From NCBI GenBank assembly GCA_002269645.1, contig NIVC01003879.1, positions 8,318 through 72,317 on the forward strand: 64,000 nucleotides of DNA, written 5' to 3'. Every line of letters starts with the position of its first letter. The first letter of the stretch is position 1. Below are positions 1 to 64,000 of this stretch, in pieces. The stretch comes from Macrostomum lignano (lineage: Eukaryota). The notes below the pieces were generated by a model. The model had not been told where the DNA came from. It saw nothing but the letters and a program-made list of their open reading frames with translations, and did no database searches. The position numbers and the translations under genes were made by a program.

Positions 1-529
1 CGGCCATATGGACCGGTGCAACGTACTATAGCCGCTTCAGAATGCATTTGACAGGGAGTTTTAAAGATTCAAGTTTTGACTTCAGAAAGTGACGGGTTTT
101 TTAATTTGATCCTTGTATTAGGATCTGTCACTGTTTTTGTTTTTTTATTAGAGGCAGGGGGGGTTGTGTGCACCCTGGCGCACTTTAAGCGACATCAACA
201 CACAACCGGCGAGAGGCATTACTTGCCCATTCCGCCGACTTCCCTGAGCAGGCACACAAGCGCGCGGATACGTACGCAGGCACACACTCACACAGGAGTG
301 TACAGCGGCCCTAACTTTATTTTATCGCTAGGCATGTACACTTCACTGCGCCTTGGGGGGTTGGCTCTCAAGGCCGTTAATTGCACGAGCAGAGCCAAGC
401 CGAGATTCAAATTCAATATCAGGATGCTGATATCGGCAGGCATTTGTTTCAATGACCGTGGGCGATCGGTGCGTTTTCTCCTATATTCAGAGCACGCGAC
501 ACTGCATTTTTGCAAGGGCTTGTCCCGTT

Positions 530-949
530 TCATCTCCAGGTAGCGCGGGACGGTGCTCTCGGACTTTTGACCCATAATAGCCATGATCTCGCTCATTGAA
601 TGCCCTTCCGATTCCAGGTCGCACACCCTGCCAACTCTAGTCTAGAACGGAGCAGGAAACAAGACCAGGGAAATTCAAATTATTTTCAATCATACAAACA
701 AGCACATCGGAAAAGTCACATATACTTTCATCGACCCACTAACTCAACGCGATGCTGATTTGTGTATTCCTTCGGCAGCTGGACTTCTTTACTCAGCGCC
801 TTCACGAAGGTCCTTAAGTGCGAGGTAGTTGATTTTCTAGGTAGAGAGCTAGCTAGGTGCGAGGTAGAGAAAGAATTCCTCGCTTCTTTCTGCTTTGAAA
901 AAAATGCCTGGTGCCTCCGACAATCGTCGTCAGTATCACTTTTCTCCAA
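530..949 (-). mobile_element. Degenerate Crypton-type (DUF3504-like) tyrosine recombinase C-terminal fragment, apparently split by a ~100-nt intron
   Basis: ORF 728-949 ends ...FVKALSKEVQLPKEYTNQHR. ORF 288-626 begins CDLESEGHSMSEIMAIMGQKSESTVPRY. Together these resemble the Crypton/ZMYM-type pattern ISK.AGLS..YTNHS.R ... L..AG......IM.I.GH.SE.S...Y. The intervening sequence ends in a pyrimidine-rich acceptor (ttcctgctccgttctag, AG at 643-642). Confidence 0.55.
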
Positions 950-1067
950 GAAAGTGCAAGTTCAATATCATTTGAAAGGTAAGTTAGAGCATACAAAAAT
1001 ACAAAGAGAAAATTACAATATATAAAATGGAGATTCCATACTTTGATTGCAGTTGGCATGTTCTATT

Positions 1068-1650
1068 TCAAGCAGGCGCATTCAGACAGCCGCAGGCCCC
1101 AAGGAGCTGCTGGGCTGTGCGCGTATCGTTGTCGTACTCATTCCAAAACCGCACGAACTGTTCCTGTCGGCGGCGGATGTCCACCCGCTGCAGGCGTCGA
1201 ACTCCTCCCTGGGCAAGCAGCTGCACCTCAACAGTGACAGGTCGCCCTTCGTCGTGCAGCAGCTTCAGAAGCAGGTAGAACTGGAGCTGGCCACGCTGCG
1301 CTCGGTGGTTCAGCTTGCGGTGCCAGCCCTCTGTATCGTTGTTAGTGCGTATCGCATGACGATAGACCGATAGCTCCGCGGTGGTCCAGATGCTGCTTCG
1401 GATCCAAGTTGACTGCACATAGTCACACAACTGCTGCAGTCGCTCCGAATCCACACTTGCACGCAGCTCATAGAATGCTCGTGCGATGTTTCCACCAGCT
1501 GGCAGGAATGGCAAACCCATGAGCTTACGACAGAAGCTCTGTGTGCGGGTTATGCCTGTTGGAGTCCAATGGCCTGAACATGCCGCCACACAGCCTGGGT
1601 ATAATGGAATGCGCAGCCACGAAGAGAAGACTCAGGGAATAATGAGAAGT
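1068..1650 (-). mobile_element. Mutator/MULE transposase C-terminal remnant (frameshifted)
   Basis: Minus strand from ~1650 reads LFPESSLRGCAFHYTQAVWRHVQAIGLQQA*, then shifts frame into RKLMGLPFLP...DYVQSTWI...SVYRHAIRTNNDTEGWHRKLN. CxxH, LPFLP and RTNNxxEGWH are hallmark MULE motifs. Confidence 0.85.
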
Positions 1651-2198
1651 CGAAGCCTTTGATATTTGTATATTCAATATACGCGATATCCGTGTCTTAT
1701 ACATGTATGTGTGTCATTTGCACATATTGGTGTTCCTTGCCTTTGTGCATTTGTGCAATATGCAACATGATTGGCTGTTCACTGAAATCCAGGCAGAGCA
1801 CAACGTGTCATTCGCACACACGGTATTCCTTGCCCTTGGCATTGCATTGTGCAATATGAACGTTAACCTCTGTATTTGTCAATTATGTACATTGCTTACA
1901 TGTGTGCATTCCTTACTCTGTCCCCAGTAAGATGTACGGAAGACCCAGTGCCTTTGCATGGTGTTACTAATCGGTGAACATGCATCATTTTGTCCAGTGT
2001 CTCGACTCTCACCCATGCACTCATACGTATTATAGCAGGAGAAATGTGTAGAAATGGATATAAATTATTGTACATATTACAAGTTGAAATTTAATATCAA
2101 ACATTTTACTTCACTTAAACAAATGCATTCAGCTCGTAGGCCTAGTCAGGAAAGGAATGCATAACGAATGTATGCAATCAAGCGAGTCAAGCAAAACC

Positions 2199-2284
2199 TT
2201 TCGCCGAAATGGCTTCGCCGAAATGTCCTTTCGCCGAACTGCCTTTCGCCGAAATGTCTTTTCGCCGAAGTGACTTGAAGCCGT
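2199..2284. repeat. Five short TTCGCCGAA repeats, possibly subterminal repeats of a DNA transposon end
   Basis: ttcgccgaa recurs 5 times at ~14-16 bp spacing and ends in gtgacttgaagccg. It lies upstream of the MULE ORF on the minus strand. No matching opposite end was found. Confidence 0.4.
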
Positions 2285-2546
2285 GTTGTCTCACCTACTT
2301 TATTTTGTATAGCCTGGTAGCTAATTGCTGAACTAGATTTTGTACAGAAACTGCCGCTAATGGAATTTCTTTCTGCATAATAATATAATAAATAGGCTGA
2401 ACGAGAGGCTTAATTTAAGTTAGCTATTTGTGATTAGGCCTGCTCAGTCCTAAGAATAAGATTAAGCTTAAAATAAAGTTGTGCTTTTTAATAGGCCTAG
2501 ATTAGTCATGGCCCCTTGTGGAATTTTTTTTACTGACAATGGTACA

Positions 2547-4957
2547 ATGGAATCCTTAATTTGGAAGAATCTGAATTTCTTTTGCTATGATAATGCATTG
2601 TTTCTTGCTGAACATCTTTATGCACAAGATAAAACTGAATCAAGTGCATATATATTAGCAACATGTTTCCATAGGTGTAATCGGCCAAATCAAGCTAAAA
2701 AGCTTTTGCAATGTTCTGCATTAACACAGCCTTTGACAAGGTAGGTTAAAGAACCTAATAATTTAATATTTTTAAGCCTAGAATTTAGTCTTTGTGTAAA
2801 TGTAATGTCATGAGTAGGCCCTATTTGACTTGATACTTGAAAGTCTAGGCCTAATACTTGGCCCTATTTTTCATACTTAAAACTATTGAGAAATTTTTTA
2901 GTAGTTAGATAGTTTCTAAAGCTGATTCAACTAGTAGATAAATAACAAGTTTAATAATAACTTATAATATTATAAATATATATATATATATATAATATAA
3001 TAATATATCAATCCAGACTTGAGTCACTACCTATCTCTACCTATAAAAATCAAAACTCTGTTTGTCTGTCTGTCTGTGGACAAATTACTTCGCTATGGAC
3101 TTCAAAACCGCTCAACCAAATTACACCAAACTTATTACGGAGAATGTCTTTGGCTACCTTTAAATTTCCTAGACTCAAGTCTTCCTACCTAAAAGTACAA
3201 AAAACTGCTCAAAATGTGCAATTTTTTTCACTAGATCCTCCATAGCGCCGCTCCACTTCTATCGATTTTCTTCAAATTTGACATAGATAATCTTAAACTT
3301 GGCACAACTTAAATTTAAACTTAAATTTTGGCACAATCATGTAAAATTTCGAGTTTCAAAGTTAATCCTAAGCGGTGCTATGCACTTTTAAAGTTAGGCT
3401 GTTTTTTTCAGTGTAGCAACCACCCCAACCTCCGCCCGCCTGCCTCTCTTTCCCGATCTGGGCCCAGATGTGTAAAAGGGTTTCAAAATTGACTAAATTT
3501 CAGCTGCCATAAGTTTGCTCCACGTAAAGCAATTTATGTCAAACCTGACACAGTTCTTCATTAACCCATTCTCTATCTAAATGTAAAGTTTCAACTCTGT
3601 AACTCAACTGAAAAAGAAACTGTAAGCATGTGATATTTGTCTGCTTTTTCTGTTGTTTGTGCCATTCACTCACTCATTCCCCAGAGCCAGACGAAGGGTC
3701 AGGCGATAGGACTGAATGTACATAGCAAATGTACAGTGTTTTGGAATAATTTTATTTATAGCCTTCTCTGCACCCCGAGAGTAGAAAGGCTACATTTAGC
3801 CATAACAATTTAGTGAGAAATTCTAACCACTGTCCTAGCTCTGTATTGGCAAACTCTGCAGTAGTTTAACAGTGGATGGCAATTGGCAATTGGCAAATAG
3901 AAAGAATCCACTATCCAGCATGGTTTGTAAAAGCGAAAGATTTATGAAAAGGCGATGCAATGCAATGCAATACAACCCTACTAAATTAGGCATACCATAG
4001 AAATTTTAGGTTTTGTTTAAAGGTACTATGTAAATATTAAATGACCTCCTAAGAAATGCATATTTCCTTGGTTGTTAGACTGATGCAGACTGCAGTGGAG
4101 CTGAAAATACACAAATTCCTTTCAGGGCTGCAAATTGGCAAGAAAGATGACATGATCAAAGCATGAGAACAACCATGAGAGTACTATGTCCCACAAACTG
4201 GCTTTCCAAGCAGGGATGGGCAGACTTTTACCTCAAAGTCCAGATAAAGAATCTAGCTCATAGCTGAAGGGCAGATGAAAGTGGAAAGAAGAAGGAATAG
4301 ACGATTCGAGGAGAGGCAACAGAGGGGATAAAAGAAAAGATAAAAGATAATAGGAGAGATGAAGGGGTGAGGACGATGAGAGAGGGAGAGGGAGAAAAGA
4401 GGGGAGAGAGGAAAAGCAAGAGGAGAGAATAGAGATGAAAGAGCAGAGAGCTGCAGATGAGAGGTGAGAGGAGATAGCAGAGAGGAGAGCAGAGAGGAAA
4501 CAGGTGAAAGAAGAGATGAGAGAGTAAAGGGAAGAGAGAAGAGATAAAGATACATCTCTACATCTCTAAGGTTGTAGAGATGAGAGGTGGAAAGAGAGAT
4601 GAGAGATGAGAGATAATGGAGAGAGGAGAGTGGAGTGAGAGAAGAGAGGGAGACAGAGTATAGAAAAGGGAAGAGAAGAGAAAAGAAGAAAGGAGAAAGG
4701 AAAGTGAGTAGTCAAAAGAGGGGAAAGAAAAGAGTACAGAGGAGAGAGGTGAGAGAACATATAAGACATAGATGCGATATTAAAGAGGGGATGAGAGAGC
4801 AGAGATGAGAGTGAACAGATAAAAGATGGGAGAGTAGAGAGAACAGAGGAGAGGTTACAGAGACAAGAGGAGAGAGGAGAGACAAAGGTAGAGAAGTGAG
4901 TGAGGAGAGAGGAGAGGAAAGAGGAGAATGGAAAAGGGAGAGATAAGAGAGAAAGAC

Positions 4958-4995
<38 letters not shown>

Positions 4996-5102
4996 GGCGC
5001 CTCCAATTTCAGGCATGGACGCGGTACATGTAAAAAGGACAAACAAGTCAAGTTGATTTAAGTTGCCGATATTTCAAATTAGGTAAATTCTTTGTCAGGG
5101 CA

Positions 5103-5193
<91 letters not shown>

Positions 5194-8100
5194 AGGAGGA
5201 GTAGAGAGAAATGAGAAAAGATAAAAGAAGAGAAAGGAAAGATGAGAGAGCAAAGACGAGAGAGAAAAGAGGTGCAGGAAGAGACGAGAGAAAAGGGGAG
5301 AGATGAGAGAGTAGAGGCAAGAGTTAAGAGAAGAGAGAAAAGAATAGAAAGGAGAAGGAAGATAAGAGAGAAGAGGGGGTGAAAGGAGAAAGGAGAGGAG
5401 AGAGAAAAGAAGAGACAAGAGATGAGATAAGAGAGATCAGGGAAGATACAAGAGAAGAGGGGAGAGACGAGAGAGGAGAGATGAGGGATGAGAGAGATGA
5501 GAGGAAACAAAGAGACGATAGAAATTTTTAAGGATCCAAGGGATGTAGGGAGAGTTAGGGAGAGACCAGAGTTTAGCAATATATGTTTTAGAGTCAGACA
5601 GACATTGCCTAACATTCTGCGCAATACCCCAGCCAACAATGTCTCAAACCCTAATTTTAAACAAATGTGCTCCATTTTATGTCTACCTCTATCCTACTAA
5701 CTATTAACAAGTATTTGTTTGTGTATGGCCTTAGATTTCAGAATAAATGCAAAAGTAGTTCCGGGTATTGGAATTCCCCGGGTTCAAAATCTGCGGGTTT
5801 CAACAGCTTGTTATATATAATAGTGACTCAAGTCCAAAATCCAATATTCAAAGAATATTTGCTAAATTTATCATCCATAGTTCAGAAGGCAAAATGTATG
5901 CTAGGATTTCCTTGGGTACAACAAGGCCAAGGATCTTACTATTTTTTGTGTATATCAGGATATATCTAGACATATATGACATAGCAGATATATTATTATT
6001 ATGTCAAATGAAAAAAATTGTTTTGGTGCACAAACCTGGTGTATAAACAAGGTCTCGTCATTTTTTTCCAGTATTAAACCCAGCCTATACTAATACTATG
6101 GCTTTTCATAAATAGGGCCTAGTTTTAGCTTTCTATCAATTTGCACTAAACTAAAGCCAAGGCATTTTCATTGTATATAAAATATTTATAGGCATAATGT
6201 TTTTGTTTTTTCTTTATTGTTGTAGCTTATTAATATATATACCCATAGGAAGATGTTTTTTTCATGGAAAATTTTGGTACAAAAGGAGATTAGACCTGCA
6301 CTGCATTGGCAAATACTAGTGCGATAGTAGGCAAAAGAGAAAAATCTGGCACAGTATGGCACAGGACAAAAATTGGCATAATTTTATACAAGACAAAAGC
6401 TTCTGACAAGACAATATTTTCTCTGACAGAAAATTAGCATGTAATTTTTAGACTTAGTTATATAGATTTCTTTTTATTAGCACTTTTGTTTGCCACAAAT
6501 TGCCGACATATTGACAGCTTTTTAAAATTAATTTATGTTAACATTGCATTTTTTATGAAACAGATTCATATACAAGTTTTACCAATATTTTTCAAATAGA
6601 AAATTACTGCTTTTTCATTTTTTCAAAAAGTTGCAATACATAGTGCAAGCAAACTTTTTGATAAAAAATGATTTCTGGCACATGGTGCAAACAAACTTTT
6701 TTGATAGGATCTTTACATGTAATGTTTGACAAATAGTTCTCAAATGGAAAGATAGAAAAATGGGAAAGATTACTATACTGTGTGACAAATTCATGCAAAT
6801 ACAACAAAATATACATAATTGTACACTGTAGCCATTTCAACATAAATTGATCTAGCCTACTCAACAAAAAGTTTGGGGCACCTAGTTTGAGACAAGTGAG
6901 TTGTGCCCCATGACCTTGCAGATGAAGGCTCTAGCCAGAGCATCATAGACAAACTTAATACCATGAAAATGCACATTGAAGGGTAAGTGCTTGAATAGAG
7001 GCAAATAGAAAACCTTTGATTTTGCTGCAGAAGTCACTTAAGTACTCATATAGTTGTGGTTTGCTCAAGCCAGCAAAGATAGCCACCAGAAAAGGCTAAA
7101 GTGAAACAGCTGATCTTTATGAGAATGGGCCAAATTTGGAATTTGGAGGACTTATAGACAGGCATCCATATTAACTGTCACATAAAACATATGCACAGTT
7201 CTCAATTAGGTAGAGTTTTTGTGCTGTTCAGTTCCAGTAGGTTCTTCTTAATTAAGTAGGCTAGAGTTTTCTGGATAGACAGGTAGGCAAACCATCCTTC
7301 ATTCCTACATGAGAAGTGTTAAACAAGAGCATGTATTGAACTAGGACATCATTTAGGGTGTCCAAGCTCTTTCTCTCAGGCTCATACAAGTCACTATTGG
7401 TGTCTGATAGCGGATCCAGATCCTCATCAAAGCAGTATGTAGGCTCCTTGGCATCAGCTTCGCAGAAATCCACTTCTTCCATTAACCTAAAGTTGTCAAT
7501 CTCCATCGCCTCGAAATTCAGTGTGCTTTTTCTAAATGTTAAATGTTAAATAATGTGATAAATGACAAAGCAGATACCTGTAATGGTGTTATATTACATA
7601 CATGCGCAACCTTGGGAATCACCTGGCCGTTTCTATTGGCAACACACACATGTAAGTCGCTATTGGCTGAGAGCAGTCACGTGACTACTATTCTGTCCAA
7701 TAGCGACTTACATGTGTATGTTGCCAATAGAAACGGCCGGGTGAATTCCTAAGTTGCGCCCAAGCATGTGTTATAATGTCAACTAAGTGCATACATGAGT
7801 TTTTGAATTGGCCACCATAACGCCAACTGGCCATTGAATGGCCACCGATGGCATGAGCCAACATTACTTGCATTAGCATAGTAAAGTGGCGAGATATATC
7901 AAACTATTTAGCAAAATAGTCAATTCAATGCCTTAATATTCTGAATTCCTGATTTGTGATGCACACACTATCATATTGTGGGTCATACATGCGCAACAGT
8001 CGGCCGAGTCGGCCGATCTGGCCGACCGATTTGGCGACCAACCAAGGAAGTCGCAAAAATTCCCACCCGAAAAAATACCAAAGTAGTAGTACTAAGTAGC

Positions 8101-11100
8101 TGACGAGGCATTTTGACTTAATAAGACAGTCATAGTTACTCCTGCCGTTTATCCAAAGTTGCGTTAATTTTGAGTCAGGGTTTTTTTATATGTAAGTCGC
8201 ATTTTTGGCCAAAAACTACGTCGCATTTTTGTTAAAATGAAGTCGCATGGCCGACCGAATTTTGGAGGTTGCGCATGTATGTTGTGGGTATATATGTGCA
8301 TATGACTATGGTTATGGTGTTAAGAAATGCAGTTATAAGATGCTTGCCTGTCTCCCATACCCCAGGTACCTTTACGCCCAGTGCTGCCTAGAGACTGGCG
8401 ACCTGAGCGCAGCAGAGGACGCCTTGATAAACAGCCGAACTGGCTTAGCATTTGCTCAGCCACAGGCTCAACAGACGCCAATTCAAACTGGATTGAATGC
8501 CAATGACGATCTATCTAGACTCTGCAGAGACTTTGGCGGCGATAATTCGGAAGATTCCACAGCTGTTGGATTTGCTTTGAAACTTCTCGGCGACGTTTAT
8601 CGTCGTACAGATCGAAATGAACGAGCCGCCGAGTGCTATAGGAGAGCGTTGGGCTTTAATCCTTATCTGTGGACCTGCTACGAGGCATTGTGCAGCCTGG
8701 GCGAGGCGCCAGATCCTGCTGTCGCGTTTCCGGTAGCTATACGATTTGCTTTATATTTGCCCTATCCATTGTTGAGTACATGGACCACTAAATAAAATAG
8801 ATGTGACTTGCATTGTAGTGTCCATGGACCACTAAGTACTCGTATAGTAAATGTGTGACCTGTATTTTATGGTTCATGGACCACTAAGTGGAGTAGATGA
8901 GCATGCTTGGGCGCAACCTAGGGATTTACCCGGCCGTTTCTATTGGCAACACACACATGTAAGTCGCTATTGGACGGAATAGTAGTCACGTGACTGCTCT
9001 CAGCCAATAGCGACTTACATGTGTGTGTTGCCATTAGAAACAGCCGGGTGATTCCCAAGGTTGCGCATGTATGGTAGATGAGTGACCTGCATTGTTGGTT
9101 CCATGGATCGACTATCAAGTGGAGATAAGCAGTGTCCATGGACCATTAAGTAAAGTAGATGCGTGTGACCTGCATTGTTAGGACCATGGATCACTAAACT
9201 GATCGACACTGTTTCTTGGAAGCTTTTAAAGGCTCACCTTAACCCTAGAATTCTTGAGAATTATAGCGAATTTTAGTTAAATATTAAAAATACTTTAAAT
9301 TATGCCCTCAGGTGCAGACAGCAACAGCAGGTCTGGACACCTCCTCGGCTTCCTCGTTGTCAGCTGACTGCGGTGGCTTAGGCGGTGATGCCAGTTCAGT
9401 TGGTATAGCTAATAATAACAGCAATAGTACTCGACAGTTCTCAGTGGAATCGGCGGCGTCCACGGATGCTTCTGGTTGGTTTGAATTTAATATAATTGCT
9501 TTATTGATGTTCCCTGACTTTTCTTATCTGGACTGGAGGCCCTGAATTCGACACTCTTGAACAAAAAATCTGGACTGGAGTCCCTGAATTCGACACTCTT
9601 GAACAAAAAATCTGGACTGGAGTCACTGAATTCGACACACTTAAACAAAAAATCTGGACTGGAGTCCCTGAATTCGACACTCTTAAACAAAAAATCTGGA
9701 CTGGAGTCACTGAATTCGACACACTTAAACAAAAAATCTGGACTGGAGTCCCTGAATTCGACACTCTTGAACAAAAAATCTGGACTGGAGTCCCTGAATT
9801 CGACACTCTTGAACAAAAAATCTGGACTGGAGTCACTGAAATCGACAATAGACACCCTTAAACATAGATTCAAGATTCTGGATAGAAGTCCCTGAATTCG
9901 ACACTCTTGAACAAAAAATCTGGACTGGAGTCCCTGAATTCGACACTCTTGTACATAAATATTGGATTGGAAACCCTCGGATTACTAATCACTTATCACT
10001 GAACTGAAGACAAATGCTAACATAACATTTCTCTCTTATTACCCCAAAAATAGTTTCTGGCGCTGGTTTCGCTACCGTTTCGGTTGCCTCAGCCACCGCC
10101 GCCTCAGCTGCAGCTGCCACTCCAGCCGTTAGCGGAGTCATCCCGGCGCCGCCAGCCATCGCCGACGCGCCAATGCGACGAAGACCTAGAAGCGGTCGGC
10201 AGCAGCAGCAGCAGCAGCAAATTGCTCCAGGAGCCGATTCGGCCGTTAATTTCCCCTACATTCTAGACTCGGCCTATTCAACTCCTTTGCCTTCGTCTAT
10301 GGCTGCGTCCACCGCTGCCGCAATCGCCGCCGTCGCTGCGACACCCGCGGCATCCGCGGTAGCGACAGCAACGGTTCTCCCAGTGTCGACGCCTGTAGCG
10401 CAGAACTATCGTGCGCTGGCCATGTCGCCACTGGGCGCCAAGGAGAACAATCAGGGAGTGCGAACGCGTGCCCAGACGCGATCGCTGATGTCATCGCGGG
10501 CTGGCAATATTTCTAGGCGGAGTCGGTCGTTCCGGAGCAAAGATAATAGCTCAATGGAGGACGAGGTGAGTAGAAATTTTAATTATTGCTATAATAGATT
10601 GCATGCATAGCAGTTGACTTGAGATATAGGTATTAATAGCGGCAACGGAGATTATTAGACTGACGAACATACCAGGTAGAGTGACGGAGATTACAGGTAG
10701 AATTACGCATATTACAGGTAGACTGACAGACATTACTGATATTATATGTATGTAGAGTTACAGATATGACAGGTGGAATTACGGCTATTACAGGTAGAAT
10801 TACGGCTATTACAGGTAGAATTACGGCTATTACAGGTAGAATTACGGCTATTACAGGTGGAATTACGGCTATTACAGGTGGAATTACGAATATTACGGGT
10901 AGAATGACGGAGATTGCAGGTAGAATTACGCATATTAAAGGTAGACTGACAGACATTACAGGTGGAATTACTGATATTACAGGTAGCCTGAAGGAGAATG
11001 GAGATCACAGGTAGGATCACAGCTTAGAGGTAGACTGATGCAAAATACAGGTGGATTGACAGAGATTACAGCAGGTAGATTGAAAGAGATTACAGGTAGA

Positions 11101-14100
11101 TTGACAGAGATTTCAGGTAGATTGACTGAGATTACAGGCAGATTGGTGGAGATTACAGGTAGATTGACAGAGATCACAGTTACAGGTAGATTGACAGAGA
11201 TCACAGTTACAGGTAGATTGACAGAGATCACAGTTACAGGTAAATTTACAGAGATCACAGTTACAGGTAGATTGACAGAGATCACAGTTACAGGTAGATT
11301 GACAGAGATCACAGTTACAGGTAAATTTACAGAGATCACAGTTACAGGTAGATTGACAGATATTACAGGTAGATTGACAGATATTACAGGTAGATTGACA
11401 GAGATTACAGGTAGATTGACAGATTACAGGTAGATTGACAGAGATTACAGGTAGATTGACAGATTACAGGCAGATTGACTGAGATTACAAATAGAATGAC
11501 AGCTTACAGATAGACTTATGAAGATTACAGGTAAAATATTACAACCACCCAATTAGATTGATATACAGTGAGGTGTATTCCCTTAATTATAAATATACCC
11601 TCAGCCCGAGAACAAGCCTCAGCAGCAGCAGCAACAGCAGCAGGTTTCGTCGCTTCTAGAAGAGCATAATCCAGCTGTCTCAGGCATAATTGGTGGCGAT
11701 CTTCATCAGCAGCAACACAAACAGCAGCAGCGATTAGCTTGGCTAATACCCCAGCTCCATCAGCTAGCCAGCGCCTACCGGCACCTATCCAATTGCCAAT
11801 GGTCTGACGCGGCTAAACTATTGGAATCTCTGCCGCCCAAACTGCATTACAGTGGCCCGGCATTGCAGTGGCTGAGCAGGGCCTATTACGAATTAGAGGA
11901 TTATCACGGTGCATGTAGGCTGTTTAGCGAGCTGCGCCAGAGACAGCCGTGGAATCTGCGCGGAATGGACGTGTACAGCAGCACGCTGTGGTATCTGCAG
12001 AAAGAGGCCCAGCTGAGTTCGCTAGCTAGAGATCTGCTAGACTTGGACAGGTGCGCCGCTGTTGAGCCTTGGTGCGCTGCCGGCAATTGCTTCTCTTTGC
12101 AGAGGGAGCACGAGATTGCTTTGAAATATTTCCGACGGGCTACTCAGGTGAGTAGTATATTTTGTAGTGTTTAATGCTAGGAATAATTCCCCCTGTAGCC
12201 TTAAATACCCCTTGATTGAATAATACCCTCGTAGCTCCAGATTCCCTGATATAGGAATACCCCCGTAGCTCCAGATTCCCTGATATAGGAATACCCCCGT
12301 AGCTCCAGATTCCCTGATATAGGAATACCCCGTAGCTCCAGATTCCCTGATATAGGAATACCCCGTAGGCCGTAGCTCCAGATTCCCTGATATAGGAATA
12401 CCCCGTAGCTCCAGATTCCCTGATATAGGAATACCCCGTAGCTCCAGATTCCCTGATATAGGAATACCCCGTAGGCCGTAGCTCCAGATTCCTTGATATA
12501 GGAATACCCCCGTAGCTCCAGATTCCCTGATATAGGAATACCCCGTAGCTCCAGATTCCCTGATATAGGAATACCCCGTAGGCCGTAGCTCCAGATTCCC
12601 TGATATAGGAATACCCCCGTAGCTCCAGATTCCCTGATATAGGAATACCCCGTAGGCCGTAGCTCCAGATTCCCTGATATAGGAATACCCCCGTAGCTCC
12701 AGATTCCCTGATATAGGAATACCCCCGTAGCTCCAGATTCCCTGATATAGGAATACCCTGTAGCTCCAGATTCCCTGATATAGGAATACCCCCGTAGCTC
12801 CAGATTCCCTGATATAGGAATACCCCCGGAGCTCCAGATTCCCTGATATAGGAATACCCCCGGAGCTCCAGATTCCCTGATATAGGAATACCCCCATAAC
12901 TCCAGATAACCAACATGCAATGTAGGAATACCCTGTAGCTTAAGATTCCCTTATATAGGAATACCCCCCGTAGCTCCAAATACCCTGATATAGGAATACC
13001 CGGTGACTTTCATTTAAAAATTCCCCAGAACCCTTGAATCTTTCCGTGACTTAACACTCCCCAGATACGGAATACCCCTCGTGGTTTTAAACTACCTCAA
13101 GGCTATAAATTCTTAAACAGTCTAACTACCCCCGATAACCTCGCTCCATCATTTGCCCAGGTAAATCCTAATTACGCATACGCTTACGTACTACTAGCCC
13201 TGGAGTACACTTCCATAGACCAGCTGGAGAAGGCTCTGGCAGCATTTCGCACCGCCGTTCGACTCGAACCGCGCGCTTACAACGCCTGGTACGGCATTAG
13301 CAATGTATACTTTAAGCAGGAGAAGTTCGCCCTAGCCGAGTGTCACTTTATAAAAGCTTTGAGAATCTATCCGAATTCGGCCGTGTTGCTAACCAATTTC
13401 GGCGTCACTATGGCCAGGATGGGCCGTCTAAGCGAGGCGCTGGACTTGTTCACCAAGGCCAAGTCTTTGTCGCCAAAAATGCCGCTCTGCCGCTATCAGC
13501 GCGCTTCGGTGCTGTTCACGCTTGGTCGTCACCAGGATGCCCTCCAGGAGTTGAATAGTTTGCGTCAGCTGACGCCTAAGGAGAGTCGGGTGTTCTTCCT
13601 GCTCGGTCGGGTCTATAAAGCTTTGGATCAGGTGAGTGAATTTTTTATTTTTAAAAACGGCCCTTTTGAGGCACCGTTTTTGTATTATAATATTAATTGT
13701 ATTCTACTAGTTAGTATTCCTAATACTACTAGTACATAAACATTTGACGGTGTTTTTATGCATAGGAATTTTTACGATCGATAATAATTGATAGAAATTA
13801 TGTTATTATATATGTTCATCTATATTTAGTTAAAACGGCCTTTTTCGGGCCGTCACGATTTTCGATCGTGAATCTCGATTGTACTATTTTGATATACGAG
13901 TAAACTATTAGTTTTGTGTTGTATCGCTAAAACGGCCCTTTTAAGGCGGACCAACATTGAAGCACTTTTTAGTCTTCGTTTAGTAGACTGCTTATTGAAT
14001 TATAATCGAGCTATTGGCATGATTATAAAGCCACTTTGACGATTCTAATAAATTCTAATAAAACTATTTTGTTCAATCTGCCTTCAAAACGGTCCTGTCA

Positions 14101-14409
14101 AGGGCCTATCAAGGATATAAAAAATGAGCTATTTAATCTCCACTGTAGGATAATCAAGCCATGGTGTTCTTCAACTGGGCTATGGATTTAGATCCGCGCG
14201 GAGTTAATCTGCAGCTTAACGACACCCTGGACATTGTCGCCGGTGGAGGAGGCGGCGGAGGTACCGACGCGGGTGCTTCGGAGAGCGACACAACTATGGA
14301 CGTTTCCATGCAGCCGCCGCAGCAGCAGCAGCATCCGGGCTATCACATGGTAGCGCCCAGTGCAATGATGATGGACGAAATACTGTCGGATCAGTCTTCT
14401 GTTGATTAG
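2547..14409 (+). CDS. CDC27: Anaphase-promoting complex subunit 3 / cell division cycle 27 (TPR protein), ~836 aa
   Basis: Exons: 2547-2740, 8366-8732, 9312-9474, 10054-10565, 11605-12147, 13161-13631, 14149-14409. All junctions are GT-AG and phase-consistent (2511 nt). Motifs: IWKNLNFFCYDNALFLAE; ALGFNPYLWTCYEALCSLG; MDVYSSTLWYLQKE; PWCAAGNCFSLQREHEIA; YNAWYG; KESRVFFLLGRVYK; FNWAMDLDPRG. Confidence 0.95.
3028..3712 (+). mobile_element. Possible non-autonomous Helitron/Helentron (DINE-1-like) element in CDC27 intron 1
   Basis: The 5' part (ctatctctacctataaaaatc...ctgtttgtctgtctgtctgt...ccgctcaacc) has a GTCT microsatellite, and aaa(c/t)ttg(g/a)ca motifs recur. This resembles DINE-1/HINE-like elements by eye. 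Boundaries are uncertain. Confidence 0.35.
4255..5520. repeat. GA-rich polypurine low-complexity tract with (GA)n microsatellites
   Basis: Almost pure A/G on the + strand, with perfect (AG)n runs at ~4964-4992 and ~5105-5188. Confidence 0.95.
6600..7506 (-). mobile_element. Degenerate CACTA/EnSpm (Tnp2-like) transposase remnant in CDC27 intron 1
   Basis: Minus-strand fragments in the expected order: N-M-D-G/MPVYKSSKFQIWPIL (~7120-7175), PFLVAIFAGLSKP (~7055-7095), FVYDALARAFICKVMGHNS (~6897-6953), LHEFVTQYSNLSHFSIFPFENYLSNI (ORF 6604-6867). These match the NxDGLP.FKSS..Q.WPI, CDAPARAF....GH and FSAFPFEN motifs of this family. Confidence 0.75.
7597..7768. mobile_element. Palindromic ~172-bp MITE, copy 1 (CATACATGCGCAAC end family)
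   Basis: Starts catacatgcgcaacc and ends gttgcgcccaagcatg. Long internal arms (ggccgtttctattggcaaca..catgtaagtcgctattgg and its reverse complement) surround a central gtcacgtgac. Confidence 0.8.
7984..8281. mobile_element. 298-bp MITE with 14-bp TIR and 8-bp TSD (hAT- or P-type)
   Basis: TIR CATACATGCGCAAC...GTTGCGCATGTATG. The flanks are an exact direct repeat, ttgtgggt (7976-7983 and 8282-8289). Confidence 0.9.
8902..9073. mobile_element. Palindromic ~172-bp MITE, copy 2, inverted relative to copy 1
   Basis: Near-exact reverse complement of 7597-7768, flanked by the direct repeat gtagatgag (8893-8901 and 9074-9082). Confidence 0.85.
9525..9950. repeat. 42-bp minisatellite filling CDC27 intron 3
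   Basis: Unit ctggactggagtccctgaattcgacactcttgaacaaaaaat, about 10 copies. Confidence 0.95.
10640..11500. repeat. 21/27-bp minisatellite in CDC27 intron 4
   Basis: Units attacaggtagaattacggct, then ttacaggtagattgacagagatcacag. Confidence 0.95.
12225..12995. repeat. 33-34-bp minisatellite (with 40-bp variants) in CDC27 intron 5
   Basis: Unit gtagctccagattccctgatataggaatacccc(c). Confidence 0.95.
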
Positions 14410-14629
14410 TGAGTGCGAGCTGTGCTGGCCAAATATAGAATGATGCCAGTTAATTCGGCTCACGACTCCGCTCACGAATCACGTGACTTCTCTCGCTCCT
14501 TATTTTGCCTTTATTGCTATTAGGTGCACAGCTTTAAAGGCGTTGCTTTTATTTTAATTGCCTTTAAATTCCTATTACCTGCAAACCTTGCGCTGTCAAA
14601 GTAGTTGATAAAAATACAACAATTAAAAT

Positions 14630-14960
14630 CGATATGGATATCCATGGACAAAGATTCTGAATTGGAAGCTTCGATTGAATTGGATATCCATGAACATAGA
14701 TTCTGGATTGGAATCTTTGGTTGAATTGAATATCCATGGACATAAATTTTGGATTGGAAACTTCGATTGAATTGGATATCCATAGACATAAATTCTGCTT
14801 GGAAACTTTGATTGAATTGGATATCCATGGACATAAATTTTGGATTGGAATCTTTGGTTGAATTGGATATCCATGAACATAGATTCTGGATTGGAATCTT
14901 TGGTTGAATTGGATATCCATGAACATAGATTCTGGATTGGAAGCTTCGGTTGAATTGGCT
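14630..14960. repeat. 46-bp minisatellite downstream of CDC27
   Basis: Unit agattctggattggaatctttggttgaattggatatccatgaacat. Confidence 0.9.
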
Positions 14961-15709
14961 ATAAATAAACGTCGATCAGTACAAAATTGATTAGCCTATT
15001 TAAAAAATAACCTATTATATATACTATGTCACTTGTAACACGTACTTTAAAGCTCTCTAAAACTTTATGCATGTATTATAAAAAAATAATTAATGCCTTT
15101 CTGTACTACTGAAGTTCCGACAGCCTACATATTCTCGTGACTTTCACAACACGGCAGTACCAGCTTGTCAGTTTTTATTCCGTATAAATTTTTGTAAAAT
15201 ATTAAAGTAATTTTTTTTCAATTTCATTTCGTCAGTTTTACTTAATTTTCTTTTGTGGCTACTGACAAAAGCGTATGAAGGCTTTTTTGTTTGTTTTTAT
15301 GTAGCTAGTTAAGCGCATTGTATGCTCATTATAATTATATTTAACTGTATGTAACACTTTATGATTGACGTTTTAGTTTTTATTACTTATTTAAGGAAAC
15401 AATTCGCATATTATATCACTCATTAGTAGTAAGCTCTCATTAATAATTTTCCATTTTCTTTAAACCAAAGCTCGTATTGGTGCAAGTGTTCGCAAATTTG
15501 AACAATTATATAATTTTATTGCAGTGAAAAACAATCAATAAATTTATTTCTTATACCACACCCGCAACTGCGTATTAATAATTTGAATAATCAAATTGAA
15601 GTGTAAAAAGCTGCATCCTGCGATTATCTCTGTGCAATTGGTTTAGCTTGTTTGCCTCTGATCTCAATTTCATATTGCTAAAAAGTTAGAGCGAGTCATA
15701 TTTACGCCT

Positions 15710-16340
15710 CTACCCACTTCTCCCAGACCCCTCTCTACCTACATGCACTTCTCTCCGAGTCAACTCCACTTTCTACCCACTTCTCTCCCAGCCTCTCCCT
15801 CTCTACCCACTTCTGTCCCAGTCAACCCCCTCTCTACCCACTTCTCTCCCAGTCAACCTCTCTCTACCCACTTCTGTCCCAGTCAACCCCCTCTCTACCC
15901 ACTTCTCTCCCAGTCAACCCCTCTCTACCCACTTCTCTCCCAGTCAACCCCCTCTCTACCCACTTCTCTCCCAGTCAACCCCCTCTCTACCCACTTCTCT
16001 CCCAGTCAACCCCCTCTCTACCCACTTCTCTCCCAGTCAACCTCTCTCTACCCACTTCTGTCCCAGTCAACCCCCTCTCTACCCACTTTTCTCCCAGTCA
16101 ACCTCTCTCTACCCACTTCTGTCCCAGTCAACCCCCTCTCTACCCACTTCTCTCCCAGTCAACCCTCTCTCTACCCACTTCTCTCCCAGTCAACCCTCTC
16201 TCTACCCACTTCTGTCCCAGTCAACCCCCTCTCTACCCACTTCTCTTCGAGTCAACTCCCTTTCTACCCACTTCTCTCCCAGCCTCTCCCTCTCTACCCA
16301 CTTCTCTTCCACTCACTCCATATCTCTACCCACTTCTCCC
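15710..16340. repeat. 30-31-bp pyrimidine-rich minisatellite immediately upstream of the small Tim gene
   Basis: Unit acttctctcccagtcaacccctctctaccc. Confidence 0.95.
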
Positions 16341-16401
16341 CGAAGGCACTGCGTATTCGTCAATCCGCCAAAAATAAAAAACAATTGATGCCAACACAAA
16401 G

Positions 16402-16674
16402 ATGGACGAAATTGAAGCGGCCCTTCAAACTGCCAGCATGCGCGAGTTTCTCACGCACTACAACCAGATGGTGCAGTCCTGCTTCAGCAGATGCGTGCAC
16501 ACCCTGTGGGACAGACGGCTGACTGATTCTGAGCTGAGCTGCAGCAATAATTGCATAGCAACTCTGATCGCTAGTCAGGGTCGCATCAGCCAGGCCTACC
16601 TGACAGCCAGCGGCAAAACCTTTGCTAGGCAGCCCGCTTCTGGTGCGGAGGATTCCGCTGGGACTAGTAGTTAA
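16402..16674 (+). CDS. TIMM10B: Mitochondrial import small Tim chaperone, Tim9/Tim10B family (twin CX3C), single exon
   Basis: EFLTHYNQMVQSCFSRCV...LTDSELSCSNNC...QGRISQAY has a twin CX3C motif. The FLxxYNxMxxxCFxRCV pattern is closest by eye to Tim10B/FXC1. Confidence 0.8.
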   Translation: MDEIEAALQTASMREFLTHYNQMVQSCFSRCVHTLWDRRLTDSELSCSNNCIATLIASQGRISQAYLTASGKTFARQPASGAEDSAGTSS

Positions 16675-17099
16675 TCCCAGTGAATTAATCGCCATATAAT
16701 CCCCATCCACAATCACCTTTCAAATGTGACTATAAGCATATAATTAAACCATCAATTGATTTTTTAAGTATTGAATAATGAGATCAAAGTTCCCTGATTT
16801 CAAATAGTATCATTTTTATGTAGTTCACGCGCATGTAACTGTGTATATATTTGTTAATCATGCTACGAGTATTCTATGCATTTTTACTAGTTAATATAGT
16901 TAATTATATAGTCATGAGGGCACAGGTTTGTTTTAATGAGTGAATGAAGAAAAAAAGTTTGGCAAGATGCAAAATCTGTCATTGATTTTTTAATTGAAAA
17001 GGCAATATTTAACTTGAAGAAAATATAGCGCTATATACATCCTGGAAGTAACAAGCCGTCTAGCTGCATCATCTCATCGCATTCATACATCTCAAATCG

Positions 17100-20000
17100 T
17101 CAATTTTTCGCCTTTCTTCTCGACGCTTTCGTCCGTTCATGTCGAATTGTCTCGGCTTCTAAAGCCGACATCTCCACTAATCGCTGTACGAACGATGCCG
17201 GGCCTCCGATGGCCGCCTCGGCGAATCGGTACCTCTCCTCTGCAGTGATAGAGACCAGTGTTTAGGCTCAAGATTTCCTAGATATCACAGGGTTTTTTGT
17301 GCGATTCACACCTATAGGGATCAAGATTTCCTAGATATCACAGGGTTTTTGTGCGATTCACACCTATAAGGGCCAACCTCTAAGTGTACACGCTTGACCA
17401 GTAGAAAGTCGGGGGACCGCTGTACACCCTGTGTGAGCGTGTGTATTATTGCGTGCCTGCGTACAGTATTGGCGCGCTTGTAGGTGTTCAGGTTTCGAGA
17501 TGGATTTCGCCTAAGCCGTTACGCCAGGGTGCCCACAAATGCATGCACATTAATACAGTAATACATATACGTGTTAGACTGTTGAACTGACAGCAGTTTG
17601 AGCATCTCCAGGGACATGCCAATGCTTTGTCCTTTCCCCACCCCACCTTGTGACTTTCTATGGAAATCGATCATTTTGCTTCAGGGCACCAAAATGAGTG
17701 CCTGCGGGGCTAAATTGAGTGTGCCTGCGGTGCTAAATTGAGTGCCTGCTGCGCTAAATTGAGTGCCTGCGGGGCTAAATTGAGTGCCTGCTGCGCTAAA
17801 TTGAGTGCCTGCTGCGCTAAATTGAGTGCCTGCGAATGTACACTTGACTTTCTAATCGTCAGGCTCATAAGTGTGGCTTCGCACTGCTGTCTGTTCACGC
17901 AGGGAGCCACAAATTCTCACCATCTGAGTTGGCCTGCTGATTCAGTCTCGAGTTTTGCCCGCCGCCAGTCTGCTGTAGCCTGGCGTAGCTTGGCCGCTGC
18001 AGAGCTCTTCTGTTGTTGCTTAACGCCTGTTTGTGCTGTTGTTGTTGTTGCTGCTGCTGCTGCTGCTGCTGGCTGGTCGGAGCGCCCATCATCTGAGAGT
18101 CACTAATTGGCGGATAGCTGGCGGTCTCTTCTGCAGTTGAAGTGTCCCCTGTTGCGCCTGTAACTGCTGCGTCGCCTGATTGGAATTTGTGGTTTTTTAT
18201 TATCAGCCTGTGTTGCTTTTGCGTGCAATCTCACCTGTCAGACAAAACCAGCTGACAGAATCACACCTGTCAGACAGAACCAGCTGACAGAATCACACCT
18301 GTCAGACAAAACCAGCTGACAGAATCACACCTGTCAGACAAAACCAGCTGACAGAATCACACCTGTCAGATAGAACCAGCTGACAGAATCACACCTGTCA
18401 GATAAAACCAGCTGACAGAATCACACCTGTCAGACAAAACCAGCTGACAGAATCACACCTGTCAGATAGAACCAGCTGACAGAATCTCACTTGTCAGACA
18501 AAACCAGCTGACAGAATCACACTTGTCAGACAAAACCAGCTGACAGAATCTCACCTGTCAGACAGAACCAGCTGACAGAATCTCACCTGTCAGATAGAAC
18601 CAGCTGACAGAATCACACCTGTCAGACAGAAACAGCTGACAGAATCACACCTGTCAGACAGAACCAGCTGACAGAATCTCACCTGTCAGACAGAACCAGC
18701 TGACAGCATCACATCTGTCAGACAGAACTAGCTGACAGAATCACACCTGTCAATGGAACAACACCCGTGATGAGGAAATGCTTTACAACTCACCAAACAC
18801 GCTGGAGTCCCGAAGCCCCATTGCTCGTTGCGAGCTCGACTGCTTTGGATTTTTCCCCTTATTCCACAGCCTCCACTGCTCGGGGGTGCCGCTAGTCGCC
18901 ATCGCGGATCCATTTGCCAGTCCGAAGCCGATTCCAGCGAGGTCCAGGGTTCGATTGCTGCCCCTGAGCAGCACTCGGGAGTGAGTGGGCGGCGGCGGAG
19001 GGCGCTGAAGAGTCGCCTGCTGTTGCGGCGCGTTGGCCATCCTGTGAGACGATTTTGCGCCATCGCCTTTGATCAGTGCTCCCGAGCTTGAAAAATAATT
19101 AGGATTTGAATAGATTATAGTTGGATTGCGAAATTCGTGTTTTCATCGAAAATCTACTTGATTATAGAAACTTTGGGTTAGTGGTAGCTTAGTTGATATT
19201 AGCGTGTACTTTTAATGGCTTCTTGATTTCTGAAATTACTTGTTTTTTTATCGTACTTATCCCAAACTACATGTATACTGTCCGTCAAAAGTTCCGGAAC
19301 CCTTGCTACGATGTCTTCTAGCGGACATAATTTCAGTCCGTTTCAATTGTAACTTGATTCAAATGAAAGCTGCGGAGCGGATCTCAGCTCCATGATGTGG
19401 TCAAGAAAAAGTTTATTCGAAGGAGCGCGTGTGAACAGGCCAGTGTTATGTACATAAAGGTTAGAGAAAAAAGTGAGGAAAAGACAAACAAGCAATTGAC
19501 TCTCCCATGAAAGCTGACTGCACAAGAATCCATTAGAGCCTGTTGATTTCAACACAAGTTTTGGCCATAGACTAATGTTAGCCAGGCTGAACACTGCGCG
19601 CAAACCGATTCCTTCCCATGTGTGTTTGCTCCATAGACTCAGCAACCATAGACAATTGCTTGTTTGCCTTTTCCTCACTTTTTTTCTCTAACCTTTATGT
19701 GCATAGCACTGGCCTGTTCACACGCGCTCCTTCGAATAAACTTTTTCTTGGCCACATCATGGAGCTGAGATCCGCAGCTTTCATTTAAATCAAGTTACAA
19801 TTGAAACGGACTGAAATTATGTCCGCTAGAAGACATCGTAGCAAGGGTTCCGGAACTTTTGACGGACAGTATAATTGGCGATAACAATAACTTGATCTAT
19901 TATTATATAGTAACAGGAATTGTTTGTTGAATTAGATAGCAATAATGCGATCGGTGGCGGCAAAATGGGATTGGTGGCGGCAAAATGGTATCGGTGGCGA

Positions 20001-20575
20001 TAAAATGGGATCTATGGTGCCAAAATGGGATCTATGGTGCCAAAATGGGATCTATGGCGCCAAAATGGGATCTATGGCGCCAAAATGGGATCTATGACGC
20101 CAGAATGAGATCCTGCGCCAAAATGGGATAGTGGCGCTTAAATGGGATCTATGGCGCCAAACTGAGATCGGTGGCGCCAAAAAAATGGGATCTATGGTGC
20201 TAAAATGGGACTGGGGGCGCCAACATGGAAACTATAGCTCCAAAAATGGGATCGCTATACGACGCCACAAAAAAGGATGCTTTGCAGGGGGGGGGTCCGT
20301 GCTCACAGCGCCGTTAAACTGTCTGCATCAGCTGGTTCACCAGCAGCGGTGGCAACTTTCTGGCCAAACAGTCGAGTCACCAGCAAGCTGCCCACCAGCA
20401 GCCGGCAGTTGCACTCGATTGTAGCCTCCTGCACTGTCAACTCAGACTGGCAGCACAGTCTGTGGTTCTTCTCTCGAATTTCAGGCAACCAGCCACTAGC
20501 AGCTGATAACTGCTTCTGCTCAATTGCACTTGTCGAGCTCATCATCATCTCCAGATGATGCTGATAGCCAATTAG
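17100..20575 (-). CDS. 3' four exons of an unidentified low-complexity protein gene (polyQ-containing)
   Basis: Phase-consistent GT-AG exon chain: 20575-20307, 19086-18794, 18175-17921, 17239-17100 (stop). The C-terminus is EERYRFAEAAIGGPASFVQRLVEMSALEAETIRHERTKASRRKAKN*. The upstream part of the gene was not resolved. Confidence 0.65.
17611..17835. mobile_element. Partial copy of the minisatellite-carrying element at 29488-30390
   Basis: Shares gggacatgccaatgctttgtcc...tatggaaatc...ttcagggc...aaaatg, followed by 21-bp tgagtgcctgc(g/t)gcgctaaat units. Confidence 0.7.
18231..18751. repeat. 32-bp minisatellite with an internal hairpin
   Basis: Unit cacctgtcagacaaaaccagctgacagaatca, about 16 copies. 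ctgtcag and ctgacag are reverse complements. Confidence 0.95.
19276..19871. mobile_element. 596-bp foldback MITE with ~220-bp TIRs and TA flanks (Tc1/mariner-like)
   Basis: 19276-19498 is the near-perfect reverse complement of 19653-19871. Termini are TACTGTCCGTCAAAAGTTCCGGAAC, with TA on both sides. Confidence 0.9.
19945..20260. repeat. 20-bp minisatellite
   Basis: Unit caaaatgggatctatggcgc. Confidence 0.9.
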
Positions 20576-20929
20576 CTGAAATCGTCGACCTTTTGACGAA
20601 GCCATTCTTTTGCTTGTGCTGAGTCCGTTAAGTATGGGATTGGCACATTTCTTATATATTCCACATCTATCAGAGACAATATTCCGCATTAATATTAACC
20701 AAAGAGTCACATCTCATGAACTATTCATACTGTACATATACGGATTGCTCAGGACTTGCATACGGCAGTTAGGAGCTTAAAGTTTCTGGTAAGAATAACT
20801 GACTATATAGCTTGCACTTTTAGGTAGCCACTAGCAACAGTGATAACGGCGGCTTCGGGACACGAGATTAAGTCTGTGGTAAAACTCCCGTTTGATCCAG
20901 GGGTGGTAGATACGATCTTTCGTTTGAGG

Positions 20930-22160
20930 AGCGCCATTACATTCGAGGGGGGCGCCATTTCTTTCGAGGGGGGTGCCATTTCGATCATTTGAGACGGGCG
21001 CCATTTCACTTGATAATGGCGCCATTTCTTTTGAGAGGGGCGCCATTTCTTTTGAGGGAGCGCCATTTCATTTGAGAGGGGCGCCATTTCTTTTGAGGGA
21101 GCGCCATTTCATTTGAGACGGGCGCCATTTCACTTTAGAGGGCGCCATTTCTTTTGTGGGAGCGCCATTTCTTTTGAGGGAGCGCCATTTCTTTTGAGAG
21201 GGGCGCCATTTCATTTGATAATGGCACCATTTCTTTTGAGAGGGGCGCCATTTCTTAGGAAGCGCCAATTCTTTTGAGGTAGCGCGATTTATTTTGAGAG
21301 GGGCGCCATTTCTTTTGAGAGGGGCGCCATTTCTTTTGAGGGAGCGCCATTTCATTTGAGAGGGGCGCCATTTCTTTTGAGGGAGCGCCATTTCATTTGA
21401 GACGGGCGCCATTTCACTTTAGAGGGCGCCATTTCTTTTGTGGGAGCGCCATTTCTTTTGAGGGAGCGCCATTTCTTTTGAGAGGGGCGCCATTTCATTT
21501 GATAATGGCACCATTTCTTTTGAGAGGGGCGCCATTTCTTAGGAAGCGCCAATTCTTTTGAGGTAGCGCTATTTATTTTGAGAGGGGCGCCATTTCTTTT
21601 GAGAGGGGCGCCATTTCTTTTGAGGGAGCGCCATTTCATTTGAGAGGGGCGCCATTTCTTTTGAGAGGGGCGCCATTTCTTTTGAGGGAGCGCCATTTCA
21701 TTTGAGAGGGGCGCCATTTCTTTTGAGGGAGCGCCATTTCATTTGAGACGGGCGCCATTTCACTTTAGAGGGCGCCATTTCTTTTGTGGGAGCGCCATTT
21801 CTTTTGAGGGAGCGCCATTTCTTTTGAGAGGGGCGCCATTTCATTTGATAATGGCACCATTTCTTTTGAGAGGGGCGCCATTTCTTAGGAAGCGCCAATT
21901 CTTTTGAGGTAGCGCGATTTATTTTGAGAGGGGCGCCATTTCTTTTGAGAGGGGCGCCATTTCTTTTGAGGGAGCGCCATTTCATTTGAGAGAGGCGCCA
22001 TTTCTTTTGAGGGAGCGCCATTTCATTTGAGACGGGCGCCATTTCATTTGAGAGGGCGCCATTTCTTTTGAGAGGGGCGCCATTTCATTTTAATGGGCGC
22101 CATTTTTAATATGAGGGAGCACCATTTTTGAGGGGGCGCCATTTCATTCCAAGGGGCGCC
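20930..22160. repeat. ~21-bp minisatellite with higher-order block duplication
   Basis: Unit gcgccatttcttttgagaggg. The variant gataatggcaccatt recurs at ~21217, 21501 and 21847. Confidence 0.95.
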
Positions 22161-22579
22161 ATTCCGTCTATTGGTTAGCTTAGTTATCAATGCTACGCTC
22201 TCCCAAACAATACAGCCAGGTGTACTGAGGAAAAAAAGCTACGGAGCTACGACACTGCTTCCTCTGAAAAGCCATCAAATTTTTTACGCTTTTGCTACAA
22301 TGTGCCGTCAGGTAAAATGAAATGACGTTTCATGCAAAAGAAAGTTTGCATACATAAATATTGAGAGCCAAGATTCTTGAGTGCACCGGTTGTATGCGAT
22401 ATTGCGTGAAGTCAAAGCACGGTTGACAGTGATTGATGAAGGACGGAGGAACAAGCATATTGTGTCAGTAGGGACTGCAACCTCTTTGAGCTCTCTACAA
22501 GTCTAGCATGCATATCCAGCTGGTCATAGCGATTTGTAAAGCTAATGTGGGTTAATTGCAGATTGAAAATTTGAATTAG

Positions 22580-22995
22580 GGGAGGGAGAGACTTGATTGG
22601 TTGATAGAGAGATCGACAGATTGATTGTGAGACTAATGGATTGGTGGATTCATTGATAGATTGGTAGATTGATAGATATATTGATTGATTGATTGATTGA
22701 CTGATTAATGGAAAGATTGATAAATTAATGTAGATTGATAGATCATTTCATTGACTGATAGCATGGATAGATTGATTGATTGATTGATAGATGAGAGATT
22801 GATTTATTGATGGAGATTAATGGTTTAGTAGTAAAAATAATGAAATAATATATAGATTGTCATTGACTCATACAGACATTGATAGATTGATAAAGAGATC
22901 AAGAGTTTGATAGAGATTGACGAATTGATAGATTTATACAGAGATTATTTGATTAATTGATTGATATTAATATATTGAAAGATTGATTGACCCAG
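22580..22995. repeat. Degenerate (ATTG/ATAG)n low-complexity tract
   Basis: Repeated gattgattgat/gatagatt motifs. Confidence 0.8.
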
Positions 22996-23049
22996 ATTGC
23001 AGGCTGTTGCAGAAAAAAGGGCTAGTTATGCCTTTTACAGATTTCCCTC

Positions 23050-26000
23050 ACCATAATTTTCCTTTGTTAGCAAGGCTCAAAGAGGCCACACTGCTGCCTT
23101 CATCTAGATCAATCATCTCCGAGAGGTTAGCGTCATCTTCGTCCGGCTGTCTGTGGGATGTGACATCTTCGCCGACCTCAGCTGTCGCAGCCGCCGCAGC
23201 CAGAGTGGCCAACCGCCTACGAAAGTCAGCCAGCAGCCTTCGATATCCGCGCGACTCTCCATCATCCGCTTGATGGTCGGCCTCGTCTTCTTCGACTGTT
23301 GGAGAAGGATCGACATGAAGTCTCCGGGATCTGCGCAACTGCACCGACTGGACAATTAATGCCGAATTGCGGTCGCAGGTTCGACTCGTGCAAGCGGTCT
23401 GACTGCTTCCCGTAGACATTAATTAGCACCTCCGGGATGGCTCAATATATGGCTGTTTTTCCAATTCCCAAGTCGGAAGAGCGGAACTGCCTTTTCTGCC
23501 TCCGGTGCTTCTCTCCAACCTTTTCCCATTGCTTTTATTTCCATCTGTTCCTCTCTCTTACCCCCCCCCCTTTTCTTTTGTTTTTGCAGCCTGCCCTCAT
23601 TGGAGCAGCAAAATGCATGCGAGAAGGGGTGTAGAATAATACAGAATTGTATCCAAGGAAATCGTAGACCAGAATTGGGAGTTGCATTTCTATTTTTAAA
23701 TCACCATTTTCAGGCGCTAAAGTCTCAACTGCGGCGCCAAATTTCTGGCGCTAAATTAGCGCTAAAATATGATAGCTGGGGGGGGGGGTTGGCTCACGAG
23801 ACAGCCCTGCAGAAGAACACAGCAGAATCTCGTCTATCTGTTGACGGTAAACTCCAGATCCTGGTTCCCAGTCTCTTTGGCTGCTACACGTAAAGAGCTT
23901 TTAATTGCCTATGCGGCCTTCCGACTACAATGGGCTGCTTAGGTAAGTACGCGCTTAGATTGGTTAATGGTTTCCTTCATGCAGTGTTTTGCTCCATCCT
24001 AAAATCGTCATGCCGTTTGAAACAATTTCTATGGGAGTTTAAAAAGAACACTATTCACATAGTAATTATAGGACTTCTCTCGATTGAGCCTATTGCTGAT
24101 TTTTCTGTCCATCCGAAATGTGTACTTTTACGCAATTGAAAGTACAAATATGGACAACTGCAAGAGCAGGACTGTAAAACACATTAAGCGAGATAACGAA
24201 GCTTTTTTTCTCAGCTAGCTGTTCCTAATCTAAAGTAGTCAAAAAAAGACTAATTAATTAGAGTTTGTTTGGGCAAGGGCCCAAAATGAGTAATATTTAT
24301 AAGGCATATTGAGATTTAATTAGAGGGGGGTTCAGTGTAGATAAGACAAAGAGGGGTGGAGTGGGCGACGAAAAAAGAGGCGAGATCGAAGAGCCAATCA
24401 GAAGGCAGCGAGGGAGAGAGAGAATATTACAAGACTGAGCTAGACAGAGCGGGACAGAAATCAGAGTAAACAGAGACAAGTGCAGATGAACTAAGAAATG
24501 AATAATTGTAGAGTCGCGGTCGCAGATTTTTCTTGGGTGAATTCGTCTATGGCTAAACCCCATTCATCGTTAAGCCAGAAAGCTAATTTTCTCAGAACCC
24601 GCTTAGAAAACGCAACTTTTGATACTTTTTCAAGTATTCTTCTTGATTAGGTAATCCGGTAAAACAAATCTGATGAAAACTTCTATATCTTGCCAATGCA
24701 TTTTTGTGTAGCTTTATATCGTGAGGTAGAAACTTCAGAAAATTAGGTTAGTAGCTATGATTTCTAGACACTTATTATAAGATACAAAACTTCAGATGAC
24801 GGTTGGTTAATATAGTTATTAGTATTCTTAAATAAATTGTGTAGTAAAAGTTATTAATTAGTTATTTCATCTCAACCTGCTAATACTGTCAATTTATTTT
24901 ACCTGGACAGTAGCAACGAATCGCAACGCTTTTTAAGCTCTTCAATTTCTGTTTCCAATAGAGGATCGCTTCCATCAGTTGTGAGAAGCGATCTGAAATC
25001 TGTACAAAAAATAAATAACTACTTTAAATTGCATCTGAATGAAATCGTCTCGCGTGCAGCTTTTAAATTAAAATTTAGTCAGTATATAGCAGTGCTGATT
25101 GGTGATCAAATGAATTTGTGCTTTTTGAGGATAAATAACGATAAAAAATGTGCTTTAGCTGTAAACATTTACACCGTGACATGCATGCAGGTATAGATAA
25201 TAAAAGCATTAAAAATACACTTTCTTCATTATAAATCGCTTCCTCCCATTATTCTCTGATGCCTTGAGGACCACCCTCTCCTAGTTATTTTAGACAGCCA
25301 CCCCTCCTCCCCAGTTATTTTTGACAGCCACCCCTCCTCCCCAGTTATTTTAGACAGCCACCCCTCCTCCCCAGTTATTTTTGACAGCCACCCCTCCTCC
25401 CCAGTTATTTTTGACAGCCACCCCTCCTCCCCAGTTATTTTTGACAGCCATCCCTCCTCCCCAGTTATTTTAGACAGCCGCCCCTCCTCTCCAGTTATTT
25501 TAGACAGCCATCCCTCCTCCCCAGTTATTTTAGACAGCCACCCCTCCTCCCCAGTTATTTTAGACAGCCACCCCTCCTCCCCAGTTATTTTTGACAGCCA
25601 CCCCTCCTCCCCAGTTATTTTTGACAGCCATCCCTCCTCTCCAGTTATTTTAGACAGCCGTCCCTCCTCCCCAGTTATTATAGACAGCCACCCCTCCTCC
25701 CCAGTTATTAAAGACAGCCACCCCTCCTCCCCAGTTATTAAAGACAGCCACCCCTCCTCCCCAGTTATTTTTGACAGCCATCCCTCCTCCCCAGTTATTT
25801 TAGACAGCCATCCCTCCTCTCCAGTTATTTTAGACAGCCATCCCTCCTCCCCAGTTATTATAGGCAGCCGGCCCTCCTCCCCAGTTATATTATACGGCAG
25901 CCGCCCCTCCTCCCCAGTTATTTTAGACAGCCACCCCTCCTCCCCAATAATTTTAGGCAGGTGACCCTCCACTGCCATTTATTTTAGAAAGCTACCCCTC

Positions 26001-26630
26001 CTTGCTTTTATATTATAACCAATTTTAACGACCATTCTCTTAAGGAGTGAGTTTTCTGGAGCAAAGTAAAATAAAAATAAAAAGATGTGCTTGCAATACA
26101 TACAAAAATGAAGTCTTATTTTTAAGAGCAATGCGCTATTCAAGACTTCGTGCGTTTAATTTTTTTCTAGGAAGCAGAAAGCGTAGTTTCTGACCAGCAT
26201 ACTTACATGTACCATTAGTTATCTGGTCAGATTGAAAGTACATATAGAACTGTAGATTTTCGCTGCAAATTATTATTGTGTATAAACTTCTCAATCGCTG
26301 ATAATAAAAGCGTATCAACTACTTTGCTGTTTATTGACCAAGAAAATCAAACTGCATATTGTTAACTCACTTCTATCTGGCACAGGCGGCGGCAGCAAGC
26401 GAGGTCTTGTTCGATTTGTTGCCATACTCGACGCAGCTACCTGCTGAGATCCGTAGTCGTTTAGTAGTAGAAGCCGATGAGGATGAAGCTTGCTTGATGC
26501 AGAATCCTTAACTGAGAATGGGTCGTTTGAGTCGTTCAAGCAATCGTTCTTGCCAGCTCTCTGCTGCTCCATGCGGACAGTGACTAAAGTTGCTCGCAGC
26601 TGCGCTCTCATTGGTTGCTGCTGCTGCGAT
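23050..26630 (-). CDS. Candidate upstream exons of the unidentified minus-strand gene
   Basis: GC-richer segments with splice-like ends near 26626-26364, 24992-24905, 23888-23803 and ~23355-23053. The 24992 and 23888 segments join in frame (SLLTTDGSDPLLETEIEELKKRCDSLLLS/SQRDWEPGSGVYRQQIDEILLC). A full in-frame chain could not be closed. Confidence 0.35.
25270..25970. repeat. 30-bp minisatellite
   Basis: Unit gacagccacccctcctccccagttatttt(t/a). It gives the spurious (SKITGEEGWL)n ORF. Confidence 0.95.
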
Positions 26631-26799
26631 TCTGCCTTCTGATCAGTCTGCAATTTGCCGAAATATACGCTTGAAAATATCCCTTTTTACTACTAAACCG
26701 AAGCCAATAGCCCAGTAGTACTATTAAAAGGAAATTGAAGGGACATACGAGCGTAAGTCTAAATTTCTCGTGAAGTCAATAGTGTGCGCGAAAACAGCA

Positions 26800-27800
26800 T
26801 GATGTTGGGGCAGGGAGAAAGGTGGTAACATGGGGTGTTGGGCAGGGGGAGAGGAGGGTGCATGGGGTGTTGGGGCAGGAGGTGAGGAGGCAAGGGGTGT
26901 GAGGTGTTGGGGCAGGGGTGAGGAGGAACGGGGTGTTGGGGCAGGAGGTGAGGAGGCAAGGGGTGTGGGGTGTTGGGGCAGGTGAGGAGGAACGGGGTGT
27001 GGGGTGTTGGTGCAGGGGGTGAGGAAGAACGGGGTGTGGGGTGTTGGGGCAGGAGGTGAGGAGGCAAGGGGTGTGAGGTGTTGGGGCAGGGGTGAGGAGG
27101 AACGGGGTGTTGGGGCAGGAGGTGAGGAGGCAAGGGGTGTGGGGTGTTGGGGCAGGTGAGGAGGAACGGGGTGTGGGGTGTTGGTGCAGGGGGTGAGGAA
27201 GAACGGGGTGTGGGGTGTTGGGGCAGGAGGTGAGGAGGCAAGGGGTGTGAGGTGTTGGGGCAGGGTGAGGAGGAACGGGGTGTTGGGGCAGGAGGTGAGG
27301 AGGCAAGGGGTGTGGGGTGTTGGGGCAGGAGGTGAGGAGGAACGGAGTGTGGGTGTTGGTGCAGGGGGTGAGGAAGAACGGGGTGTGGGGTGTTGGGGCA
27401 GGAGGTGAGGAGGCAAGGGGTGTGAGGTGTTGGGGCAGGAGGTGAGGAGGCAAGGGGTGTGAGGTGTTGGGGCAGGAGGTGAGGAGGCAAGGGGTGTGAG
27501 GTGTTGGGGCAGGGGGTGAGGAGGAACGGGGTGTGGGGTGTTGGGGCAGGGGGTGAGGAGGAACGGGGTGTGGGGTGTTGGGGCAGGGGGTGAGGAGGAA
27601 CGGGGTGTGGGGTGTTGGGGCAGGGGGTGAGGAGGAACGGGGTGTGGGGTGTTGGAGCAGGAGGTGAGGAGGCAAGGGGTGTGAGGTATTAGGGCATGGG
27701 GTGAGGAGGAACGGGGTGTGAGGTGTTGGGTGTGAGGTGAGGAGGCAAGGGGTGCGGGGTGTTGAGGCAGGAGGTGAGGAGGTATGAAGGGGTGGGGTGT
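26800..27800. repeat. G-rich minisatellite of variable unit length
   Basis: Modules ggggtgttggggcaggaggtgaggaggcaa and ggggtgtggggtgttggggcagg. Confidence 0.9.
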
Positions 27801-28639
27801 TGGTGCATAGCTGCATGTGGTTTTTCTAGATCTACAAGTTTTTAGTGAATTTACCAGTAAAATTTGTACTGCTCCATGACTCGGAAAAAGAAAAAACAGA
27901 ACTGAAATTCTAGGAATTGAAAAAGCTACTGATATGTTCAATACGAGCGTGATGTGTGGATATTTATGTATTACAAATTAATAGCCATTGACTACATTAA
28001 GTCAGTGCATGTGAAAAATACATTTTCAGAGTTTAATATCAGCAAGAGAATAGTGAAATGATTGTTACAGAGGACTAAGTAGAAAATAAAAAAAGTAATG
28101 GTACGCGCTCGTATTGGGCAGCATTGGCAGCAGAGAAAGTCAAACTGTTTTTGATCAAAAGAGGCAAAATTCAAACCACACGCAGCTATACGACCTAGTT
28201 GCGTTTCAGAAAGGTAGCTTAGAATTTCACATCCTTTGAAAAATGCTCATGATGTAAATTCATCTAACCCGGTTTTCTATTCAAATTGACATCTCATTCA
28301 GCATTTTAGCAGATAAGAAAAATCTATAAGAGCGCAATAAAGGCGCAAAAAATCTTTAAAGTCCATTTTAAGCTTTGTTATAAAAATGTCTTTCGCAAAA
28401 TAGAGAAAATAATACCAAGAAGAGGACAGCAGATGATACAAAAGAAGATTCTAATACCGCATCAATAAATTGTCATTTCCATTATACTGGTAAATTTGTA
28501 ATCTAGAGCAGAAAATTGAATAATTCGTACAACCATACAGCTACTATAGATAAACATCCTAAAGGTCCACAACAAATCGCGATGATAAATTAACCTTTGA
28601 AAAATCAAAACTCAAATGAACCTGCCCTTTGTAATCTTA

Positions 28640-28880
28640 AATTGGATCGACACTGGCCCTCTTTGATCTTTAATTGGGCCGACACCAACCCTCTTTGATC
28701 TTTAATTGGGCCGACACCAACCCTCTTTGATCTTTAATTGGGCCGACACCAACCCTCTTTGATCTTTAATTGAGCCGACATCACTCCAGAGACTAATTAA
28801 CGTAACGTAACGTAACGTAATCTTCTAGTGGTCCTTGCATCACTATTCTTTGATCTTTAATTGGAGCCGACATCACCTTA
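28640..28880. repeat. 32-bp minisatellite
   Basis: Unit gacaccaaccctctttgatctttaattgggcc. Confidence 0.85.
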
Positions 28881-28986
28881 ATTTGATCGTCAATTTGACT
28901 GAATTTTAGCCTTACTTAGATTTCATGCAAACTATGGTTTCAGTTTTTCAACCGTCACTGCACTAATCGTTATTTTTTATAGTTCG

Positions 28987-31900
28987 TTATGGTTCGTTAT
29001 TTTTTGTTAAGCGTCTTTTGTCTTCCTCATCCTCCGTAGCCACATCGATTGCCTCTCCGCTTGAAGCTTCAACATTTAGCCAACGAACGGTTCGACGATC
29101 AACCGACTTTGCGCTGAGCCAAGCCTGGCATGGGAATCTTCGTCGCTCGCCAGATGGCTCGACAATGTCCACCGACTGCAGAAACCAGTGCGCGTAAGCT
29201 GAATCTCCTGGTCCATTAGCTAAGTGCTCAACTTTGATGCGTCTCAACTGGCCCACGTTTGGCAAGCCGGTCAGAAAAAACTTGTCGGTGCGACCTCGGG
29301 CAAACTGGCGTCGGTGGGTGCGGCTGTTGGACAGAAGTACCGGCTGCAAAATTCGGGGGGAAGGGTAGCGGAGCTCGGCTCTAATGCCACATGCCAAAAT
29401 AACAAACCATCAAAACCCATCGATCAGGGGCTGCTAATAGCTAAGCGATAACGCGTCCAACCCTTTAGTCGAAAACGTACATAGCCGCAGGGGCGTCGCC
29501 ACCGGTGGGGGGGGACAAGGGGACATGCCAATGCTTTGTCCCCCGACCCCACTTTTGTTGACCTGTTATGGAAATCAATAATTTTGATTCAGGGCGACAA
29601 AAATGGGGCCTGCGGCGCTAAAAAAAGTGCCTGCATGTGGCGCCTAAATGAGTGCCTTTGGCGCCAAAAGGAGTGCCTGCGGCGCTAAAATGAGTGCCTG
29701 CGGCGCTAAAATGAGTGCCTTTGGCGCTAAAATGGAGCCTGCGGCGCTAAAATGAGTGCCTGTGGCGCTAAAATGAGTGCCTTTGGCGCTAAAATGGAGC
29801 CTGCGGCGCTAAAATGAGTGCTTGCGGCGCTAAAATGAGTGCTTGCGGCGCTAAAATGAGTGCCAGCGGCGCTAAAATGAGTGCCTGCAGCGCCAAAATG
29901 AGTGCCTGCAGCGCCAAAATGAGTGCCTGCAGCGCCAAAATGAGTGCCTGCGGCGCTAAAATGAGTGCCTGCGGCGCTAAAATGAGTGCCTGCGGCGCTA
30001 AAATGAGTGCCTGCGGCGCTAAAATGAGTGCCTGCGGCGCTAAAATGAGTGCCTGCGGCGCTAAAATGAGTGCCTGCGGCGCTAAAATGAGTGCCTGCGG
30101 CGCTAAAATGAGTGCCTGCAGCGCTAAAATGGAGCTGCGGCGCTAAAATGAGTGCCTGCGGCGCTAAAATGAGTGCCTGCGGCGCTAAAATGAGTGCCTG
30201 CGGCGCTAAAATGGAGCTGCGGCGCTAAAATGAGTGCCTGCGGCGCTAAAATGAGTGCTCGCGGCTCTGAAATGATCGCTGACAACACAGATTCTGCAAA
30301 TAATGTACACGTAGAAATTTAGTCATGTAGATGTACGTGCAGAATTCTTGGCTTTGTCCCCCAACCATAAAATCCATGGCGACGCCCCTGCGTGTAGGCT
30401 CTAGAAATTTTCAGAGATTTGGTTCACTATTTTCAGCATTTATAACTCTCTACGCTAAGCTTCAATCGCTGCGTTTACTTTGCGACGATATGTATCGATA
30501 TTTTACTTCAGAATTAATTTAAAATCACTGGATATCGAAAGTTAAACAGAAGCAGCCGGCCGCTTACCTGCGAAGCGCCTCGATCTCCACACAGAGTGAG
30601 CCGCACCGGGTGCCTCGTACCGGCGCCAACCCGATCTCCGGTCACCACGGTGACGGTGTAGTCATAGCAATGAGGACCAGGAGCCGTAGCCGGAGGATCG
30701 TTATAGTAGTTTTCGAAATCGTCAGATCCGCCATTAAGTGACGATGCTGCATCCTCCGGTGGCGCTACGATGTGCACCACCTGCGGCTCCTCGTCTGCGT
30801 AAACCGAAGCTTCCGAACTTTCTCCGCGACGACAACCTTCTTCGTCGCCGTCGCCTTCTTCAGCGGTTTTACCACCGCCCGACCTTTTTCTACCGGTTGC
30901 CGCAACTTTAACAGTCTTCTTTTTGGCCAGGCCGGCCCTCCCGCGCGACTGTCTGTCGCAGCCATCGTTCCCGCCGCTTTTGCCGTCCACATCTTCGGAG
31001 TCGCCGTCGGCAGCCAAATAGGTGAGAATTTCGCCGCTGCTTCGCACTAGGAAGTCGCGCTCTCGCCGACTGCACGGCATTGGCGGCGCCGACCGCAGAA
31101 ATCCGTTGCTGCCCGCTGAAGTGTGGGATTTTCGTGCGGGATTTTTTTCCAATTTGGGGATTTTTTGCGACTTGGGGATTTTTCGCGACTTGGGGATTTT
31201 TGTGCGATTTGGGGATTTTTGTGCGATTTGTGGATTTTTGTGCGATTTGGGGATTTTTGTGCGATTTGGGGATTTTTGTGCGATTGCGGGGATTTATGTG
31301 CGATTTGGGGATTTTTGTGCGATTTGGGGATTTTTTGAGCGATTGGGGGGATTTTCGTGCGCTGGAGAGGACACAGTGAGATGGAGAGAACACAGTAAGG
31401 ATGGAGAGGACACAGTGGGGATGGAAAGGACACAGTGGGGATGGAAAGGACACAGTGGGATGGAGAGGACACAGTGGGGATGGAGAGGACACAGTGGGGA
31501 TGGAGAGGACACAGTGAGGATGGAGAGGTCACAGATGAGTATGGAGAGGACACACTGGGGATGGAGAGGACACAGTGGGATGGAGAGGACACAGTGGGAT
31601 GGAGAGGACACAGTGACACAGTGGGATGGAGAGGACACAGTGGGATGGAGAGGACACAGTGGAATGGAGAGGACACAGCGGGGATGGAGAGAACACAGTG
31701 GGATGGAGAGGACACAGTGGGGATGGAGAGGACACAGTGGGATGGAGAGGACACAGTGGGGATGGAGAGGACACAGTGAGGATGGAGAGGACACAGTGAG
31801 GATGGAGAGGTCACAGATGAGTATGGAGAGGACACACTGGGGATGGAGAGGGCACAGTGAGGATGGAGAGGACACACTGGGGATGGAGAGGACACAGTGG

Positions 31901-34732
31901 GGATGGAGAGGGCACAGATGAGTACGGAGAGGACACACTGGGGATGGAGAGGGCACAGTGAGGATGGAGAGGACACACTGGGGATGGAGAGGACACAGTG
32001 GGGATGGAGAGGACACAGTGGGGATATAGAGGACACAGTGAGGATGGAGAGGACACAGTTGGGATAGAGAGGACACAGTTGGGATGGAGAGGACACAGTA
32101 CGGGGATGGAGAGGACACAGTGGGGATGGAGAGGGCACAGTGGGGATGGAGAGGACACAGTTGGGATGGAGAGGACACAGTACGGGGATGGAGAGGACAC
32201 AGTGGGGATATAGAGGGCACAGTTGGGATGGAGAGGACACAGTTGGGATGGAGAGGACACAGTTGGGATGGAGAGGACACAGTTGGGATGGAGAGGGCAC
32301 AGTGAGGATGGAGAGGACACAGTGAGGATGGAGAGGACACAGTGAGGATGGAGAGGACACAGTGGGGATGGAGAGGACACAGTGAGGATAGAGAGGACAC
32401 AGTGGGGATACAGAGGACACAGTGGGAATGGAGAGGACACAGTTGGGATGGAGAGGGCACAGTGGGGATACAGAGGACACAGTTGGGATGGAGAGGACAC
32501 AGTTGGGATGGAGAGGACACAGTGGGGATGGAGAGGACACAGTGGGGATATAGAGGACACAGTTGGGATGGAGAGGACACAGTTGGGATGGAGAGGGCAC
32601 AGTGGGGATGGAGAGGACACAGTGGGGATGGAGAGGTCACAGATGAGTACGGAGAGGACACACTGGGGATGGAGAGGGCACAGTGAGGATGGAGAGGACA
32701 CACTGGGGATGGAGAGGACACAGTGGGGATGGAGAGGGCACAGTGGGGATGGAGAGGACACAGTTGGGATGGAGAGGGCACAGTACGGGGATGGAGAAGA
32801 CACAGTGGGGATATAGAGGACACAGTTGGGATGTAGAGGGCACAGTGAGGATGGAGAGGACACAGTGGGGATGGAGAGGACACAGTGAGGATAGAGAGGA
32901 CACAGTGGGGATACAGAGGACACAGTGGGGATGGAGAGGACACAGTTGGGATGGAGAGGGCACAGTGGGGATACAGAGGACACAGTTGGGATGGAGAGGA
33001 CACAGTTGGGATGGAGAGGACACAGTGGGGATGGAGAGGACACAGTGGGGATATAGAGGACACAGTTGGGATGGAGAGGACACAGTTGGGATGGAGAGGG
33101 CACAGTGGGGATGGAGAGGACACAGTGGGGATGGAGAGGTCACAGATGAGTACGGAGAGGACACACTGGGGATGGAGAGGGCACAGTGAGGATGGAGAGG
33201 ACACACTGGGGATGGAGAGGACACAGTGGGGATGGAGAGGGCACAGTGGGGATGGAGAGGACACAGTTGGGATGGAGAGGGCACAGTACGGGGATGGAGA
33301 AGACACAGTGGGGATATAGAGGACACAGTTGGGATGTAGAGGGCACAGTGGGGATATAGAGGACACAGTGAGGATGGAGAGGACACAGTGAGGATGGAGA
33401 GGACACAGTGGGGATGGAGAGGACACAGTGGGGATAGAGAGGACACAGTGAGGATAGAGAGGACACAGTGAGGATAGAGAGGACACAGTGGGGATACAGA
33501 GGACACAGTGGGGATGGAGAGGACACAGTGGGGATGGAGAGGACACAGTGAGGATGGAGAGGGCACAGTGAGGATGGAGAGGACACAGTGGGGATGGAGA
33601 GGTCACAGATGAGTACGGAGAGGACACACTGGGGATGGAGAGGGCACAGTGAGGATGGAGAGGACACACTGGGGATGCAGAGGACACAGTGAGGATGGAG
33701 AGGACACACTGGGGATGGAGAGGACACATTGGGGATGGAGAGGGCACAGTGGGGATGGAGAGGACACAGTTGGGATGGAGAGGGCACAGTACGGGGATGG
33801 AGAAGACACAGTGGGGATATAGAGGACACAGTTGGGATGTAGAGGGCACAGTGGGGATATAGAGGACACAGTGAGGATGGAGAGGACACAGTGAGGATGG
33901 AGAGGACACAGTGGGGATGGAGAGGACACAGTGGGGATAGAGAGGACACAGTGAGGATAGAGAGGACACAGTGAGGATAGAGAGGACACAGTGGGGATAC
34001 AGAGGACACAGTGGGGATGGAGAGGACACAGTGGGGATGGAGAGGACACAGTTGGGATGGAGAGGACACAGTGAGGATGGAGAGGACACAGTGGGGATGG
34101 AGAGGACACAGTGGGATAGAGAGGACACAGTGGGATAGAGAGGACACAGTGGGGATGGAGAGGACGCAAGTGGCGAGGACACAGTGAGGATGGAGAGGAC
34201 ACAGTGGGGATGGAGAGGACACAGTGGGGATACAGAGGGCACAGTGGAGAGGACACAGTGGAGAGGACAGAACACTTAGCGGAAACGGGCACTCACATCC
34301 ACCGCCTCTCAGGGAATGCTTTGGCCTAGGCTGGGGTAGCACAAGTGGCCGTTGGCGATCCAATCTAGCTTCGATTCGCTTAGCAAAGTTAACCGAGCTG
34401 GTCGCGGTTCGCTCGCTTCCCCGGTGACTGTCAGCCTGACTTTCCCCTTCCTCCTCGACCTCGTCTGCCGTTTTGCTGTGGCTGTTTCGGCTCCCCTCGC
34501 TAGGATGCATCCGACGTAGTCGCGACCGAAGTTGCCGATCGCTGAACTGATGCTTTAACGGTTTGTCGTGTAGTCTACGAGCGCTGATGAGGCTGCCAGA
34601 CGCGTCCCACAATGGCGGATGCAGCGGCGCCGGGTTCAGTGTGCCCGAATGGTCGAAGCCATCTTCAAGGCGTTGCACGCGTAAGTAGTGATCCAGCTGT
34701 CTGGACACAGCGCGAACAATCTCCTTAGACAT
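28987..34732 (-). CDS. PLAT/LH2-domain protein with a long disordered N-terminus, ~446 aa
   Basis: Exons 34732-34297, 31115-30568 and 29343-28987 are phase-consistent GT-AG. PLAT motifs: YTVTVVTGDRVGAGT...VRLTLCGDRGAS-Q/PVLL...FARGRTDKF...VGQLRRIKVEH...WFLQSVDI...FPCQAWL. Confidence 0.8.
29488..30390. mobile_element. 903-bp non-autonomous TIR element whose body is a 21-bp minisatellite
   Basis: Perfect 14-bp TIR CAGGGGCGTCGCCA / TGGCGACGCCCCTG, with an internal (aaaatgagtgcctgcggcgct)n array at ~29600-30260. No TSD detected. Confidence 0.75.
31125..34270. repeat. Two adjacent minisatellites filling the 3.2-kb intron 1 of the PLAT gene
   Basis: (gggatttttgtgcgattt)n at 31125-31350, then (gggatggagaggacacagtg)n at 31360-34270. 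Confidence 0.95.
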
Positions 34733-35848
34733 GCTTTCTTTTCGTTTCTGTGCTAGCTTAGCTGGAGCTGAAAGGAAAAAAGCAAAGGATATTACTTGTA
34801 TTACTGTATTGTACCTTGATCAGTTTCTTTTGCCAAAAAAGCTATATAGACCATATTAAGCAAAATCTATTGGACTAGATTATCGGTCTTTTTAGTGTGC
34901 CAATAAAACGTTTAACCTTACTTGTAAATGCGGTTATAGCCTGGTTTTTCGGCGCAGAAGCCCAAATAGTCTAGTCTAGAAAAAAATAGAAAACTTAGGC
35001 TCGGTACTTTTTGTTCCTAAATGTATTTTTAACACAAATCTAATTACGTTTAGGGATTCGATTTTCAAAAAAGCTACAGTTTGTCAATAAACTGATGTGG
35101 TAGTTTCGAACTAAACTTAGCAACTAAACTTTACATTGAAAATCTCAGCTAGTAAAAAGTGCATATATCTTTGCGTGGCCTGTCTCTGTTTGAAAACAGA
35201 TTAATCAAGCAGCTATCAATTACTAAATCATTGCCTGATTTGATATTAAATGCATAAAATTTCTTAATTTAAACGACAGAAATGGCACAAATTCAGCACA
35301 CTTGATTGAAAATGAGATCGACTTATAACCAAGTGCAAACTATTCCGTTTAGTCCTAACTAATTCTCGCTTTGACGAGTATTAAAATAAAAGGAGAAAGT
35401 GAAGTTAAAATTATAAACCGACTCAGTCAAATAGCTTAGCAGTTTTATAGTTTTAAATTTTATGGACGATAAAATTGTTTATTAACTTCATAGCTTACAA
35501 AAATTAATTTTTTAGTGAAAACCTCAAAACAATACAGTTTAATTTGTTAAACACATAAGAACTTACAATTTTTTTGAATCATTCGCGTGATTTGCTCCGA
35601 TTGATTTTGAAGCACCCATATGCTATAAAGCTCGTTAATATTAAGTAAAGCAATTAAATAGTGAGAAGGCCTATATTGCAATACAATTCTTACCTATTTA
35701 GTCTGGTTTAGTAACTTTTGTTTTTAGAATTTAACTTTGTATCCAAAAATTAACATCACAATTTACACAGCTTATTAAACATTAAAGCCTTGGCCTGTAA
35801 TTTATTTTTTTCTTGCCATTAAAAAGTTTTTTTATTTTAGTAAATACA

Positions 35849-38800
35849 ATGAGTGATCAGTTTGTTGTTTTATCAGGTGACTTTGTTACCATTAAAATTA
35901 CTGGAAGTGCAAGCGATTTCACAAGTGAAAGACGCTTTCCAAAAGGCATGACAATATTTGAACTCAAGGTAGGCAGATTTGGCTGATTTGTAAATATGTT
36001 GTTTATTGGTAATTAATTTTCTTTGCTATTTCACTGACCCTTTTGGCTCTAAATATTAATTGTTTTTAAGTATACCTTATATGCTTTATTGAACAACAAT
36101 AGGCCTACCTGATTTCTAATTGAATAGTGCATTTTTGAATGTATAAATTTGGCCAATTGGTTTTTATTGACAATGACATAAAACCCATAGTCCGGATCAT
36201 GCCAAACTAAAACTTGATGGATCCACAGTTTATACGCCAATGTATACCAAATTTTTTCTGCCTTCCCTAATTGTATGCCACTTCTACAGTACAGGTACAA
36301 ATTTCTTACTTCAAAACTATTCCTATTTAACAAAAAATAGAGAATATCACAATTTAAATACAGTTACACCTATGTTATATATATCCCTGTTATACTGCAA
36401 GCAAGTAAAATATGTATTATGCATCTAGCAGCAGGTTTTATTAGAATATTAAAATTATTCAATTGAACAATAGATGGGAATATATTTTGTTAGTGAGTCT
36501 ATTTCTAACATAAATTCCATTTTTTAATTATTGTGCAAATTCCTAAAAAATACCAATGTTTATGTACATCCATGGTCAGGAAGGTGCAGCGTGTGCGCCG
36601 GAATAACATCCATCAAAATTTTTGCTGTGCGCCGCGTGCGCCGAGAAAAAAAAATTACTTGTGCGCCATGCGCCGAGAAAAATACACTTGAAAAAGCACC
36701 ATCAAGTATTAAGTATCTAAATTGAATCAATATCAATGGAAGTTCAAGCAGTTCAATCATGGCTTCTATTTGCAAAATATAAGCAAAAAGACGCAACAAA
36801 AGCCGCGAAAGGCGCAAATTTGTTAAGTTTGTTAAGTCGATTAATGAAATTTGAAATAGAAACAACATTGGAAATAACGACTATCGTATCGACTATCATT
36901 TATTTTATTGATTGATTGACATTTAATATACGTTTTTTTATTATTCATTATTATATTGTCACGTACACTGACGTACCTTGTGCGCCATGCGCCGAGCCAT
37001 GCACCGATGCACCGAGCCATGCGCCGATGCGCCGAGCCCATGCGCGCGGCGCAGTGAAGTGTGCGCCGTGCGCCGGCAAATTGCTGATTTGCGCCGGAAA
37101 ATTCCGAGGATTCTACCGTCTTCCTGGCTGTGGATGTACATTACATTGCAAGTTGCAATAGCAATAGCATATACGCCACTCACACCAATAGGTAGGGCCC
37201 AATTTTTTGGTTGTATGCCAATGTACGCCAATAGGCCAATAGGGTTAGCAAAGGGTGACTGTACGCCAAATTATACGCCAAATTAATTTGGTGTACAGGC
37301 CATGATCTGGACTATGGCATAAAACCAATGTTAAAATGTACATAATGGGAGTGAGATGGCTGCCCACTTGATGACAAACAAAATGAGATAGCTGACCAAA
37401 GGGTGAGACTGAGGGGTAAGCAAATCATTATGCTAAATTCTATCATTTTCTTATTTAATATATGGCTTACAATTAATTATACATTACATCATTAGCTATA
37501 TACCATACAACTTTATTTAAATTTTAACAATTCAATGTCAGTAAAAACCAATTAGCCAAAGCTATATAGGCCCCCTATATAAGATTGAAGACAATTTGTA
37601 GAAATATTTTTTAATATTGATCATATAAATATTAATAAACCATTTTTAATATACCATAGTCTCGAATATGCACTGTGTATGCAGGAACATCTCCCGGCTA
37701 TGCATGCTACACGCAGAAGGGAAGAGGCTGGGAAGGTAGGTCCATGTCGCACATTGACAGACTGGGAGGGTCTGCAGTCCGTGTTATATGCAGACAGACC
37801 AGGGAGTGACTTGGATAAATATATAAACAAATACCTTCTAGGCTTCACAGCGTGTCATAGTCACAGCATGTCATAGCATGATGATTCACGAGTTGTTGCC
37901 TGCAGCAGCCTCTTGGTTGGCCTTCAACTTGGACTCAGGCTCTAGCTCTAGCACCAGTGGATAGCCAATGAACAGGCAGTAAATTTAGTAAATTTAGTAG
38001 TAAACTTATCTACTTAGATCACTTAGCACTCTCCTATCTGGTTTCCTAGACTCTTTGTCCATCAACAAATTGAACAAACTACTTTAAACTACATTAAATA
38101 AAATACTTTCTTGTAACACAAAAGAACAATATTTTGTCTAAAGTAAACATTAAAACCTATAAAATTTTAAAATACTTGTATCTTTCCATTTTAAAGCACA
38201 TTTTCTGTAAGCTAGTTTTTGTTTTTTAATTTTTAATTTTCTTGTCATTGTTATTATTATTTTTTTAACTTTAAAGTGCTATGTGGTGTGTGCGGTATCC
38301 AATGTGCCATGCCAGTGTGTGCATTGCATAGTGCACACCATGCACACAGTGCGTGTGGTTCACACTATGCACGTGGTGTATACCAGCCCTAGACCTAGTT
38401 GTGTGCAAGAATAACCCCCACAGAATAACATACTTGGGAATGTTGTTAATATAGGCCTATAGGTATAATATATTCTATAGTCTATAAAGTAGAGGTTGGA
38501 TATGATCATAATTGTGATCATAGTTTTGTGAATTCATGACCATTTTTTCACCATTGTGATTTCCTTGAAACCTATTTATAGTGTTGTGAATTTTTGCTTA
38601 CTTTTTTTTTAATTAATTAGGGGGCATAACTTTTCTATTTGATTTACTAAAATAAAAATATGAACATAAATGTGCAAAGCAATAATAAATTTTACATTTA
38701 ATTGACTTGACAATACTACTCAGTATCTATTACTTAATATATAATTATAGAGGGCCTAATAGTTTCTTGTTTTGTTATTTTTTATACTTGAAACTTTTGA

Positions 38801-41800
38801 GCTCATAATATATGTATACATAGTAAATAAAGGAGAAATTCACATTCACAATCACACCTGACTTTGAAAATTTCATGAAATTTTATGCCCAACCAAAATT
38901 TTCTACTGGTCCAACCTTTATTAAAAAGTAGCCTTTATACTAAAAAATTATAAAGTATATTTTGCCTTTCTCTAAGAATCTTTATATATATTAATATATT
39001 AAGATTGCATTAATGTCTAACATTGACATATTGTTGGTATACAAATATGGCTAAGTTCAAATTTGGCAAGTATAAGTAAATTTTGATCAAAAAAGTTCTT
39101 TATTCAAAAATAGAAACTTTTTTATGAAATTTGCTTGAAAGTAAAAAGGATAATAGTTTCTTAAAAAGAAATAGATGCATTATAATTTATTAAGTATTTG
39201 TTTTCAAAATAATTTATTATAAAAAATATATGCAATATATAATCATCTTTAATGTTAGTATAAAAATTTCTCTTTCAATTTACTTTAGCATATAATAAAA
39301 AATAGACTTTTGCTTGGTATGATCTAGATTATATATTATATTATATTGTATTGGTTGCCACTACATTATGTATACTATCTTTCCATTGAAAGAAACCCTA
39401 AAGCAAAAATTAACTTAAAAAAATAAAGATGTACCTATAACTGTCCTTTTAAGGCTAAATACTTTTTCATCTGATTAGTATGTAATAGACATGTAATTAC
39501 TATGTCTATATTTTTAGATAGGCATTTTTGCAACTTACCTTGGCTGGGCTCCTTGCCTAGCTAGCTAGGTTGGCCAGGTGTTGCACATGTATTAGCGCAT
39601 TCTAATGTTGGATTTAAAACTGCATTATAATTTTCAGCTTAAATTAATAGGTGCCTTTTATTCAATTAGGAAATTAGGTTGGGTATACCATTATTAAAAT
39701 TGCTGGAATAACTAGATATGGGGTTATCTAGTTATCTAGACATATGGGGTTATCTAGTTAGCTAGACATATGGGGTTATCTAGTTTCTAGACATGTGGTT
39801 AAGAATAAAAAACAAGAATTTAACTCAATGTACACAAGTAAATGCAAGATGGATGAAATTCAGTCTAGAGAGCAGGTCTGAATTTCAGCCAATCAGAGAG
39901 CAGTAAGGAGAGAGGTCAAAGTCAGACAAACAAAACAGCCTTGAAGTTAGGGTAGGCCCAATCCATCTCAGCCAATCAGAGAGCAGTAAAGAGAGAGGTC
40001 AGTCAGACAAACCAAACTCAGCCTAAGTGGGGCAGGCCCAATCTAGCTCAGCCAATCAGAGAGCAGTAAGAAGAAAGGTCAGTCAGACACGAGCAGGCAA
40101 GAGGCAGTCTAACTGGTTATTGGCTTATTACACGCACTGAGTTGGATGCAGGTGAAGATTCTACTTTTATGTGTCTGCTAGAGGCAACTGTTGCAGATTC
40201 AAAATATATCGTGTACAGTTTAGTAGATTCATTATATTAGACTATGCCGGTGTAGAATTATGCTAATTACCAAGTCTCTTACCCGACTGCGCAGAGCAAA
40301 CTCGAACTAGTGACGGGATGCTCCTGCTCAACAATGACCCTAGAACTATACGACACCGAGGACAAACTAGTATGCACCCTATCTAACAATGACGCTATGC
40401 TGGGCTCCTATCCAGTCGAGGACGGCATGCGTATTCATGCCAACGATCCGGCTTCCAAGGGTGCTTTTGATTTTGCCGCTGCCGGAGCTTCGGCAGACGG
40501 TAAACCGCTCTACACTATGAGCGACGAAGAATACAGAAAGAAGGGCGACACGTTTCTGCAGTTTAAAAAGGCCAATAAATTGGGTGAATTTGCTAAAGTC
40601 GATCCCGAAGCGGAGCGAAAGAACCGCGAAGCCGAAGCGGAGGAGAAAGCTCTAGCCGAGACTTTCACTGTTGGAAGTCGGTGCGAGGTAAACAGTGATC
40701 CCAATTCTACTGTTTATTTGCATTCTTCATATGATAGTTAGTTGTTGCTTTTGTACAAATCCTTACTTATTCGAAATTTAAATAAACTTAACAATTGACA
40801 TCCCAGTCTTCATTGGCCCGAAACCCATGAATTTTTGTTGGCTGACACCAGTCCTCTCCCTGAACCTTCAGCTGACGCCAATCCCCTTCCTGAACCTTCA
40901 GCTGACGCCAATCCTCTCCCTGAACCTTTAGCTGACGCCAATCCCCTTCCTGAACCTTCAGCTGACGCCAATCCTCTCCCTGAACCTTCAACTGACGCCG
41001 ATTCCCCCCAGAACCTTCAGCTGACGCCAATCGTCCCCTTGAACCTTCAGCTGACGCCAATCCTCTCCCTGAACCTTCAACTGACGCCGATTCCCCCCAG
41101 AACCTTCAGCTGACGCCAATCCTCTCCCTGAACCTTCAACTGACGCCGATTCCCCCCAGAACCTTCAGCTGACGCCAATCCTCTCCTTGAACCTTCAGCT
41201 GACGCCAATCCCCTTCCTGAACCTTCAGCTGACACCCATCCCCTCCCTGAACCTTCAGCTGACACCCATCCCCTCCCTGAACCTTCAGCTGACGCCAATC
41301 CTCCCCTTGAACCTTCAGCTGACGCCAATCCTCTCCCTGAACCTTCAACTGACGCCAATTCCCCCCAGAACCTTCAGCTGACGCCAATCCTCTCCCTGAA
41401 CCTTCAGCTGACGCCAATCCCCTTCCTGAACCTTCAACTGACGCCAATCCTCTCCCTGAACCTTCAGCTGACACCCATCCCCTCCCTGAACCTTCAGCTG
41501 ACGCCAATCCTCCCCTTGAACCTTCAGCTGACGCAAATCCTCTCCCTGAACCTTCAACTGACGCCAATCCTCTCCCTGAACCTTCAACTGACGCCAATTC
41601 CCCCCAGAACCTTCAGCTGACGCCAATCCTCTCCCTGAACCTTCAGCTGACGCCAATTCCCTTCCTGAACCTTCAACTGACGCCAATCCTCTCCCTGAAC
41701 CTTCAACTGACGCCAATCCTCTCCCTGAACCTTCAACTGACGCCAATTCTCTCCCTGAACCTTCAGCTAGCTCCAATCCTCTCCCTGAACTTTCAGCTGG

Positions 41801-42134
41801 CTGACGCCAATCCCCTCTGAACCTTCAGCTGGCTTCATCCCCTTAACTCGTCAATATTTAACCCAGCACCGCTGTCACCCCTCCCCGTCCGCAGGTGTCC
41901 GTGCCCGGCCAGGCCTCCCGTCGCGGCGAGGTGGCATTCGTCGGCCAGACGAGCTTCAAGCCCGGCTGGTGGATCGGCGTCCGTCTTGATGAGCCGTTTG
42001 GCAAAAACGACGGCAGCGTAGCCGGCAAGCGCTACTTCCAGTGTCCGCCCAAATATGGTGGCTTCTTCAAGCCGAAAGATGTCGCCATTGGCGACTATCC
42101 CGAATTGGGATTAGACGAATTAGATGAGATTTAA
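35849..42134 (+). CDS. TBCB: Tubulin-folding cofactor B (UBL + CAP-Gly), 250 aa
   Basis: Exons 35849-35968, 40295-40687 and 41895-42134, all phase 0. Motifs: [22 protein letters not shown]; [16 protein letters not shown]; CAP-Gly [34 protein letters not shown]. Confidence 0.95.
36185..37317. mobile_element. 1133-bp non-autonomous DNA transposon with 17-bp TIR and 8-bp TSD
   Basis: TIR ccatagtccggatcatg / catgatctggactatgg (1 mismatch). Exact TSD cataaaac at 36177-36184 and 37318-37325. Confidence 0.8.
36567..37136. mobile_element. Nested MITE with GTGCGCC repeats
   Basis: Imperfect TIR catccatggtcaggaag / cttcctggctgtggatg, TA on both flanks, and clusters of gtgcgcc/gcgccg near both ends. 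Confidence 0.55.
40840..41830. repeat. 29-30-bp minisatellite filling TBCB intron 2
   Basis: Unit tgaaccttcagctgacgccaatcctctccc. Confidence 0.95.
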
Positions 42135-42465
42135 GCTAGCCCTAGAAGACTGGATCAATTGGTATTGACTCCGCCCATAGTAGCCTAATAGTAGCCTCTA
42201 ATTCCACGTCTTGCTTTTTTGCTTCTGCTGGCTATTTTTGTTAAAATATGTTTTTGAAGCTTGTAATTTAAATTGCTACTAGAGTAAAATATATATAGGC
42301 ATAGAAAATACACTACTCTATAAGTAGTAGGCTTTGATTTTGATTTTCTTTTTTTTTCCTTTTTTCAGATAATTTTTCCTTCTTTTGTCAACTTTTTATC
42401 ATAAGTATTAAAAAATTTAAAAACTTAAAAATTTAATAAATTATCTAAATTTCAGTCAAGAATAA

Positions 42466-45400
42466 ATGGCAGTTTTGTGCGAATTTGAGCTGCAAATAAT
42501 TGGCAAGTTCAATGAAGCGGCAACATCAAAGGGAAGCGATGGAGATGGACCTGACTGTCCGGAGAATTCTACATTCTTGGATGAGTTAAGGGTGGAAATT
42601 TGCGAAAAGTAAGGAAATTCTTCTTCATTCTTCATTAATCTTTTAATGGAGTAGCGGGACCCGCTGAAGGATCGAGGAGGGTGTCGGGACCCGCTGAAGG
42701 ATCGAGGAGGGTGTCGGGACCCGCTGAAGGATCGAGGAGGGTGTCGGGACCCGCTGAAGGATCGAGGAGGGTGTCGGGACCCGCTGAAGGATCGAGGAGG
42801 GTGTCGGGACCCGCTGAAGGATCGAGGAGGGTGTCGGGACCCGCTGAAAGATCAGGGAGGGGTAGCATTGACCCACTGACGGATCAGGGAGGGGTAGCAT
42901 TGACCCACTGACGGATCAGGGAGGGGTAGCATTGACCCACGGATCAGGAAGGGGTAGCATTGACCCACTGACGGATCGGGTAGCATTGACCCACTGACGG
43001 ATCAGGAAGGGGTAGCATTGACCCACTGACGGATCAGGAAGGGGTAGCATTGACCCACTGACGGATCAGGAAGGGGTAGCATTGACCCACTGACGGATCA
43101 GGAAGGGGTAGCATTGACCCACTGACGGATCAGGAAGGGGTAGCATTGACCCACTGACGGATCGGGTAGCATTGACCCACTGACGGATCAGGAAGGGGTA
43201 GCATTGACCCACTGACGGATCGGGTAGCATTGACCCACTGACGGATCAGGAAGGGGTAGCATTGACCCACTGACGGATCAGGAAGGGGTAGCATTGACCC
43301 ACTGACGGATCAGGAAGGGGTAGCATTGACCCACTGACGGATCAGGAAGGGGTAGCATTGACCCACTGACGGATCAGGAAGGGGTAGCATTGACCCACTG
43401 ACGGATCAGGAAGGGGTAGCATTGACCCACGGATCAGGAAGGGGTAGCATTGACCCACTGAAGGATCAGAGAGGGGGTAGCATTGACCCACTGAAGGATC
43501 AGGGAGGGTGTGGTATTGACCCACTGAAGGATCAGGGAGGGGGTAGCATTGACCCACTGAAGGATCATGGAGGGGTAGCGGTGACCCACTAAAGGATCAG
43601 GGGGGCAATAGCAGCTATTGTAGGAACTCAAAGATTTGCTCATACAAGTCGCTAATCGATAGTGCAAATACCTTTAATTTCCATTATTTGCAGGCACGGC
43701 AGTGTAGAGAATTACCTGGACCATCTATTAGACAGCTACATCCAGAGCAACTACTTGGGTCCAGTCGCGTCTGAGGCGGCTTCTGACACGCCTGGTTCAG
43801 TCAATAAGAAGTGCCAGGCCTACCTTCAGTCAGTCTGCTCCGAGCCCGTATCTGTCAAGTCGAAGCATTTGCACTGTTTAGCTCTTGGCCAATTTATTGT
43901 CGACAGTCTGCTGCTGCCGGCATTTCAACCAATGCATTGCTTGTATTCGGCTAGGCTAATAAGCTTGCTGCAAGATATGTTAGAAGATAAAGCTCCGGCT
44001 CTTCATAAGCGTCTGATGAGTATCGTTGAGAATGGTGTTCAATTAGACGGTTAGTTGGTTTCAGTGGTGCAACTTGATCGAATTTATTGCTCTTAGTTCA
44101 GCACACATCGAAATTTCCCTGTTGCTAGGGTAGCTCATAGCTAAACCGTTTGTTGTTTATTGTGGGGGCTGGCCCGTTGCTAGGCAGTTGTTAAAGTAAC
44201 TGTTATGTTGTTGCTAGACAGTTGCTAAGGTAGTTTTCCGTTGCTAGACAGTTACTAAGGTAGCTGTTCCGTTGCTAGGCATTTACTGCCATAACTGTTC
44301 CGTTGCTAGACAGTTGCTAAGGTAGTTGTTGCGTTGCCAAACAGTTGCTAAGTTAACTGTTCCGTTGCTAGGCAGTTACTAAGGTAGCTTTTACGTTGAT
44401 ATGTATTTGTTTCGTTGCTAGGCAGTTACTAAGGAAGCTTTCAGTTACAGTTACAGTTTGTTCCTAAGCTGCCGATCTATGACTAAACAGTTCGTTGCTA
44501 AGGAAGCTGATCCGTTGCTAAGCGTTTTGTTGCTAGATAAGCTATCCGGGTTTTGTGTTGCTACCTGGTTTCTTATGTTGCTAACCCGCTTCTATGCAGC
44601 GTCTCATTTCTGTTGCTATGCGAGCTTTCGCTCGTCGCTAATCTAAAATTACTGCTCCATCATGCAGACCCAGACGACGATTTGACCAGCTCGCCAGAAG
44701 CTGTCGCCAAATTCGAACGCTACTTTGAGCATCAGCTCCTGCTAGCGCAACTCTGCTTAGCCTATTTCGAATCTCGTCATGCTATTCGGATTGTGACCGA
44801 GTGTCAGGCCCGCCTGGGATTGACGGCCAGTCTGAGCGGGGCTGCCGGAGTTCGAACTCGATTTCAGCAGACCAGCCACGCCCAGCTGTACCTGTCTATC
44901 GATGCCAGGCATGCCGGACTGCGGGATTATCAAGCTGAGCTGGAGACCTCTGGATCCCAGCTTCCCAGAGATGTTGCCCCTACAGATGACACTTTGTTGC
45001 CGACAGTGAAATTCTCTGAGACCGATTCGGACGCCGAGTTGGCTAGATTAGCCGCCTCTAATCTGTCGCCAGTTGAGCAGGTCTGCCTGTTGGCCGCTTC
45101 GGACTGTCACAGGCGAAGTCGCGCTTCTGACGGCATTATCGAAGAGGAATTATTGGCCTACGCTAATGCCCTGTTGATTAGGCCAACTAGTTGGTCTGCG
45201 ACTGCTGCGGCCTTGCTGCGAAGGAGTCGCATTGAACTGGGACTGCTGGGTGAGCCATTACCTTCGGGATTCATCTCGAAGCCTTTAGAGATTCCAATTC
45301 CAAAATCCCAGTGGGGAGAAATTGCGTTTAAAGATTCTAATTCCAAAATCCCAATGGGGAGAAATCTCATTTAAAAATCCCAATGGGAAGAAATCTCATT

Positions 45401-48400
45401 TAAAAATCTCAATTCCAAAATTCCCATTGTGAGAAATCGCCTTTAAAAATCCCAATTCCAAAATTCCCATTGTAAGAAATCGCCTTTAAAAATCCCAATT
45501 CAAATTAATATTGAGAGAAATCTCATTTAAAAATCCCAATTCCAAAATCCCAAGGGGAGAAATCTCATTTAAAAATCCCAATTCCAAAATTCCTATTGGG
45601 AGAAATCGCCTTTAAAAATCCCAATTCCAAAATTCCCATTGGGAGAAATCACCTTTAAAAATCCCAATTCCAAAATTCCCATTGGGAGAAATCGCCTTTA
45701 AAAATCCCAATTCCAAAATTCCCATTGGGAGAAATCGCCTTTAAAAATCCCAATTCCAAAATCCCAATGGGGAGAAATCTCATTTAAAAAATCAAAATCC
45801 AAAATCCCAATGGGGAGAAATCTCATTTAAAAATATCCCAATTCCAAAATTCCCATTGGGAGAAATCGCCTTTAAAAATCCCAATTCCAAAATCCCAATG
45901 GGGAGAAATCTCATGTAAAAATCCCAAATCTAAAAACCCAAAGAAACTATGGAATATAAAATGAATGTCAACTTAAACTCCGCAGGCGGATCCGGTGGCA
46001 GCGGTGGCGCTTCATCTCGCCGTCTGGAGCGCGCCCTGCACCAGCTGGAGGAGCTGTCCAATCAGCTGGCAAAGCCCGACCCGGAATTCTACCCGTTTAG
46101 GCGTAGATTATTTTTTGCTTGCAGCCTGCCGCCAGTCTGGCGACTTCAGCTGGATTTAGCTGACGCACTGGTAGCTGTTGGAGCCGTGAGCTCAGCCTTG
46201 GATATCTATCTGCGCTGGGATAGCTATTCTCAAATTATTGCCTGCTATCAGAAATTGGACAAGCCCGCTTTAGCGGAGAAGATTATTAGAGATCGATTGG
46301 CTGAGTCTGAGACGCCCGAGCTGTACTGCGCGCTTGCCGAGGTTACAAGGTGAGAGGGAGACGTTTTTTGAGAACGGTATGACCGATGCAGGATCAAGGA
46401 TAGTGTCCAGCGTCAAGAATCTGACATTAAAGTGTTCCCAATCTATTAGGTGCCATTTCCAATCTATTTAGTGCCATTTCCGATCTTTTAGGTGCCATTT
46501 CCTATCTATTAGGGTGCCATTTTCTATCTATTAGGGTGCCATTTCCAATCTATTAGGTGCTATTTCCAATCTATTTAGTGCCATTTCCGATCTTTTAGGT
46601 GCCATTTCCTATCTATTAGGTGCCATTTCCTATCTATTAGGGTGCCATTTCCTATCTATTAGGGTGCCATTTCCTATCTATTAGGTGCCATTTCCAATCT
46701 ATTTGGTGCCATTTCCGATCTATTAGGGTGCATACATGCGCAACCTCTGAAATTCGGTCGGCCATGCGACTTAGTTTTAACAAAAATGCGACGTAGTTTT
46801 TGGCCAAAAATGCGACTTACATGTAAAAAAACCATAAAGCAAAATTAACGCAACTTTGGGTAAACGGCAGGAGTAACTATGACTGTCTTATTAAGCCAAT
46901 ATGCCTCGTCAGCTACTTAGTACTACTACCTGATTATTTTTTCGGGTGGGCATTTTTGCGACTTCCTTGGTTGGCCGCCAAATCGGTCGGCCGGATCGGC
47001 CGACTCGGCCGACTGTTGCGCATGTATGTTAGGGTGCCATTTCCAATCTATTTGGTGCCATTTCCGATCTATTAGGCTGCCATTTCCAATCTATTTGGTG
47101 CCATTTCCGATCTATTAGGCTGCCATTTCCAATCTATTTGGTGCCATTTCCTATCTATTAGGGTGCCATTTTCTATCTATTAGGGTGCCATTTCCAATCT
47201 ATTAGGTGCCATTTCCAATCTATTTAGTGCCATTTCCGATCTTTTAGGTGCCATTTCCTATCTATTAGGGTGCCATTTCCTATCTATTAGGGTGCCATTT
47301 CCAATCTATTTGGTGCCATTTCCTATCTATTAGGGTGCCATTTCCAATCTATTTGGTGCCATTTCCGATCTATTAGGGTGCCATTTCCAATCTATTTGGT
47401 GCCATTTCGATCTTTTAGGTGTCATTTCCGATCCATTATATTAGGATGCCGATTCTGATCTATTAGGGTGCCATTTCCGATATATTAGGTGCCATTTCCG
47501 ATCCAGAGGTTCCATAGAGACATTGTTACTCACCCCCATGCCACTCCCACTGTCAGAGACTGGAACCACCTGCACACTGCCTGGCGCCTATCCAACGGTC
47601 GATGCGCTCGTGCCGCTCGTTCCCTAGGCTACGTTGCCATGGTAGCCGGGCAATACGCCGAAGCTATGCGCCAGTTCGAGCTGGCACTAGCCGCCAATCA
47701 CCTGCAGCCGAAGGCCTGGTTCACCTACGGCTGCTGCTGTTTGCAAGCTGGCGAAATTGAAAAAGCCGAGCTTGCATTCCGCCGCTCCGCTCAACTGGAA
47801 CCGGACAACTACGAGGCCTGGACCAATTTGGGCACCGCTATGGTTCGTCGGGGCAATAAAATTGGCGCCTGTTCGGCGCTCCGCGAAGCGCTCAAATCTA
47901 ATTGGGAACAATGGCGCGTCTGGGATAATTATCTGGCTGTATGCGCCGATACTGGTCAGTTTAATGAGGCCATGCGAGCTTATCATCGATTATTGGAACT
48001 GCGGCCCAAATATTGGGATCCTCACTCTGCCGGGGTGCTCATTCGGGCAGCTTCTTCTGATGAGGAACTGATTGAGGATTCCGCTGCAAGGGAAGACCTG
48101 CGCAGGCGCCTGTTGACTCTGTTTGCTCGGGTGGCTGCGCAGTCCAGCGGCGATGCAGAGTTCTGGTGGCTGTACGCTAAGCTGCTGAGTCTGACTGAAG
48201 AGGGAGAGACAGGTGAGTGACTGGGGGTGAGACTGCTTTGACATGTGAGTCAGGTAGCTGATAGAGTGAGAGTCAGGTAGCTGATAGAGTGAGAGTCAGG
48301 TGGCTGATAAAGTGAGAGTCAGGTAGCTGATAGAGTGAGAGTCAGGTAGCTTATAAAGTGAGAGTCAGGTAGCTGATAGAGTGAGAGTCAGGTAGCTGAT

Positions 48401-50008
48401 AGAGTGAGAGTCAGGTTGCTGATAGAGTGAGAGTCAGGTAGCTGATAGAGTGAGAGTCAGGTAGCTGATAGAGTGAGAGTCAGGTTGCTGATAGAGTGAG
48501 AGTCAGGTTGCTGATAGAGTGAGAGTCAGGTAGCTGATAGAGTGAGAGTCAGGTAGCTGATAGAGTGAGAGTCAGGTAGCTGATAGAGTGAGAGTCAGGT
48601 AGCTGATAGAGTGAGAGTCAGGTAGCTGATAGAGTGAGAGTCAGGTTGCTGATAGAGTGAGAGTCAGGTAGCTGATAGAGTGAGAGTCAGGTAGCTGATA
48701 GAGTGAGAGTCAGGTAGCTGATAGAGTGAGAGTCAGGTAGCTGATAAAGTGAGAGTCAGGTAGCTGATAGAGTGAGAGTCAGGTAGCTGATAAAGTGAGA
48801 GTCAGGTAGCTGATAGAGTGAGAGTCAGGTAGCTGATAAAGTGAGAGTCAGGTTGCTGATAGAGTGAGAGTCAGGTAGCTGATAGAGTGAGAGTCAGGTA
48901 GCTGATAGAGTGAGAGTCAGGTTGCTGATAGAGTGAGAGTCAGGTTGCTGATACAGTGAGAGTCAGGTTGCTGATAGAGTGAGAGTCAGGTAGCTAGTGA
49001 ATGATATGTGAGCTGAGAGTCAGGTAGCTGATAGAGTGAAAGTCAGGTAGCTAGTGAATGAGATGTGAGGAGAGAGTTAGGTAGCGGATAGAGTGAGAGT
49101 CAGGTAGCTGATAGAGTGAGAGTCAGGTAGCTAGTGAATGAGATATGAAGAGGTGAGAATCAGGTAGCGGATAGAGTGAGAGTCAGGTAGCTGATAGAGT
49201 GAGAGTCAGGTAGTAGAGTGAAAGTCAGGTAGCTGATAGAGTGAGAGTCAAGTAGCTAGTGAATGAGATGTGAGGTGAGAGTCAGGTAGCTAGTGAATGA
49301 GATGTGAGGTGAGAGTCAGGTAGCTAGTGAATGAATGAGATGTGAGGTGAGAGTCAGGTAGCTAGTGAATGAGATGTGAGGTGAGAGTCAGGTAGCTAGT
49401 GAATGAGATGTGAGGTGAGAGTCAGGTAGCTAGTGAATGAGATGTGAGGTGAGAGTCAGGTAGCTAGTGAATGAGATGTGAGGTGAGAGTCAGGTAGCTA
49501 GTGAATGAGATGTGAGGTGAGAGTCAGGTAGCTAGTGAATGAGATGTGAGGTGAGAGTCGGGTAGCTAGTGAATGAGTGAAGTGAGAGTCAGGTAGCTAG
49601 TGAATGAGTGAGGTGAGAGTCAGGTAGCTAGTGGGTGAGATGTGAGAGTCAGGTTGATCCACCCCATCATCATCAGGCAAGGCCAGTCTGAACGCGGAGT
49701 TAAAAGGCCGCATCCTGCAGACGCTGCAGAAGTGCCACCGCTGCGACACTCAACAGTCAGATTGGTTCAAGTCCTCAGCCGACAATCGAGACAGGGTGCT
49801 CAATAGGGCGGCCGATATTGCTCAGAGGTATTTGGATTTTGCCGAAGACTGCCCGCAGAGTCTGCTGTCGGCCAGGCTGATGCTTACCGGCCTGCTGGCT
49901 CGCCGGCTGGAAGATGGGCCGCCCATGCCGCCGCCTCCGGCTGAGCTGATGCAGCGTCTGCGAGAGCAACTGGAGTCGATCAATTCGCTATTGAAGCCGG
50001 CGGTTTAA
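42466..50008 (+). CDS. TTC27: Tetratricopeptide repeat protein 27, ~810 aa
   Basis: Exons 42466-42608, 43694-44049, 44668-45249, 45986-46349, 47557-48212 and 49677-50008 are phase-consistent (2433 nt). Motifs: LSGAAGVRTRFQQ; DDTLL; SRRLERAL; PPVW; ETPELYC; WFTYGCC; EPDNYEAWTNL; WRVWDNYL. Confidence 0.9.
42650..43590. repeat. 30-bp then 32-bp minisatellites filling TTC27 intron 1
   Basis: Units ccgctgaaggatcgaggagggtgtcgggac and acccactgacggatcaggaaggggtagcattg. Confidence 0.95.
44170..44530. repeat. Degenerate ~32-bp minisatellite in TTC27 intron 2
   Basis: gttgctag(g/a)cagtt(g/a)ctaaggtagctgttcc repeats. Confidence 0.8.
45290..45930. repeat. 43-bp minisatellite filling TTC27 intron 3
   Basis: Unit agaaatcgcctttaaaaatcccaattccaaaattcccattggg. 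Confidence 0.95.
46440..47500. repeat. 22-bp TTAGGG-containing minisatellite in TTC27 intron 4, interrupted by a MITE
   Basis: Unit ttagggtgccatttccaatcta. Confidence 0.95.
46731..47028. mobile_element. Second copy of the 298-bp MITE (inverted relative to 7984-8281)
   Basis: Same TIR CATACATGCGCAAC. Exact 8-bp TSD ttagggtg at 46723-46730 and 47029-47036. Confidence 0.9.
48250..49650. repeat. 23-bp then 34-bp minisatellite filling TTC27 intron 5
   Basis: Units gtgagagtcaggtagctgataga and gtgagagtcaggtagctagtgaatgagatgtgag. Confidence 0.95.
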
Positions 50009-50025
50009 GACTAAATATTGGCGGA

Positions 50026-50450
50026 GCCATTTCCAATCTATTAGGGTGCCATTTCCAATCTATTAGGGTGCCATTTCCAATCTATTAGGGTGCCATTTCC
50101 AATCTATTAGGGTGCCATTTCCAATCTATTAGGGTGCCATTTCCAATCTATTAGGGTGCCATTTCCAATCTATTAGGGTGCCATTTCCAATCTATTAGGG
50201 TGCCATTTCCGATCTATTAGGGTGCCATTTCCAATCTATTAGGGTGCCATTTCCAATCTATTAGGGTGCCATTTCCAATCTATTAGGGTGCCATTTCCAA
50301 TCTATTAGGGTGCCATTTCCAATCTATTAGGGTGCCATTTCCGATCTATTAGGGTGCCATTTCCAATCTATTAGGGTGCCATTTCCAATCTATTAGGGTG
50401 CCATTTCCAATCTATTAGGGTGCCATTTCCGATCTATTAGGGTGCCATTT
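50026..50450. repeat. Homogeneous 22-bp TTAGGG-containing array just after the TTC27 stop
   Basis: (ttagggtgccatttccaatcta)n, about 19 copies. Confidence 0.95.
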
Positions 50451-51099
50451 TAGAAACCTTATGTGCCATCTGAGGTGATAAAAAAATAATAATGCCCTTT
50501 TCTAAATCCGTATTAGACGAAATCCCTTAATTGCCTTTTAAATGTGACGTGTGATCTTAAAATAAAAATGGCAATAAATATCTATTCGAAAAAACAGTGT
50601 CCCTCTTTCCAAAATGAGTGATTCTATTTAAATTAGCATTTTTGTCCGATCATGCGCTACTTTGCAATGGCTGCTTAAGTTTGTCTATGTTTCTACTTTT
50701 AGTAGTTTACTATGAGCGCGTAGCTTACACTGTACCTTTGACTTTATTGCCTATTTTAAGACACTGAAACTGCCTTTAAAGTTAAATAGTTATAAACAAG
50801 ATTTGGAGTGAAAATATTTTTTACAGAATTACTCAGAATTGTCTGTCTCTTTTGTTTTTAATTTTTGCTAAAAATGTTATGATTTAAACCGGGAATCAGT
50901 ACTTGTTTTAGTCGATTAAGTAGTATTTCACCTGTCCCATTGTGTCTGCTATATTTTATTAATAAAATATATATTACTAAGCCCTGGAATAATTCACCAT
51001 TCCTTTATCTGGTTCACAATTAACTTAACACTGCTCATTGATTCGTTCAAATCGGTCAACTTTCACTGACATAGTTCACCATTAGTTCACTGATTCACT

Positions 51100-51410
51100 T
51101 CCCTTCACAATTCACTCGTTAAATTTTCACCGATTCACTCACTTTATTTTACCGATTCACACACTTAGTTCACCGATTCACACGCTTAGTTCACCGATTC
51201 ACACACTTAGTTCACCGATTCACACGCTTAGTTCACCAATTCACACGCTTCGTTCACCGATTCACACGCTTAGTTCACCGATTCACACGCTTCGTTCACC
51301 GATTCACTCACTTAGTTCACCGATTCACATACTTTGTTTAACGATTCACACACCTCGTTAGCTATTCACTCAGTTCACCAATTCACTCATATAGTTCACC
51401 AATTCACCCA
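51100..51410. repeat. 21-bp minisatellite upstream of RPS17
   Basis: Unit cttagttcaccgattcacacg. Confidence 0.85.
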
Positions 51411-51460
51411 CATGATTCACCATTCCAGCCGCTAAGTCCCCATCGTGAACAACCGTAGCC

Positions 51461-52606
51461 ATGGGTCGAGTCCGCACCAAAACTGTGAAGAAGGCCGCCC
51501 GGGTGATCATCGAGAAGTACTACACCAGGCTGGGCAACGATTTCCACATCAACAAGCGCGTCTGCGAAGAGGTCGCCATCATCCCGTCCAAGGCGTTGCG
51601 CAACAAAATTGCCGGCTTCCTCACCCACCTGATGAAGCGAATCCAGCGCGGCCCGGTGCGCGGCATCTCCATCCGTCTGCAGGAGGAGGAGCGCGAACGG
51701 CGGGACAACTACGTGCCCGAGGTGTCCGCTCTCGACGCCGAACAGCTGGAAGTTGATCCTGTCACCAGCCAGATGCTGCGGGCGATGGAGCTGAGCGTTG
51801 AGGTGCTCACTTATTTATGGCATTCACGCTGCCTGCATCTCGCTTTCCTGTGTCTGTTGGTGGCACTCAAGTCTCCCCCTCCCACCGTGTCACTGTCCAC
51901 GTCTCGGAAATCCGGGGACTACTTCACCTCTTTCTGCTGTTCTCTTTGTGTCACCTCCCACTTTCCCTCTCTCCCTCTCACTTTCCTCTCCTCACATTCC
52001 TCTCCTCTGCCTCTCCTCTCACTCTCACTCTCCTCTCTCTCACTCTCCCTCTCCCTCTCCTCACCCCCTCACTCCCTCTTCCTCTCCTCTCACTCTCCCT
52101 CTCACTCCCTCTCCCTCTCCTCTCACTCTCCTTTCGCTCTCCCTCTCACTCCCCTCTTCCTCTCCTCTCAATCTCCCCCTCACTCTCCCTCTCCTCTTCC
52201 TCTCTTCTCCCTCTCCTCTTCCTCTCCTCTCACTCCCCTCTTCCTCTCCTCTCACTCCCTCTCCCTCTCTTCTCACTCTCCCTCTAGCTCACTCCCTCTC
52301 CCTCTCCTCTCACTCTCCTCTCACTCTCCCTCTCCTCTTCCTCTCTTCTCCCTCTCCTCTTTCTCTCCTCTGACTCCCCTCTTCCTCTCCTCTCACTTTC
52401 CCTCTCACTCCCTCTCCCTCTCTTATCCTTCTCTCTCCCTCTATCTTCTCACTCTCCGTCCCCCTCTCACTCTCCCTGTTCTCTCCTTCCCCTCTCCTGT
52501 TTTTTTCCCACTCATCCCACTGATCTAGGAACGTCACTCCTTTGCTCAATTTGGTAATTCATAGTCTAAAATACATTCAAATTTTCAGGTGACTGAAATC
52601 CAATGA
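51461..52606 (+). CDS. RPS17: 40S ribosomal protein S17 (eS17), 119 aa
   Basis: [21 protein letters not shown]...[43 protein letters not shown] is unmistakable. Exon 1 is 51461-51802. The inferred last exon is 52589-52606 (VTEIQ*) after attttcag; its boundary is less certain. Confidence 0.95.
51950..52500. repeat. TC-rich low-complexity tract in the RPS17 intron
   Basis: Nearly pure C/T (ctctcactcccctcttc...). Confidence 0.9.
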
Positions 52607-53189
52607 GCATTAATTAGAAGACCGACTGTGCGACGGTTTCCATGGAAACGACTGTACGACGAGCGAGTCAGGAATGTTATATAAAGAATTTGACGCTAAT
52701 AACGTTATGTAACAATCTTAATTATATAGTTTGATTGGCTTGTTAGAGGAGTGCTTCTGTATCGGCTGATGGCTGTTAATGGAGCAAAATATCCTGAAAT
52801 AGTTGAGATTTTTGTTTTTTTCCTTTGTTTAATACATATGCACTAATCAGATGGCGAAGCATGCCCAAATGAAGTTGCAGCGATATTTACTCCCGCCGTT
52901 TACCCTGTCAGTCGCATGTAGCTACAAGAGTAGATCAGAGAGATCTGTCGAAACAGAAATGTAGCGTCTGTAAATATAGGTTAAACTATAGAAAATATAT
53001 AATTTCTACGACTTTACTATCAGATGAGTATAGAACATTGAAGTCAGCTGTGCCGGGTGCCTTTTGATTTGCCTAGATAACATCCCCTCTCCTCACCCAC
53101 AATTAAAACTTAAAAAATTAGTAGAATCAAAATGTATGGCGATCTGTCAAGACTTCGTCATCTGGAATTACCAAGGCCAACTAGTATAT

Positions 53190-54160
53190 CTATAAGTGTC
53201 CCTGGGGTAGCTACGTGTACCAAGGACGACTGGATAAAGTGTCCCTAGGGTAGCTACGTGTACTAAGGAAAACTAGATAAATACTTCCCGGGGGTAGCTA
53301 TATGAACCAAGGTCAACTAGATAAAGTGTCCCTGGGGTAGCTACGTGTACCAAGGACAACTGGATAAAGTGTCCCTGGGGTAGCTACGTGTACCAAGGAC
53401 AACTGGATAAAATGTCCCTAGTGTAGCTACGTGTACCAAGGACAACTGGATAAAATGTCCCTAGTGTAGCTACGTGTACCAAGGACAACTGGATAAAATG
53501 TCCCTAGTGTAGCTACGTGTACCAAGGTCAACTAGATAAAGTGTCCCTGGGGTAGCTATATGTACCAAGGTCAACTAGATAAAGTGTCCCTGGGGTAGCT
53601 ATATGAACCAAGGTCAACTAGATAAAGTGTCCCGGGGGTAGCTATATGAACCAAGGTCAACTAGATAAAGTGTCCCGGGGTAGCTACGTGTACCAAGATC
53701 AACTAGATAAAGTGTCCCTGGGGTAGCTACGTGTACCCAAGGTCAACTGGATAAAGTGTCCCTGGGGTAGCTACATGTACAGAACAACTAGATAAAGTGT
53801 CCCTGGGGTAGCTACATGTACCAAGGTCAACTGGATAAAGGGTCCGTGGGGTAGCTACATGTACCAAGGTCAACTGGATAAAGTGTCCCGGGGGTAGCTA
53901 TATGAACCAAGGACAACTAGATAAAGTGTCCCTAGGGTAGCTACATGTACCAAGGTCAACTATATAGTGTCCCTAGGGTAGCTTCGTGTACCAAGGTCAA
54001 CTGGATAGTGTCCCTAGGGTAGCTACGTGTACCAAGATCAACTAGATAAAGTGTCCCTGGGGTAGCTACGTGTACCCAAGGTCAACTGGATAAAGTGTCC
54101 CTGGGTAGCTACATGTACCAAGGACAACTAGATAAATACTTCCCGGGGGTAGCTACATGT
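53190..54160. repeat. 43-bp minisatellite abutting the retrotransposon
   Basis: Unit ctacgtgtaccaaggacaactggataaagtgtccctggggtag. Confidence 0.95.
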
Positions 54161-54218
54161 ACATGTACCAAGGAAATGTACACTGCGTGTCCATGTATTG
54201 CAGCCTAATTTTTACTAG

Positions 54219-54988
54219 TGTTGTGTAATGCAAAATCTCCGGGGGGCGGCTCGTGATCCTCGAGCAGCTACGGCCTCCTAAGACTAAATACCAGGGTACA
54301 AGTACCCCTTCAGGGTGGCGAGCCAGTGATGGCGTCCGACACTCTGACCGAGCTGCCGGTGTCGGGCGGTGCGTACCATCGCCTCTCGTTCCTAGCCAGC
54401 AGCTCGTCCCTACGGCAGTACCCGATACAGTATGTCTCGTACTGAACAATGAACAACACAACGAGACTCAAGTTCTTACTGAGGAATGAACACGGCGGCG
54501 AATTAGGACTAGCCGGTAGCGCGGATTCTCAGACGTTGCGTACCCGTAGGGGCGTCTCGGTTCTAATCGATATGGGCAGTGGAATCTCAGAGCTGAGTTG
54601 GGTTGGAAGGTAGCAGCCAAAGTTGGTCCCTCACTGCCGCTACACCGCGCTAAATATATATTTGGGTTGGCCGGCTAGGCCGCGGGGAATCGCCCCCCGC
54701 GCCCACCCGACCAGCCACACAACCAGCTTAGCACATTACAGCGAGAAAGCTGCTGATTGGCCGGCGCGTGAGAGAGGCGGCCCGTACCAATCAGCAGCTG
54801 CGCAAGAGACGGAAAACTTGGGGGGGACGCGCTGAGAGGGGTGGCGCAGCCAGCCAAAGCCGGCTGGCTCAGACAGACTGGGGTGGGTGGTGCATAAACA
54901 ACTGAGGAGGGAAAGTGCAGTGTCCCAGTGCGCCAATTAACTGCAAGCCTGAGATCGCTAGGCAGTGAAATTACACTACGGCACAACA
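54219..54988 (-). repeat. 3' LTR (770 bp)
   Basis: TGTTGTG...CACAACA (7-bp terminal inverted repeat). It is a direct repeat of 61901-62676. Confidence 0.95.
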
Positions 54989-55002
54989 CCCTCCCCCCTC
55001 CC
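54989..55002 (-). promoter_or_regulatory. Polypurine tract
   Basis: Minus strand GGGAGGGGGGAGGG directly precedes the 3' LTR. Confidence 0.9.
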
Positions 55003-55138
55003 AAAAGAGAAGGAAACAAAAATGAAAAAAAAATTACTATAAAGTACCATAGACGAACCATACAAAAGATTAATAGTGCAAGGACAGTGCAATGGCGAGA
55101 CGAGCATTTGTATTTGTCTGCTGGCATTTTGCACACAG

Positions 55139-55735
55139 TTAAATATTATAAAATTCACGCGCAGCCGCAGCCAGTCGACCAGGTAGAGCCCCGTCGCTTC
55201 GCTCCTCAGTAAGCCAGGTCGCCGCCTTCCGGACATCAGTCGGCTTGCCCGGGTTTCCCGCGAATGGTGCTGATGATGCGACTAGCAGCCGGTCGGACGG
55301 TATCGCTGCGACGCATCGGGCATGCCATCGGCTGTTGGAGACCCGGGCGGTGACTTCAAATATCAGTCTTGGCAACGACGCTAGGTACAGGCTGAGGGTG
55401 TCTTTGGGCCAGTCGGAAGATTCGACAACTAGAATGCGACAGTTTGCAAAGTCCGACGACACTAGCAACCGTAAGAACTGGTGCCAGGCCGAGCCACCGG
55501 GTTCGACTGGGCTACGTCTACGCTCTCGCAAACGAACCAGGAGGGGTAGATCTCGTTTATTTGCTAGCCCAACCTGTAGCTCCAGGGCTGCCATTTGTTG
55601 CTCCACACTGATTGCAGTATTCTGGACGTCCAACTCGGCTTCACCGACAGCCACTACCCTTGTCCATTCGCCCGCTATGAAACGCTGCAGGTCGGCAGCC
55701 AGCGTGGTCATGAGCGGTGCCGCTGACGCCCTCAA
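55139..55735 (-). CDS. Retrotransposon cargo ORF of unknown function (198 aa from TTG, or ~190 aa from ATG)
   Basis: Uninterrupted non-repetitive ORF between the J-domain/SIM frame and the PPT. No recognisable motif, signal peptide or TM segment. Confidence 0.5.
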   Translation of the reverse strand: MRASAAPLMTTLAADLQRFIAGEWTRVVAVGEAELDVQNTAISVEQQMAALELQVGLANKRDLPLLVRLRERRRSPVEPGGSAWHQFLRLLVSSDFANCRILVVESSDWPKDTLSLYLASLPRLIFEVTARVSNSRWHARCVAAIPSDRLLVASSAPFAGNPGKPTDVRKAATWLTEERSDGALPGRLAAAAREFYNI

Positions 55736-55834
55736 TCCGAGCGCAAAGTGGATCCGAGAGTCACATGAGCCGGGCAGTTGCGGGGTTTGACGGTCTCAAA
55801 TAGAACGGTGAATTCACTACCGACACACAGGCTT

Positions 55835-56788
55835 CTACGCGACTACGCCGTCCAGGACAACTGGGGCAACTAGGGCATCTAGGTCTTCTTGAGGGCATTC
55901 TGGGTCGAGGAAATCCGCTTCATCGACGGCCTTCTCTGCCTGGTCTTTGGACTTCGAGTCCGGGGCCACTAGTACCGTTAGCTCTCGGAGTTTTGACAGG
56001 AGTGCCCCGCCGTTCAGCAGGCTCATTTTCTTGATGCATGTCATTACAAATCCGATTGATGCAGTCAGCGCTTCGTTCGACAGCACTCGAAGGCCCCGCC
56101 TAGATGACCCTGGGCGGCGCTTTCGAGGTGACACATCAGACGCTATGAAACTCAGCGCAACCCCTAGAGAATCGGAGACCCATCGCCGAGATTCCAGGCC
56201 TGCCAAAAGGAACAGTTCTTCCAGTCCTGATATGCATTCCTGCGCCTGAGCGATCCGACCGATCCGCAGATGCTGGGCCAGGTGATTCCGGAGGCTTCTG
56301 TATCTGACCTCAATCGACTCAGGGACTCTTGGTGGGCCTGATCGCGCGACCATTAAGACTCCACCCGCCGGCGCAATTGGGGTCGCATCAACGGCGGGAG
56401 GTTCGTCTTCATCGTCACTGATGACCACGATCCCCATGCTCTCGAGTCCGGCTCTTATTTCGTCCGGAAAACTGACTCCGGGTGGCGGGCTGAAGAACTG
56501 CGCGTACGATAGCGTGTTGCTCAGGGCTGCTTAACCGAATTTGTCGTATAGCGCTCTATAAAACGGGTCGCTCAGGACTGAATACGCGAATACCACCCGT
56601 TGGTAGGCCCCTGTGCTTCCGACGCCCACCTTGTCGGGGCGAAGTAGTAGTGAGCGCCGACGGAAGGCCACCTTTATGTCTCTCGGTGAAGCTGATTGAG
56701 CTACGCCGAGCAGGTCGTGCAGATCCGACACTGCAAGGCCAGCGTTCAACTTGCAGGCACCCCAAAAAATGGAACTTGCTAAACGCAT
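55835..56788 (-). pseudogene. Cargo J-domain (DnaJ/Hsp40) protein of 317 codons, interrupted by one in-frame TAA at 56533-56531
   Basis: J-domain: DLHDLLGVAQSASPRDIKVAFRRRSLLLRPDKVGVGSTGAYQRVVFAYSVLSDPFYRALYDKFG. After the TAA, 31 open in-frame codons (AALSNTLSYAQFFSPPPGVSFPDEIRAGLES) lead straight into ORF 56437-55835. Confidence 0.8.
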
Positions 56789-57081
56789 GAAAATACAATT
56801 ACAACTGGATGAAAATACGAACCCGTACTGTACTCAGCAACTTGGAGGCGCGATGAGAAGGGTGAGAAAATGCACATCCCAGAGCGATTGATGGACAGAT
56901 TGGCTCAGATTAATAGAGGATTGGGTCTCCGAATCGACGTGGCGGAATTCCTCGATTCGCACGAACAGGGCGACAATTGAAATCCTGCTCGGGAGGAGCG
57001 GCTACACGAGGCTGATGGTGTGTGATGCGCTGTGCCCAAATGGGCTCTGGGTCCAATTCAGCGTCACTGTTCTGCTCAGAT

Positions 57082-60000
57082 TCAAAAAACTGGCATTGGG
57101 GGATTAGGAGCTTCCGGGCGGGAATATCGCTCACGTGACCTGGTTCCCGCCGTTGCCTGAGTCCTCCTTTGAGCAGGAACGTGGGACCTAGAGCTGGCAT
57201 CGATTTTCCTTAGGTTGTTGAAATGGACTACCCTAGGCCTTCGCGCACCATCGTGCAGGATTCTGTAATTGACATCGGAAAACTTTTTTAGGACTTTGGC
57301 CGGGCCTTTCCAATAGCGGTGGAACTTCGGGATTTCATTCGGTTTAATCACGGGATCGTATTCTAGAACAAGATCACCTTCATTGATCTGAGCGCCACGA
57401 GCTTGGCTGTCATAAAGCTTCTTTTGCTTCCTCTGATAGGTTCTGAGATTCTCCCTCACAGCCTCGTGTGCTTGCTGAAGGTCTTCAGTCAGTCGACGAG
57501 TGAACTTGGAGAAACTCTCTGGCACCCTCTCAGTCGGATTCTCAATGTCGATCGGGAGCTGCATTTCCCTACCAAACAGAATGTAGTGCTAGCCTGTGCC
57601 TCTATGCACGCTAGAACGATAGGCTAGCAAACCGGGCGCAATGCAGTCTTCCCAATCCTTGTCCTCCTGCTCTAACTGACACGTTAACATGTGCTTTAGA
57701 GTCCTATTAAAGCTTTCTGCTTGCCCATCCGCCATCGGATGATACGGAGTGGTTCGACACTTGCGGATGTCTAGCAGAGAACAAAGGTTCTTCATCAATG
57801 CTGACTCAAAATTTGATCCCTGATCAGTGACTATCTCCTGTGGACAACCGAATGATGAAATCCAGTGCGTGAAGATTGCACGGGCTACTGTTTTGGCACG
57901 CTGATTTGCTAACGGGATTGCACACGGCCATTTACTGAATGCGTCTTGGATTGTCAAAACAAATCTCGACCCATGCTTGGACTTCGGCAAAGGACCAATG
58001 ATGTCGCACATGATTCTTTGAAACGGAAATGAGCTCGGGATGGGTTGCAGTGGTGCCCTGCCTCTTGGCGATGGTTTGCACTTTGAGCACACTAGACATG
58101 TTCGGCAGCACTCCTCAACTCTACGAGACAGACCAGGCCACAAAAAGCGTTGCTTAAACTTTCCTTGAGTCTTCTTAACTCCGAGGTGGCATCCACTGAC
58201 GCCATCATGAAGGATTTTGGCGGCTTCTTCTAACAGGGAATTTGGTAGGAGGATTCTCTTCTGTGAGTTCTCTGGCACTGTCAGGAGCAGTAGCCCATCT
58301 TCTAAGACTATTCGAGTCCTATGGGCCCAGATCTCTCTCTCTCAACTAAACTACTGATCGGTTCATTTTGCAGCGCTTCACCTTCAAGTAACTGCCTTAC
58401 TCGTTTCAGAGCTGGGTCAATTCTCTGAGCCTCTCTGATGCACTTGACGCTGAGAGGTGATGCTAACACAGCGTTCACTTGTTCAGGTGTTTGTGGCGAA
58501 CTGTTACAGGAAGGGCACGACTCTTGGGCCCAATGCTTTCGAACTTTACGAGACACTGTCCGCATTCTGGTGAAAAATCCCTTTCCTGTGAACTATTTCA
58601 AACTCAAAACGCTGTAGCGTCTCTAGCCATCGAGCGCACTGTCCTTCCACATCTTTGAGGTTCGTTAACCATGACAACGCACTGTGATCTGTTCGGATTT
58701 TAAATTTGCGCCCCAAGAGGTAATATTTGTAGGCCTTGACGAAGTGCACGATCGCAAGAAGTTCTAGTCTAGTCGTACAGTAGTTCTTTTCACACTCTGT
58801 CAGGGTCCTTGACCCATAGACAATCTCACTTTTTCGGAGCCGTCGGCTTGCACCTGAGACAGGACAGCTCCAATTCCTATTTTGGAACTCGCGTCGGTGT
58901 CAAGCACATACTGTCCAGCTGTTTCGGAAAAATCTGGGTAAGCCATCACTCCAGTCGAAATCAGAAGTCTCTTTAATTCACAGAATGCTCCTTGCTGCTC
59001 CCGGCCCCACTCGAACTTGGTGTTCTGGCGCAGGAGTTTGTACAGCGGAGCTGCTATGATCGAGAAATCACGGATGAAATTTCTGTAATAAGAACAGAGA
59101 CCAAGGAATGATTGTAGCTCTTTGACACAACTCGGAATAGGCCAATCGCTAATCTCTTTCGTTTTCGCTGGATCTGTAGCTATTCCTTCCGCTGAAACTA
59201 CGTGGTCTAAAAACTTTGCCTCTTTGGACAGAAAATGGCACTTCTTTGCTTTCAGACGGATTCCTGCAGCTCGCAATCGGTCGAACCGGTCGAACACGTG
59301 CTGCAGTCTCTTAAAATGCTCTTCATAGGACTTCGCAAAAACTATAATGTCATCAAAGTACACAAGGCACTCCTTCCATGACAGGCCAGTCATAACTAGG
59401 TTCATGAGCTTTACAAATGTGGCTGGGGCATTTTTCAGCCCAAAACTAACATAGCGCCACGCGAACTGACCGCGGTTTGGGATGACAAACGCTGTCTTCA
59501 ACTGGTCTCTACGGTCCAGGGGGCACTGATGGTAGCCTGACGCTAGGTCCAGAGTGGAGAATACAGCGTTTCCTGATAGAGCTTCAAGCGTCTCGTCCAT
59601 CCTAAGTGGAGGGAAAGGATCAGGAACGGTGACGTCATTTAGCCTACGATAGTCCAAGCATAAGCGGATAGAGCCGTCTTTCTTCCGAACAGGTACAACC
59701 GGGCTGACCCAAGGAGACTGGCATTCATAGATCCTGTCGCATTCGAGCAGTCTATCAATCTCCTTGTCGATCTCCGGGCGCAGATGAAGTGGGATGCGCC
59801 GCGGGGCTCGCGGGTCGGCTTCGCTGAGCCGGTGTCAATGGTGTGCATTGCTAAATCAGTGGCGCCTAACTCACTGTCATCTTTTGCAAAAACGTCTCGA
59901 TTTCGGCGAATCAATTCAGTGAATGAACCTTGCTGCTCTGGTGTCAAATCTGTTGACTCCCAGCTGCCGAGATTACTGACTGGGTCCCAACTGGTGTCAA

Positions 60001-60820
60001 GGGTAACCAAGTTAGCCTGTGCTGCAGGTTTCACTTCCTGAGCAGGAGGTTGGCTATCGTTTACAGGGGTGAACCAACCAACTTGCCTTCCTCTGGGCAG
60101 GGTCACTGGTTCGCCTAAGATGTTGGTTACTTTAATCGGCAAAAATCCTTCAGCTGATGGGATGCCAATGGCTCTGGCCAATAACACTAATCCTTCATTC
60201 TGATAACGAGTCTCTGTTATTCCTGTGAACTGGAAATTCCGGACACCTTTTCGACTTAATTTGGCCTGAATGATTTGGGATCTATTGTTGGGGACCGTTA
60301 CCGATTTCGGGATGACAATCCGGCAGAGAATAGGTCGCTCAGTTGTCATCCGAAATTGGAAGGTACCGTTCGATGTGGTGACTTGAAAGTTTGCAAAATC
60401 TAGCGTAGCTGCTTGACGACGAAATAAATCTGCTCCGAGGATGCATGGATTCAAGAGACTGGAGACGATTGTAAATTTGTGACTGAATTTTAGAGAGCCA
60501 ATAAAAAATTCCACAACGCACTCGCCCAGCACATCAATCGCATCACCATTAGCAACTTAAATGTTTGGTCCGATGGAACTCGGCACTAGCATGGATCTAG
60601 GCAGATTATTTTTCCAAACTCTCTCACTCAACAGGGGTGTACTGGCACCCGTGTCGAGCAAACACGTGATCTTGGCTTTCTCGGAAAAGCGGATGTCAAC
60701 AAAACCGAGTTCTGTACTGGATTCATGGGCGGGCTGGCTCGGTGCGCTGGGTTGGGCCTCTACTAGTGACTGGCTTGGGACCCTGGATGGCCCTGCCTCC
60801 AGGTCCCTCTCTCGTTTCCC
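57082..60820 (-). pseudogene. pol: Gypsy pol (protease, RT, RNase H, integrase), disrupted by stops and frameshifts
   Basis: Protease LLDTGA; RT DYRRLN, LDLASGYHQ, FGLKNAPATF, VYFDDIIV; RNase H LDTDAS, TDHSALSWL; integrase HLGVKKT...CRTCLVC, DIIGP, IVTDQGSNFES, GQAESFNRTL; GPY/F-like WKGP. An in-frame TAA lies at ~60557, with frameshifts near 59810, 58800, 58560 and 57590. Confidence 0.92.
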
Positions 60821-61730
60821 ATCTGTTGATCCCTCGCTAGCTGCTGACACCTGGCTTTGACGTGGTTCGGCCTTCTGCAGTAGCTGCACACTATTGGGTT
60901 CCTACACTGACGGGTCACGTGATTGGTCCCAAAGCGTCGACCACACTGAACAGCTCTATGAGTCGGTGCTGCGGCCTGGGTAGGTTGGGGATTTGGGTGC
61001 TCACGATGGCTGACTCCTGCACCCGGCCTAGCCTTCAAGGCCTGCAGCTCCAATCTCAGCTCTTTCAGTTCTTCGCGGAGTCTGACTGTCTCATCTTGCG
61101 TAGTGGACGAGTTCACTGAGGGCCATGGCTTCTCGGTGCTTGCCTGAGCTGTGCGGAGGGATGCCACACTCTGTCTTACCCGCCTACAAGTTGCGTCGAG
61201 GGTCTCTGGCTCCTGCAGTAGCAAGTGCTCACGAACTCTATCGGCAATTCTAGCACCTAGCAGGAACCGGTCCCTGGCCAACTCATCTCTCTGATCTGCC
61301 GGCAGGTTCGGATAGGCCCGACGGACAATTTCGCGAAGGGCGTCGGCATAGCTTTCCACTGACTCATCCTTCTTTTGGTCCCGACTCCTCAATTCGATCT
61401 TACTGTCTTGCGGGGTGTGATGCTGGTTGAATCGTTGTGAAAGGCGTTCAACAAAATCTTCAAACTCTAGATCGTCCGACAGTTCAAGATTGGCAATAGC
61501 TCGATAAGCTGTATTGAAGTCCATCAGGCTAATTAGGTGCTGCTTCCTGTCTTCTTCAGGGATCTCTGCAATCAATCTCTGATCTCACAATACGCTGTAA
61601 ACTGCTGCATCCACAGTGCAAAATCCTGACTCAGCACAAACTTGGATGGTCGGGGCACTCTTTGCCCTACGTTCAAATTATTCTGCACTCTAGCTGTAAG
61701 CGCATTGATGAGGTCGTCAACGTTGGCCAT
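60763..61730 (-). pseudogene. gag: Gypsy gag with CCHC zinc knuckle; one frameshift near 61575
   Basis: ATG at 61730 (MANVDDLINALTAR...PRPSKF...DFALWMQQF). The frame changes at ~61575 into ORF 61575-60763 with QKKDESVESYADALR, RDRFLLG and CSYCRRPNHVKARC. Confidence 0.85.
60777..60820 (-). promoter_or_regulatory. Putative -1 ribosomal frameshift signal at the gag-pol junction
   Basis: G GGA AAC in gag phase (60820-60814), a 6-nt spacer, then the stem GGGACCTGGA...TCCAGGGTCCC. The -1 frame is the protease frame. Confidence 0.8.
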
Positions 61731-61880
61731 CGGGATTCGAAAGACAACTTAACAGGGAGAAAAGACTAAGAGATTGACCGGGATAGAGAAAGTGACAGAT
61801 TAACAGTGCATAGATCTAAGAGGCGCGCAAGCTGCTGACAAATAAAAATACAACCCAGGTTACAGTAAACTAAACTCCTA

Positions 61881-61898
61881 AATCCTGGTCACGGCACA
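61881..61898 (-). promoter_or_regulatory. Primer-binding site complementary to the 3' end of tRNA-His
   Basis: Plus strand aatcctggtcacggcaca matches the invertebrate tRNA-His 3' end AATCCTGGTCACGGCA(CCA), with the CCA imperfect. It lies 2 nt from the 5' LTR. Confidence 0.75.
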
Positions 61899-61900
61899 AG

Positions 61901-62676
61901 TGTTATGTAATGCGAAATCTCCGGGGGGCGGCTCGTGATCCTCGAGCAGCTACGGCCTCCTAAGACTAATACCAGAGTACAAGTACCCCTTCAGGGTGGC
62001 GAGCCAGTGATGGCGTCCGACACTCTGACCGAGCTGCCGGTGTCGGGCGGTGCGTACTATCGCTTCTCGTTCCTAGCCAGCAGCTCGTCCCTACGGCAGT
62101 ACCCGATACAGTATGTCCCGTACCGAACAATGAACAACACAACGAGACTCAAGTTCTTACTGAGGAATGAACACGGCGGGAGCGGCGGCGAAGGACTAGC
62201 CGGTAGCGCGGATTCTCAGACGTTGCGTACCCGTAGGGGCGTCTCGGTTCTAATCGATATGGGCAGTGGAATCTCAGAGCTGAGTTGGGTTGGAAGGTAG
62301 CAGCCACAGTTGGTCCCTCACCGCCGCTACACCGCGCTAAATATATATTTGGGTTGGCCGGCTAGGCCGCGGGGAATCGCCCCCGCGCCCACCCGACCAG
62401 CCACACAACCAGCTTAGCACATTACAGCGAGAAAGCTGCTGATTGGCCGGCGCGTGAGAGAGGCGGCCCGTACCAAACAGCAGCTGCGCAAGAGACGGAA
62501 AACTTGGGGGGGGGACGCGCTGAGAGGGGTGGCGCAGCCAGCCAAAGCCGGCTGGCTCAGACAGACTGGGGTGGGTGGTGCATAAACAACTCAGGAGGGA
62601 AAGTGCAGTGTCCCAGTGCGCCAATTAACTGCAAGCCTGAGATCGTTAGGCAGTGAAAGTACACTACGGCACAACA
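61901..62676 (-). repeat. 5' LTR (776 bp)
   Basis: TGTTATG...CACAACA. It differs from the other LTR by about 13 substitutions and ~4 indels (by-eye count). Confidence 0.95.
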
Positions 62677-64000
62677 CGAGCTAGTCCATATTTTATCGGT
62701 CTCTATAATTGTCTATAATCGGTCCCTATAGACCGATTAAATCTGGACTATTAAAGAAGCTGCGATTACGCCATGCAGTAATGATAAAGTAAACGAGAGT
62801 GGCTAAATACGAGTAAAAGAAACCCACGAGCTAACAAATGGATGAAAGAAACTGCTGTACAACTCAAATGGAAAATTTGTGCAAAAGCAAGGTCGGTTAA
62901 AATTGGTCCTTAAAATTGGGAAAAGAGAAAAACTAAACTGTAGAAAATTATGTTTGCTTCTCAGTTAATAGCTACCATTGTTGTTTGCATAGCATAACAC
63001 ATGAACTATTCAATACTATTAGTTATTACAGCAGGTAACCAATGCAAAGTAAGAAATAATAAAACTATTTCAGAACACTTTGAGATTTGAATTTCTTCAA
63101 GTGAGAATAATAGAAAAAACCATACTAGATGGCTTATGCAAAGATTTTATAAAATTTATAATGACAACAGTTGTGATATTACCTACTGTCTTCTAACAAT
63201 ATACGTGAAAAATTGATAGAAAATTGAATAGTTATCAAAGAGCATAAACAAGGATATCCAGCAAGAGATCTATAAACATTTCTAACAAGCATATACATTT
63301 TTGATAAAAAAAGTTTGAAAAATCTGAAACTTATAGATTTGGATGCAGTGACATAATAAAGTCATGACTCATGATCTCTTATAAGTTATGCATCTTAATT
63401 GTTTCTTGTAAGTATAGATCTAACTTCAATGGGGCAAACTTTAATTCAATTATTTGTTCATTTATTTGATTTTAATTTTAGTTTCCTACTTTATTTGTAA
63501 CTTATCAAATAAAAAAATTATTTAATTTATGCCACTATGCCACCATCGCAAAAATCTTTGAATAGCTTCTTAATCTCAATATTACTTCGGATTACTGGTA
63601 GAGTTATCAGAGAAACAGATCCAATTTTACATAGCTGTCTTTCTTCGTGTAGTTTACTATTTTATAAATGGTATGTTTTTAATGCAATGGGATAAACAAT
63701 GACTTGATAAATCCACTGGGTCTCTATGCGTGAGCAAACTGCGACCTGATTACCAGCTTCATGGCTGGTCAATGTAGATCTCCTGTAGCCGCCTTGCCAG
63801 CGTGTTGTGCTCGCAGCTTCGTTCCTCAGGCACCGGGTAGTGTCTCAGCCGGCTCGTCGCAATACTCCTAGCCCTATAGATGGCGAAAGCCGAGAAGCAA
63901 GACTCAACCTTGACAGGTATGCTGTTTTGGACTGCAATTTTATCAGTTATAATGCTGCGATCATATTCCGTGACGCTGGTTACCGTTTCTTGCTGAAGTA

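Follow-up and report, generated by a model that had tools for sequence, protein, structure and literature searches.

Results

A Ty3/Gypsy retrotransposon clade of M. lignano carries a third gene

The window (the whole 64,000-nucleotide stretch of Macrostomum lignano DNA analyzed here) contains a Ty3/Gypsy LTR retrotransposon with a broken copy of a third gene, ORF3, that is conserved in a clade of these elements. ORF3 runs to ~560–580 codons and is laid out as a J-domain, an acidic linker, a five-helix domain, and a TatD-like barrel. A preliminary description of this DNA had proposed that the family encodes an accessory J-domain gene. The cargo, far from being confined to this copy, occurs in nine families of the genome (A, B, D, G, H, I, K, K2, and M).

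The window element spans 8.46 kb on the minus strand and, by Pfam and self-BLAST, has the order gag-PR-RT-RH-IN. It carries the paired TG...CA LTRs, primer-binding site (PBS), polypurine tract (PPT), and short target site duplication (TSD) of a Ty3/Gypsy element; the TSD is 4 bp in sister elements, and the left 4-bp flank of the window element agrees with the right at three positions. The two LTRs differ by 18 substitutions over 774 aligned bases. A pattern search for a priming tRNA returned 0 matches to the PBS-like motif. The clade may resemble Gmr1/Osvaldo. The features of the element are as follows.

61901..62676, minus strand: 5' LTR (TG...CA), 96.4% identical to the 3' LTR by self-BLAST
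~62347, minus strand: TATA-like box of the 5' LTR, with no ATG from the box to the predicted donor
62154..62160, minus strand: predicted splice donor of the 5' LTR, an A followed by GTAAG, from sequence context
61882..61899, minus strand: PBS-like motif, common to sister families
60763..61731, minus strand: gag, with a frameshift near its start; weak Pfam PNMA, Retrotrans_gag, and zinc-finger matches at 60766–61584
56910..60901, minus strand: pol (protease, RT, RNase H, integrase); Pfam RVT_1, RT_RNaseH, Integrase_H2C2, rve, and Integrase_p58_C
56730..56736, minus strand: predicted splice acceptor directly 5' of the J-domain, a YAG near the ORF3 start
56543..56725, minus strand: J-domain of ORF3 (PF00226)
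56531..56533, minus strand: premature stop in ORF3, only in the window's insertion
56408..56431, minus strand: SIM-like motif IVVISDDE in the acidic linker, of putative function
55967..56302, minus strand: five-helix domain with no family assigned (8-row alignment; AlphaFold model of the family-I domain)
56125–56096, minus strand: basic loop of the five-helix domain, in the same place across aligned helical domains
55765..55865, minus strand: deletions (9+82 nt and 2 nt) as compared with C471
55139..55795, minus strand: TatD-like TIM barrel, the C-terminal part of ORF3 (PF01026 E=6.7e-8)
54989..55002, minus strand: PPT
54219..54988, minus strand: 3' LTR

This copy is decayed throughout: pol, unbroken in a sister element, lies here in four frame pieces with several frameshifts and stops, and the gag ATG, at ~61730, is in another frame. 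The element is also a mosaic, with 66–86% identity to a family-A element across most of gag-RT-RH, 92–99% identity to family A in the integrase and ORF3, and an LTR of a different type. A recombination switch at 58400–58000 joins the LTR, gag, and RT of one family to a family-A integrase and ORF3. At all six other places examined that bear the window's LTR type (L159–L164), neither gag nor pol lies nearby. Elsewhere in the window, on the plus strand and among many minisatellite arrays, are a ribosomal protein S17e coding stretch (51449–51830, E=3.4e-60) and an exon of a TPR-repeat protein (47489–48220).

The window copy is a shortened and broken ORF3

As first proposed, positions 56788–55835 form one minus-strand frame, in the sense orientation between the end of pol (~56910) and the PPT, with its sole internal stop at codon 86 (56533–56531). 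Pfam DnaJ matches residues 22–82 at 44.9 bits (cut-off 27.8; E=1.2e-11), giving profile support to a J-domain that had been recognized by inspection, and the HPD motif is replaced by RPD at 56641–56633. The stop and the RPD prove peculiar to one insertion. A DNA search of the genome with the window cargo returned 29 matches, and four places (the window, C340, C518, and C517) have a common flank and are thus one insertion; all four have RPD and the stop. The other four A/B copies examined (C471, C513, C441, and C525) all have HPD, and none has the codon-86 stop.

Two parts of the earlier account need revision. The protein of 317 aa that it proposed has an artificial end, at 55835, produced by deletions: relative to the C471 copy, the window lacks 9+82 nt near 55865–55842 and 2 nt near 55765, so that the first TatD strand is lost and an apparent 317-aa end is created. 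The TatD-like part, absent from that account, is the next frame after the J-domain frame, and the helical and TatD-like regions lie in a single frame in C471, C513, C441, and C525. The C471 copy has 583 codons counted from a 56788-type ATG and one stop, elsewhere than codon 86. Nor does the ATG at 56788 hold up as the start, because in both family-B copies the stretch ahead of the J-domain contains no in-frame Met.

ORF3 varies in domain content among nine families

Pairwise ORF3 identity between families is ~23–38%. Common to all nine are the J-domain, a linker that is acidic in every family but D, and the helical domain where the sequence reaches it; K2 is a fragment from the DnaJ search that ends before this domain. 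The TatD-like barrel is added in families A–D, with C seen as TatD remnants alone, and a chromodomain is inserted in K. Of the 22 contigs that protein searches found for the distant family D, 10 have an unbroken J-helical-TatD gene (558 aa from Met), and full elements of this family have 99–100% identical LTRs and 4-bp TSDs; family I ORF3 is unbroken in 15 of 22 places. These copy counts overstate insertions because the M. lignano assembly is redundant, as described in the available text of PMC12801592. Errors of assembly may account for many of the frameshifts seen in young copies.

We chose 20 elements among the 150 integrase matches listed. In eleven of them pol is followed by a J-domain ORF (families G, H, I, K, and M), and in nine it is not (F, N, O, P, and Q). 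On an RT tree of 20 rows with a midpoint root only, A, B, C, D, and the window element group with the ORF3-less F and N (100/97), G, H, I, K, and M form another group (86/95), and P, Q, and O fall outside; on the integrase tree we disregarded row L100, an unrelated upstream integrase. The simplest history compatible with these trees would be a single capture of the J gene, a later addition of TatD, and several losses.

In family F (L131–L134), which the RT tree places as sister to D, the ORF3 position holds a 207–247-aa frame with no J, TatD, or Pfam match. L145 (C251) and L146 (C73) represent a Gypsy family with a pol frame of 1822–2206 aa and a ~640-aa post-integrase tail without a Pfam match. 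Families H and I (L139–L143) carry long GC-rich tandem repeats from ORF3 to the 3' LTR. A different multi-copy J-domain ORF, unrelated to ORF3, lies at C3488:57744–59300 (L192) and on C575, C1901, and C1744; it has an open frame of up to 1449 aa and 5 identical-scoring rows, and it is possibly element-borne or an amplified J-protein.

Proteins of 89–100% identity in UniRef and NCBI carry the M. lignano name, and ~60 of the 150 DnaJ matches listed in the genome look element-borne. Four public gene models (P0004, P0005, P0032, and P0033) splice ORF3 to host or pol exons, yielding chimeric "J domain-containing" proteins of 993–3511 aa. Searches beyond M. lignano, each of limited reach, turned up hardly any homologues. 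A search of 1.84 billion representatives gave 13 matches: 3 M. lignano models, 1 Logan protein, and 9 ordinary-looking TatD or DnaJ proteins. The Logan protein (P0006, 166 aa, from a 1208-base contig) is 51% identical to the family-D barrel and has no equally close match in the M. lignano genome; its source may be a related species or a family missing from the assembly. A near-length protein search with P0002 found 0 matches; a TatD profile run against longer proteins found 16, none TE-like besides an M. lignano model; and a helical-domain profile found 2, both from M. lignano. None of 211 candidates in a metagenome scan was an ORF3 relative, and the ESM Atlas gave two blanks.

The J-domain retains its Hsp70-recruiting motif in eight families

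PF00226 scores exceed the cut-off in A, B, G, H, I, K, K2, and M (48–65 bits in G, H, I, K, and M; 63.6 in K2), and these same eight of the nine families keep HPD. Family D has a CPA-like sequence in place of HPD, and its J region scores 18.3 bits, under the cut-off. The C471 J-domain matches J-domains in the PDB down to E=4e-11. Recruitment of Hsp70 by J-domains is established (PMC11720896, available text), and conservation of HPD points to the same activity in the predicted ORF3 protein.

On a J-domain tree, 10 element rows (L186, an element fragment, counted among them) cluster together (92/92, bootstrap unsettled), apart from 19 host and 2 outside J-domains, with the host side poorly resolved. 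The best host matches, at ~36–45% identity, are to several DnaJ proteins other than DNAJC9. A resemblance to DNAJC9 noted earlier by eye was not borne out: PF23302, the C-terminal domain of DNAJC9, has no match in the scanned ORF3s and 3 genomic matches elsewhere (C18, C721, and C1180), and host DNAJC9 (C18, L185), located via this domain, is not near the element J-domains on the tree. A DNAJC9 origin of ORF3 is not supported.

Reverse-transcribing viruses depend on Hsp70 and Hsp40, and HPD retention in eight of nine families would suit a co-chaperone working in the cytoplasm, where it would supply Gag/Pol with Hsp70 to assemble particles, fold RT, or uncoat. The recruitment of Hsc70 by viral J-domains (PMC11720896, available text) speaks for such a role. 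We nonetheless consider it quite unlikely, given that pol-intact young elements lack the J part of ORF3 (deleted family-A copies, F, and N), that family D thrives without HPD, and that the HP1-type chromodomain and SIM-like motif described below are hard to square with particle assembly. The preliminary description had suggested a role in Gag/VLP assembly or at chromatin; the former fits worse and the latter better, since young copies can do without the gene and an HP1-type chromodomain has been added in one family.

The TatD-like barrel has lost most metal ligands

PF01026 scores are 31.9–35.3 bits in A, B, and the window and 23.3 in D, and the top Foldseek matches of the C-terminal domain in a family-D ORF3 model are TatD structures (E~3e-6). 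Aligned with intact TatDs, the barrel still has the GE glutamate, and in A/B also the first HxH His. The second His of HxH, the GxHP His, two mid-barrel His residues, and the ETD Glu/Asp are replaced in all aligned element copies, with residue roles taken in part from the available text of PMC10085689. With most metal ligands replaced, the barrel is probably a non-catalytic pseudo-nuclease. Host TatD genes contain introns and reach at most ~27% identity to the element barrel, over a short stretch. The youngest family-A elements (L107 and L154–L156, on C222, C2475, C109, and C150) retain ~180 open codons of barrel.

The linker, helical domain, and a family-specific chromodomain

A hydrophobic-ISDD motif resembling a SIM occurs in the linker of five of the nine families (A, B, G, H, and I). 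Three deep families (A, G, and H) align on it within an otherwise unalignable linker. It is missing from K, where a chromodomain is present, and from D, in which HPD is also lost. The pattern was picked after the sequences had been seen, its single-sequence shuffle probabilities are 0.05–0.20, 7 pol proteins contain 3 matches, and four of the nine families are negative. The linkers themselves are strongly acidic, with up to 14 D/E per 20 residues.

AlphaFold models the helical domain of family I as five helices with a mean pLDDT of 84.5 and a core of ~95. Foldseek found no match at E≤0.001 in the PDB or BFVD, and the best VIA match (Z 8.5, rmsd 2.2, 80 aligned, to B12-binding cap bundles) lies below the chance level for helical bundles. 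As modeled, this is a novel or unclassified five-helix domain with no clear fold match. A suspected likeness to LEDGF/TFIIS-N did not figure among the fold-search rows.

In family K, ORF3 contains an HP1/Swi6-type chromodomain (PF00385 E=1.4e-12) whose best PDB matches are Swi6, CBX5, and CBX1 and which keeps two of three cage aromatics. It lies after the pol stop and is not fused to the integrase C-terminus. ORF3 does not appear to be an env gene, as no hydrophobic 19-mer exceeds 1.49 (maximum Kyte-Doolittle 1.04–1.49 in 7 ORF3s); no env Pfam match was found.

The chromodomain of family K, acidic linkers that could bind histones, and the basic loop of the helical domain all lend themselves to an integration cofactor, which would tether the pre-integration complex to chosen chromatin while Hsp70 opens nucleosomes, in the manner of DNAJC9 or the chromodomains of chromoviruses. 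Against this stand the lack of PF23302 in any scanned ORF3, the position of the host DNAJC9 J-domain outside the element J group, and the placement of the chromodomain in a separate gene rather than an integrase fusion; no known integrase-binding fold was among the rows listed by the helical-domain fold search. We judge such a cofactor improbable.

ORF3 is likely expressed from a spliced mRNA

In all nine families, an acceptor-like YAG is found no more than 16 nt from the ORF3 start (background 0.23 per 8-nt span), and in G, H, K, K2, and M the distance is at most 1 nt. A and B have no conserved ATG and instead show TG directly after the acceptor. In the window's lineage, A followed by the donor GTAAG occurs at 27 of the LTR sites examined, in three upstream contexts; it is missing from the L100 LTR, and the L164 match lies outside the LTR. 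Splicing from this donor to the acceptor would create an ATG at the point corresponding to the start of ORF3 in G and K2. An A likewise precedes the donor in G, K, and M, where a junction ATG is superfluous. These signals suggest that ORF3 is likely made from an env-like spliced subgenomic mRNA. A predicted UniRef gene model (P0007) joins the family-D LTR donor exactly to the ORF3 acceptor. Contigs from three presumed-RNA runs and one probable DNA run cover family-D ORF3 and show no splice joint, which weighs neither way.

Canonical three-unit heat-shock elements (HSEs) numbered 0 in 10 LTRs and 8 further LTR stretches, some of them partial. These elements are not the heat-inducible M. lignano family id38.

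The spliced-accessory layout, together with a basic loop and a ligand-less barrel that could bind RNA, also suggests a post-transcriptional factor, which would export or protect unspliced element RNA, as Cer1 CERV is said to do (cf. Rev), or divert Hsp70/Hsc70 from piRNA loading. The available text of 10.1101/423210 is in keeping with the last of these, in that Hsp70 collapses Drosophila piRNA biogenesis. This role strikes us as very doubtful, for it leaves the chromodomain unexplained, J-only families have no barrel, and elements without ORF3 still transpose.

Selection maintains a gene that individual elements can lose

Between families A and B, dN/dS is 0.06–0.13 in each of the J, helical, and TatD parts, with upper bootstrap bounds of at most 0.26; pS is 0.68–0.75, so that dS is near saturation, and pN is 0.16–0.21. 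The corresponding pol comparison gives 0.14–0.18. Within family D, two pairs give ORF3 values of 0.33 and 0.28 versus 0.14 for pol, and two decayed copies give 0.69 and 0.41; the window and C471 copies compare at 0.40. Judged by substitution rates, these data show purifying selection on ORF3, and the A–B divergence (dN/dS ~0.1) is not the neutral one that would mark a dead cargo. The several breaks in the window's insertion and the loss of the gene in some families might suggest a DnaJ/TatD fragment that was captured from the host and rides along as a neutral passenger. Frames remain open over nine families at ~23–38% identity with a dN/dS of ~0.1, and the element J-domains form their own group (92/92), with no close host source found. 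We rejected the passenger reading on the selection signal and hold it to be extremely improbable.

The gene can nevertheless be dispensed with in cis. The four youngest family-A elements examined (LTR identity 99.3–99.9%) have all lost the J and helical parts through a common ~1.1-kb deletion, and ORF3 is missing altogether from families F and N. Such dispensability fits action in trans, but also a weaker benefit. Hsp70 recruitment is moreover not the sole selected function, as the young, abundant family D keeps ORF3 under selection without HPD or the SIM-like motif.

Discussion

We tentatively favor, at somewhat short of even probability, a reading in which ORF3 acts in the nucleus as an adaptor, directing host Hsp70 to silenced chromatin and thereby relieving repression of the element. 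The chromodomain of family K and the SIM-like motif of A, B, G, H, and I would point to silenced chromatin as the target. A more specific version is rather unlikely in its full form: a modular anti-silencing co-chaperone, in which a J-domain dismantles silencing complexes in trans with the help of interchangeable heterochromatin-finding parts, namely a SIM, an HP1-type chromodomain, and a dead TatD barrel that would bind nucleic acid. Action in trans would explain the spread of copies without ORF3.

The proposed mechanism would begin with splicing from the LTR donor to the acceptor before the J-domain, the junction supplying the ATG in the window's lineage. The basic loop would then give nuclear entry, and the SIM-like motif, or in K the HP1-type chromodomain, would dock on SUMOylated or H3K9-methylated silencing machinery, with the TatD-like barrel serving as a putative non-catalytic nucleic-acid binder. 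HPD-dependent recruitment of Hsp70 might finally loosen the silencing complex, much as the J-domain of polyomavirus large T works with Hsc70. In Drosophila, effectors of piRNA-guided silencing use SUMO and SIMs, according to the available text of PMC8490990. Several observations argue against the anti-silencing adaptor. Family D prospers without HPD and the SIM-like motif, and the J part is missing from the four youngest family-A elements examined and from families F and N. By analogy, the plant precedent would also weigh against it: the Arabidopsis J-protein SILENZIO acts with HSP70 on TE chromatin as a repressor, not an activator (PMC8616336, available text).

Non-env third genes are an already known kind; the J-domain co-chaperone cargo is the new part. 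Known cases include the DEDDy exonuclease and GDSL esterase of bdelloid elements (PMC5408684) and the sense aORFs of plants (PMC7264820), as far as the available texts go. ORF3 resembles these extra ORFs in being sense-oriented, in following pol and preceding the 3' LTR, in having been gained and lost family by family, and in its expected spliced expression. Unlike them (intact enzymes and membrane proteins), it combines a J-domain core and a helical domain with a nuclease-like module lacking most ligands. With polyomavirus large T (PMC11720896, available text) it has in common that a mobile element encodes an HPD J-domain beside an unstructured linker with a short docking motif. Unlike viral J-domain proteins, it belongs to a different element class, is without a helicase or protease partner, and has an Hsp70-stimulating activity that is only predicted. 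Pestivirus Jiv/DNAJC14 is a further viral J-domain case, with the same likenesses and differences as large T.

Like DNAJC9, and like SILENZIO with MBD5/6 and HSP70 in the available text of PMC8616336, ORF3 couples a J-domain to chromatin-reading or acidic modules; unlike ORF3, both are host genes, SILENZIO represses TEs, and DNAJC9 has a C-terminal domain that ORF3 lacks. The barrel shares with HxH TatD nucleases (YcfH and TATDN2/3; PMC10085689, available text) the TIM fold, the GE glutamate, and, in A/B, the first HxH His, and it differs from them in that most metal ligands are replaced. The heat-inducible, HSE-bearing LTR retrotransposons of M. lignano (PMC12801592, available text) share species, superfamily, and a link to the heat-shock machinery with ORF3 elements. 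Unlike their family id38, with LTRs of ~337 bp, ORF3 elements have LTRs of ~700–800 bp and no canonical HSE. Unlike in chromoviruses, the family-K chromodomain lies in ORF3 and not at the integrase C-terminus.

Our literature search found no earlier description of a DnaJ- or TatD-bearing LTR retrotransposon; Repbase, Dfam, and GyDB were outside that search. Neither "DnaJ" nor "TatD" occurs in the available texts of PMC5408684, PMC6338049, PMC6431247, and PMC13524379 or in the available main text of PMC12801592; "ORF" likewise has 0 occurrences in the latter, and "DnaJ" has 0 in the available text of PMC7264820.

Hsp70 is already linked to transposon control, on the host side. To our knowledge, silencing suppressors encoded by animal transposons have rarely been described, and an anti-silencing co-chaperone would, if true, be the first chaperone-based counter-defense of an animal transposon. 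A clade that keeps its own J-domain gene over deep divergence and swaps chromatin-reader modules would open chaperone-based anti-silencing to direct tests in a flatworm for which transgenesis and RNAi exist. Besides contributing an unclassified helical domain, the clade warns annotators of element-borne DnaJ genes and of host-exon fusions in gene models.
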